DNA of 64,000 nt, taken from NCBI RefSeq assembly GCF_004010195.1, contig NC_057758.1, forward strand, positions 1,815,542-1,879,541. The letters run 5' to 3'. This stretch comes from Chiloscyllium plagiosum (Eukaryota). The stretch's first letter is position 1, and each line of letters starts with the position of its first letter. The notes under the pieces are model-generated. The model saw only the letters and a list, made by a program, of their open reading frames with translations. It ran no database searches and had not been told where the DNA came from. Of the stretch, positions 1 through 64,000 are shown piece after piece. A program made the position numbers and the translations under genes.

Positions 1-744
1 TAACAAAGAGATGGGGTACTGGGCTAATGGTCGGATACTTGGTAGTGTGGATGAGCAGAGGGACCTTGGTGTCCATGTACACGGATCTTTGAAAGTTGCC
101 ACCCAGGTAAATAGTGCGGTGAAGGCGGCATATGGCGTACTGGCTTTTATTGGTAGAGGAATTGAGTTCTGGAGTACTGAGGTCATGTTGCAGTTTTATA
201 AGACTCTGGTGCAGCCTCATCTGGAGTATTGTGTGCAGTTTTGGTCGCCATACTATAGGAAGGATGTGGTGGCACTGGAACGGGTGCAGAGGAGGTTTAC
301 CAGGATGTTGCCTGGTATGGTAGAAAGATCGTATGAGGAAAGGCTGAGGCACTTGGGGTTGTTTTCATTGGAGAAAAGAAGGTTTAGGGGTGACTTGATA
401 GAGGTGTATAAGATGATTAGGGGTTTAGATAGGGTCGACAGTGAGAATCTTTTTCCTCGTATGGAGTCAGCTATTACAAGGGGGCATAGCTTTGAATTAA
501 GGGGGGGTAGGTATAGGACAGATTTTAGGGGTAGGTTCTTTACTCAGCGAGTTGTGAGTTCATGGAATGCCCTGCCAGTAGCAGTGGTGGACTCTCCCTC
601 ATTATGGGCATTTAAGCGGGCATTGGATAGGCATATGGAGGATAGTGGGCTAGTGTAGGTTAGGTGGGCTTGGATCGGCGCAACATCGAGGGCCGAAGGG
701 CCTGTACTGCGCTGTATTCTTCTATGTTCTATGTTCTATGTTCT
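1..744 (+). mobile_element. CR1/HER1-like LINE, young 3' end (open RT C-terminus 11-658, 3' UTR, (TTCTATG)n tail)
   Basis: ORF has CR1 motifs PHLEYCVQFWSP, LERVQRRFTRM, RGDLIEVYK, FFTQRVV..WNALP; tandem tail at about 720-744. Confidence 0.95.
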
Positions 745-1249
745 AATCTTGCGTTGCACTTTCTTGGCGTTTTACAGTAAAAAAATAAATTGAAAAATCA
801 TATTCATCCATGTTTTCCAGTGGTCCAATGAAAGAGGGTGCAACATTTGAAATGTCAGAAAATTAAATGTCCATTGCTATCTGGAAGAAATGTATCCGAT
901 AACCTGGCTCCAGACAACGTAATAAAATTCATAAAATACGTGAGCCATATTTTCATATTAGCATCTTAATTGTTGCATTCAATCTGTTTATCTATCTTGT
1001 TTTTAATGATGAGACGTTTGAGAAACTATGTCAAGGAAATATGTTCGATGAATTGCATTCTGAACATTCAAAAAAATGAATGCTATAGTTGATATTAAGA
1101 GGGATTCACGGAATTAGTACTGCTTCAGAGTAAGCTCTGGCGATTGGATCTGAAAGGTTATTCACATTTAGCTGCATGTTTACAATACACGCGATTCTGT
1201 GACAGCTGCTGACCATTGTGCAAGTATCAGTGAACGTCTTGAATCATTA

Positions 1250-1636
1250 CTTTACGATGAAGGGAAAGTCTTTGATGAGGCAGCTGGTGGTGTATTGACA
1301 TGAACCACTGTCTCAGGCCACCGGTCCAGACAATGGAGGGACGATGTGATTCGTCTCTAACATTAAATTCTCTCTTGCTCGCAATTGGTATGATTTCCTC
1401 TGGCTGCATGCTTTGGACCTGATTCATTTTAATTGCACGTGCACGTATATCTGGTGAACTCAGTAAAATGTTACCTTCGTGATAAGTGATCTGTTCTCAC
1501 TTCTAAAGTGTGCTTTACACACCAAAAGAATGCTATCATTTCAGGAGCCATGCAATATTGCCAGAACATAAGATGACTGTCCATTTGGCACTTATTATTG
1601 TGCATTTGCCATGTTAAGATAATGCAATGACATCTT
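1250..1636 (-). pseudogene. Decayed IgSF V-set exon relic
   Basis: Strong acceptor (tctttctttaattacag). Frame-broken motifs in V order: VPNGQS / ILCS, AFFWCVKH, TSSL, DSGS (1301-1312). Confidence 0.35.
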
Positions 1637-1749
1637 CTGTAATTAAAGAAAGATCAGAGTGGACTGAGAGGGTTAGAACTAGTTCTACATGAACTCTCAG
1701 CTCAAAAACTGCATGAATTTATGTAAAACTCTGTTATCTCACATGTAGA

Positions 1750-2110
1750 TTGGAATCAATCTAAACATCAGGTCATAGACAGAGAACACAGGGGGCTAAC
1801 ACCTTCAACATATTGTCTAGCTATCACCATTGTTAACAGCTAACCCGAGAATGCAACTTAAAAAAAAGGGTTTTGTGATTTACACATGAAAGAATTGAAA
1901 CTATCTCTGTATTCTAACAGATGAAAGGCTTAACAGACAATCAATTCTTCAATGTATAATTTCAGTTACATCACACTGCAAATTTTTGCTATAAATTCTG
2001 TGTTACGATCGAGCCCTCCACAATCACCTGATGAAGGAGCGTCGCTCCGAAAGCTAGTGTGCTTCCAATTAAACCTGTTGGACTATAACCTGGTGTTGTG
2101 TGATTTTTAA
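1750..2110 (+). mobile_element. Penelope-like element 3' end/pLTR fragment
   Basis: Same family as 18070-18820 (opposite strand); contains a hammerhead motif. Confidence 0.7.
2025..2059 (+). ncRNA. Minimal hammerhead ribozyme motif in a PLE pLTR
   Basis: cac-CTGATGA-a-ggagc(gtc)gctcc-GAAA-gcta-gtg: core, helix II, helix I cac/gtg and palindromic AGCT helix III. Confidence 0.75.
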
Positions 2111-2269
2111 GAAAAGAAATCATCCTCGACCTTCAGAAAAATCTATTTATTTGTGCGTTTAAAGAAAACGCTCAAAGACGTTTTCAGCTCGTTATTAAGG
2201 AAACTATTTCAAATCTTTTGGGTCTGTCTGAGAAACAGAAAACAAAGTCTCGTCATCTGAATGGTCAAT

Positions 2270-3185
2270 GAGCAACCACTGATGAGGATGTAGAAGGATA
2301 GGTTAGTACATTTTCGAATGGCACTAAAGTTGGTGGAGTTGTGGACAGTACAGATAGATGTTGCAGGTTACAGAGGAGCATGAAGCAGTAGAGCTGGGCT
2401 GAGAGGTTGCAAATGCAGTTTAAAGCGTAAAAGTATGAGGTGATTCTTTGGAGTGAGTAACAGGAAGGCAGAGTACAGGGATAGTGGTAAGATGTCTGGT
2501 AGCATGGATGAGCAGAGAGATCTTGGTTTCTATGAGCAAAGTTCCCTGTAAGATGCCACGCAGAATGATAGGCTTGTTATGAAGTCATACAGCGTATTCG
2601 CCTTTATTGTGGAGGAGTTGGGTTTCAGAGCCATGAGATCATGTTACAGCTGCAAAAAAACTCTGGTGCCGCCGTACTTGGGGTATTGCAGACAGTTCTG
2701 TTCGCCACATTATAGTAAATATGTGAAAGCATTTGGAAGGGTGCAGAGGATGTTTACCATGATGTTACCTGGTATGGAGGGAAGGTCATATGAGGAAATG
2801 TTAAGGGTTTTGAGGCTGTTTTTGTTAGAGAGAAGAAGGTCAGGAGGTGACTCAATTGAGACATACAAGGTGATCAGAGGATTAAATAGGGTGGTCAGTG
2901 AAAGCGTTTATCCTCGGATAGTGATGGCTAGCACGTGGGTACATAGTCTTCAATTGATAGTGATAGATATAGCACAGATGTCAGAGGTTGGGTCTTCGTT
3001 CAGAGAAGAGTAAGGGCGTGAAATGCCCTTCCTGTACCAGTAGGGGACTCAACAGAATTAAGGGTATTTAAACTGTCATTTGATAAACATATGAAGAGTA
3101 ATGGAATAGTGTAGGTTAGTTTGACTTTCGATTAGTTTTACAAGTCGATGCAACATCGGGCTTTGAAGGGCCTGCACTGTAATAC
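2270..3185 (+). mobile_element. CR1 LINE 3' part, decayed
   Basis: ORF 2579-3013 has PYLGYCRQFCSP and RVQRMFTMMLPG; CR1 3' UTR follows. Confidence 0.9.
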
Positions 3186-3214
3186 GCTGTGATGATAAAC
3201 AATAACGTCTCATT

Positions 3215-3480
3215 TTAAATTAAGGGAACACATTCATTCCGAAAAGACTTCTCAGAATGTTTGTCATTTTAACCAAGTTATGACATGGAGATATTCCGTG
3301 GTATTAGTCGACAAAATATTCTCTAAACTGAATGAGGCTTCGTTGCATGCAACGTTATTGGAGTTGGTGACGAAATAATTCCAGGGATATTCCCACGAGG
3401 ATCGTTGAAATGTAACCTCATTGTTTCAGCATTCATTACTGATCTGAACAATTGTAATATTCTATTCGCATCCTTTTTTT
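3215..3480 (+). pseudogene. Possible partial V-set relic (duplicated at about 5020-5284)
   Basis: KTSQNVCHF, then HGDIPWY (TGG 3299-3301) and SRQ in the adjacent frame. Confidence 0.25.
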
Positions 3481-4525
3481 GAATCTGCATGATGACGATT
3501 GGCTCATAAACACATACCTCCGCATCTCAACACACGGCAACACCTCACTATTTTGTGATATGCGTCTTCTTTTCATTCTTCCTGAGTAAATGGTCAATTT
3601 AATGTTTCTCCATTATGTTTCATTTTGTCACGTATTTGTACTCTTAGTTGAAATATCGACATAGCTTTTAACCACGTGTCCTCTTCACAACTTATTTGCT
3701 TACCCAAAGTTGTGTCACCAGCCCAATTTTTTATTCGCAATCTCAGCTTTTTGTATATATTATAGTTAATTCATGTCGAAGCATTGTTTGAAGTTGAACG
3801 TTTCTCTGCGTTTTTGGTCAGTCACCTATTATTTCTTTAATGCAAGGGAGTTTCCCGATGCATCTGAAGTTTTATTTTCAACTGTCACCTCCAACGTAGC
3901 AACATGGCTGCTGATTTATGAACAGTGCAGGAGTAGACGAAAGCAGTTTGCATTTGGAATTGAATAGATTATAGGCCATCTGAATGGTGCTGTTTTCTTT
4001 TACTTTCATGTTCACATCAAAGACCTTTCACTGATTTTCTTCATAGTCTTTTTGAGTTGGTGTTTTGTTTACTCAAAAATAGACACCAATATTTTCTCAA
4101 ATAGTCAGTTTCGATTAATTACTGTCCTCGAATACAATGTGTCCTCCTTTCTCTTCATTAAATAGAAGTCTAGATATTTTATTGTGTGCCCATTAGTGTT
4201 AACTTCCCCAGTGTAAAAAACATCTGACAACATCTATCCTGTGAATCCGATAAAAATGAAATATGTTTCAAGGCTACCAGCTATCTTTTTCTTTGAAGTT
4301 CAGACCATTATGAGTTATAGTAATCAGTTTCAGTAACGCCCTCATATGCACGATGTGAACTATTCCAAAGCGTATCCATCCTGAAGTAAAGACAAACGCT
4401 GCAAGAATCGAACTGTGCAATGTGCTTAAAACTGCTGTGAAAGAAACCTGTCCATGCTACGTCGCATAATTTGAATCTTTGTATTTTGATCAAGTATCTT
4501 CTAAAGCATTTTTAAAGCTATCTAT

Positions 4526-4840
4526 TAGATTAGATTACATTATTATTAGATTAGATTACATTACAGTGTGGAAACAGGCCCTTCGGCCCAACAAGTCCAC
4601 ACTGACCCGCCGAAGCGAAACCCACCCATACCCCTACATTTACCCCTTACTTAACACTTCGGGCAATTTAGCACGGCCAATTCACCTGACCCGCACATCT
4701 TTTGGACTGTGGGAGGAAATCGGAGCACCCGGAGGAAACCCACACAGACACGGGGAGAACGTGCAAACTCCACACAGTCAGTCGCCTGAGGCGGGAATTG
4801 TACCCGGGTCCCTGGCGCTGTGAGGCAGCAGTGCTAACCA
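4526..4840 (-). mobile_element. HE1-like tRNA-derived V-SINE, 5'-truncated
   Basis: V-SINE core (tgggtttcctccgggtgctccg on minus), CR1-like tail and (tagat)n. Confidence 0.9.
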
Positions 4841-5394
4841 CAGTAGGGGGCTCAACAGAATTAAGGGTATTTAAACTGTCATTTGATAAACATATGAATG
4901 GTAATGGAATAGTGTAGGTTAGTTTGACTTTCGATTAGTTTTACAAGTCGATGCAACATCGGGCTTTGAAGGGCCTGCACTGTAATACGCTGTGATGATA
5001 AACAATAACGTCTCATTTTAAATTAAGGGAACACATTCATTCCGAAAAGACTTCTCAGAATGTTTGTCATTTTAACCAAGTTATGACATGGAGATATTCC
5101 GTGGTATTAGTCGACAAAATATTCTCTGAACTGAATGAGGCTTCGTTGCATGCAACGTTATTGGAGTTGGTGAATAAATAATTCCAGGGATATTCCCACG
5201 AGGATCGTTGAAATGTAAACTCATTGTTTCAGCATTCATTACTGATCTGATCTGAACAATTGTAATATTCTATTCGCATCCTTTATTGAAAAACTTTTTG
5301 AAATCTTTTACAAAACATCTTGACCACTCTATACACCTGTGCAGCAACGTTCAGGACACAATGGACCTGAACTCCCAGACCTCTCTGCTCATTC

Positions 5395-6365
5395 GGGGGG
5401 GAAATTGCGGTATCGTCGACCCCGTCGGGGGNNNNNNNNNNNNNNNNNNNNNNNNNNNNNNNNNNNNNNNNNNNNNNNNNNNNNNNNNNNNNNNNNNNNN
5501 NNNNNNNNNNNNNNNNNNNNNNNNNNNNNNNNNNNNNNNNNNNNNNNNNNNNNNNNNNNNNNNNNNNNNNNNNNNNNNNNNNNNNNNNNNNNNNNNNNNN
5601 NNNNNNNNNNNNNNNNNNNNNNNNNNNNNNNNNNNNNNNNNNNNNNNNNNNNNNNNNNNNNNNNNNNNNNNNNNNNNNNNNNNNNNNNNNNNNNNNNNNN
5701 NNNNNNNNNNNNNNNNNNNNNNNNNNNNNNNNNNNNNNNNNNNNNNNNNNNNNNNNNNNNNNNNNNNNNNNNNNNNNNNNNNNNNNNNNNNNNNNNNNNN
5801 NNNNNNNNNNNNNNNNNNNNNNNNNNNNNNNNNNNNNNNNNNNNNNNNNNNNNNNNNNNNNNNNNNNNNNNNNNNNNNNNNNNNNNNNNNNNNNNNNNNN
5901 NNNNNNNNNNNNNNNNNNNNNNNNNNNNNNNNNNNNNNNNNNNNNNNNNNNNNNNNNNNNNNNNNNNNNNNNNNNNNNNNNNNNNNNNNNNNNNNNNNNN
6001 NNNNNNNNNNNNNNNNNNNNNNNNNNNNNNNNNNNNNNNNNNNNNNNNNNNNNNNNNNNNNNNNNNNNNNNNNNNNNNNNNNNNNNNNNNNNNNNNNTCC
6101 CGACCTCTCCGCCCCCACCCCCGTCTGACCTATCACCCTCACCTTGACCTCTTTCCACCTATCACATCTCCGACGCCCCTCCCCCAAGTCCCTCCTCCCT
6201 ACCTTTTATCTTAACCTGCTGGACAAACTTTCCTCATTCCTGAAGAAGGGCTTATGTCTGAAACGTCGATTCTCCTGTTCCCTGGATGCTGCCTGACCTG
6301 CTGCGCTTTTCCAGCAACACATTTTCAGCTCTGATCTCCAGTATGTGCAGACCTCACTTTCTCCT
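5395..6365. mobile_element. Neptune-type PLE spanning gap 5432-6097; pLTR on + with hammerhead motif at 6240-6267
   Basis: 6098-6365 matches the reverse complement of 44117-44343; CTGAAGAAGGGCTTATGTCTGAAACGTC. Confidence 0.8.
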
Positions 6366-7849
6366 AATTGCTAATACTAAGCAGGCCATTTAAAAATAAA
6401 CAAGGAAATCAATTTTAAACCTATGTATTAAAAGTAGAGCAAGACAGAATATGTAAAGTTAGCTGGAACCATTTTTATAAGGGAGGGCTGGTCAATTGTA
6501 ATGTCTCTGCGATGGCACATCCAGACGTGAATCCAAACAGCGGAAGTTGTAGGGATGTTGCAATTGAATATGTTAAACATCTGCAGAGGAAAGACAAATT
6601 GTGAGAAAAATAGAGAAAACCCACGAAGAAACATAGAACAAAACCGAGACTATAGAAGTCTATTCGAATTCAATGGCAAAACAAGTGAGAAAAAATGTTA
6701 AAGATGTCTATTGATGAAGGAAAAAAAAGTGATCAGAAGGCTGGAAAAAGACTTTAAATGTAAAAGAGAAAATCAGGAAGGGCATCCAAGGAGAAAAAGA
6801 AAGTGATTTGGAAAAGCGAACAAGTAGATTTTAGGAGATGATTTTTGTTTTAAAACGAAGATATGGAAATGACAAGGAGAGTAGTTTGTTTCTGCATGAA
6901 AATATATCAATGATGGAAGAATGACAATAAAACTCCGGAAATAAATGAGCATTTAACAAAAACTGTGAAATAATTGCTGTAGGGTATACCAAATTAAAAT
7001 GCAGATTGAGAAAGAATGAAACTCAGGGTTCCTTCTGGAAATGTATCAAACCAGCAAAGGAAGGCGTGATTCTTAGGACACCAAGAAGATTAAAAAGAAT
7101 GAAGCGATAGCTGCAACTCAAACAATTTTAGCTAGCAAAGATCAGGAAGTGCAGCATTGAAAGGAAGAGGAGGTTTGAATAAACCAGGGATTATGTCGAG
7201 TTTTCCTGAATGAAGCTAAAAAAAATTGCTTTGGAAAAATCAAAGCACGCATCTAAGTAAAGTGATGTGTGATTAGCATTGAATGGACATTCGAAATATT
7301 TCAAATATTCAAATCTCCGAAGAAAGAAAATACTTGGGATAAGTCATCTTCCACGATTTCATAGACGATTGGAAAGCCGTGAATTTCTGTTGTTATCAAT
7401 GCTTGGAAAAAGGCGCACAAGTGTAATTTTTCCGTAAAGGCAAGTGGAGGTAATAACTGGGAGATCAATAGAACATTACATTTATGTTCGTCTGTCTAGA
7501 AACGAAGTCTGAATGTTTGATAGGCTTCTTGGAGTTCACGAGAAGAGTTGACAATAATGCAATCATATGTACAATGAACCAACAACAAGAAGCAGGTAAT
7601 GCGGGAAATGTGAATTCTTGATTCAAGTCTAATTGCACCAAGGATCAGTCCAAAAGAGATTCCACTTTATGATTAGTCTGAATGTTGGAACGAAACAAGT
7701 GAGATGTTCAATTCCTTGTTCCCATCTGTTCATGTAACTGTAGACATTGTGACTGGGCTTTTGGGATCATCCCTGGATCTGTGATGTTCTGGCAAACAAA
7801 TAAGATACACGCAAGTGAAGGTCAAAAGACCAGAGGATCGTACATGGCC

Positions 7850-8220
7850 TGGCAATGTTATTAAGTTCATAAAATTGGTCTAAACACCTTGAAGATGACG
7901 GTGAAGATATTGGTGATTCTAGCAGTATATAAAGGTTATTTATTCTATTTTTCTTCATGGGATGAGTTTGTCAGCAGTAATTCCCCATCCTTGATTGCTC
8001 AGGTGGTACATAAGTATCTAAAGTTAAGGACATTTCGTAAAGCAACGTCTCAACTTTAGTTTATTGAATGGGAAGAAAGAAAATAGAATGTCTTGTCGTT
8101 CTACATTGTCGCTGATTCTGAAAGGAATGACCAAAATACAATTTAACGTAACTTTGTTATTTAGTGCTGAAACATGGGTCACAATGAGAAGGGATGGATC
8201 TTGCGTGAGGCGGAGTGATA
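7850..8220 (-). pseudogene. Decayed IgSF V-set exon relic
   Basis: Phase-1 acceptor gatttcttttcag, then VSLRLTQDPSLLIVTHVSALNNKVTLNC (A-B strands); later ELLLTNSSHEE and FIYC. Confidence 0.5.
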
Positions 8221-8289
8221 CTGAAAAGAAATCTTTGCAAATTACCTGGTCAATAACCAGTAAATCAGACAAAATCAAGAACGATGGAT

Positions 8290-11200
8290 ACTGGAAATCT
8301 GAAACAAAATAAATTTGCCAGAAAATCCAAAAGGTCTAGCAGCATGGTGAAGAGAAATTGGAAATAATATTTAATGTCCAGTGACCCCTCTTCAGAACTG
8401 ATAGTAGCTCGGAAAAATGATGTTTTTCTTTACACAATATGGGGTGGTGGAGGTAGACAGTAAAGGTAATTGGATATAGATAAAGAGAGCGAAAAACTGT
8501 TAGTCAGAAAAAATGAACTCTTAAAGGTTCATCACGGGAATGATTAGCTGTAAAAGGTGGTTATGAGTGGCCTTTTAGTTTGATAGTGTATGGTGACATC
8601 CCATGTAAAGACCACGCCTGATTTCTGGCATTGGGAGAAAGTATGGGAAATGTTTTCAAATCCTCAAAATTATTGAATTGCATATTAAGTCCAGATGACT
8701 ACACGTTACTCAGGTGATAATGAGATGCCGTGGTACCGGTTTATGCTAGGCACAATCAAAGTACTTCCAGAAGTCTGAAACATACATGTTGGCCGCTGAA
8801 AAATGTGGTGTAATGAAGTAACAAGCAATAAGAAGTTTAAGGTCATATTTACACACAGAACGGGGTGTTCTCGGAAGCGACAACTGAGTCTGTGCTTTGC
8901 TGCCCCAGTTTAGACAGTACAACATTCTGGCCAGAGAATGCATTGGACTTGAATGTGTAAAGCGTAAGTAAAACGCAGATTCATCTGGACGTTGTTTCTG
9001 GAGTCATGGGTGGCCTTGGAAGAGAGAGAAAGCAACAGGCAGATGTTGCACCTTCTGCAGTTGCAGCGGAAAGTGTTGTGAAGCCGTGGGAAGCGTTAGA
9101 CGTAAAGGAAGAATGAACCAGAATGCACGAGAGGGAACCATCTTGGTTGGAGCCTGATAAGGTAGGGAAAGTCAAAAATGTGTCTGGTCATCGCATGCAG
9201 CTGGAGATGTCGGAAATGGTGATTAATGAAACTCTGGATGTGGACGTTGGTGGAATGTGGGAATTGGGGACAAGGGAAAAGTTATGGCTAAAGTAGGAGG
9301 GAAGAGATGTGGTAAGGACTGAAGTGCGGGAGATGGATTGGATCCGGCCAAGTGACCAGTCAACATTGCTGGGCAATGCTCTGGTAAGTAAGGAGATGCA
9401 TGTTTCAGAATCCCATATTTACATTGACTTTGCCAAAAAGTTGCAACACAGATGAAGGAACTGGGAGAATGGAATGGGGACTTTAAAAGACACAGGAGAA
9501 ATGATGGTTAATCAAGGTAAATATGTAGTCAATGAGTTTCTAGTAGGTATTGATAGCTAGCGTAACTGCATAAATGGAAATAGGGAGGCGAAGGAAGGGA
9601 AGGAAGGGGAAGACTCAGAGAACAAAGGCTGGTAAGTACGGTTAATGCTGGATGACTAAACAAAATGAGGTTTTGGTTAAAAGAAAGAAGGACACATATG
9701 TTAGGTATGGATAGGATCCTTACAGAAGTATAAAGGCAAGAGGAGTATACTTAAGAGACAAATCAGGAGGACAAAAAGGGGACATGCGATAGCTTTGGCA
9801 AATAGTGTTAAGAAGAATCCAAAGGCTTTTTACAAATACGTTAAGTCAAAAGAGTACCTAGAGAGAGAATAGGGCTCCTCAAAGATCAGCAAGGCAGCCG
9901 TTGTGTTGAGCAGCAGGAGATGGGGGAAATACTAAACGAGTATTTTGTAACAGTATTTATTGTGGAAAAGGACATGGAAGACATAGAATGTATGGACATA
10001 GACGGTGACATCTTGCAAAATGTGCATATTAAAGAGGAGAAAGTGCTGAATGTTTTGAAACGCATAAAAGTGGATAAATCCCCAGCACCTGTTCAGGTGT
10101 ACCCTAGAACACAGTGGGAAGCTATGGAAGTGATTGCTAGGCAGTTTCCTGAGATGTTTGTATCATTGATAGTCATAGGTGAGGTACTGGAAGACTTGAG
10201 GTTGGCTAACATGGTGCAACTAAAGGTGGTAAGGACAAGCCAGGGAACTATAGACCAGTGAGACTGACGTCGCTGGTAGGCAAGCTGTTGGAGGAAATCC
10301 TGATGGACAGAATGTACATGTATTTGGAAAGCCAAGGTTTGTTTAAGGATAGTCAACATGGCTTTGTGCTTCGGAAATCATGTCTCACAAACTTGATTGA
10401 TTTGTTTGAAGAAGTAACAAAGAAGATTAATGAGGGCAAAACGGTGGGCGTTATCCATATGGACTTCAGTAAGGCATTCGACAAGGTACCCCAGTGGAGA
10501 CTGGTTAGCACGGTAAGATCTCATGGAAGACAGGGAGAACTAGCTATTTGGATAGAGAACTGGCTCGAAGGTAGAAGACAGAGGTTTGGAGGGGTATGGG
10601 CCAGGTGCTGGCAGGTGGGATTAGATTGGGATGGGATATCTGATCGGCATGGACGAGTTGTACTGAAGAGTCCGTTTCCATGCTGTGCATCTATGAGTCT
10701 AAGTGAAGAGAAGACTCAGAGTTAGACCATGTGAAGGTTGGAGCAATGTTGCAATTGGAGCTGAATAGGTAGGCATTACAAAATTCGAACCAAAGCTGGA
10801 AGCAACAACACTTTTATCGATTTCCCTGAGAAACAGTTGCGATGAGGTCCGGGTTAGGACTGGAAGAAGAAATGTTCCTCATAACATGCAAAGAGAAGGT
10901 TGTAACTGGAACCCATGGTTGCCCCCTTCGACCTGACGAATTTGAGATTAATTAGAGGTTTAGCGTTCAAGTTGAGGAAAATCTCGACTCATGCCTTTTT
11001 CCAGGGAGAAGCGAAGAGTTCTGTGAGGACGCTGAAGGGGAATTGATGTGTCTCGGCATTGCATGCCCATGCGATGCAGGGAATGGCTGGAGCAAACTGG
11101 AAAATCTGAAAACTGACTTAAAGGAACGGAGGAATTGAAGGTGCAAGTTGGAAGGAACTGGGCAAGAACAAAAACACATCGATTACTGTTTGAAAAAGAT

Positions 11201-11570
11201 AAGTTCTGTGTGGTGAGAACACGCAAGAAACAGCAGGTCTGCCAGGGAGGTCGTGTTTGTGAATTCAGGGAAGGGGAAGAAGCCGGCTGTGTGGAGCGAT
11301 GAGACTTCGAGAAATAGAGGAGATGTCATCGAATGGAATAAGATTAGTGATCATTGTGAATGCAATGACCTGATGTTTCATGGTGGCATTCAGTTTGTAC
11401 TGAGTAAGTGGAGTGCAGTCAGTTCAGAAGAAGACAGGTTCTCATCGTTAAGGGGAGGGGCAGAGAAATTTAGGCGACCAATGTCATGTCCACCGTTCTC
11501 AGTGAACTCGTCCAGTTCAGGATCTAGATTAGAGTGGTGCTGGAAATGTACAACAAGTCAGGCAGCACCC
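8290..11570 (-). mobile_element. Old Neptune-type PLE (RT, Cys linker, GIY-YIG remnants) interrupted by a CR1
   Basis: Minus-strand TFRCNCRRCNIC (about 9036-9075), RFREH, TSIP RT motif; decayed pLTR near 8300-8400. Confidence 0.7.
9621..10703 (+). mobile_element. CR1 LINE, internally deleted, flanked by TSD
   Basis: QHGFVLRKSCLTNL and MDFSKAFDKVP; TSD gaagactcagag at 9609-9620 and 10710-10721. Confidence 0.9.
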
Positions 11571-14570
11571 GTGGAGCAGGTAAATCCTGAGAAATGGGCC
11601 CCACATCCATGCACTACATGCCAAATATGGTCTATCCAGAGACATACACAAATTTTACAGCATATCACTGCTGTTATATTAAAGTCATCTCTAAATAAAT
11701 ACCATTACAGCATTTGCCCTCTGAATTACTGACTCGGCCTGCCAGATTACCTTGAGTAATTCTCCACGAAAACTCTCAAGTCCTTTTGCTCTTCAGATTT
11801 CTGACTGTTGTTGCATTTTCAAAATATTCGATGTCTTATTCTTGCGACCAAAATGCATGACGTCACACTTTCATGCATTTTATTCCATCTGCAACTTCTT
11901 TGCCCAGTCTTCTAACTTGCCCAAATAGTTCTGCAGGTCCTCCCCAATGTCTTTCTACCTATTTTTTTGTCGTCTGCAAACTTAGCCAGAATTCCCTCAG
12001 TTCCTTCATCCAGATCGTTAATCACAGAATCCCTAAATTGTGGAAACAGGTAATTTAGCTCCACAAGTCTACATTTACCCTCCAAAAGTATCCCACAGAG
12101 ATCCATTTAGCTATCTACTTACACTACTAATGCACCTAACCTTCATGCCCTTGGACAATCTAGCATGACTAACCCAACTTACCTGCACAATTTTGGGAGG
12201 ACACCGTGGGAGGAAACTGCACCTCGTGGAGAAAAGCCACACAAACATGGGGAGAACGTGCATGCTCCACACAAAGAGTCGCCCACGGCTGAAATCGAAC
12301 CAGGGACCTAGCGCTGTGAGGCAGTAGTGCAACTGCTGTGCTGCATATAAGCATGCAATGTGATAAATCCGTTTAGAACACTGAGCCTTGGAGAACATTG
12401 CTTGTCATGGGCTGTCATTCTGAGAAAGAACTTTTAATTTCACACTCGGCTTTCTGCCAGAAAGCCAAGCTTCCATCCATGTTCATACCTTGCCTCTGAC
12501 ACCATGAGTTCTTACCGAAATCATTAGTATCCTGTGCAGCATCTTGTCAAAGGCCTCCTTGAAGTCCAGTTAGATAACATTCATTGGTTCTCTTTGATTT
12601 ACAGCAGATTTATAGCAGATTTGTCAGGCCGGACCTCCCCAAGGTGAAATCACAATGACTTTGTTCTATTTTACCAGACATTTGCGATCTTATCCTTTAA
12701 AATGAATTCCAGTTCCCACGACCGAGTTTCGTCTGAGTTGTCTGCAATTTTCTGTAATTTTCCTTAATCCCTTTTCAAACAGTGTGCCTTGTTAGACATT
12801 TTTAAGTCTTCTGGGAACTTCCCTTGTTCAAGCGATTTCTGAATCTTCACAATTCATGCCTCCACTATATCTTGAGCTATCTCTATTTGTACTCTGCGTT
12901 ATAGTCCATCGTATCCACTTCGAAAGCTTTTCAGTTTCTCTGGCACGTTCTCCTTGGTGAAGGCCACTATACCCAACACTGTCCTTAACTGTCTTGAATG
13001 TTTGGGATATTTCTCGTGTCTTCCACCGTAAAGACTGACACGAAATCATTATTCAGTTCCTCAGACATTTCCTTGTTCTCCACTAAAATCTCTCCAGCCC
13101 ATTTCCCAGCGGCCCAATGACCACTTTTGCTTCTTTTTTACACTCATGAAACTCTTATGAAATTACTTCATATTACTGTCTATCTTATCGTCATATTTAA
13201 TTTTCTCCATCTTTTTATTTATTGCCCTCTGTTTTGTCTTCATAATCTTTCCAATACTCTGGTTTCCTGCGGCCGGAGGTCACAGTTCGTTTCCGCTCTC
13301 CCTGACTCCCCCAGTCAGCCATGGTTGCGTCATCTTCCCTCTATTATGCTTCATTTTGCTCTGGAAAAATCTCTACCATATCTCCTAAATTTCTCCCAGA
13401 GACTGCTATCACTACTGTTCCACTGTCTTTCCTGCTAGTCTCCTCTCCCAGTCAATTCTTCCGAGCTCCTCCCTCATGCCTTTGCAGTTGCCTTTATTCG
13501 GTAGTATTACAGTTACCGTTGATTCTATCATCTTGCTTTCAAATTGCACAGTAAATTCAATCACTGCTTCGAAACGTTTTCTTCAGCTAAAACTCCCTTC
13601 TCAAGTCTGCCTCAGTGCACAAAACTGAATTCAGTATTATCTGATCCCTAGCGTTCTCCAAAACAAACTGCTCTAAAAAGGTCAGCTCATAGACATCCCA
13701 CACTTGCCATCCACTCTCAATCTGATTTTCTCATGTCACCAGCATATTGAACTTCCCCACGATCACTGTAACTTTGCCTTTCCTACACTTCTTTTCTATC
13801 TTGCAGTGTATCTTGCGCTCCAGCTCTCGATCACGATTTGGAGGTCGTTACATAAGTCCAATTATGTTTTGTCTATGTTTAATTGTTCCACAATTCTACT
13901 CACACAGATTCTATAGCGTCCGACACGACTTATTTTCACATTACTGATTTAATTTCATTTCTTGTGATTAAGGCAACCCTCTGCCCACGTGCCTACCTTT
14001 TCAATAGGATGTACATCTTTGAAAATTCAGTTCTTAACCCTTATCACCTTGCAGCCATGTCTCAATGACGCCCACCACGCCAAACCTGTTCCTTGTACCA
14101 TATTCATTCAGATATCACACCTTAAGTTCTGCATTAACTATCCCTCTATTCGTTGTCATTCGGTTGTGCAGTGTGCTTGAAATTTGATTGCTAATTTTGT
14201 CCATACACCTTGTTCTATTTCTATGCATGTTAGAGACTTTAATAACCTATCCTGAGTTCTGCACTCTTACCTTCTCTTTTAATTCGCGTTTTCTAATTTC
14301 CCCTGTCCGTGAGTCCTGCACCACACCTCCTCTGCTCCACTACACTCCATCATTTAGTTTAAGGCTCTGCATGCTGCCCTAGTTATGTGATTCGCAGGAC
14401 TCTGGTCACAGCACGGTTCAGATGAAAAAAATCCCACTGGACCAGGTCCACTCTGCATCGTCTGGTGCGCCTGTCCGATGAATTCAAACCTATTTCTCCC
14501 ACATCAAATTTTGAGCCAGGCTTGTAACTGCTTAATCTTAACGATACTATGCCATTGGTTCCTACCTGGA
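11570..14570 (-). mobile_element. Long decayed CR1 with ORF1 SGNH-esterase remnant; older SINE nested at about 12020-12340
   Basis: INDLDEGTEGILAKFADD; DFFHLNRAVTRVL (DGLHLN-like) near 14390-14450. Confidence 0.8.
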
Positions 14571-14619
14571 CCAGGAAGACTGAATACTTCCCCTCCCACT
14601 CAACGAAAAAAGCCTACAC

Positions 14620-14990
14620 CCCTAAATGAACCACAGTCATAAATGATTGTGGATTTGAGTATCCATGCGAACTGTCAAAGGATTATATTGCAGCCACTTA
14701 AATCTAAGGCATCTATTTGAAAGCATCAATCAGGTTTTATTTAGTACGAAGCAACTGTATGATATGTCCATATGCCTTTGTAATCCACTCAGATATTTGA
14801 TAGCATCTTGAAGACTGTGTTCCAATTCTGATTCAAAGCTCATCAATGAGAAATTTAACATTATTCTTTTCAAACAACTGACGTCGTTTGGAAGCAACTG
14901 TTTACATTCAATCCGTCAATGTCACATTGTTAATAAAATCGATCTTGGGTATTTCTTACAATTGGAGTATCCCAATCATTAAAAATTACA
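14620..14990 (+). pseudogene. Possible decayed V-set relic
   Basis: RTVKGLYCS, EKFNI, ATVYIQSV and DLG motifs in V order across frames. Confidence 0.3.
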
Positions 14991-15419
14991 ATCTCATAGC
15001 AGTCATGATTTGTGTAGTGGTGTCTTTCTAATATTCTAAACGCACAAAATGATGGTTAAACTCAGTATGATAGCAGCATCAATGAAGAGAGGAAACAGAG
15101 ATATTATTTCGAGTACAGTGAACATTTTTTTTCTGGAATTTAGATTGATTTCATAATGTTTTCTCTGCATCCGTTGCAAAGTAATGATGTAACAATGCAG
15201 AAAATGAATGTTTTGGCATAGATTTATTAAGGTACCTGTTTGATCTAACTGAAACCCAAAATGAACATCACAGAAATTCTGATAAATTCAAGCTGATATT
15301 AATTATCTGTTCATTAGAATACAGAAAGTGGGAGAGGAACTCAATAGTTCTTGCGGCATCGCTGGAGAGACAAAGAAATATTATTTTGAGGCCAATTGCT
15401 TTTCTTCTACAGTTTTCAA

Positions 15420-15700
15420 TCTGAAGATTCCACTCTGTGAGACATGAACGCACTTCTTGTTTCCATCATCCGAGGTGCGTTTTCAATTTGTAAAGATAGA
15501 AAATATAAATGACATTCCACACTTAAGATTTTACAATGTGATTATCAGTCATTTTTCCTTTAAGTGAATTGATTCACAATTGCTCTGACGAACGAGAACG
15601 ACCAACACACTTTCAGAAGATCGGTCATTCCATTTCAATAAAGTAGACTCTGTAATAAAAACTGAAATTACTTCAGTATTTATTTAACAAACACAATGCA
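15420..15700 (-). pseudogene. Possible decayed V-set relic
   Basis: VCWS, then LQIENA / TSDDGNKKC (E-F strand-like). Confidence 0.25.
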
Positions 15701-16249
15701 GAGTTTATATGTATAGGAAGTGATGAGAAGCCAGCAGAATACCAATCCTCATTGCGGAGACCAATTTCCACTATGCAGACATAGATCGACCTAGAAGTTA
15801 ATTTTAACATTTTTTATATTGATTGTTGTACTAACTGTAACGAGCGAGTTAACATTGATTGGAATATCAACAGACTTCTTAAAATGTCTGAAACGTTTTG
15901 GAAGAATGAAAAATGATTTTTCTCCTGTGGCCTTATCGATTGAATAATAACGGGTGTACAAATTAGCTAAATAAAATTCCCAAAGAAATATTTCGAAGCA
16001 GTCGGTTGAGCCAAAGTTTCACATGCAAAGCTTATGCATGGTGAAATATTACAAGCGAAAGTATGTGCAATTGTGGATTAGGAACGATTTTGATGCATAG
16101 GATAAGGAATGCAGGTCGGGGCTTCAACCGAAGTAATGGATTCATTTATGGGTTCTAACAGACGATTAAAGCCATAATTTCTCTGTGGAGCAATTCAGGT
16201 AATATCATTATTCCACATTTAAAGAATGTTGGCGTTTCAAAAATTCTGC

Positions 16250-16700
16250 CAGAGCACAGTTAAGACTCAGTAAAAAATCTGTGGCTCCAGATCACGTTCA
16301 TGGGGACAAAGTAAGTGTTGCAGTTTCCTTCCGTAAGAGACATTTATGAATCATGTTTTTTTTTTCAACAATGGCCGTCATTTCGAATTTGTTCTTTTTA
16401 TCATGATTGTACAATTCTCCAATCAAAATTTCACTGATGAACTATCACTGGACTGAAAATGTTAACATCTCTCCACAAATGCTGCCAACCCTGTTGAATT
16501 TCTGTAGAATTTTGTGTTGTTTTGTTCCAGTTGAGATCATTAATCTTTGGACTGACTTCTCATTCCTGAAATTCGATGTCCACGCCTTTATCGTTCAATT
16601 CAAGAAAGCCACGCTTAGCCATGTAGTTCAGATCTAGGCATTGTTACCAACTGCATTTCCAAAGATGGCAATAATAATAACTAGAGGCTTAACCTTGTCC
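16250..16700 (+). pseudogene. Possible decayed V-set relic interrupted by a pLTR remnant
   Basis: VHGDKVS/CSF; KKATLS / SDLGIVTNC. Confidence 0.3.
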
Positions 16701-16908
16701 CAGAGCAATCTCTAAGACATGACGTGTTATTCGGATTGTTTTACTTTTCATTGTTGTGAAATTCTGAATTATCATCATCTGAATTCAAAACATTTATTTG
16801 CATCATTCAGCTGAAAGGGCATCATAAATATTTCAACAAATCCAAACAGACGTTATACGTGAACATAGTCCCATTTCTTCATGTGCAGGAAGAGATGTTG
16901 TTACATAC

Positions 16909-17651
16909 CTGTGTAATTTTAATTTTAGTTCTCTTTTGACTGCTCCAACGTTCCTTATGTCGTATTCTGGAGGTTGCGACCACTGAGGTTCTGTTTATAA
17001 TTGGCTACGCTTGCTGAAACCAAGAAACAGGTGCAGTATGCTCTGGGAGATGCCGGCCCATGCACTAGTAAAAAACATTTCTTCAAAAGTGCTTCAATCT
17101 TGAATGTGTAAATGATTTGAAAGAATCTGATAAGCGTTATAAATGACTATTGAGAGATTGAGATATTATAAGATAAAAAATGTCCTGGATATTGGAAATG
17201 TATTCACTCAACTTCCCTAACCTAAACACGAGGGGCCAAGTGATGAAACTTCTCGAATTTTGTAATGTTACAAATGATAATAATTACTCACGGATCTGGG
17301 GCAGACTCGAATTTCTCCATCATATTTTACTCCCGGCTCTCCGATTTCTTCTGATTCTATTGATCAGCTATTTTACCATCAGATGCACTTTTTGTGCAAG
17401 TACAGCTCTCAGGAGTCTCCGGGCTCACAGAATGGGGAGAGTGAGAATATAAAATGCCATGCCACGAAAAAATCTCTTATTGCTTGTAACCTTAGCCAAT
17501 TTTATCTTGCTGCCGAAAACATTGCTGGTGAATTCCATACTTGACAGAAACTTTGGTTTGGAATATTAGTGCGTGCATCTGCATTAATTTGTGCAGAAAT
17601 TGGCTTTGATACTGCAGCTCCTCAGTTGCTGCACCGACATTGTGATATATG
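16909..17651 (-). pseudogene. Decayed V(J) exon (17292-17651, 360 nt) plus downstream 105-nt exon (16909-17013)
   Basis: Canonical acceptor and donor on both exons. Frame-broken MSVQQ, SAQIN/C, W..HQQ..GSKIK/WL, ILTL/HSV/EPGDS and J-like AGSKI. Confidence 0.45.
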
Positions 17652-17719
17652 CTGTGAAACAAAGTAAGTTCAGTCAAGAGGTAAAATTGTGCTGAAACTT
17701 CCTTTTACCCAAATTAATA

Positions 17720-18070
17720 GACAACGAAATTCACTAATTAATTACACAAACCACAATTTTCTCAATTCACTTCAAATTTGCATAACGCAGTAGCCGGATT
17801 TATGTCAACAAACTGAAGATTGTGTTGGTTTGTCCAAACTTAAAACACAGGTTAATGGGGACATGCAAATCCCTTTTGCCGACTTTGGGGCCGGGGAGAA
17901 AGGACTCCATTTTACTCGCTCTTTCTGTCACTGCAATTTGTAAACAACAAATCAAGTTCAGTCAAAATTGCCAAGCAGTAGAGCTAACGGACTGTTATGC
18001 CTGTTTGATCAAGAAGCTGAGCTGGAGAGATGATTTGGAGACACCGGTGTTTGACTGGACTGGACAAAAG
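17720..18070 (+). pseudogene. Decayed V(J) relic
   Basis: RLCWFVQT*NTG*W (W at 17826-17828), AVELTDCYAC and J-like PVFDWTGQK. Confidence 0.45.
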
Positions 18071-18820
18071 TAAAAATCACACAACACCAAGTTATGATCC
18101 AACAGGTTTATTTGAAATCAAAAGCTTTCGGAGCTCTTTGATCAGTGGTTTTGGAGAATAAGATAGTAAGACACAGAATTTATTGCAAAATTTTACAATA
18201 TGATGTAACTTAAAGTATGTACTGAAAAACACATGGATTATTTAAGTCTCTCATCTTTTAGCATGACTTTCATAAGTAAATCGCAAAATATTTTTTAAAA
18301 GTTACATTCTCAAGTGAATTTTAACATTTGGTGACATGTCGGCCCAGATAATGTATTGAAGGTGTGAGTTTCCCTTTGTGAAGCTGTCTGTGTCACAATG
18401 GTCAGACTAATTCTCATCTAAAAAGAAGGATTTACATAATTTTGCATGGATTCATGCAGTTTTTGAGCAAAGTAAAATGTAATTCTGCAAGTACAATTTC
18501 ACCCCACAAACTTATGTGTGTATGTGTGCATGTGGGTGTGCGTGTGGGGTGGGGTGGAGTTATGAGTGACTGTGAGACAGTGTGTGTATGTGTGTGAGTG
18601 TAAAAGGGATTAAGAGGGTCTGTGTGGGAGTGTAGATGTGAGTGTATGAGTGGGTCCATATGAATGTGTGTCTCTGGCGGGGAGCGTGTGTGTAGGAATA
18701 TGTGTGTGTGTAGGAGTGTGTGTGTGTCCGCCTTTCTCTCTGTGTGTGTATAGTGCAATGGGGTCACCCGTAGTGTGACATGAACCCAAGGGCCCGGTTG
18801 AAGCCATCACCATGTGTACT
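18070..18820 (-). mobile_element. PLE 3' end with (CA)-rich insert
   Basis: Minus-strand THGDGFNRALGFMSHY (PLE GIY-YIG C-terminus); pLTR homologous to 1900-2110. Confidence 0.8.
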
Positions 18821-18954
18821 GGAGAGACACAGATTCGGCTTCAAGTCCTGCTCCTCAGGGAAGGGGAGGAGGCCAGAGACGATCTCAACAGTTGGTTTTA
18901 AATATCACAATAATTGATTTCACTTCAGATGAAACAAATGTTGTCTTCAAATTT

Positions 18955-19370
18955 CCCTCCCACCCACTGCCCCACCGACACTCGAACCATTTCTCTTTTT
19001 TCTCTCTCTCGCCGGTCTTCCTGCGACCTCCATCCCATTTCCTCACCCTTTTTTCTCCTACTTTCTCGTTCACACTTTCTCCCACCTGCAATCTCTAAGT
19101 AACTAGTTCCTTAGCTCTCCAAATTTCCTCACACTCTCGATGCCTCTTTTCCCCTTGACCTTTACCTTTCCACCGTCCTCCATTTCTCTCCATTATTTCA
19201 GTCGTTCTCCCTCCCCATCTCTCTGTCGCTGCCTGCTTCCCTCACGTCATATTTTATATTCATGTTTCTCTCGCCTCTCTTTCCATTATGCCTTCTTCTT
19301 GTTCTTATTTTCCGTCTCTCCCTACTTCGCTTTCTGTCTCCCCGAATCCTTCACTTTTTTTACCCTCAGT
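18955..19370. repeat. Polypyrimidine (CT-rich) low-complexity tract
   Basis: Base composition. Confidence 0.85.
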
Positions 19371-19620
19371 CACCCAGACGCACCCCACACAGCCCTGTAG
19401 ATTGGGAATGTCTTTCTGCCAACTTGAGCTTTTCCTTCAGAAGCCACCAAATCCTGTGAATCTCTCAAAGTAGTCACATTGATAAGCCAGTCCTCTGGGC
19501 AATGGATCAATACCCTATTATATCTCTCACAAAGTCGTCCAGTCAGGATGGGTTATTTCTGCATCACGTCAATTACTCAGTATTCAAGGTCTTGGATCAA
19601 TCCCCAAACACATGGATGTG
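19370..19620 (-). pseudogene. Decayed V-set relic
   Basis: LIQDLEY*VIDVMQK*PILT; ERFTGFGGF*RKSSSWQKDIPNLQ. Confidence 0.4.
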
Positions 19621-19659
19621 TGAATAGAAAAAGAAGAGAAGTAGAAGTTTCACAGACAT

Positions 19660-19790
19660 AAATGAAGGGCCTTTGCCAGAAACGTCAATTTTACAGCTCC
19701 TCGGATGCTGCCTGATCTGCTGTGCTTTTCCAGCACCACTCTAATGTAGAATCTGGTTTCCAGCATCTGCAGTCTTTGTTTTGACCTAGA
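19660..19790 (+). mobile_element. PLE pLTR fragment (truncated hammerhead)
   Basis: atgaagggcctttgccagaaacgtc...gatgctgcctgatctgctgtgcttttccagca. Confidence 0.75.
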
Positions 19791-20014
19791 CATAGATGAA
19801 CTTCATCCCTGACATTTATTTTCATGGATAGAGAGGGGCCTGTGGCTGCAATTACTTTGCTGCTGTTTGTCTTTGCACAGCTTCAGCTTACAATAAAGAA
19901 ATACGTTCGTATTCTTGGTCAGGTACCAACACTGTTTTCCACAATAATTTATTAAAGCGGGGTTTTTGACAAAAGGCGCTATAGGAAAATATCTTTATGA
20001 ATTAATTTCTGCAG

Positions 20015-20330
20015 TTGCGAGGAGAAGCTGGATGGATTGATGGAAGCTGTGACCTTAGAAGCAGAAAATCATAAACTCTAGATTCACAAATTCAGAGTGC
20101 TTTTTAAAAAAATCAATTCAAAGTCCATCATCTTCTTGAAAGGAATTCAAGCACCCTCGAACATTTAACTGAGTTTCTGGATTAACCAGAGTCTTTAAAT
20201 GGCAATATTCTAATAATTAAGAGTCAATCGATTACTTCCCAACGGCCATTGACTTCATTATTACTTCACAGTCAATTCTGGAATTTTAATAAATTCATTC
20301 GTGGAATGTGGACATTTGTAATTTATTCAT
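20015..20330 (+). pseudogene. Decayed V(J) relic
   Basis: Acceptor atttctgcag, then LRGEAGWIDGSC; gccattgacttcattattac resembles the DSDYYC-coding DNA near 27040; J-like GMWTFVI. Confidence 0.35.
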
Positions 20331-20539
20331 AATATATTAGATACAGAGAGAAATGTGCGATGAGAAAGAAAGAGTAAGCGATAGAAAATGCAGGCAGAAA
20401 ATTCCCGAGACAGCAGAGAGTGTCTTAGTATTGATATGTTTTGTTGCTGATATCCTCGGACATGGTTGTGTAAACATCTTCTTGTGGATTGTCCAGTTCT
20501 CTCCCTTCATCAGTATCCTTGTTTGTTACTTTCAGGTCT

Positions 20540-20770
20540 GAATACACTTCCCATAGCTAACACAATTCAGCTATACATCCTTGACCATTAAGGACAATTT
20601 GGCATGGCTAATACACCTAACTGGCACATCTTTTAACTACAGTAGGAAACCAGGTGGAAACTGCGAGAACGTGCAAAGTCAACTCAGACAGTTGTCGGAC
20701 AGTGGAACCAAATCCGGGTCCGTGTTGTGAGGCACCAATGCTAAACACTGAATTACCGCGCCTCTCTTCT
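20540..20770 (-). mobile_element. Old HE1-like SINE
   Basis: Degenerate V-SINE core and tRNA head. Confidence 0.7.
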
Positions 20771-22354
20771 TGCCGCATGTAGCAATTGAGCAGTTTCTCA
20801 ATTGGATCTCCAGAGTGGAGCAGGGCAGGCGGATCCATAATCGTTCACTTGGGGTAGCGGAGCAAGAAGATGGGAAAGGGGACAATGACATCCCAGTGAC
20901 TTGCACACTCTGATACCTCAGCACCGCTTCCTTCATTAACCAATCATTCCTGTTCATTCCCAGGACATGGACGGCACTGTCCTGTCCTGCATTTGGCTCC
21001 CATCAACAGTTGACTCATTTGAGAGGGTGGCTACGTGGGGGAGTGGGGTAATAAACGATCTTGGGAGTGTGTAACAAGATTTTGACCCATTGACAATAAA
21101 GGAATATCCACGAATTTTCGTACTCAGGCGTGACTGGTTTGAAGTAGAATTTGAAATCGATTAGAGTTCATATGTATTTGCACCCTTTTCCTTCCAGACA
21201 GAACAGTCCATGTGTTTGGAAGGTGGTACTATTATCCCTTGATTATACTTCAGAGAGATGACAGCGGCGCATTCATTATTGACTATAAATTGCAATTATA
21301 TGAGGCTTTCTCTTTGGAGCTGACAGAGCTAACTGTGCTTCTGCCATTTCTGATAACTGATCACGATGAAATATGATACTACTATTCACAATCTGAAATT
21401 AGACATATGCCACAAGATGCTGTTAACGGCACTTTCCCGACTCAAAAGTGATTGGTTAGACTCAAGGGGATGAGCATACTCAAGAGTAGCCCAAATTATC
21501 GACTGAGATTAGCTTCAGACGGAGTCTTAGATGTACCTTGGTGCATCCCATATTAACTGTTTTTGCGATTCGTTCAATGTCATGGTGGCAGCATGTCAGA
21601 AACAATAAACATTTATGGAGCAACTCAATTTCATCATCTTTACATCTGTCAATTATATACTCCCCTCCAGAGAGTACGCAGCCTACGTTTCCACCTACAA
21701 AACAAAGTTCAAGAGTTCACAATGCCCGCAATCATTGTGAACTCCCTGAGATTGACCCATCAACCGTAAAACAACTGTTCCATCAGCCATTCATGAGAAA
21801 ACTTCATATAATGAACACAGACAATCACTGGGATGGAGAGGAAGATGTCACCTGTTGATTATGACAATGATGGTGGATATCCATTGGCACAGGATGGTTT
21901 ATAAAACAACAGAACTGAATTGGAAAGCTCATTCATGGGAAATACCAGCAATGTTTCATCAATTGCACAGTGACTGTTGGTGGACTGGATCGAAAGTTCA
22001 ATCATATTCAAAAAACTCATGCCAAAAGTGTATTTGCTGTTGATCGCTGGGGGCCGGTGAGTCTGAAGAGGCGGGGGCGGGGAGTATCGACCACACGAAT
22101 GCCATGTAAGGAAGGAAGTCTGCTGTCCTTATCTGATTTTATATATATATATGTGACTCCAGCCTCACAGGAATTAGGAATTGCCTCTGGGCAATTAGCA
22201 ATGGGCAATAAATGTTTTCTTTGTTAATATCGCCTTCATCTCACAAAATATTATTGTACACGTCAAATGTAAAAATCAGTTGTAAACCCAACTGAATGGA
22301 ATTTAGACCTCGGGGAATGAATGATGGCAGTCAACATTTCCAATATTAGTTAAG

Positions 22355-22626
22355 GCTCTCTGACAAAGGACGAACTCATCCTTAACGAAAACCAACGTAG
22401 CTTCAGTCCTTCATCATCAGTGCATGACTGCACTATCAATACGATCCCAAGTGCTAACAACAGGGCATTTCTCATCCTTGACATATTTTTGCTTCACTGT
22501 GAAATATTTAGAGGGCAAAAGCTCCTTATTCGATATCACAGACTGTTCTGCAATTGATAAGAGCGAATAAACATAATATGGAAGGAACACATGGTGTGCA
22601 CATGAAAGGTTCCAACACTCTCGCAC
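22355..22626 (-). pseudogene. Decayed V(J) relic, largely in one frame
   Basis: NLSCAHHVFLPYYVYS (TCG for TGG)...YFTV...DSAVMH*, then in-frame TLVFVKDEFVL (LVFGKG-like J). Confidence 0.55.
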
Positions 22627-23139
22627 ATATATGCATACTCACTCACACAAACATACTCAAACACACCGACATACATACACATACTCACACACTTAGGTGC
22701 ACGCACACGACTGCATACATTGAGATACACACAAACATAGGCATACACACATGCACATTTACGTGCACAGACATACGCATGTTCATGCGCACATAGTTAC
22801 GCACAGTAACACATGCAGACTCACACTGACATTCATGTGCACACTGAAACAAGCAGTCACACACGTACACCCATACACATATAAACAAGCAAAGACATAC
22901 TCGCACACCACAGCTACACACACTGACATTCACATGTATAGATAGGCAGACACGCGCAGAATCACAGAGAAACACTCACTCACATGCAGTAACATATACG
23001 GACTCACAGACATTTTGTGCTAAATATGCACTTAACCATCCAGAAAAACCCGTAAACATTTTAACAGGCACTCACTGTCACACAGACACTTTCAGACATA
23101 CACACGCCGTATACACACAATCTCAGACCTATAGATAGA

Positions 23140-23170
<31 letters not shown>
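22627..23170. repeat. Degenerate (CA)n region ending in (GATA)n(GACA)n
   Basis: Direct reading. Confidence 0.9.
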
Positions 23171-24070
23171 TCTGAAAAATATTCTTCCACTGAAGATCCC
23201 ATTTGACTTCATCTTTTGTTTCACCCTGCTAGGAGGGTCTTTGAAACAAGCCTTGCCTGAGTCCAGGTGTATAAAAACTACTGAAATGTTCGCATCCATC
23301 AACTCTGTTACTTCCCTAAAACGGTGTGACACAACCTTCCCTGCACGATGCAATGTTGCTTATTGCAAGTAACTTCATATTTTCCCAAACGTGAACAAAT
23401 TCTCTTACAACAAATCTTGTCCAATATTTTCCCTATCACAAACAAAAGGCTTCCTGATCGATAATTTCACGATTCTAATTGTTTCCCTGCTGATACAGGG
23501 GAGAAACTTTCGGTATTTGCCAGTTCTCTTGGACGTTTGCGGTGATCGAAGAGCATACAAAGATTTTACACATGGTACAGTACTTTCCACAGGTCCGTCC
23601 CTCGGAATTCTGGTATAGATTCCATCAAATGCTCGGGAATGTCGAACATAATTCTATTCCAATCATGGAACACCCCCTCCTATGTTTTGCAGACACACAC
23701 TGGAATATCAACATGCCCTTCGTGATTCTTGCCATTCACCATGCGTTTCTCCACTATGAATACTGATGCAAAACATACATTAAGTATCTCATACACTTCC
23801 AGCGGCTCCAAGCGTCAATTGTCTTATTGGCTTGAGTGAACCTATCATTTCCAGACATCCAATGTTGCTCCATACATATGTATAAAATACGTCTAGATTT
23901 TGCTTAATCATATTTGCTAAAGATTTGCAGTACGTTTTCACCCACCAATTCCTTATTTGAGTTTTTTTCTGATATCTTTGCTTTCTTCAAAGGCTCTGTC
24001 TGTTTTTATTTTCTGAAACCTAATGAATGTTTTTTGCTTTCATTTTGACAAAGCTCATAACTTTCTCTTC
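23170..24070 (-). mobile_element. Decayed CR1 RT fragment
   Basis: VFIHLDSGKACFKDP (LDFSKAFDKVP-like); DGIYTRI and ENWQIPKVSPL remnants. Confidence 0.7.
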
Positions 24071-24160
24071 TTGTGTTTGTTAGGTGCCAGTTATCTCAGC
24101 TCCAGATCAATTGAGTTCTTCAGGTTACTGTCCATTGCCCAACCGTTAACAGCTGCTTCA

Positions 24161-24653
24161 CTAGTTTGGATAGTCGGAGTATTCTATCACATTTCTGAAT
24201 CTTGGTTAGATTCTGCTTTAACAGTAGCCACACGCCCCCACATTACAAAGTCAGAAATGGGGATACTTGATAATGATTGCAAAATGTTCATTTATTCGCG
24301 AATTCTCAAATGCTAAAGCAACAATTTCCAAATGCAACAAGACCTGTACAACGTTCATGCTTGAAATTAGAATAAGCAAATAGCATTCTCGCCACATTCT
24401 TGCAGAGCATCCATAATTTCCAACAAGATACAACATAAGCAATGTTTTTAACATACAGTGATATACCATCACGGAATCCCCCATTATCTGCAGACATGTG
24501 ATTGCCTCTGTCAAAGAATCTAACATTGACAGGTGGTATTATCACTGAACATTCCACGAAAACAATTCTGATGTGGGGACATGTGGCTACTGTTGAAGCA
24601 GAATCTAACCAGAATTCAGAAATGTGATAGAATTCTCTGACTATCCAACTTAG
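24161..24653. repeat. 83-bp inverted repeat (24161-24243 / 24571-24653) around a CR1 RT fragment
   Basis: 74/83 identity by hand; the interior encodes QMQQDLYNV and TITESP. Confidence 0.9.
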
Positions 24654-24829
24654 TTGCAGGTCAAAAACACTTGATACACTCTACCTAATCAAGGGCAAAG
24701 TATTCTGGACGACTGGGAGTACATCCTCTCCATCCACAACCAACGTAACAACACAAACTAGGACACGGGATAACGGAGAAGAGGCAATGACGAATGCAGG
24801 GAAATGTATTTACAAGATTCAGAAATAGT

Positions 24830-25211
24830 GGGTCTTGGGCGATTGGATCACCTGAAGCTGGCAAAGTCTGAATGATAGTAATTGCAGTCAGCGTCAGTCA
24901 GAGGCCCAGAGAGTCTCGGAGTGGGACTCTTTGCCTTTTTCTGACATATTTCTTCACTTAGCCAAATGCTGGAGACCACAGTGCACAGATTTCCGGGAAT
25001 TATATTTGTGACAAATGTGATTCTATGCATCTTCACACATTCATCCGACAAATGCTCTGAAATGTTCAGAAACAGAAAATTAAAGGAAACTGGCTCCTCA
25101 AGTGTTCTAAAACCAATGCTCATGAAGACCAGAAGAGAGACAATGTTCCGATTCTGAACGACTTACCGTGTAGACAGAGCAGTGTGTGGATAATGTGTGT
25201 GAAGCAAGCAT
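24830..25211 (-). pseudogene. Leader exon (25167-25211), 110-nt intron and truncated V exon relic
   Basis: M(fs)ACFTHIIHTLLCLH|gtaagt phase 1; acceptor at 25057; CTVVSSIW..ICQKK..PTPRL..YY. Confidence 0.4.
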
Positions 25212-25404
25212 ATAATTTGGCCACAATAAAATCTTACGAAACTTTTCTTTGGACCAAAATATTGTGAAATAAGTTGATACGGTGTCAGAAAAGCAGACTT
25301 TACATAAGGGTAACCAAATCCTTGTTCCAAGATGGCGGCTAATGAGCAGACGTGAAGGAGGAGGGGGTCGAACGGATGATACAGCGATTGCCCCAAATTA
25401 GTCG

Positions 25405-25950
25405 TAGTGTCATAGAGTCATGGAGATACACAGCATAAAAATAGACACTTCGGTTAAACTTGTCCATGCCGACCAGATATCCCAAACCAATGTAGCCCCA
25501 CCTGTCAGCACGTGACCCATATTTCTCCAAGCCTTTCCTATTCACATACCCATCTAGATGTCTTTTTAAAAAGCTGTAATCGTACTCACCTCCACCACTT
25601 CCTCTTGCAACTCGTTCCATGTATGTACCACCCTCTGCTTGAAAAAGCTGCCCCTTTTATATCTTTCACCTCTCACCCTAAACCTATAGCCTTTAGTGCT
25701 CGACTCACCCACCGCAGGGAAAAGACCTTGTCGATTTATCCTATCCATGCCTTTAATGATTTTATAAAGCACTATAAGGTAACTCCTCAGCCTCCGATGC
25801 TCAGGGAAAATAGCCCTAGCCTAGTCAACCTCTCCCTATAGCTCAAACCCTCCAAGCCTGATTACTTCATTGTAAATCCTTCTGAACCCTTTCAAGTTTC
25901 ACAAGATCTTTCCGATAGAAAGGGGACCGGAATTGCACGCAATATTACAA
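25405..25950 (-). mobile_element. CR1 LINE 3' end
   Basis: LYKIIKGMDR..FFKQRVVHTWNEL plus 3' UTR. Confidence 0.9.
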
Positions 25951-25984
25951 GAAGATTCCCCAAGCAACTAGGGATAAAGCCACC

Positions 25985-26290
25985 GGTGGCGAGTCAATTC
26001 CAATCTGAGAGTGAGCAAATAGCTCGAATTGGAAAATCACAGAATCTTTCTGAACAGTGATCATCTCCGATGGACGGAATTACAGAAAGAGTGGGAATGG
26101 GATGTAGAGGGATGTGTAAAGATGTATTTGATTCTCTTCCAAAATCGCCAGAAGAGAACATGGAGATGGGAATTACTTACCAGCTAAGTTTAAATTCTTA
26201 GGAGAATATAAGATGAGCATGGATTATTAAAGGTACACTTTGGAATTTTCTTGATTGTGCTTGATGACCTGAACAAACAAGTCATTTCAA
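25985..26290 (+). pseudogene. Decayed V-set relic cut by a SINE
   Basis: QSESEQIARIGKSQNLS; LPAKF..RYTLEFS. Confidence 0.4.
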
Positions 26291-26292
26291 AT

Positions 26293-26640
26293 GGGCAGAA
26301 CGATGATTCAGTGGTTAGCACTGTTGCCTCACATTAACAACGACCTGGGTTTGATCTTGGCCGTGGGCGACCATCTGTGTGGAGTTTGCATGTTCACCCC
26401 GTCTGCATGGGTTTCCGCTGGGTCCTCTGGTTTCTTTCGATAATCCAGAGTTGTGTATTTTAGTTTAATTGGCCATGTTAAAATATCCGTAGTGTTCAGG
26501 GATGTGTAGGTCAGGTTCCTTGGTCAGGGATAAGTGCAAATTAATACGGTAGGGAAATTAGTCTGATTGGCTTATACTTCGGAGAGTTGGCGTCGACTTG
26601 CTGGGCCAAATAGCCTGCTCCTGCACTGTAGAGATACTAT
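26293..26640 (+). mobile_element. Older HE1-like SINE
   Basis: cagtggttagcactgttgcctcac head and V core. Confidence 0.85.
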
Positions 26641-26749
26641 GAGTACGCAACTAATATTGCTGGTCAGATTAAGACACATATTTAGCCGTAGTTAACGTGA
26701 ATGTCGCCACAGTGTGTTGGAATTTTGGCTGGTTTCTACCTCATTCTCT

Positions 26750-27800
26750 GAATGTCGCTGCAGATAAGAGAAATGTGGTCACGTCAAACAACGTATCTTG
26801 CACTCATACTCCCCAGCACACCACCCCCTTCCCCCCAATAGTGCTAGGCTGCATCAGCAGTAGGGCCCTGAAGAAGAAAAAGAATGGTCTTCTTCATTCT
26901 GTACTGACGACCATAATGTGCGAGCTGGACAACGGAATATCTTCATATTCTGTTGTTAATTATCAAACATGGACACACAAACAAAGGGTTGGTTCCAACT
27001 CGGATCTGTTGAACAGACAGTTCATTCTTTGAGAACAGTAATAATCAGAATCAATGGCTGTGTCAGTCTGCTGGTGGTGTGAAATAAATAAATAAATGTG
27101 AAATGGATCTGAGAGAATCCGGTTGTGTCTTGCAACCTTAAACAAACGTTTTCATTGCATCTGCTTCCACTGTCTTTCCAAGCATCACATCAGGCGAAAA
27201 CATTTATTTCTGCTCCTAGTTCAGGAACGTGAACTTGCGTCGATAGAAGATTATTTTTGATGGTACAGACTCGATTGGTTAAAGGACCTCCTCTGGACTG
27301 TTGATACTAAAATTCTAACTATCAGGAGAATTAAAGGGCGGCACGGTAGCACAGTGGTCAGCACTGCTGCTTCACAGCGCCAGAGACCCGAGTTCAATTC
27401 CCGCCTCAGGCGACTCTCTGTGTGGAGTTTGCACATTCTCCCCGTGTCTGCGTGGGTTTCCTCCGGGTGCTCCGGTTTCCTCCCACAATCCAAAAATGTG
27501 CAGGGGTTAGGTGAATTGGCCATGCTAAATTGCCCGTAGTGTTAGGTGAAGGGGTAAATGTAGGAGAATGGGTCTGGGTGGGTTACGCTTCGGCGGGTCA
27601 GTGTGGACTTGTTGGGCCGAAGGGCCTGTTTCCACACTGCAAGTAATCTAATCTCCCGCCGATCCGGGACTCCAACTATCATCACTGTTTCTACCAGTTG
27701 TTGAATCTTCAACCTTCAGCAATCTCGGAAAGTGAACTATTTGCAGGTGCATTGTGCAGTTCTTCCTTGGGCCTGCATAACTGATAGTTTGACCATAATA
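26750..27800 (-). pseudogene. V(J) relic split by SINE/CR1 insertions, plus downstream exon (26750-26867)
   Basis: N-half SVMQAQGRTAQCTC and NW*KQ (27655-27800); C-half AIDSDYYC (Cys 27035-27037) and IRVGTNPLFV (26975-27130). Confidence 0.55.
27336..27654 (+). mobile_element. Young full-length HE1-like V-SINE
   Basis: gggcggcacggt...A/B-box head, V core, tail gtaatctaatct. Confidence 0.95.
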
Positions 27801-28109
27801 CTTTTTTTTTCAGATTCCTGCTTCCTTTACTGCTTGGTGACATTTGCGTACACAACTTAATTGTGACCTTTATTACAGTGAGCAGTTCACACTGCTGGTC
27901 AATAATTGAATAATCATGGATTCGTTTTATAAAATTAAAGAACTTCTATAGTGTGGAAGCAGGCCATCGAGTACAGACCAACCATCCAAAGAGCAGTGCA
28001 CCCAAACCCAAGCCTACCTCGTTGCCCTGCATTCCCCATGACTAATACACCCATCCTGCAGTTCCCTGGACACTATGGGTAATTTATCATGACCAATCCA
28101 TCAACAGGC

Positions 28110-29210
28110 ACATCTTCGCTCTGTTGGACAAATTATCCTTGGAAATGAGCGGAAGATTTGCGAAGTCAGAATATATTGGTCTAGTATTAAATATAACATT
28201 CACACCAAACGTCCCTCTGGAGAACGTAAACGAAAGTACAAAATCTAGGAAAGTGGACTGTGAAATTCTTGAGCAGATTGGTGCAAGGTGCAGGGAGGTA
28301 ATGGTGATTTTGGCAGATTTACAGTTGGCCAAATCTCCAGGTCTGGACGAATTTTATCGCCGGCTCTTAAAATGCTCTGGTCTCAGCTGAGATGCTGGAG
28401 GACTAAAGGAAAGTTGGTATGCTGCTATTTTGTCGAAGGAGGTACAGGTTGACCAGTCAATTATAGGTCAGTGTGTTTAATATCAATGGCAAGGCAACGA
28501 ATGAAGCAACTGGAGAAGAAGCGAAATCCTTGCATCTGTTCGTGGATAGTCAGCATGTCTTTTCCAGATGGATGCGAGTTTTATCAAAAGAGGTTGTTTT
28601 TTTTTGAGAAAGGGGATAAGTGTGTAGATGAGGCTCGTGTAGTTGATGTAGTCTATATTGATTTCAGTAAAGCCGCTGACAGGGTCCCAATTTGGAAACC
28701 GAGAAGGAAGGTCAATACTCCTGGGATCCACTGGATGTGGAAATTTGGTTTCATGACAACAGATGGTTAAATACTGTTCTTGTGATTGCTGCTCAGTGTA
28801 CCGTGGAGTACCACAAAGATCAATGCTGGCTCCTTATTATTTTCATAAATGGTGTAGATGGGAATGTTACGGTGTTCAGTAAATTTGCGGAAGATACAGA
28901 ATGTAGTTGGGTAGTTGACGATGAGGACAAACGTTTTTAGGTATCGGGTAGATTTAAATGGGTATATGGAATTCAACCATAATTATTGTGAGTTGATGCA
29001 CTTTGGAAAATGGAACAAGACAAGGGGAATACAGAATTTATGTCAGCTGACTAGGAAGGTCAGAGGTACATGGTAAATCATTTGAATTATCGTCATATTG
29101 AAGGCAGTGGGAATAGTGCGGTAAATCTGAACGATTGTTGATTGTAGTGTATTTTTTGAGGTACAGACTCGGTTGGTTAATATGACTCATATGTACTTTA
29201 TGGTGTTATG
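28110..29210 (+). mobile_element. Decayed CR1 RT
   Basis: KSPGLDEFYRRLLK, VDVVYIDFSKA, SKFAEDT. Confidence 0.85.
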
Positions 29211-29420
29211 ACGTGGCTCAAAGCTGTATGAGAGATTATCATCATGTTGTCATCCCAATTATTACACGCTCAACCACAAAAATTTAAGTAGATTTGTGTG
29301 AAATTAATGGATCATACAAACCAGTGTGACAGCCTTGAGCAAGATATGAAAAATGAACTGACTGTGGACCAACAGCTCCATGTCTGCCTTTGGCAAAAAT
29401 ATCTATTATTACTTCAACAG

Positions 29421-29770
29421 ACGGGATGTTTTGCCCACAGCCACGGCTACATCCTGAAGTCACCTTGAGTGAATGGAATTCTCTGAAAACCAATGTCTGA
29501 AATGTTGTGTAACACTTGAGGAAGGTGAGATGGAACATCCGCACAGTACTTCTGCTTGAGAATGTCTTTATTAACGTTTCAGCGTTGTATATGTCTCTGA
29601 CTGCCTCAACTCCCGCATCATTCAGTCTAGCGAGATATGTGAAGTCTCCTCCTCTATAAGTTCCTAATCTCAACAACACCACCAAATCTGGACAGACTCC
29701 ACAGTTTTCATTTGACCCACAGTTGTGAAATCACAGCGTTTTGACGATCATTTGCTCCTTCTGTTGTTGA
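29421..29770 (+). pseudogene. Decayed V-set relic (TCR-V-like A-B strands)
   Basis: Acceptor ttcaacag; PQPRLHPEVTLSEWNSLKTN, KVRW, TDSTVFI*. Confidence 0.5.
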
Positions 29771-30182
29771 TCCTTCATCATGGTCTATAGAGGTCTATCA
29801 TTTTAGATGCATTTTTGCTGCCCGTGAAACTTCCACGTGCATTTTTCATTGAACAATGTTGCAAACAATGGCTTGAGTATAAGGGTCGTGTCAGGGATAC
29901 ATCAGGAACGTGATGTTACGCATTATGTTTGAAAGTTTTCTGTTGCTGCAGATAGAATGCGTTGTTGTCCAAAATTGAGCTGCTAGAGTTTCCCTGAAAC
30001 TATGTGGCTTGGGGTGATGGCAGGGCCAAACGGTATGATGACTGCATCCTGTTGTAAACACGAGATTTCAGCTTCGCCAGTGTCTCCAGGCGAGAATGTT
30101 CACCATTGCGTTTGCTAGCAGGGGTAGGGTGGCATTGCCGAGGTCAAATAAGTCTCTTCCTTTTGCTGGTACTCAGCCCAAC

Positions 30183-30872
30183 ATGGCACAGGCAACGACT
30201 CTCCTTTAGGCCTCAGCCAGCTCTTGTCAAATCACTACAGTCTCGTTAGTGCACAACGTTGTCCCTTTAACCTAACACATTCTGTGCCCTTGCAAAACCT
30301 CAGCATTTACTCGGACTGATGTTTGCCAAGGAGGAGGTTAGATTTCACGGTTAAGGGAGATGTACAGAGGGTATTCTGTCGTGTTTGCACTGATTACAGA
30401 AAAGTCCCAGGGATGGCATTGCCTGAGGTTGATGCATTAGGTGCAATATATGATTCCATGGCAAAGATTATTTGTAGCTATTACGAGCTGAAAATTTCTG
30501 AAGTTTGCCCTGTATCACTCTTAGAAAGACACATCGATTCGACCTAGAAAGTAGGCAGGCGGCATGTGCTATGCAAAGCAGTATGTTTGATTCGCATGTT
30601 TATGAAAATAATGTTCAAGGGGAGAGGAGCTGCACTATCTAATAGTGTTTGAATGACAGAAAGTACGATTAACATAACGCATAGCGTCGAAACAACTAGT
30701 CAGGGAGGCAGGTTCCTCGTTGTGACGCACATTACTTGGTGCAGCAACGGCCACGATCCTAATAATGCAGTCTACCCAATCCCTCGCTGCTGTTTCAACT
30801 GATCCATGTACATTTTCCTCAATTTTCCTCCTGAAGCTGATCATTAATGCTGGTTCTCGAAAGGAATAGCAT
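30183..30872 (+). pseudogene. Leader-V(J)-TM-like gene relic
   Basis: MAQATTLL*; MFAKEE..RCTEGILSCLH*LQKSPRDGIA* (TGA at 30391 and 30424, where V Trps lie); GRGAAL; exon from 30745 ...SIFLLKLII. Confidence 0.55.
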
Positions 30873-31019
30873 AGTAAAGGGGTCATTCATGAGCCTTCAG
30901 TTCACATTCTTGTTTGGCTGGGAACCTACACATCACTTTCAGTGTTCCAGTATGAACCACCCCAGGTACATTGGATTCAGAAATTCTGGCTGGGCTCCAG
31001 GTAATGTTGTGAATTTACG

Positions 31020-31862
31020 TATGAGTAATGATCCCAATTTGAACCATCCAATGTAGAATGGAATAAGAAGGCACACAGTACAGTCTGATCAATCCAAAGT
31101 AGATTGGGAACAGAAGGGTGAGTGAAGCCCCCAGTGTGGCACTTAGGGTCGTGATGAGTATGCTGGATTATCAGTAGTCTCTCCAACATATGCAGAGAAC
31201 AGGGTGGTTTACCCAAGTTGGAAACGAACCAGAAGAGTGGACACTGACTGTACTTTCTCAAAGATGGATTAGAACCTGAAGCCCTCATCGTGTCGCCCAT
31301 TCAACGATACTTGAGAATTAAATTGAAGCAGTCGTTGGTAAAATTGAACATTCCAAACATGACACACGGGTGAAGACTAAGGAAAATGAATTCGGTGTTG
31401 AATCAAATATTAAAGGCAAGAGACTTTTTCTCAAAGAGGTAGGTGCAAAGATGGTATTTAAGGCGGAGAGCGTGGGTGTTATGGTAGCTGAGCGAGGTAT
31501 GCAGCGAAATCACCGCACAGCTGAAGGCAAAGGCACCAATGATGAATTCAGTTCAATCTCGGAATTGTCAGGACATCAGAATTGGAAAAACACGATTATC
31601 AGAAAGGAGTTTTGAACTGGAAGTCATTGCAAAGGCAGATAGTAGAAATAAACGTTAATCACACAGCTTGGCATTGAATACTGTACAAGCGTGATGGGCT
31701 GAAGGGCCTCATCCTCTCCCTATTACTGTTCTCATCTAAAGTGCACACAGAGATGTACTCACGTACGTCAAGGTCCCTTGCATTGATTTCTTCATCAGCA
31801 ATGATGGGCTGCAACAACACTTGGGGCAGACACCCAAGTAGAAAAGGCAACATCTTCCTCAT
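31020..31862 (-). pseudogene. Leader-like exon (31763-31862) plus V relic (about 31020-31309)
   Basis: MRKMLPFLLGCLP...|gtgagt; open frame GDTMRASGS..LFWFVSNLGKPP..FTHPSVPNLLWIDQTVLCA. Confidence 0.5.
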
Positions 31863-31883
31863 TTAATTATCTTCTCCTCGCAG

Positions 31884-32200
31884 GTACAGAGATGTTTTGG
31901 AGCACAGAAGATCATTATAAACACGCAGGGTCATCTCTAGTTAATAATTTTTCAGGTGATTTATCCCACTTTGGACGCTTGAAAGGACAGTTCCATCAGC
32001 ATGAGCAGCTAGAACAGGGAACAAAGACTGAATGCATCTTTAATTAATTCAGGCCCAATCGACATCGTTTGTTTTTATTTAGGGCAATGTGATTTCATTT
32101 TGAATGAAGCACAAGCTAAATTATCTGCAAATGCGGATTGAAGAATGATGTTCAAATTTGATTCAGCAAGCGTTGTAAAAATACTTGAACAGTTTATCTA
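31884..32200 (+). pseudogene. Decayed V-set relic
   Basis: Acceptor ctcctcgcag, phase 1; HAGSSLVNNFS, FHQHEQLEQGTKTECI, YLQM, DSAS. Confidence 0.45.
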
Positions 32201-32339
32201 TTCTGCCCCACCAGTCCCTGCAAGCCTTTTGTGACAGCTTTTCAATGCTGATGATGCACAGAATGCTGAAATATTGGTGTTCTCCTCTCTGGAACCCGCA
32301 GAGTCTCAGCCAAAAAAGAGGTTCAAGACAGAGATCGGT

Positions 32340-32850
32340 CGCGTACAGTCCTGGTTATCACATTATAGGAAGGATGTGGTAGCATTAGAAAGGGGGCAGA
32401 GAAAATTTATTAGAATGTTGCCTGGTTTGGAGGGAAGGTCTTATGAGGAAAGGCTTAGGGACCTGAGGCCGTCTTTGTTACAGAGAAGAAGGTTGGGAGG
32501 TGACTTAAAAGAGCCATCAGAGATTCATCAGAGATTTAGATAGGGTGGACAGTGAGGTCATTTTACCCCTGATGAGGATGGCTAGCACGAGGGACATAGG
32601 TTAAATTGAAGGGTGATAGATATAGGACAGATGTCAGAGGTATTTTATTTACTCCGAGTAGTAGGGGCGTGGAAGCATATCGTGCATCTTTAGTAAACTC
32701 GCCATTTTTAAGGGCATTTTAAATCGTCATTCGATAAATATAGATGAAAATGAAATAGTGATGGTAGAGAGGCTTCAGGTTGGTTCTACAGGTCGGTTCA
32801 GCGCACGGTGCTGAATGACATGCATCTCACTGTAATGGTCCATGTCTATC
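32340..32850 (+). mobile_element. CR1 3' end
   Basis: HYRKDVVALERGQRKFIRMLPG. Confidence 0.9.
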
Positions 32851-33974
32851 AATCAATATATTCATGACGTAGAAATGAAGAAATGTCGTGTTCAGCTCGA
32901 AGATCAGCCATGATCTAGAATGCCGGGGCCTGCACAAGTGCTGAATGGCTTTCACTAGCTGTTATCTTTAAAGTTCTGAAATGCGTTGACAGAGAGAGGC
33001 GTCATATCTCCCAAAGCTGCGAGCCTGATTTTTTTAAAGAAAAGACTGGGGTACTCCTTTGGTGTGTGTTCTGAATTCCAGCTGCTCATGCTGAATGAAC
33101 GGTCCCTTTAACCATCCTATGTTGGACCTTTAGTCTCCTTTAGTGCCATCTTCCAACCCCATCATCACCACGATCTCGAGTACAAGGGCAGCATACACAG
33201 GCGATAAAAATTGTTTTTTTTTTGTTCAGTTTTTGATTTGACATCATTAGAAATGTCGGAATATCTTCCCTAAATGGTCATTGAGTACGTACCACAAAAG
33301 GACTGCAAAGGTACAAGAGTGTGGTTCACCGCGTCTATAAAGAGGAGATATTGGTCAATTTTATTTCCTTCCATCTTGGGACGTGTTTACTCATGGCTGC
33401 GTGCAGAATTTATTTATGAACCTTAATTTCCCCTCGAGAAGATGGTTCTGAACTGATTTCATGAACCACTACAGTCTACTTGCAACACAAAAACCCACAC
33501 TAGACATCTGGGCTTGCCACAGGATTTGGACCTCGCCACAATTGAAGGAACGGCGATAATTTTCCAAGTCAAGACGGCAAAGGAACCTTCACGGGCAGGT
33601 GTACTTATGTATGGTCTTCTCTTGTCTCTCTAGGTCGGCGTTTTCTTTTTTTGGAAGATACTCTCTGATTTGGCAAATTTATGCAATGCCTCTCTTAAGT
33701 GGTGCACACTGTTAATGAGCATCTGTGGTTTACGGAATGCATGTTTGCTGGTAAGTATCAAAACAAGCAGGCTTCTTTCTCCTGAAAAGAGCCAAGATTC
33801 TTGTAGCATTGTCGGAGCTGCACTCATCCACGCAATCGTGGAATACTCCATGACACTCCTGACTTGCACCTTATTGACAGTGAATCGATTTGAGAAACAA
33901 GGAGATGTGTTTATTGTTTCTGTACTCCCATCTTCTGATCTGCTGTTCCATTTATTTGGTGAGTCTAATTTAGT

Positions 33975-34890
33975 TTCTGAGCTGAAAATGTGTTGCTGGA
34001 AAAGCGCAGCAGGTCAGGCAGCATCCAAGGAACAGGAGAATCGACGTTTCGGGCATAAGCCCTTCTTCAGGAATGAGGAAAGTGTGCCAAGCAGGCAAAG
34101 ATAAAAGGTAGGGAGGAGGGACTTGGAGGAGGGGCGTTGGAAATGNNNNNNNNNNNNNNNNNNNNNNNNNNNNNNNNNNNNNNNNNNNNNNNNNNNNNNN
34201 NNNNNNNNNNNNNNNNNNNNNNNNNNNNNNNNNNNNNNNNNNNNNNNNNNNNNNNNNNNNNNNNNNNNNNNNNNNNNNNNNNNNNNNNNNNNNNNNNNNN
34301 NNNNNNNNNNNNNNNNNNNNNNNNNNNNNNNNNNNNNNNNNNNNNNNNNNNNNNNNNNNNNNNNNNNNNNNNNNNNNNNNNNNNNNNNNNNNNNNNNNNN
34401 NNNNNNNNNNNNNNNNNNNNNNNNNNNNNNNNNNNNNNNNNNNNNNNNNNNNNNNNNNNNNNNNNNNNNNNNNNNNNNNNNNNNNNNNNNNNNNNNNNNN
34501 NNNNNNNNNNNNTGGACCTGACGAGGGAGTCACGGAGGGAGTGGTCTTTTCGGAACGCTGATAGGGGAGGGGAGAGAAATATATCCCTGGTGGTGGGGTC
34601 CGTTTGGAGGTGGCGGAAATGACGGCGGATGATCCGCTGTACATGGAGGTTGGTGGGGTGGTAGGTGAGGACCAGTGGGTTCTGACCTTGTGGCGGTTGG
34701 AGGGGCGGGGCTCAAGGGCGGAGGAGCGGGAAGTGGAAGAGATGCGGTGGAGGGCATCGTCGACCACTTCTGGGGGGAAATTGCGGTCCTTGAAGATGGA
34801 GGCCATCTGTGTGTTGTACGGATTTGGAACTGGTCCTCCTGGGAACAGATGCGGCGGAGATGAAGGAATTGGCAATATGGGATGGCGTGT
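33975..34890 (-). mobile_element. Young Neptune-type PLE across gap 34146-34512; hammerhead motif at 34041-34072
   Basis: FKDRNFPPEVVDDALHRISSTSRSSALEP; minus-strand CTGAAGAAGGGCTTATGCCCGAAACGTC. Confidence 0.85.
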
Positions 34891-37229
34891 TTCGTTTCTG
34901 GTCAATGGAAACCTCAGGATTTTCATGTTAATTGATTTAGTCATGTTAATACTATTGATTGCCAGATATTTCTGGAAATGCTCATTGCCTGGCATTTATG
35001 TGGCGCAAGTGATACTTGCCCTTTGTTATTCCAATCGTGGATATTTCATGCGTCATTGTACTTCAGTATCTGAGGAACCATGAATGGTGCTTTGCATTGT
35101 GCAATCATCAGCGAACATCCGCACTTGTGACATTATGAAATGTAAGCGAGAAAATCAGTCGATTTGCCCATCGATATCTGTGTTAATATAAGTTTGCCAT
35201 ATATTCCACATACCTCTCTTCTTTGCTCTTCATACATTTGTCTGAATGGCTCATAGGCATTGATATTGTATCTTCTGTTACACCAACTTGACATGCCTGG
35301 CTTAAAGATTGACGTGGGAGAAAGGGATTTGAATTCATGGGGCATTGGCACCATTACTGAAATAAAGGACCTGCTCCAATGAGACTGTGTTTATCTGAAT
35401 CATGCTGAGGCAAGATTCCTAGCGAATTGCATATTACGGGCTTTAGACAGAGCTACCAACGGAGCAATGGTAGGATGGTTCAGTTGTACGAGCGATTAGA
35501 AAGCATAAATTAAAGGAGTAGGTAAGGGTGCAGGTTTGCGATAGTTGTATAGTTTTCAGACACTAACGATGATGGACAGTACACGTGAATGTCTTTATCC
35601 AACAAGGAATTATAAAAGAGTAGGGAAAGTTTCCAGTAGAATACATTTAAAAGTGTTGTACTTAAATGCACGAAGTATTTGAAACAATGTTGATGGCACA
35701 AATTGAAACAAAAGAATATGTTCTTTAATGATTAGCGAATCATTGTTCAGGGGGACCAGTTCTATAAGCTAAATATCCAGGTATACTAAGAAATTTGAAA
35801 AAAGTGGATTAAAATAAAAGAATAAGAGTGTTTTAGCTTTTCTGGTGCAGGAAATGATGCTTGCTTTGATGAAAAATGAAATAAGCACTGAAGATCAGGA
35901 TGTGGGATCAGTTTGGGTAGAAATAAGAAAGAGCAGAAGGAAGAAGTAATTGTTAGGAGTAATGTATTGGTCACCAAACACTAGTTCCGCTTTGGGCACA
36001 GTATAAGACAGGAGCTTGCACGAAAGTTATTAATCCTGATTGATGTTAACATGATGTAGATTGGGCGGATCAAATTGGCAAGGGAAACATGAAGGCAGAG
36101 TTATTTGAATGCATCAGAGATTGTATCTTAGAACTATATAACGTGAAAACTACCAGGGATCAGACTGCTTTGAATTGGAAATTGCCTAACGAGGAGAGAT
36201 TATGTGATGATCACAGTTAAGGATTTTCATGAGATGAGTGGCCATAGTATGCCAGAATTCAAAATTCAATCTGGGTGCGAGAAAGTGAACTTGCAAACTC
36301 GCGTTCCATAATTAAATGAAGAAAATTGCAAAGGCAGGCGGATAGATGTCAGCCGAGTCGATTGGGCTGGAAAGCTAAAACTAATAAGAGAACAGATGAG
36401 CAGTGGCAATTTCTAAGGAGCTACTCAATTCCTCGCAACTAAAATATTTCCCAGTGAAGAAGTAAGTTTGTAGGGGAGGTTAAAATAAAAAGTGGTTAAA
36501 CAAGGATATCAAGGAAAATATAAAGTCGAAAATGAATGTGCACCATACTGAAAAGGCCAGTAACAGACTGGAGCATTGGGAAAAGTTCAAACATAAACAA
36601 AGGGATACTATGCAATAAATAAAAGAACGAAGGCAAACTGCGAAAGAAAACTAGGGCAAAATATGAAAAAAAGCAAATACTCCTATACGTATATAAAAGG
36701 AAAATAGTTGCTAAGGTGAATGTTGGTCTCTTCGAAGATGAAAATTAAGAGATTTTTTTGGGAACAGAACTGGCAAAGGACAAGTCAGAACCAAAAGTAT
36801 GGGCGAGAGAGATAGAGGATCCATTGGTCACAATATTCAAAAGTTACCTGGACATAGAAAGGACCTGTGGATTGCAAAAATGTTGTTGTTACGCCCGTAT
36901 TCAAAAACAAAGGGAGGCAATTTGTAGGAATATTAGAGGTTTGCAAGAAAGGTACAGCAATAATCATAAGTCACGACTGAGTTTAGCATCTCTTGTTGTG
37001 AATGTGTTTGAATCAATTATCAAGAAAGCAATTTCAGGACATTTGGAATGTCTGAACGCTATCCATGAGAGTCACATCGCTGTATAAAGGACAATTCATG
37101 ATTGCCTAATTTGCTAGAGATTATCGAAAATGTAAAAAGAATCCTGGAGATGAAATATATCTGGATTTCTGGAAAACATTCGAAAACGTGCATTCACAAG
37201 GTTGGATCATATAGGATTGGGGACAATTT

Positions 37230-37546
37230 ATTAGATTACTTACAGTGTGGAAACAGGCCCTTCGGCCCAACAGGTCCACACTGACCCGCCAAAGCGTAAC
37301 CCACCCAGACCCATTCTCCTACATTTACTTCTTCATCTAACACTACGGGCAATTTAGCATGGCCAATTCACTTAACCTGCACATTTTTCGGATTGTGGGA
37401 GGAAACCGGAGCACCCGGAGGAAACCCATGCAGACACGGGGAGAATGTGGAAACTCCACACAGAGAGTTGTCTGAGGTGGGAATTGAACGCGGGTCTCCG
37501 GCGCTGTGAGGCAGCAGTGCTAACCACTGTGCCACTGTGCCGCCCA
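37230..37546 (-). mobile_element. HE1-like SINE
   Basis: Reverse complement of the 27336-27654 family. Confidence 0.95.
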
Positions 37547-38187
37547 CTTGGAGAGGTCACTGGTTAATGGATGGAAGACAGAGAGTCTGGATAAATGAGA
37601 TTCGTTTTCTGGAAGGAAAGTTGCCACAATTGAGGTGCCACAGTTTTCAGTCATTTGACACCAGATATTGTCAATCTGTTTTTTACAGATACAGGGATAT
37701 ATTCTCTATAGCCAAATCTTTTGACGACACAATATAGGTGGGAGGATAAATTACAATGATGAAATAAGAAAATTACAAATGGATATTGACAGATTAGGAG
37801 AGTGGGTGAAAACGTGGCAGCTCGAGTTTAACATGGCTAAGTGTAAGGTTCCGGGAGGAGGCCTATTACCTAACTGAGAAGAGACTTCAAGGTGCTCTGG
37901 TGCAAAGGGATCTGGGTGTCTTCTTTCAACAGTCGCAGAAAGGTTCCATACAGGTATAGGAGACAATAAAACTTACGAATGGAAGTTTGGTAAAATACAA
38001 AGGCAATGAAGTTTTGATGCAACTATAAAGGAGTTGGGGAGATCGCACCGGGAGTACTATGTTCAATTTCGGCCCACTCATTTGAAGAAAGGTTGGGTTA
38101 TATTGGAGGATGTTCAGAGGAGCGTTTCGAGATCAACCCCAGAGATGACTGGTTAGTCGTCTGCAAAGAAATTGAAGAATTCAAGCC

Positions 38188-38480
38188 TTTAGATTAGGTT
38201 ACTTGCAGTGTGGAAACAGGCCCTTCGGCCCTCCGAAACACAACCCACCTAGACCCATTCTACCTGCATTTACCCCTTCACCTAACACTACGGACAATTT
38301 AGCATGGCCAATTCACCTAACCTGTGCATCTTTGGACAGTGGGAGGAAACCGGAGCACCCAGAAGAAACCCACGCAGATACGGGGAGAATGTGCAAATTC
38401 TACACAGACAGCTGCCCGAGGCGGGAATTGAACCTGGGTATCTAGCGTTGCGAGGCAGCAGTGCTAACCATTGTGCTAGA
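38188..38480 (-). mobile_element. HE1-like SINE
   Basis: Reverse complement of the 27336-27654 family. Confidence 0.9.
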
Positions 38481-38789
38481 GTGCCTTTTCGGGAATTTAG
38501 AAGAATGAGGGGAGATCAAATTGAGGTATTCAGAATGGTAAATTTATGGATAAATTAGACATGGAATGAATGTTTCTCTAGTGTGGCATTATCGAACCAG
38601 AGGTCAGAGTCTTAAGATAAGAGCTTGCAAATTTAAAACAGTGTTGAGGGGGAACGACTTTTCCAAAAGGGTTGTGAATCTGTGTAATTCGCTTCCACAA
38701 AGTCTGGTGGATTCTGGGAGAGCAATACATTTAAGGAGGATTTATACAGATGTTTAATTTGTGACGGGTTGAAGGAGCATATCAGTATC

Positions 38790-38998
38790 GAAAGTGTGGT
38801 GCTGGAAAAGCACAGCAGTTTAGGCAGCATCCACGGGGCAGGAAAATTGAAGTTTCGAGCATGTGCCCTTTATTAGGATGAAGGGCTTATGTCCCAAACG
38901 TCGTTTCTTCTGGTCCTCGGATGCTACCTGACGTGCTGTGCCTTTCCAACAGAACACTCTCGACTGTGATCTCCAGCATCTGCTCTCCTCGCTTTCTC
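38790..38998. mobile_element. Palindromic pair of PLE pLTR fragments
   Basis: Left arm minus, right arm plus, meeting near 38877. Confidence 0.8.
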
Positions 38999-39109
38999 CC
39001 TGTGTAGAACATATTAACTATGTTCGAATGGCAGAGAAGGCACGATGGGTTGAATGGCCTAATTCATCCCCCATAACTTATGAACTTATGTACTTATGTA
39101 CTTATGAAT

Positions 39110-39815
39110 ACTGAGTATTGAAAGCCCCTGAATGCTGTCTTCAATGCGCTTTATTTTCTCTTCCCCAGCATTAATGATCAGCTTGAGCTGAGCTTGGAAG
39201 AATCGTATCACTGGCGAGAAACAGAATACATTGCATTGTTGGGATCGTGGTGTTGCATCACCAAATAAATACTAGCATGTCCTGCTGCATGATCGCTGTA
39301 ACAGCTTACATTAAGCTGATCGTACTTTCTGTCATTCAGACGCTGCTAGATTGTATGGGTGATCTGCACCTTGAGCCGTTGCTTTCAGAATGATGTGAAT
39401 AAAGCTTGCTGCCTTGAATAGCGCCTCTTTCTTTTTTCTCCTTCCTACGTTGGATTGATATGTCTCTGTCCAGACGGGAAAGTGAAAACTCAGACATTGT
39501 CAGGGCCTCATTCAAACGTTGCTACTCCAATTACTTCTCCTCATGATTTCACCCGATGTGTCAGCCACGTCCAGCACCATCCTTCGGCATATTCTGCAAA
39601 CTCGGCAGAGCCTACTTCCTGCTGAGTATTCTCTACCCCACTCCATGAGCGGAAGAACCTGTCCTCCTCCTTGACAAACACCAATGGAGCAAATATTGAG
39701 TGTTAACAAGGGCAAAGAATGTACTCAGCTAAAGGAAATGATTATGTGTTAATCATGGTGTCCTTGGCAGTGTACTGCGCAATAAGGCCTGAGGAACAGA
39801 CACTCAGTGTCCGTT
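39110..39815 (-). pseudogene. Leader-V(J)-TM-like relic, paralog of 30183-30872
   Basis: Collinear DNA similarity; acceptor atttcctttag; NTQY/APLVFVKEEDRFFRSW; QNMPKDG; LKLIINAG. Confidence 0.5.
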
Positions 39816-40505
39816 TGGTCTGAGAACAAGCAAGGCATCGTCCACATCAACGTACCCATGACTGGTGGGGATGGACGCCTCGAAACATTGTTGCACATGA
39901 ACACCAACTTCACACTTATGATGTGCAAATCGCGCAGTGTTGCCCTGACGTTGTGAGAAGCATGACTGGTTTAGTACAATATCTAAGGGTGGGAGGCTAT
40001 TTAACTGTGAGAAAAAAGACACAGGCAATTGATTAAAAAATTAGACTGGAGACGAAGAGAATTTATTTTGATCAGAAGAAATATAGCATCAGACACTCCA
40101 GAAAATGTATATCGACCCATCAAGTTTGGACGATGAAAAACACGTCTTTTCTGGAATAGATTTGCAAAAAGTCGTTGTGATGCTTGGAAAGGCATTGGAA
40201 GTTGATTCAACAAATCGCTTTGGTTTTGAAAATAAAGGCAACTGTGTAAATGAATTCAAGGAAAAAGGACACACAGACAATATGGAATTGAATTGGAATT
40301 GTGTGGACATAATTCAGATGATCTTTGAAGGCCTAGCAGACGTACGATGACCCGAATGCCCCATTTGATTCTGTGGACTCCTTGATCAATACAAGGAAAA
40401 AATCCTTTTTCTTAGAAATCCATGAGTTCATTCTTTATTCAGATCCACCTCGGCTTTGGTTTAAAAAGAAACGTCATCAAAGGATGACATGATCTTTGCT
40501 TCTAG

Positions 40506-40595
40506 TTATTTCTGGTCTCAGCGAGTGAACTGCCCATGGGACAGATCCAAGGTGGAGCCAGCAATCACCGTGTTTGTCTGGGCGCGCGGAAGTGT

Positions 40596-40656
<61 letters not shown>

Positions 40657-41090
40657 TTGTGTGTGCGTGTCTCTGTGTGTGTGTCCCTCTGTGTGTGAGT
40701 CTGTGTATCTCTGTGTGTGTGCCCCCATATGTTTCTGTCACAAGCTGTCTGTTTGTCTGTGTCTGTGAGCTAGTTTGTATTTGTGTGCCTGAGCATAGGA
40801 TGATTAACTTCAAAATATAACGATCACATGTCTGTCATGAGCGCATTATGATAGTGAGGAACTTAGCAGACAAGGAACAAGGCTCTCATTTTTTTTATCC
40901 TTTGGACCTTGATGCTTATGCACGCCATCACTGCTGGTGGAAGAATGAGTGCAAGATTTTTACTATACACGACGACCTTTCTCTGCAAATTCAGGGAAAT
41001 TCAGGTGAATATTTGGAGACCAACGGGTATGTCACATTCTGTGGTGATATTCACATCAACGATGGCTGTATAACTATCTTAATCTGACCA
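40506..41090 (+). pseudogene. Decayed V(J) relic interrupted by a (TG)n-rich tract (about 40598-40790)
   Basis: KVE/QQSP; QNITITC (Cys 40829-40831); DLSLQI..GYVTFC. Confidence 0.4.
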
Positions 41091-42929
41091 GCAGTACTGA
41101 CTCATTAATCCTTCAACTAATTTCGTTCTGCAATTCATCAATTATATTCCGAAAAGCGTGGTGCTTGGAAAGCATTCGAGGAACCAGGCAGCTGATGTTT
41201 TGGGCATAAGGCCGTCATCAGGAATGTGGAAGGGGAAGGGGCTGAAAGATAGATAGAACTATGGCGGTATGTCTGAGGGAAGATAGCTCGGTAGGAGATT
41301 GGTGGATGCAGGTGAGGGGTCATAGTGATTAAGAAAGTTGCAACGTACTTGTTCAAACATCCAGTCAAACTTCATATCGACCAAAGTCTCCATGTTGTCT
41401 CCATGTTGACTCCCGTCGATTTTGGGCACGAATTAAATTCATCTTTTCAAATACCTCCTGACTTTTGTCCTCTCTTTCGATAGTGTCACCATCGCAGATA
41501 ACCACTCTTCACAAAAGCTCTGTGTTCTCTAATTCAAGCTTCATGCCCACTCTGAAATTTGAATCTAGACACCGTCAGTGGCTGTTGACCCGCTCTTTGA
41601 CGATGAAGCTGACTGACTCAACGAGTCATTCCCACTTCTCCTCCATGGCTGCCCATAATGCCGCTTTTTCGGAGAAGTTTTTGGTCTTCCATCCACAATG
41701 TCTGCATTTGTTGTACAGTAGCTGCTTAGTTTCCAACAATTTGGTCGAATGAAACACCTTTGAATGTTTTCTTGCAATCAATTAATATAACTTGCGTCCC
41801 TCTCATCATCTACATATTTGCTCAGCATACGCCATACATTTTTTCACGCTGGGAGTACTACCGTATTTTTTAGTCTCCATAAACCTTGGTTCGGCCATAG
41901 TCGACTTAAGGGTTCAATTCCTTTTTCTGTGCCCCAGCCTTTGTGAGTATTTCTATGAAGAATGGATAAATTGTGCAATATATTAGTGTCACAATAACGG
42001 GACTGTGAAATATTGCTGCTCCTGCTCTCTTGCAGAATTCTAGAAAACATAGAAAACATAGAAAACATACAGCGCAGTACAGGCCCTTTGGCACTCGATG
42101 TTGCGCCGATCCAAGCCCACCTAACCTACACGAGCCCACTATCCTCGATATCCCTATCCAAATTCTGCTTGAGGATATGAGGGAGTAAAGGGAACTTGTC
42201 TCACTGAGAGAGTCCTTCAACTTCGGACTGATGCTGAGTCTATTTCTTACCGTTCAGGGTATGCCAGATTCAGGAAAGTTCTAATGTTTCTGAATCATTT
42301 GACGAAATCTGTCTGCATTGGTCATCATTCCATGTCTGTTGATTCCCTTTACATTTTGCTCTTTATTTCTATAGTGGACGGAGTGGATATTTGTGCATAT
42401 GTTTTCATTCATGGGGGCTTCCTTGCCGTGGAAGGCGTCGAGTTCCTCAAGTACATTTTGGACTTGCACACCTCTGGGCAGGTTGCCGTATTGCATCACA
42501 CTCCTGATTTCTGGTTAGATTTTTGCTGTTGAGCGAGTCCAGCGATGATTCACAATTGCAATTCCCGAGAAAATATCCTGGGAGGTTTCGAGGTGGTAAC
42601 ATCACTGATCGTCAAGGCGTTGAGGCTTAAATTCTTTCTCAGTGGCAACCCCCAGTCTATTGTCAATGAGGGATTCAATGAGTGCCAACACCATTGATTG
42701 ACATGGCAAGATGGTCAGATTCTCTCTCAGTGTCATACTGTAGATAATGATGGGAAATTCAGCAATAGTCATATTATTGCATGCTAATTATTGACGCTTT
42801 ATTCATTTATTGGATACTGTCAATGCCTAGCGTAGTGTGGTTTGAATGTTCCTTAGCAACGTTCAGTCCAATTTGGACCTTGTTCAGAACTTCTTCCATT
42901 TGAATATGGGCAATCTCATAAGACCATAA

Positions 42930-44110
42930 TATTATAAAACACAGGAGCAGAATTTGAGCCCTTCGGGCTACCGAGTTTGTTTCAGCATTCAATCATAGCT
43001 GATAGATTTTTCAATCAAATTTTCCTTATATCTACACATATCCTTTGGTCCCCTTCGGAGTCAAGCACTTCTCTTCTCTGTTGTATATGTAAATTCATTG
43101 ACCTGGCATCCACAGCCTTCCGTGAGAATGAATTCCACATATTTACCACTCTCTGCCTGAAGACATTTCTTCTTAACTCAGTTCCAAAGGGTCTTCCCTT
43201 TACTCTAAGACTCTGCCCTCGGGTCCTCGTTTCTCTTCCCAAAGGAAACATTCTCCCATCGTCCACTCCGTCCAGGCCGTACAGTATTCTGTAAGTTACA
43301 ATCCCCTCATTCTTCCAAACTCGATAGAGTATAGTCGAAGAGTCCTTATATTTTAAGCCTTTCATTCCTGGAATCAATCTCCTGAATCTTACCTGTATCC
43401 TTCCTGAGGCCTGGGGCCCTAAGCTTCACACAATATTTCCAATGTGGTCGGACCTGTGCCCCACTTCGTCCTTTATATAAATGATTTGTATATGACCTTA
43501 AGAGGTGTACGTAGTAAGTTTGCAAATGAAAGCAAAGTTGGAGGTGTAGTGGATAGCGAAGAAGGTTTCCTCGGATTACATCTGGATCTTGTTCAGATGA
43601 GCCAATGGGCTGAGGAGTGGCAGATAGAGTTTTAGATAAATGCGAGGTGCTGTATTTTCAGAAAGCAAATCTTAGCAGGATTTGTACACTCAATGATAAA
43701 GGTGCTAGGGAATGTTGCTGTACAAAGTGACCTTGGAGTGCAGGTTCGTAGCTCCTTGAAAGTAGAGTCGCATGTAGATAGGATAGTGAAGAAGGCATTT
43801 TGCATGTTTTCCTTTATTGGTCAGAGTATTGAGTACAGGAGTTGAGAGGTCATGTTACGGCTGTACAGGACATTGGTTAGGCCACTTTTGGAATATTGCG
43901 TGCAATTCTGGTGTCCTTCCTTTCGAAAGAATGTTGTGAAACTAGAAAGGATTCAGAAAAGATTTACCAGGATGTTGCCACGCTTGGAGTATTTGAGCAA
44001 TAGGGAGAGGTTGAATAAGTCCGGGGTGTTTCCTGGAGTGTCAGAGACATAGGGGTGACCCTGTAGAGGCTTTCAAAAGCACGATGGGCATGGATAGGGT
44101 AAATAGGTTA
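42930..44110. mobile_element. Two CR1 fragments in opposite orientation (42930-43445 minus; 43450-44110 plus)
   Basis: RQRVVNMWNS; YINDL..SKFANE; RPLLEYCVQFWCP. Confidence 0.85.
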
Positions 44111-44116
44111 GGTCTG

Positions 44117-44498
44117 GAAATGTGTTGCTGGAAAAGCGCAGCAGGTCAGGCAGCATCCAGGGAGCAGGAGAATCGACGTTTCGGGCATAAGCCCTTCTTC
44201 AGGAATGGGGAAAGTTTGTCCAGCAGGCTAAGATAAAAGGTAGGGAGGAGGGACTTGGGGGAGGGGCGTCGGAAATGTGATAGGTGGAAAGAGGTCAAGG
44301 TGAGGGTGATAGGTCAGACTGGGGTGGGGGCGGAGAGGTCGGGAAGAAGATTGCAGGTTAGGAAGGCGGTGCTGAATTCGATGGATTTGACTGAGACAAG
44401 GTGGGGGGAGGGGAAATGAGGAAACTGGTGAAACCCGAGTTCATCCCTTGTGGTTGGAGGATTCCTAGGCGGAAGATGAGGCGCTCTCCCTCCAACCG
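44117..44498 (-). mobile_element. Young Neptune PLE 3' end/pLTR; hammerhead motif at 44173-44203
   Basis: RLEGERLIFRLGILQPQGMN; pLTR nearly identical to 33987-34145. Confidence 0.9.
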
Positions 44499-45069
44499 NN
44501 NNNNNNNNNNNNNNNNNNNNNNNNNNNNNNNNNNNNNNNNNNNNNNNNNNNNNNNNNNNNNNNNNNNNNNNNNNNNNNNNNNNNNNNNNNNNNNNNNNNN
44601 NNNNNNNNNNNNNNNNNNNNNNNNNNNNNNNNNNNNNNNNNNNNNNNNNNNNNNNNNNNNNNNNNNNNNNNNNNNNNNNNNNNNNNNNNNNNNNNNNNNN
44701 NNNNNNNNNNNNNNNNNNNNNNNNNNNNNNNNNNNNNNNNNNNNNNNNNNNNNNNNNNNNNNNNNNNNNNNNNNNNNNNNNNNNNNNNNNNNNNNNNNNN
44801 NNNNNNNNNNNNNNNNNNNNNNNNNNNNNNNNGGTCAGGTGAATTGGCCATGCTAAATTGCCCGTAGTGTTAGGTAAGGGGTAAATGTAGGGGAATGGGT
44901 GGGTTTCGCTTCGGCAGGTCGGTGTGGACTTGTTGGGCCGAAGGGCCTGTTTCTACACTGTAATGTAATCTAATGTAATCTAATCGAGGTGCGACTAGAT
45001 TAGATTGGGATATCTGGTAGGCATTGTCAAGTGGGTCTGTTTCCGTGCTGTACATCACTATGACTCTAT

Positions 45070-46515
45070 CACTCTAAGTACACACCTGCTTTTATATTCT
45101 TGTCCTTGTGAAGCGTGTGATAACATTGCATTCGTCTTCATGACTATCCATTCAACCTGCAAGTTGACCTTCAAAAAACCTTTGACTAAGTCTCCCAAAT
45201 ACGTTTGCACTTCAGATTTCTGAATTTTCTCCACGTCTCAAAAATAGTTCATTCTCTATTCTTTCTACCAAAGTGCATGATCTCACACTTTTGCACGTTG
45301 TATTTCATCTGCCACTTATCTGTCCATTCTTCTAAGCTGTATACATCTTTCTGCATCCTCTCCGACGCCCCAATACTGCCTGTCACGACACTTATCTTTG
45401 TATCTTCAGCAGACCTAGCCAGAATGCCCTCAGTTCCTTCGTCCAGATTATTAATGTATACAGTGAAAAATTGTCGTCCCAATACTGACTCTCGTGAAAC
45501 TCTGTTACTCACTGTCTTCCCTCTTGAGAAAGTGCATATTACGCCAAATTTCTGCCTTCTGTCAGACAGCCAATCTTAATTCCATGATAGTACGTTGCCT
45601 CTAAAATGAATCATCCTAGTCTTAGTTACCAGCCTCCTATATGGGACCTAAACAGAGGACTTCTGGAAGTGCAGATAGACAGCATACATCGGCTCTCCTT
45701 GATCGAACCAGCTCGTAATATCCTCAGAATATTCGAACAGATTTGTCAGGCATGATCTCCCCTTGGCTTTGCTCTATTTACCATGCACTTCGAAGTATTC
45801 AGAAATCTAATGCTTCACAATATACCCCCAAATCTTAACAACAGCTTGGATGAGGCTAACCGGACTTTAAATTTTACCCTCTTTTGTAATGCACCCTTCT
45901 ACAACAGGTTGTTTACATTATAGATTTTTCAGACCTTCGTAACTTCCGCTCATCCACAACCCCGACTCAAGTGATCCCTGACAGATACGACTATCTCTTC
46001 AGTTCTCTCCATTAGAACCCTCGGGTGGGGCCCATCTGGTCCACTTTCAGACCTCAGTGCTTCGAGCACCTTCTCCATGTTGATGGCCATTGTACTCATT
46101 TTGGCTCCTCGATTCTCGTGAAGTTTTCGGTTATTAGATTAGATTAGATTAGATTACTTACAGTGTGGAAACAGGCCCTTCGGCCCAACAAGTCCACACC
46201 GCCCCGCCGAAGCGCAACCCACCCATACCCCTACATTTACCCCTTACCTAACACTACGGGCAATTTAGCATGGCCAATTCACCTGACCTGCACACCTTTG
46301 GACTGTGGGAGGAAACCGGAGCACCCGGAGGAAACCCACACAGACACGGGGAGAACGTGCAAACTCCACACAGTCAGCCGCCTGAGGCGGGAATTCAACC
46401 CGGGTCTCTGGCGCTGTGAGGCAGCAGTGCTAACCACTGTGCCACCGTGCCGCCCACTTGTGTCTTCCACCGTGAAGACAGAAACAAAGTACTCATTCAG
46501 TTCATGAGCCATTCC
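45070..46515 (-). mobile_element. Decayed CR1 with a young HE1-like SINE nested at 46135-46456
   Basis: YINNLDEGTEGILARSAEDTK; ELNEYFVSVFTVED interrupted by the SINE. Confidence 0.85.
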
Positions 46516-46695
46516 TTTAACTTTTTCATATCTGAGGAGTCATGACTGATGCTGAACATTGCACAATCATTGATGAAACATCCTCATTTCTGACCTTATC
46601 CAAACATAGGAAATAGTTCAGCTGTAGACTATTCGGCCCTTCGAGCATGGACCATCATTCAATTTCATTCTGGCTAATCGTGCATTTCCAATCGG

Positions 46696-46990
46696 TGAAA
46701 GTGAGGATACAGATGCTGGAGATCAGAATCAAGGTTAGAGTGGTGCTAGAAAAGAAGAGTAGGTCAGGCACCATCCGAGGAGCAGGAAAGTCGATGTCCC
46801 AGGAAAAAGACCCTTCATCAGGGATGAGGCAAGGAGCCTCCGGGGTGGAGAAATATATGCTCATTTATATCTTAACACCGGAGGCTCGCTGCCTCATTAC
46901 TGATGAAGAGCTTTTGCCCAAAGCATTGACTTCTCTGCTCCTCGGATGCTGCTTGGCCTGCTGTGCTTTTCGAGCACCACTCTTACCATG
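46696..46990. mobile_element. Palindromic pair of PLE pLTR fragments
   Basis: Minus arm to about 46857, plus arm from about 46863 with CTGATGAAGAGCTTTTGCCC. Confidence 0.8.
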
Positions 46991-47139
46991 CATTTCCAAT
47001 ATGCCACTTCTGCTTTCTCTCCTTGATCCCTTTCGCTGCAAGGCATGCTGCTTTCGAGTGAACTGGCCCAAGAGCTTTCTATGGAAATGAATTCCAGATT
47101 CCTAAATTCATGAGCAAAGCAATCCTTCCTCATTTCTGG

Positions 47140-47765
47140 TAGACAGGGCAGTGAGGAAAGGTCACTGGCCTTCATCAGTTAGGGCACTGAGTATAGAAGT
47201 TGGAAATTTATCTTGCATTTGTACAGGATGTTGGTGAGGCTGACTTGAAGAATTGTCTTCAGTTTTTGTCACCTTGCAGTGAAAGTATATTATTTAACTG
47301 GAAAAAGGTGCAGAAGAAATTTGAGACCAAGTTGCCGAGACTCAACAGTGTGAGTTGTAGGGAGAGTTTGAACAAGCGATGATGTTATTTTTTCTTTAAA
47401 GCGTAGGAGACTGAGTTGAGATCTTATAGAAGTGTGGAATACCATTAGAGGCATGAATACGTAGAATGTACTCAGTGATTTTAGCAAGTTTGGTGAATGG
47501 AGGTCTTGTGGACATCAGTTTCAGTTCAGAGTCTAAAGAATCAAAGGGAACCTGAACGGTATACATCTGGAATGAGTTCCAGTGGAGGTTGTTGAGGTGG
47601 GTAAAATAAGAACATTCGTAATGCAATTGGACAGATCCGTGGATAGGAAAGGATTTGTAGCATTATCTGGCAAATATGGGGAAAAGGGATTAGCGTAGTT
47701 GGACAATTTGGACGATGTAGGCCAGTTTGGGCCAAAGGGTCTGTCTCTGTGCTGTCAGCCACTAT
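47140..47765 (+). mobile_element. CR1 3' end, decayed
   Basis: LKNCLQFLSP..KVQKKF and 3' UTR. Confidence 0.8.
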
Positions 47766-48226
47766 GCTTCAGGTTCCTTACCTTTTATTGACTTACCTTT
47801 TATTTAAGCCCACGCGTTCTCAAATTTCCAAACATGGGAATATCCTTCCTCCATTTAGCCTGCCCAATGCCATTAGGATGTTAATTGATTCTGTGACACG
47901 CTGCCGATTCCTCTTAATTCGAGTGAATGCTAGTACACAAGATCCAATATTTCTTCATACCTCAGTCCTGCAATAATGTGAATAAGTCTGCTGAACCTTC
48001 GCAGGAATCCCTCAATAGCAAGAATATCCTTCCTCAGACTACAAGACAAAACTTGCTGTCATGAGTAAAGGTGTGGCCTCTTGTATGAACTGAATAAATT
48101 CAACAAGAAATCCTGACAACTGCACTCAAATCGTATTGCTGAGAAGGTCAACATGCTTTGAGCTTTTCTCAACGCCTGCTGCGCCTGCATGTCAAGTTTC
48201 AATAACTGATCCACAACGATATCCAT

Positions 48227-48664
48227 TGTAATGGAAAATTATCCATTTACTGTGTAATTAATTATCCATTTACTGTGAAATTTAAAGAGAGTGAGTCAAT
48301 TTTAAATCAATGCTGTACTGAGTTTTTAAAATGATGCTTTGATGAAGGTCTGTAGTTACCTTATCTCTGTTTGAATTCTGTAAGCATTCAACTCAACCTT
48401 GCGATAGTCGAACTCAGGGGAAGCTGGATAACTGTTATGTCTAGGACCAGTGGATGAGAGGATAACAACTTGAGTTTCCCCAGTCTCTGCCCTTGAGAGT
48501 GTGATAAGGAACGCTATAAGACAGGCGACTCTGTAAATGTTTAGGTACTCATTGCATTGAGGCTTCTAACTTAGTGTAATGAGTCAATCTTGCAAGAGTT
48601 TTAATAAAGACCCTTTCTTTGCTCTTGCTAATTATTGAGTCAAGTCGTTTTAATTTCCACGACA
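48227..48664 (+). repeat. 5' LTR (TATAA 48515-48519, AATAAA 48603-48608)
   Basis: tgtaatgg...ccacgaca repeated at 54894-55357. Confidence 0.95.
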
Positions 48665-48671
48665 GTAAACT

Positions 48672-48690
48672 TGGGGGCTTGGTCCGGGTC
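48672..48690 (+). promoter_or_regulatory. Primer-binding site, tRNA-Pro-like
   Basis: TGGGGGCTTGGTCCGGG versus canonical TGGGGGCTCGTCCGGG. Confidence 0.8.
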
Positions 48691-49168
48691 CTAGCGACTG
48701 GATGAGATTCTGAAGATTCCCAGGATGCGTAAGCACCAGCGCCTTGAAGGTCTTTCACTTCATCACGAAAGCTAAATTGGCCCTTTTGCGTGAGAGACTG
48801 GGAATCTGTGGATGACCCTAGCGCCGGGGTTTCGAATCAAATAAGGTCGGGGTAAGAGTTTGGGTTAAGAAAAGATGCATAGAGACTCATTCTCAGAGAA
48901 TAAATGCAACAGGGAAAGCGTTCAGTGACCTCTTGCGTGGTATTAGGGTAAAAGGGAAGGGGCTTGCCGTCTCAAGAGTGTTTCGGAGACAGCAAGGATC
49001 AGGGTGGTTTTAGACTTGGAACCACCACTGGCTGAGTTGGACTCGCCTAACACGTACCGGGTATGTGGTTTCTTGGTTTACGAAAACCAAAGCATTGAGG
49101 CAGTCGAGCCCAATGTGAAAGGGAATCTCCGGAGGTAAAAGCAAGTCAAAGGGAAAAGATAACGGTAC

Positions 49169-49204
<36 letters not shown>

Positions 49205-49239
49205 GGAGAGAGTAGGACACTTTTCCAGTCACCCTAAAA

Positions 49240-50815
49240 ATGGGTTCCGGCAAGAGCAAACAAAGGGAGAGTCCACACAGGACTTGGAATGGCCAACCAA
49301 AAATACAATACATGTTAAATAATTGGGGCCCGGAGTCTGTGAAGCAGTTAGAATTGTGGATTAAGGAATCCGGTTTTCTGGAGGGAGGAAGTTTTAGTAA
49401 AAGACAGCCGGAAATATTGAGGTCGAGGTTGGAGGAGAGAGAGAAGGAGAAAAGGAAGGGAAAAATAGAACCTGTGAATTGGAGTACTTATAACAAGTGG
49501 AAGGCTGAGGCTGATATCAGAGAAAGGAAATCTCAAGTAAAGGATACATCAAATTCACGTGCAAACACTAGCACACATGCAGACGCGCGCGGCAAACAAC
49601 CTAACGAAGCTGTACAATGTCTTAAGTCTGTTTCAGATCCTGATCTTGATGACTGCCCTCCGAGACCTGCAGTGGTGAAGGTTCCACATCCGCAGCCGCT
49701 GCCTCAGGGTCTGCTGGATCACCGATAGCACACCACACCCACAACGGATTGAAGCAAGAAGCTCAAAAGAAAGACGCCCACTTCAAGACGCAAAGGCATC
49801 CAAGGCCTGTTCACGATCACCCCCCGACGGATGATGAGTCAGACAGCGAGGATACTAGCGCACGATCATCTAACCAGGTAGTTCTGCAAGCCCCTATGGT
49901 TGAAGTTGCAGGTCCAGAAGGTTATCCAGAAGGTTATCCACTGGCCATGGACCATGAAGGATCCGGAAAGTGCCGATGGGCAGTTGCCTGACACACGCGA
50001 GGATGGAGGTAATAAGTTTGCTGAAGAAGTGACAAAATTCTGTACTGAGTTTCGTCGCATGTCCCATGAGATGAGACGTCTCCTGGGTCGAAAGCTAGGT
50101 GCTGATGTCACCAAAATCAAGTACACCTGACTAACTGCAAATGCCCATGCCAGAGTAGCCAACCCGCCAGCGGAGCAGAACGGAGACTTTAATGCTTTTG
50201 TTGCAGCGCTGGCAACCGCCTGTAGGGAGGCGTTTCCAGTGCGAATGGACATGACTAAAATAGCAATGTGTAAACAACGGAAAGGTGAGACCGTGTCCCA
50301 GTACTTTATGCACCTCAGTGAAGTCTATAATGCCCATAGTGGACTGAGATCACCCGACGACATAACGGCAGCAGAAATCACGCTGTATAAGGCACCACTG
50401 AGGAACAGTTTCATCAATGGAATGAAAGATGAAATAGCGAAAAAGGTAAAAGATTACCTTTTACCTGGGACACAGGTAAGCTGAATTTGAGAGAACAACA
50501 TGCGATCCATATTGAAAAATTACTTTCTTAAGAGAAGGATAAGCAGAAACTAAAGATGGAGCAGCAAGCACGTAAAGCTCAGCTTACTATGATGCAAATG
50601 GTCACCAGCCGTTGGAAGGAGGTGCTGCAGGAAGAGAGAGAGACAGAGGTGGAGGTCGCCGAAGAGGAAGAAGTCTTGGAAGTGGTTGCGGAAGAGGTGT
50701 GGGCAGCGGTAGATCCGGCGGGTGCTTTGTTTGCGGAACAATGGACCACTGGGCGAGACAGTGCCCGCATAGACAGCAGCAATCGGCCCTGGAGGCTGGA
50801 CAGCAAGGTGATTGA
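49240..50815 (+). pseudogene. gag: ERV gag (frameshifted)
   Basis: MGSGKS myristoylation-type start, GFLEGGSFS, MHR QRKGETVSQYF, CFVCGTMDHWARQC zinc knuckle. Confidence 0.9.
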
Positions 50816-53800
50816 CAGGGGAAGGCTGAGGTAGAGGTGGGCAGCCCACAAGGTATAGGTATGCCCCTTTCCTTTATGCTTGGCAATGAAAACTCGCTTA
50901 TGCTTACCTCTTCTACTAATCTGACGGGGGCACTGAGACATGTCACACCTCTACGTTGAGTGCTGAGATTGCGAAGTGTGGACAGTAAGTCCAATATCAC
51001 AATGATGCATGTAAGTCAATGCCCACCTCTATGTTATATGTGGAAGGTACATCAGTTGCCTTTTTGGTAGATACATGGGCAACATATTCAGTCCTTACAT
51101 TATGCAAGTTTAGACTTCAACACAAATAAAGATGAGTGAAAGGTTCCTGAACACAATGGGTGCATCAGGCGTCGTGGTGCGGGAGAGATTTTCCGCACCC
51201 CTATTGTGCGAAACTGCTAAAGGGGAAACTTTCCAATTCTCCTTCTTGTTATTGGAATTTTGTACTTTAAATCTGATGGCTTGGGATCTCATAGTGAGAC
51301 TGGGGTTGGACTTGGTCAGTACTCCCACGGGATTGCAGGCAATTCAAAGGGAAGGTTTACCAGTGCAGGCTGGAAAATATGAACCACGACCCCTGATGTA
51401 TGTCTATGAGTGGCGATTATGCCAGAGAGTGATAAGGCCAGAGAGTGATAAGTTCAGTGAGTGATTCACTCACCCTGGATGCAAGCAACCATGTTAATCC
51501 TATTAACACCGACTTTCGTGATGGAGATATGCTGCACTGCACAGCACACATACACCATGATGGCCCTGACAAACCATATGAGAATGAGTGGTTCAGGTGA
51601 TTGGTTAGACCAGATCACTTGTCATTGTGCTATTTTTATTGGAGCGACCACAGATGTGCAGTCAGTGTAAACTTATGTAAGGTATCTGTAACAGCAAGTA
51701 GACCCTATTTCTTTTTATGTGGAAGGCTCCACTTCTCACTTGTCACTGACAAAGGCGTCTGGTGTCAGGTGGCAGGATTTGGGACCATGGGTGCTAAAGG
51801 CACAAAGAACGAAAGGTTGGGTCTTCAGTGACGACGTGGGTGTCTGGTTCAATGCAGATATTCGAACATATAAAAATAAACTAAATTGGCTAACTTGGGC
51901 AGATAGGACAGTCCAGGTAATCCCCGCTAGCCCTGAAAAGCCAAGGGGGATAGCCTGTCGCTTCCCTAAAATAGAAGTCTCAGACCCAAGATTAAAAATG
52001 GTCCCTAATGAATTGTGGGCAAAGGGCAAACATGATGTGGGGCTCATACGGGGCTCTGAGCCCATAAGGATAACCCCGACGTCTGAGTATCGTCCTTGCA
52101 GAGCACAATACCCGTTAAAACCTGAATCCATAGAAGTAATCACTCCAGTCTTTGAATCCCTCCTAAAGGCTGGAGTGATATTCCTTCACGCGACTTTGTC
52201 AAGGTTACTGTGAGTCCCCCACCATATATAATGAGGCTCTACGCAGGAGTCTGAAGACTCTTGCTCTAACTCCGGAGTCAGCACTTTTTTGGTATGTAGA
52301 TGATCGCTTGATAGCGGCGCCAACAAAGGAACAATGTGAGAAGGATACCCTTGCGTTGCTCTGCCATTTAGCAAGGGAAGGGCACAAAACCAGTCTCACA
52401 AAGCCAGAATTTGTACAACAGGTGAAGTTCTTAGGTCACTTATTATCTGAACAAGGGAAGGCTGTTGGTCAAGACAGAGTTCAAGCAATCCAGCAAATTC
52501 CAAATTCTCACACGAAGAAACAATTACTATCCTTTTTGGGCATGTCCTCTTACTGTAGAACGTTTATCCCACATTACGCAATCCTTGAGGCGCCCTTAAG
52601 TGACATAGCCCATGGGAAAGGTTTGCAGAACCAGAGTCCGTTGCAGCGAACCCCAGAGGCCTAGTATGCCTTTGTTGAATTAAAAAAAAAGGCGCTCTAA
52701 ACTACACCTACGCTGGGGAATTCGAATCCAAACAAACCTTTTGTACAAACGGTAGATGAGAAGCGTGGCTGCATGAGATCTGTGCTGTTGCAGGATCATG
52801 AAGGAAGATTGAGGCCAGTGGCATATTTTTCAGCAAAACTAGACCCCATAGCGGCAGGATTGCCAAAATGCCTGCGCGCCGTGGCTGCAGCTGAAAATGC
52901 TGTTGTAGCGTCCAGGGGTATAGTTGGCTACAGTGAACTAACCCTACTGGTCCCACATGCAGTATCCTTACAGCTGTCCAAACAAAGGATCGCGCACATG
53001 CCAGCAGCACGTTGGCTCAGATATAATGCTGTGTTATTGGAGATGCCTAACATTACAATAAAGCGATGTAACGTCCTTAATCCTGCTAGCCTTCTCCCCG
53101 CAGAAGGAGACGGAGACGCACATGATTGTGTCGCTGTAACTAATGAAATTTGCAGCCCCAAACCAGATTTTCAGGATTCACCGCTTCAGAATCCGGATAT
53201 GGAGATTATTTTGTGGATGGGGCAGTATTCAGGAGCAAGGAGACAGGTCAGAATTGTGATGGGCATGCTGCAGTAGCTACCTATGAGATAGTGAAAGCGG
53301 GATCACTAACGTCTCTTCTGTCAGCGCAAGTCGTAGAGCTGATTGCCTTGACTGAGGCCTGTGAATTAGCTGATGGTAAGAAAGTGAATATTTACACCAA
53401 CAGCAGATGTGCATTCGGAGTTGTACATGATTTTGGAACCCTGTGGAAACCCTGTGCTTCTTGACCTCCACTAGAAAACCCATCCCATACCGTGGCCTGA
53501 TTTCTGACCTCCTCGAAGGGCAGACTCAGCAGCAAAAACAGCAGCCCAGCAGCCAACAAGTGAGCAGATTGACATGTGTATGACAAAATTTTGTACCCCA
53601 ACAAAGACGTACAGAAGTTACAGTCACAGGCCACACCAGAAGAAAAGCGTGAGTGGACGAAAGCAGGATGCAGTGTGAGAGAAGGAGTATGGTGTGGTCC
53701 TAATGGTAAACCCTGTCTACCACAATCATTGTTTCCATTCTATGCCAAACTGACACCATGTCTCAAAAGGGGGGATGTACGACAGTATTTCCGCACACTG

Positions 53801-54690
53801 GTACACTAAGGGATTTACTCATTACTCCCAGAAATATTGTGAACGTTGTGTTATCTGTGCCACTAATAATGTGGGGAGGGGAATTCAGATGTGTTAGGCA
53901 GCACACCCCAACCCCAAAAACCTTTTGAACATTTACAGATGGATTTCATTGAACTAACTCCCAGTGAAGGGAAAAGGTATTGACTGGTAATAGTTGATAT
54001 GTTTTCCAAATGGGTGGAAGCATCCCCCACATCTAAACAGGATGCCAATTCAGTAGCCAAAGCTTTGCTCACAGATAATTCAGAGATGGGGCATCCCTGA
54101 AAGTCTTATTAGTGACAACGGGACACCATTTTTCAATAATGCCTTACAGCAGATCAGTGATTACTTGGGAATAAACATGAGACAACACTATGCCTACCAT
54201 CCAGCGAATGGTCGGACAGTGGAAAAAGAAACTGCTACCCTAAAGAATAAATTTACAAAATGTTGTGAGGAACTAGGGGTGACATGGACAAAGCATATCC
54301 GATTGTGCTGGTGTACATGAGATCTAGGAGGCGAGGAAGAGCTCATCTTAGCCCTTTTGTTTGGTAGACAGCCCAACACAGGAATTGGTCCAAGACCTAA
54401 GGTAAGACAGATAACAGGCCACTGTGAGCATGAGATGTTGTGATATTGTAAAAAGCTATCTACACTTTTATCTCAAATACAAAATCAAGTGAAATCAGCA
54501 CTACCTCAACCAGCCGAAAAGAAGCGGCTCGATCTACAACCAGGAGACTGGGTAGTGGTGAAAAATTTCAGAAGGAAAAACTGGAAGGCGAAGAGGTGGC
54601 TTTCAAGTGCTCCTTCCAACACAGAGAGCAGTTAAGATTGCAGAAAGAGCCACGTGGATACATGCCTTATCATGCCGTTGACGAGTGTGA
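50816..54690 (+). pseudogene. pol: ERV pro-pol (PR, 2H, RT with deletion, RNase H, IN)
   Basis: FLVDTWATYS; QYPL; YVDD 52293-52304; FVDGA and SAQVVEL; HLQMDF, SDNGTPF, TWIHA. Confidence 0.9.
51400..51910 (+). other. 2H phosphoesterase domain in pol
   Basis: LHCTA (His 51535-51537) and SHLSL (His 51737-51739), followed by WQDLGPW. Confidence 0.75.
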
Positions 54691-54878
54691 CGTGTGAACA
54701 GGGGATGTGTGCAGGGCACACCAGAGCAAGAGACGATAACACCACAAAGCTGTTTTTTTGGATAGGTGGTGTCTGAGGAAAAGCCTGGTGTTGCCTAAAC
54801 ATTTTCTGATATATAGCTATTTTGGCTCTTTTTTTATATATATAGTTACTGTAGTTGTCCTTGTTGTCATAAAATGAC

Positions 54879-54893
54879 AAAAAACGGGGAAAA
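54879..54893 (+). promoter_or_regulatory. Polypurine tract
   Basis: aaaaaacggggaaaa abutting the 3' LTR. Confidence 0.75.
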
Positions 54894-55357
54894 TGTAATG
54901 GAAAATTATCCATTTACTGTGTAATTAATTATCAATTTTCTGCGAAATTTAAAGAGAGTGAGTCAATTTTAAATCAATGCTGTACTGAGCTTTGTAAAGG
55001 ATGCTGTACTGTGCTTTGTAAACTCTGCTGGTCACATTCTCAAAAGCAGTTAGCTTATCTCTGTTCGAATTCTGTAAATATTCAACTCGAACTTGCAATA
55101 ACCGAACTCAGCGAAAGCTGAATAACTGTTATATCTAGGACCAGGGGACGAGAGGGTAACAACTTGAGTTATCCCAGTCTCTGCCCCAGAGATTGTGATA
55201 AGGAACGCTATAAGACAGCCATCTTGTAAATGTTTAGGTACTCATTGCATTGAGGCATCTGGTTTAGTGCAATGAGTCAATCTTGTAAGATTTTTAATAA
55301 AGACCCTTGCTTTGCTCTTGCTAATTATTGAGTCAAGTCGATTTAATTTCCACGACA
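54894..55357 (+). repeat. 3' LTR
   Basis: Roughly 90% identical to the 5' LTR by eye, outside one indel block. Confidence 0.95.
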
Positions 55358-57605
55358 CCAGCTTTCGTTATCCCTCATTTTTTCCTGAAATACCCGTATT
55401 CAGATACTTGTGTGTCTTCCTGTTTTCGTGACCAAAGTGGATAACGTCATGTTGATGACATTATGTAGCCTTTACCAAGTATTTATCCATCAACCAGCCT
55501 ATCCAAGTCAGTGTACAGCCACTTAGCAGTCTCCTCACACCACCTTATTGCCATTTGCAAATTTGGAGACGTTGCGTCAAATCTTTTGTCCAAATCATTC
55601 ATGTGTTAGCTCCGGTAGTTAGCGCTGAATTCTGCAATACCCCACTCGTCACTGTCTGCCACTCTTTGCTTCCTATTTGTGAACCATTTACATATCCATG
55701 TCAATACAGAACCTCTGATACCATTAAGTTCAAGTTTGCTTACTAATCTGTTGTGTGGAACATTGTCAAAATTGTATTGAATCCCAGGTGCACAACACCT
55801 GCAGATTCGCAATTGTCCACTCTGCTGGTCACATTCTCAAAACAATCTAGATGATTTGTGAAATATGGTTTCCCTTCAGTGTGTCCATACTGACTTGGAA
55901 ATAATCTGTCACTGCATTCCATTTTCCCTCCCATTGAGATCAGTCTAAACGGTCGATAATTCCCTGCTTTCTCTCTCCTTACCTTAAAAATACGCATTGT
56001 TGTTATATTAGCTACCCTTTCGTCTATTGGAACTCTTCCAGAGTTTATCGAATGTCAGAAGATAATCAGCAATGCCTCCACTCTTTCCGGAACCAGTTCC
56101 ATAAGTATTTTGCCATGCAGAGCATCAGTCCCTGTGTTCTTATCAGATTCTAAAACCAGTAATCTTCATGAAACTATTTCCTAGTTCATAAGGGTCTCAT
56201 GCTTCAACCTCAAACGCCCCCATCCCCGCCCCAGTATTTCAGCAAGTTTTTTTCTCTTCTGCTGACTGAAGACATATCCAAAGTGTTTGTACAATGGTCT
56301 GATATCTCTGTTGTTCATTATAAATTCACCTGATTGTAACTCTAAGTCACCTACATTTGTCTTCAGCAGTCTTTCTTTTCATTCTACACATATTAATACA
56401 ATCTGTTGCGGTCATTTTCTGTTTTCTGCAAACTAACTTCCAGTTTCCATTTTTCCCTTGTGAGTTACACCCTTTGTCTTCCTTCGCTCAATTGCAAATT
56501 TCTCCCATTTCTTAGATTTGCTGCTTTTCCCGACCAGTCCTTATTTTTCACACAGTTCCTGATTTCCCTCAGGCGGTATCATTGATCTAATTTTCCTCTT
56601 TTTATTTTGCACACCAACGATATGCACAATTATTCCTTTAAATATCTACCATTACCTATCCACCATCAACCCGTTCATTATCCTTTGCTAATTTATCCAA
56701 TCTAATGTATGCATCATACCATCAAATATAGCTTTCTTTAAGTTCAGAATCCGAGTCTCACTGTCACTGTCCACATTAACGAAACATTCTGCCTTACGAT
56801 CTTTAATTTTCCTCAATGGATCTCGCATCACAATTTTGTTAATTAATGTTGTTTCATTGCACAATATCCAGTCGAGGAACACCTGTTCGCTGTTTGGCTC
56901 TTCGACATAGTGCTGGACGAAATCATCTCCACGTCATTCCAGAACATCCTGCTCCATCATATTTTGCAAGTTTGGTTAGTCCAATCAAAAGTAAACGAGA
57001 TTCACTCGTAAAGATCTCTGTGTCCTTACTGCATGCATTTATGCTTTCTTGTTTAATATCATACCCAACCTCGTACCTACAGTTTGGTTGTCATTACACA
57101 ACTCCCTGCAGTTTGTCATTTTACCTGTTGCTGTTCCACAGTTCCCCCGTACAGATTTCACATTATCCAGGCCAGTATGATTTCTTACTATTGTGTCAGT
57201 TTCCTCCATAGCCATCAACACTATCCCAACTCCATTTCGTTTCCATTTATATTTCCTGAAAATTAATTATCCTATTCTTCATCACCCTGGAGGCAGGTCT
57301 TGATGATACCAATCATATTATAATCGTTTCGAAACTTTGCTTAGAAAATTTAATCACCTTATTACAAGTGCCCCTTGCATGGAGACACAGAACCTTCAGA
57401 CATGTTTTGACGTTCATTGCACTTTTTGAATTGTGATGTATCTTTCTGCATTTTTTTCTGGGTTTTCTCAGACTTCAAATTTCCACGTTCTGCCTTCTGC
57501 TTCTGTCCCCACTTTACTTCTCTAGAACTTACTGCTTTGGTTTGAATCGCCATGCCATATTACTTGAAACTCTCCACAACAGCACAAGAATTCATTACTA
57601 GGCAA

Positions 57606-57836
57606 AAGTGAAGACTGCAGATACTGGAAACCGGAGTTTAGATCAGAGTGGTGCTGGCAAAGCACAGCAGCTCAGTCAGCATCCGAAGAGCAGGAAAATC
57701 GACGTTTTGGACAACAGCTCTTTATCAGGATTAGCCTCTATTCCTGATGAAGGGCTTTCGCCAGAAACGTCGATTTTCCTGTTCCTCAGATGCTGCCTAA
57801 CCTGCTGTGCTTTGCCAGCACCACTCTGATCTAAAC
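57606..57836. mobile_element. Palindromic pair of PLE pLTR fragments; plus-strand hammerhead motif at about 57744-57771
   Basis: tttagatcagagtggtgctgg...ccagcaccactctgatctaaa. Confidence 0.85.
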
Positions 57837-58867
57837 CCAAAATACATTACTCCTAGGACATTCGTTCCCTTCCTGAACATGTGAGACCGTCCAGTTTGTA
57901 GTTGTTCCCACTTCACCCAGAACACTTTCCAATGTCCCAGGAATTTTAATATCTTCCTTTTCCACCGTTCTTCAAGTCACATGTTCATCTTCGCTATCCT
58001 GCTATCCGATGAGCATTGGTTGCAATCACAAGATTACTAACTTTGGGATTCTAAATTTCGTGTAACGACTAAGGCCTTAAATTCAGCTGATTGTACCTTG
58101 TCATTTTTATAAACCTATTTCATTGTGCTTATTTTCACCGCGTCAGCTGGCCGTTGACTACCCCCGACAGAAGGTCCGCAGTCGCTCTGAGATATCCATG
58201 ACTCATGCACCAGGAAGCAAACAAACTCTCTTTTGCGGCTGCAGAAACATCTATCTGTTTCCCTTAGAAGTGAATGCCCTATAACTGGTAATCTGTCACT
58301 CTTTTTTCTGACTTCCTGTAGCAGACGAAGAGTTTATTCTCAAAACGTCGAATCTGCTGCTCCTCGGATGCTACCTGACCGGCTGTGCTTTTGCAGCACC
58401 CTACTCTTCGACTCTGACCACCAGCATCTGCAACCCTAACGTTCTCATGTGGAGCAGAGCAAGGCACGATATCATGAAACTGGCAACTGCTGCATATCCC
58501 TGGCAAGCCATCTTCTCCAAAAGTATTCAAAGTTGTATGCTTGCTGTCGAGGGAGATGACTGTAGGGGACATGTGCAATACCTTGCCACACTTCTTCTGT
58601 CTGGTAGTTACCCATTCCCTATATTCCTGAGTACTTTTTTTCTGTGATGTAATCAAATTACTGAACGTGCCATCCGCGATTCGCTCAACAGCTGTCTCGC
58701 AGTCAAATAGGAGCTGGAGTTCAATACTCATTCTGCACGTGAGGGAGTCACGAATATCAGAACAGTGTCATCATAAAGTGGAGGCATTACATCGGCCTGG
58801 GATCTCCTGCCATGACTTAACCTTTAACTAACTTAACAACAGCAGCAACAACGTCAAGAGAAACTAA

Positions 58868-59860
58868 GAGAAGAAAATTTATAATCTGGATGTAGGTTTG
58901 CTCGCTGAGCTGGAATGTTCATTTCCAGTCGTTTCATCACCCTACTAGGTAACATCTTCAGTGGACCTCCGGGCGAAGCATTGCTGCTGATTCCTGCTTT
59001 CTATAATATGTTTGGGTTTCTTTGGGTTCATTTCCTGTGGTGATGCCATTTCCTGCTCGTCTTCTCGGGGGTGGCATAGAGTAACTACACAGAGCAGAGG
59101 AAAATCACCGATACCGTGTATTCATATAGAGTGGGTACCCAATGAACACAGTCAGCCCATTTCTCAGCAACACACCCAAACAACAGATAAAACTTGCCCA
59201 AACACCCCAGCCACTCTCCCCTAGGTCAAAGACATCTCGGAAATAACTGTCAGCCTACTCAGACCCCTTGACATCATGGTGGCCTACAAACTCACCAACA
59301 CACTAAAACATCAGTTAATGAACTTGAAAGATCCTATACAGACAATAAACAAAAATAATGTCATTTTCAAAATACCGTGCAAAGTGTGTAACAAACATTA
59401 CTTTGGACAAGTAGGCAGATAACTAGCCACCATTATACACGAACATCAACTAGCCACAAAACTACACGACCCTCTCTTACTAGTATCATTGCATACAGAT
59501 AAGGAAGGACACCATTTCGACTGGGACAACACATCCATTCTAGGACAAGCCAAACAGAGGCACGCATGATAATTCCCAGAAACATGGCGATGCAACCGGA
59601 ACTCTATCAACAAATACTTCGAGTTAGACCATGTCTACCACCCGGTGATAAAAAGATCAGGAAATGACATCACCGCAGGAAATGATATCACCAACCCAAA
59701 GAAACCCAAACATATAAATAGAAAGCAGGAATCAGCAGCCGTGGCACACAGAAGATGTTACCTAGTAGGATGACGGAACGTTTATAAATGAATCTTTCAG
59801 CTCAGTGAGCAAACCTACATCCAGACCCTCAACCTGATCTACAAATCTTCTCAAAACTCG
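58868..59860 (+). mobile_element. Penelope/Poseidon-type PLE 3' part with an inverted pLTR at its 5' end
   Basis: NVIFKIPCKVCNKHYFGQVGR*LATIIHEH (GIY-YIG); 58868-59070 is the inverse of about 59640-59850. Confidence 0.85.
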
Positions 59861-59989
59861 CGAAAAGGTTATAATGATGAAAGGCCTATGATGATGCCTC
59901 TGAACATGGTGGACCATGAGCACTACCTGAGGAACTCCAGCGGAGATGTTCAGGAGCTGACTTTCAATAACCACAACTAAATGCAATTT

Positions 59990-62900
59990 TAAGGTTAGTC
60001 AAAAAGGGAAATGGAGGCATACATAAGCTTAAGGAAACTGAAGACAGAGTAAGCACAAGATAGCATTAATTAACTCAAACAATGAATTAGGGTGTGGGAG
60101 GCAATATATTTGCCAACAGGATTAAGAAAACATTAGAGGAATTTTATACTGATATTAGGAGCAAGAGGGGAGTTAGGGAAAGAATTCCTGCACTGAGAAC
60201 AAAGTACAAAATTGACACGTGGATCCTGAGGAAGTGGATGAGGTCCTTCAGGAATTTTTGACAATGAGGAAGTACATGGTGGTTTGAGAGTCTCCGAAGT
60301 GGTCTGTTGATATGCTGGGGCATAACAATATGTAAAAGCAGGCTGTGTTGGATATTTTGATAAGCATGAAGGTCGACAAAATCTCAGGTTGTGACAAGAT
60401 CTATCCCAGAATGCTGAGGGAGGCAGTTGAGGAAATTCCTGGGTCCTTGTATTAAATCTTTAGTCATAGGAGAGGTCCCAGTCGACTGGAGAAGAGTGAG
60501 TGATATTTCTTTCTTGAAGAAGGTCAACAGCTTGAATCGTGTAATTACGGGCCAGGGCACTATATGGTACTTGTGAGGAACTTATTGGCGAACGTTCTTA
60601 TTGAGAGCATTTACACACATTTGTAATCATATGGGGACATGGTAGGGGCATTACTTTGTTCAGGGGAGGTGCTGACTCTCAAACTCAGTCGTGATTTTTT
60701 TAAGTCACAAAAATTACCACTCTAATAATGATGTTTGTATGAACTTCAGCAAGGCCTTTGACAAAGTCCTTAATAATAGGCTGAAAAAAAGGAGAAATCA
60801 TATGGAATCTGCAATGAACTGATAAGATCAATTTCGAGGTAGCTTTCTCACGGAAATAGGGTAATTGTGGAAGAGAATATTTCAGAGTAGTGATTTGCGA
60901 CCCGTTATGTTCCATGAGGATCAGCGCTGCAATATGGATTTCACAACTGTGCTGAAGGACGGCAGGACGGAGAACTCCAGCAGTGAGGCAAAATGTGCAG
61001 AGCTCAAAAATAGAAAGGGTGCGGTATCAATGTTTGGGTTGTATTATGGGCCTCGCAACGCCAGATGGACATGCTTATGTGGAGGGAGGTGATAAAAAAA
61101 TGTAGGAGCAACAGGGTGGTGATGATACGAGTTTTTAATTTTCCCAACGTTCATTGGCATTCGCTTAGCGTTAGAGGATTGGATGGAGCAGAATTTGTAA
61201 GGAGCATCCACAGCGTTTTCAAGAGAATTGTGTAAGTAGCCCAATTCATGAAGGGCCAATACTAGAGCTGGTGTAAAGAAATAAACCCAGCCAGGTGGTT
61301 GACGTTTCAGTGGGAGATTATTTTTGGAATAGTGATCACAATTACGTACGTTTTAAGATACTCATGGACAAAGACGATTGTGGTCCTAAAGGAGGAGTGC
61401 TAAATTGGGGGAAATGCCAACGATACTAAAATTCGGCAGACGCTGGGGAATGTACATTGGGAGCAGCTGTTTGGAGGGAAATCCACATTCAATATATGAG
61501 CGGCTTTTTAAGTGAAGTTGATTAGAGTTCAGGAGAGATATGTTCCTGTGAAAATGAGGGGTAGAATTGGCAAGATTAAGGAAGCCTGGATGACAGGTTA
61601 AATTGTAGGACTAGTGCAGAGGAAAAAAATACGGACATCAGGTCCAAGCGAATGACGTCAGATGAAACTTTCGAAGAATATCGAGAACGTAGGACCAATC
61701 TGAAACGGCGAATTAAGGGGGTAAAAGAAGTCATGAGATATTTTTAGCGAGCATATTTAAGGAAACGCCCAACACCTTTTATTCATAAGTAAGAAGTAAG
61801 AGGAAAAGTATTGGTCTACTCAAGGACAAATGACGAAACATCTGTGTGTAGTTAGAGAAAATGTGTAAGATTATTGGTGAGTACTTAATTACAGACCTGT
61901 GAGCTTGACGTAAGTGGGAGGGAAGCTGGAGAAGATACTAAGGAGTAGGTTATATACCCATTTGAAAGTTTATGGGGTTATCGGTGATAGGCAGCATGGT
62001 TTTGTGCAAGGAAGGCCATGCTTTACAAACCAAATAGAATTCTTTGAAGAGGTGACAAAGTTGATTGGAGATGGACGGAATGCAGCTCTCATATAAATGA
62101 ACTTTAGTAGGGCGTTTGAGAAGGTTCCCCATATCAGGCTGATGAAGAAGGTGAAGTCGCACGTGACCACAGTTGTTCGATCTGGATGGATAGAGAACAG
62201 GAGCCAGAGAGTATTAGTGGAAAGGAGATTCTCAAAATTGAGACCTGTGACCAATGGTGTCCCACAGGGATCCGTACTGGGACCACTGTTGTTTGTGGTA
62301 AACAAAAATGATTTGAAGGAAGGCGTATGTTGCCTTTATAGTAATTTTGCAGATGACACTAAGATTGGTAGAGTTGCAGATAGTGATTGGGAATTTCAGA
62401 GAATACAGGAGAATATAGACAGATTGGAGAAATTGCAGGTGGAGTTCAATCAGAACAAATGCGAGGTGATGCATTTTTGAAGATCCAATTCAAGAGCAAA
62501 AGATACGGTAAATGGAAAAGTCCTGGAGAAAATTGATGTACAGAGCGATCTGGGTGTTCAGGTCCATTGTTCCCTGTAGGTGGCAAATCAGGTCAGCAGA
62601 GTGGTCAAGAAGGGTACTGAATCCAAGAGTTGGCACGTCATGTTTCAGTTGTAACAGACTTAATTTCGGTCATATTTGCAATGCTGTGTCCGGCTCTGGT
62701 CGTTGCATTACTAAAAAGATGCTGATGCTTTTGAAAGGGTGCAGAGGAGGTTAACCAGGATGTTGCCTGTTATGGAGGGTGCTAGCTATGAGAAGAGGTT
62801 GAGTAGCTTCGGATTATTTTCATTGGAAAGAAGGCGGTTGAGGGGGGATCTGATTGAGGCCTACAAAATCATGAGAAGTATAGACAATATGGATTGCAAG

Positions 62901-63160
62901 AAACTTTCTTTTCTTTATCAGAGTGGACGTCTCAATTATTCGGGGTCACGAGTTGAAAGTGAGAGAGGAAAAGATTAGGGAAGATAAACATGGGAAGTTC
63001 TTTACACAGAGAGTGGTCGGTGTCGGGAATGCATTGTTGGTGGAAGGAGCGGGAATAATCGCATCATTTCAGATGTATGTAAATAGATGGCAGATATAGG
63101 TAGAGGATATGGATCAGCTCAGGCTTGGAAGGCCTAAGGGCCTGTTCCTGCGCTGAACAC
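59990..63160 (+). mobile_element. Two decayed CR1 copies (EN and RT)
   Basis: QHGFVQGRPCFTN, GVPQGSVLGPLLF, FADDTK, RGDLIEAYK. Confidence 0.9.
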
Positions 63161-63329
63161 CTGCTCCTTTTAATACCAAATATTTATTTGAAAAGCGACA
63201 ATGATGATTTCATTGGGAAGTTTTCGGGTGACACAAAGATATAAGGATATGTAAACGGTGAAGCTGACTGCCAGAGGATACCAGAGTACACAGATAAACG
63301 GAGAGTTGGACAGAAAAAATGGCAGTTGC

Positions 63330-63805
63330 CATTTAATTTGTTTTTTTCTTTTTTCTGTTTATTTTTTCTTTTTTTTCCTTCCCCCCACACTACCGCCTAG
63401 CTGCGGTAGTGCTTATTTTTTACCCAGCACTCATGTTGTGTGTGTACAGGTGTGAGACACAGTGAAAGACACAGGGTGCACGAATCTTTATTCAAATTTC
63501 CACCACCAGGAAGAAAGACCCGAGTGGTCAGTGTCAAGCAGTCCTCTTCACATCAAAAGGCAATGAAAACTCCTCTTTATTTATTTTTTTCACCCGAGTG
63601 GCCAGTGACAAGCACTGCCCTTCACAAAAAAGGACAATGCTGTGTGATCAAACAGTGAAGGGGAGGGCAGGGACTAAATCAAAATAGAGTTGACGGGGGA
63701 AATAATGAACTCCACTCCCTCCGGCGCCCACCTCTCCATGAACAACTCCAGGGTGTTGGTGGACACCGCGTGCTCCTTCTCCAAGGACACCCGGGCCCTA
63801 ACGTA
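63330..63805 (-). mobile_element. Tx1-clade LINE 3' end
   Basis: YVRARVSLEKEHAVSTNTLELFMERWAP*-type ORF2 C-terminus, 3' UTR with AATAAA, A-rich tail. Confidence 0.7.
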
Positions 63806-64000
63806 CAGTTGTCATTTCGTTCAGATAAGTGCTAATTGATGCATTTGTGAAGATCTAATTAAGCAGGGAAATGCAGAGTAAATAGCAGGATCTTTAGTCG
63901 ATACCACATGCTGAATGGTTGTGGCTGACAAGACCAAAGTTCCGTGAAGGTGGCACAAAACGTCGATAAGGTGGTGAAGAAGGCGTATGGCATGCTAATA

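Follow-up and report, generated by a model that had tools for sequence, protein, structure and literature searches.

Retroviruses carry few accessory enzymes. The retroviral dUTPase, encoded in pol or pro, is a captured enzyme of nucleotide metabolism that sits in a polyprotein and is packaged into virions; its fold and chemistry are unrelated to those of the 2H phosphoesterases, which are the subject of this work. The existence of a 2H domain in fish retroviruses is already published: the 2H/CNPase domain of these viruses is credited to Mazumder 2002 (cited in PMC9503650), and PMC4977317, citing Basta 2009, attributes a CNPase to some of the epsilon-like ERVs in ray-finned fish. As far as the available text of these two reviews goes, the carriers mentioned are ray-finned fish and walleye dermal sarcoma virus, with no cartilaginous fish among them. 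Our literature search, with most subscription journals outside its coverage, found no functional test of the domain and no report from a cartilaginous fish, and the available portion of PMC4422223 does not mention the domain.

The biological role of the host CNPase has itself been termed enigmatic, and its helix alpha7 is described as unique to CNPases among 2H enzymes; this helix positions the water nucleophile, admits only water, and blocks the side where viral enzymes bind 2',5'-linked substrate (excerpts of PMC5283653). Such viral 2H enzymes, MHV NS2, MERS NS4b and rotavirus VP3, are accessory enzymes of host origin. A small soluble viral version of CNPase would make substrate and function directly assayable.

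We analysed a 64,000-nucleotide stretch of Chiloscyllium plagiosum DNA (the window), in which a decayed, env-less, epsilon-like provirus occupies positions 48227-55357 on the + strand. A preliminary description had placed a 2H insert at 51400..51910, between protease and reverse transcriptase (RT); its location between these genes stands, while its extent had to be corrected to about 51390-51925, or ~170 codons. The features of the provirus are as follows:

48227..48664, + strand: 5' LTR (TG...CA), with 397 matches and 40 mismatches (437 aligned bases) against the 3' LTR; K2P 0.098
48672..48690, + strand: PBS-like stretch, starting with TGG a few bases past the 5' LTR, which we take to resemble a tRNA-Pro PBS
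49240..50815, + strand: gag, split over several frames, with a Met-Gly start and one CCHC zinc knuckle (zf-CCHC E 1.2e-5)
51013..51389, + strand: aspartyl protease, frameshifted, with a degenerate catalytic motif, located by tblastn with fish ERV Pol proteins (match 51013-51413)
51390..51925, + strand: CNPase-like 2H phosphoesterase insert with two frameshifts and a stop, from profile matches and the predicted fold of its natural relative P0002
51535..51543, + strand: first His-x-Thr motif, L-H-C-T-A (H-C-T as in CNPase/RICH), aligned by the profile to L-H-C-T of goldfish RICH and mouse CNPase
51737..51745, + strand: second motif, His-x-Ser, S-H-L-S-L, from the profile match
51770..51805, + strand: stretch corresponding to the helix predicted behind motif 2, putatively equivalent to alpha7 of CNPase, and containing the Gly at His+15, from the P0002 model and spacing
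51960..52661, + strand: reverse transcriptase (RVT_1 E 1e-9), with L-W-A-K at the RT start, 52013, and YVDD at 52293
52701..53461, + strand: disrupted coding sequence for the RT connection domain (RT_RNaseH E 4e-8) and for RNase H (RT_RNaseH as above, RNase_H E 2.9e-8)
53573..54678, + strand: integrase, broken (rve E 2.7e-4)
54879..54893, + strand: polypurine tract
54894..55357, + strand: 3' LTR (TG...CA)

The full order LTR-PBS-gag-PR-RT-RNase H-IN-PPT-LTR was recovered, which agrees with a class I ERV layout, and an MLV/XMRV-type RT was the best PDB match of the relatives' profile (E 1.7e-80). Env is absent from the gap of ~200 nt between integrase and polypurine tract (54678-54893), where the longest stop-free stretch measures 46 codons. 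When compared with each of four relatives, ~94 RT codons are gone near 52180. The LTRs are 9% diverged, and the K2P value of 0.098, taken with the two rates quoted in the available text of PMC4422223 (2.2e-9 and 2.2e-10 per site per year), corresponds to an age of ~22 to 220 million years, which is poorly fixed because the two rates give such different values.

Within the insert, the two motifs stand 202 nt (67.3 codons) apart and in different + strand frames. The coding sequence is broken at three places: by a frameshift near 51420-51455, where a short stretch is duplicated in tandem, by an in-frame stop at 51598-51600, and by a second frameshift near 51700. The preliminary description, which had reported about 170 codons with LHCTA and SHLSL ~67 codons apart, interrupted by a stop and frameshifts, was accurate in these respects. 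The position preceding the second His, near-invariant in relatives (49/51), is altered in the provirus copy. The insert of this provirus is a pseudogene and makes no enzyme. We also observed that the motif spacing of 67 codons is ~7 codons more than the 57-61 of the nearest relatives; this wider spacing suggests a small amount of additional sequence close to the second frameshift, at 51680-51710.

The pieces of the insert, compared on their own with Pfam and PDB, gave no informative match. A word-index protein search returned 0 of 10 candidates with the C-terminal half and 1 of 1814 with the P0002 domain, and among viral contigs 12 pattern matches were obtained, with 0 confirmed. A profile built from the insert region of relatives only was then compared with all six frames of the window, and it was significant at two places only: profile positions 15-86 match 51457-51678 (50.7 bits) and positions 92-163 match 51710-51925 (47.1 bits), in colinear order. 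For a second insert-only profile, made from intact fish-ERV relatives, the halves scored 56.3 and 54.9 bits. As a control, 500 shuffled sequences were made per half, of which 416 and 412 scored, with maxima of 12.5 and 3.7 bits. Since the colinear profile scores far exceed those of the shuffles, the match of the insert is not due to chance.

The unbroken frame at 51692-52210, comprising the second half of the insert and the RT start, served as query in an exhaustive phmmer search, which returned 245 proteins at E <= 0.001; among the 150 of these 245 matches that were listed, 61 match the insert-only profile. Thirty clusters were looked up, and 16 bear names of ray-finned fishes, namely teleosts and the reedfish Erpetoichthys, 13 are without organism name and 1 has a bacterial MAG label, with none of the 30 carrying the name of a cartilaginous fish or a tetrapod. 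Going by these names, the domain is not peculiar to chondrichthyans. Two proteins, P0008 and P0165, labelled as products of Cetobacterium and Metamycoplasmataceae MAGs, are fish-type ERV Pol proteins with the domain, on contigs of 1.8-2.6 kb; their MAG labels probably reflect host contamination. The profile search added 16 further proteins, all 16 with both motifs and with the RT start after the domain, in a search that favours carriers of the motifs.

We examined the conservation of the histidines among the 150 listed phmmer matches. The His of motif 2 is present in 49 of the 51 rows that cover it (40 of these rows have the complete H-x-T/S), motif 1 is complete in 30/36 rows, and both motifs are complete in 27/35, so that the conservation expected in the preliminary description was indeed found. 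In the alignment of 26 members, which were picked after viewing their motifs, the best conserved columns include the catalytic residues (His2 26/26; His1 and Thr 23/26). Outside these 26 members, the motif 2 His is present in 23/25 rows, motif 1 is whole in 7/10 and both are whole in 4/9; the rows with damaged motifs are probably decayed ERV relics too.

The Pfam CNPase family matches 0/26 and 0/18 members, and the weak hints obtained for members come from Pfam families of the 2H type, the best being tRNA_lig_CPD (E 0.0028). An 18-row insert-only profile retrieves, by sequence alone, goldfish RICH at E 6.6e-4 and CNPase at E about 5e-3, with the L-H-C-T motif aligned, and 23 of the 24 PDB matches of the insert-only profile are CNPase/RICH. 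In the ESM Atlas, residues 15-180 of P0002 reached a best score of 0.86; the clusters matched contain tRNA_lig_CPD, in 22% and 11% of members, as well as 2H-SAK, which we treat as a lead only.

To obtain a fold, an AlphaFold model was made of P0002, a natural unbroken relative with 40% identity over the matched stretch that stands in for the broken copy, using the 26-row alignment. The pLDDT of the domain was 93-98 per block over residues 21-170. The model was compared with 48,161 PDB representative chains, and the best structural match was mouse CNPase 2xmi (Z 16.8, rmsd 3.1, 160 aligned). In a second comparison, human CNPase 1woj scored Z 17.1 (rmsd 2.3, 155 aligned), goldfish RICH Z 14.2 and the fungal tRNA ligase 6u05 Z 12.9. 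Among the 48,161 chains, the entries next to mouse CNPase were a CPDase (Z 9.8), LigT-type chains (8.8-8.9), Acb1 (7t27; 8.5) and Usb1 (7.6), with MHV NS2 and AKAP18 at 7.4, rotavirus VP3 at 6.2-6.7 and the penguinpox cGAMP PDE (9bkq) at 6.0. All 21 chains at Z >= 5 are of CNPase, LigT, AKAP, Usb1, Acb1 or NS2/VP3 type or unnamed, and among the Foldseek matches listed all are CNPase or RICH (best E 1.7e-6). The 2H fold put forward in the preliminary description was therefore recovered, at Z 16.8-17.1 to CNPase, in a structure check that ran on the relative.

In the P0002 model, strand 115-120, which bears motif 2, is directly followed by a helix at 126-137. A Gly at His+15 is present in 37/40 relatives and in the provirus copy, and the same spacing separates H309 and G324 of mouse CNPase (numbers from PDB titles). 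On the predicted secondary structure and this spacing, the helix looks like an equivalent of alpha7. An AKAP7-like fold as nearest neighbour was not borne out, given the scores of NS2, AKAP18 and VP3 against 16.8 for CNPase and the alpha7-like helix of the model. The assignment of the insert to the CNPase/RICH subfamily of the 2H domains is well supported by the modelled relative.

With the catalytic domain of vertebrate CNPase and fish RICH (2xmi, 1woj, 2ilx, 2i3e), the viral domain shares the 2H fold (Z 14-17), the L-H-C-T of motif 1, the helix after motif 2 with its Gly at His+15, and the lack of a ligase fusion. It differs in having only ~15% identity, about 160 residues against about 215 in CNPase, and motifs about 60 residues apart in viral domains (67 here) against 79. 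Moreover, it is embedded in Pol as a catalytic domain alone, without the N-terminal domain or C-terminal tail of CNP. The domains published for epsilon-like fish retroviruses appear to be of the same kind (available text of PMC9503650 and PMC4977317), and both reviews bear out the preliminary description in its statement that 2H domains are known from fish retroviral polyproteins. Because the domain was already known and this copy is dead, the main contribution of the locus is one more host lineage.

In the viral structure library BFVD, the three top matches of the P0002 model were Q2VF30_1 (unnamed) and the envelope polyproteins of WEHV1 (Q9WHI8) and WDSV (A4GTG3), with E values of 5.8e-10 to 3.3e-7 over 184-198 columns; several Acb1 models were also among the matches. 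Judging from these models, Env of the walleye viruses seems to contain this fold, whereas in the provirus it is in Pol. Its place in the walleye viruses is presumably the long Env tail.

Contigs of three organisms cover the whole insert (1377, 1086 and 1500, respectively, for the interval 51000-52300 at a likeness of at least 80%, most below 95%). Going by these sequence matches, the ERV family is abundant and common to related hosts, the summed contig depth being no copy number. The stop at 51598-51600 is read otherwise in 1204/1204, 1513/1594 and 609/760 of the contig depth of the three organisms, and the second frameshift in 122/134, 323/503 and 984/1010. Since most of the contig depth is without them, the stop and the second frameshift arose by decay in the provirus copy or in a minority of copies. 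Among the 40 of 229 difference rows listed for the family contigs, none falls in either motif. None of the sequencing runs contained half of the sampled words (best 0.32), and one RNA run, of which about 2 in 100 was read, gave 10 reads, 9 of them less than 90% alike, which says nothing on expression. Near 52180, the family contigs continue with a different sequence where the provirus RT has its gap.

The nearest named relatives are Pol proteins of ray-finned fish ERVs, with RT 50-60% identical over about 160 residues. An RT tree of 24 rows, built without the reference viruses WDSV, SSSV and ZFERV, resolves two lineages (support 97/95; 11 and 13 rows). Both hold the domain at the same place, in differing motif contexts, and for this reason the domain predates their split. 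The provirus RT falls in the 11-row set (97/95), where the named rows are teleost ERVs; with 12 of the 21 inner branches open, the tree does not separate co-divergence from cross-class transfer.

Taking into consideration the fold, the motifs and the position in Pol, we consider it probable, by analogy with CNPase, that the insert is the remnant of a CNPase/RICH-type 2H phosphodiesterase with which the ancestral virus opened 2',3'-cyclic phosphates. A broad clade of fish epsilon-like retroviruses carries this domain in Pol, at the PR/RT junction, the insert described here being a decayed remnant. From its position, the ancestral domain would have been translated with Gag-Pol, packaged into virions and probably released through cleavage by the viral protease, giving a ~160-residue protein. 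Water would be the nucleophile with which its two His-x-Thr/Ser motifs turn 2',3'-cyclic phosphates into 2'-phosphates, as the fold and the alpha7-like helix suggest. Its likely task would be the removal of RNA ends bearing cyclic phosphates, or of 2',3'-cyclic nucleotides, that host RNases had produced. This might serve either to heal the ends of viral or primer RNA or to remove danger signals; RNAs with cyclic phosphates are described to stimulate RIG-I/MDA5, NLRP3 and TLR8 (excerpts of PMC8406329). Since identity to CNPase is only ~15%, the substrate of the viral domain may have changed. The origin would most likely be a captured catalytic domain of a host CNP/RICH gene; because the fungal tRNA ligase 6u05 also reaches Z 12.9, capture from a vertebrate CNP is not proven. 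The preliminary description had offered an accessory RNA-processing or innate-immune-antagonist enzyme, and RNA processing is the better half of that proposal, with immune antagonism possible.

Other substrates have to be weighed against the opening of cyclic phosphates. The domain might have been repurposed to cleave cyclic dinucleotides such as 2'3'-cGAMP, blunting the cGAS-STING sensing of reverse-transcribed DNA in the manner of phage Acb1 or the penguinpox PDE, with which it shares the fold (7t27 Z 8.5; 9bkq Z 6.0; Acb1 models in the viral library), and a virion-borne enzyme would be on hand while viral DNA forms. We think this unlikely, as these Z scores are half those of CNPase, the alpha7-like helix of the model should keep out bulky substrates on its side, and other animal 2H esterases that were tested left cGAMP uncleaved. 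The preliminary description had instead drawn an analogy with coronavirus NS2 and rotavirus VP3; the domain would then be, like these and NS4b, a 2',5'-phosphoesterase that destroys 2-5A and so blocks RNase L. The common superfamily holds (NS2 and AKAP18 Z 7.4, VP3 6.2-6.7), but structural similarity to CNPase is much higher, at Z 16.8, and the alpha7-like helix weakens the analogy further, the NS2/NS4b/VP3 enzymes having an open 2-5A-binding side. Moreover, the domain is retained in many teleost ERVs, the hosts of which are not known to possess OAS-RNase L. OAS is present in elephant shark, according to an excerpt of PMC6307210; however, the viral 2-5A esterases have AKAP7 as their ancestor (excerpt of PMC10835031), whereas the domain is CNPase-like, and the alpha7 of CNPase blocks the 2-5A-binding side (excerpt of PMC5283653), which makes destruction of 2-5A very improbable.

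A mainly non-catalytic role is also conceivable, in which the domain would compete with host CNP or serve as its decoy, or would be a structural component of Gag-Pol; host CNP is interferon-induced and, by binding Gag, prevents retroviral assembly. Binding of Gag by host CNP is described to restrict lentiviral assembly (available text of PMC12503246 and PMC7471995), yet the catalytic residues stand among the best conserved columns of the alignment, and the CNP residue linked to restriction, at position 72 (excerpt of PMC12503246), is not part of the catalytic domain that was aligned (CNPase 160-378); we regard such a role as quite unlikely. As for the possibility that the motifs arose by chance, either in a neutral spacer or in junk acquired once the provirus had integrated, the badly decayed state of this copy and the failure of the insert halves themselves to match Pfam or PDB would fit it. 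It is refuted by the CNPase structural match, the profile matches in the window and the sequence-profile matches to CNPase/RICH, and we give it practically no credence: the colinear matches lie far above the shuffles, dozens of fish ERV proteins have the domain in the corresponding position, the fold modelled for a relative is confidently that of CNPase, and family contigs of three organisms span the entire insert.

Returning to the cyclic-phosphate phosphodiesterase, a CNPase-like domain that has kept both catalytic His in two deep fish ERV lineages, and that the walleye Env apparently contains as well, must have paid its way. We put forward tentatively, and with more doubt than confidence, that aquatic retroviruses recruited a CNPase-type enzyme at two polyprotein places (Pol PR/RT; walleye Env) to destroy nucleotide danger signals, be they cyclic-phosphate RNA ends, 2',3'-cNMPs or cGAMP. 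If true, this two-place recruitment would mean that retroviruses oppose nucleotide-based innate immunity by enzymatic means, and would offer a handle on the substrate of host CNPase.

Some minor observations were made around the provirus. A GA microsatellite occupies 49174-49203 in the leader, immediately 5' of gag, and the SINE-like repeats of the window presumably fit elasmobranch SINEs. A candidate 4-nt target-site duplication, in which 3/4 bases agree, flanks the provirus at 48223-48226 and 55358-55361. The 3' LTR carries ~27 nt that are missing from the 5' LTR, and 23 nt of these (55023-55045) recur exactly ~800 nt downstream in the flank, at 55820-55842; from the sequence, the extra stretch looks like a templated insertion from adjacent DNA.
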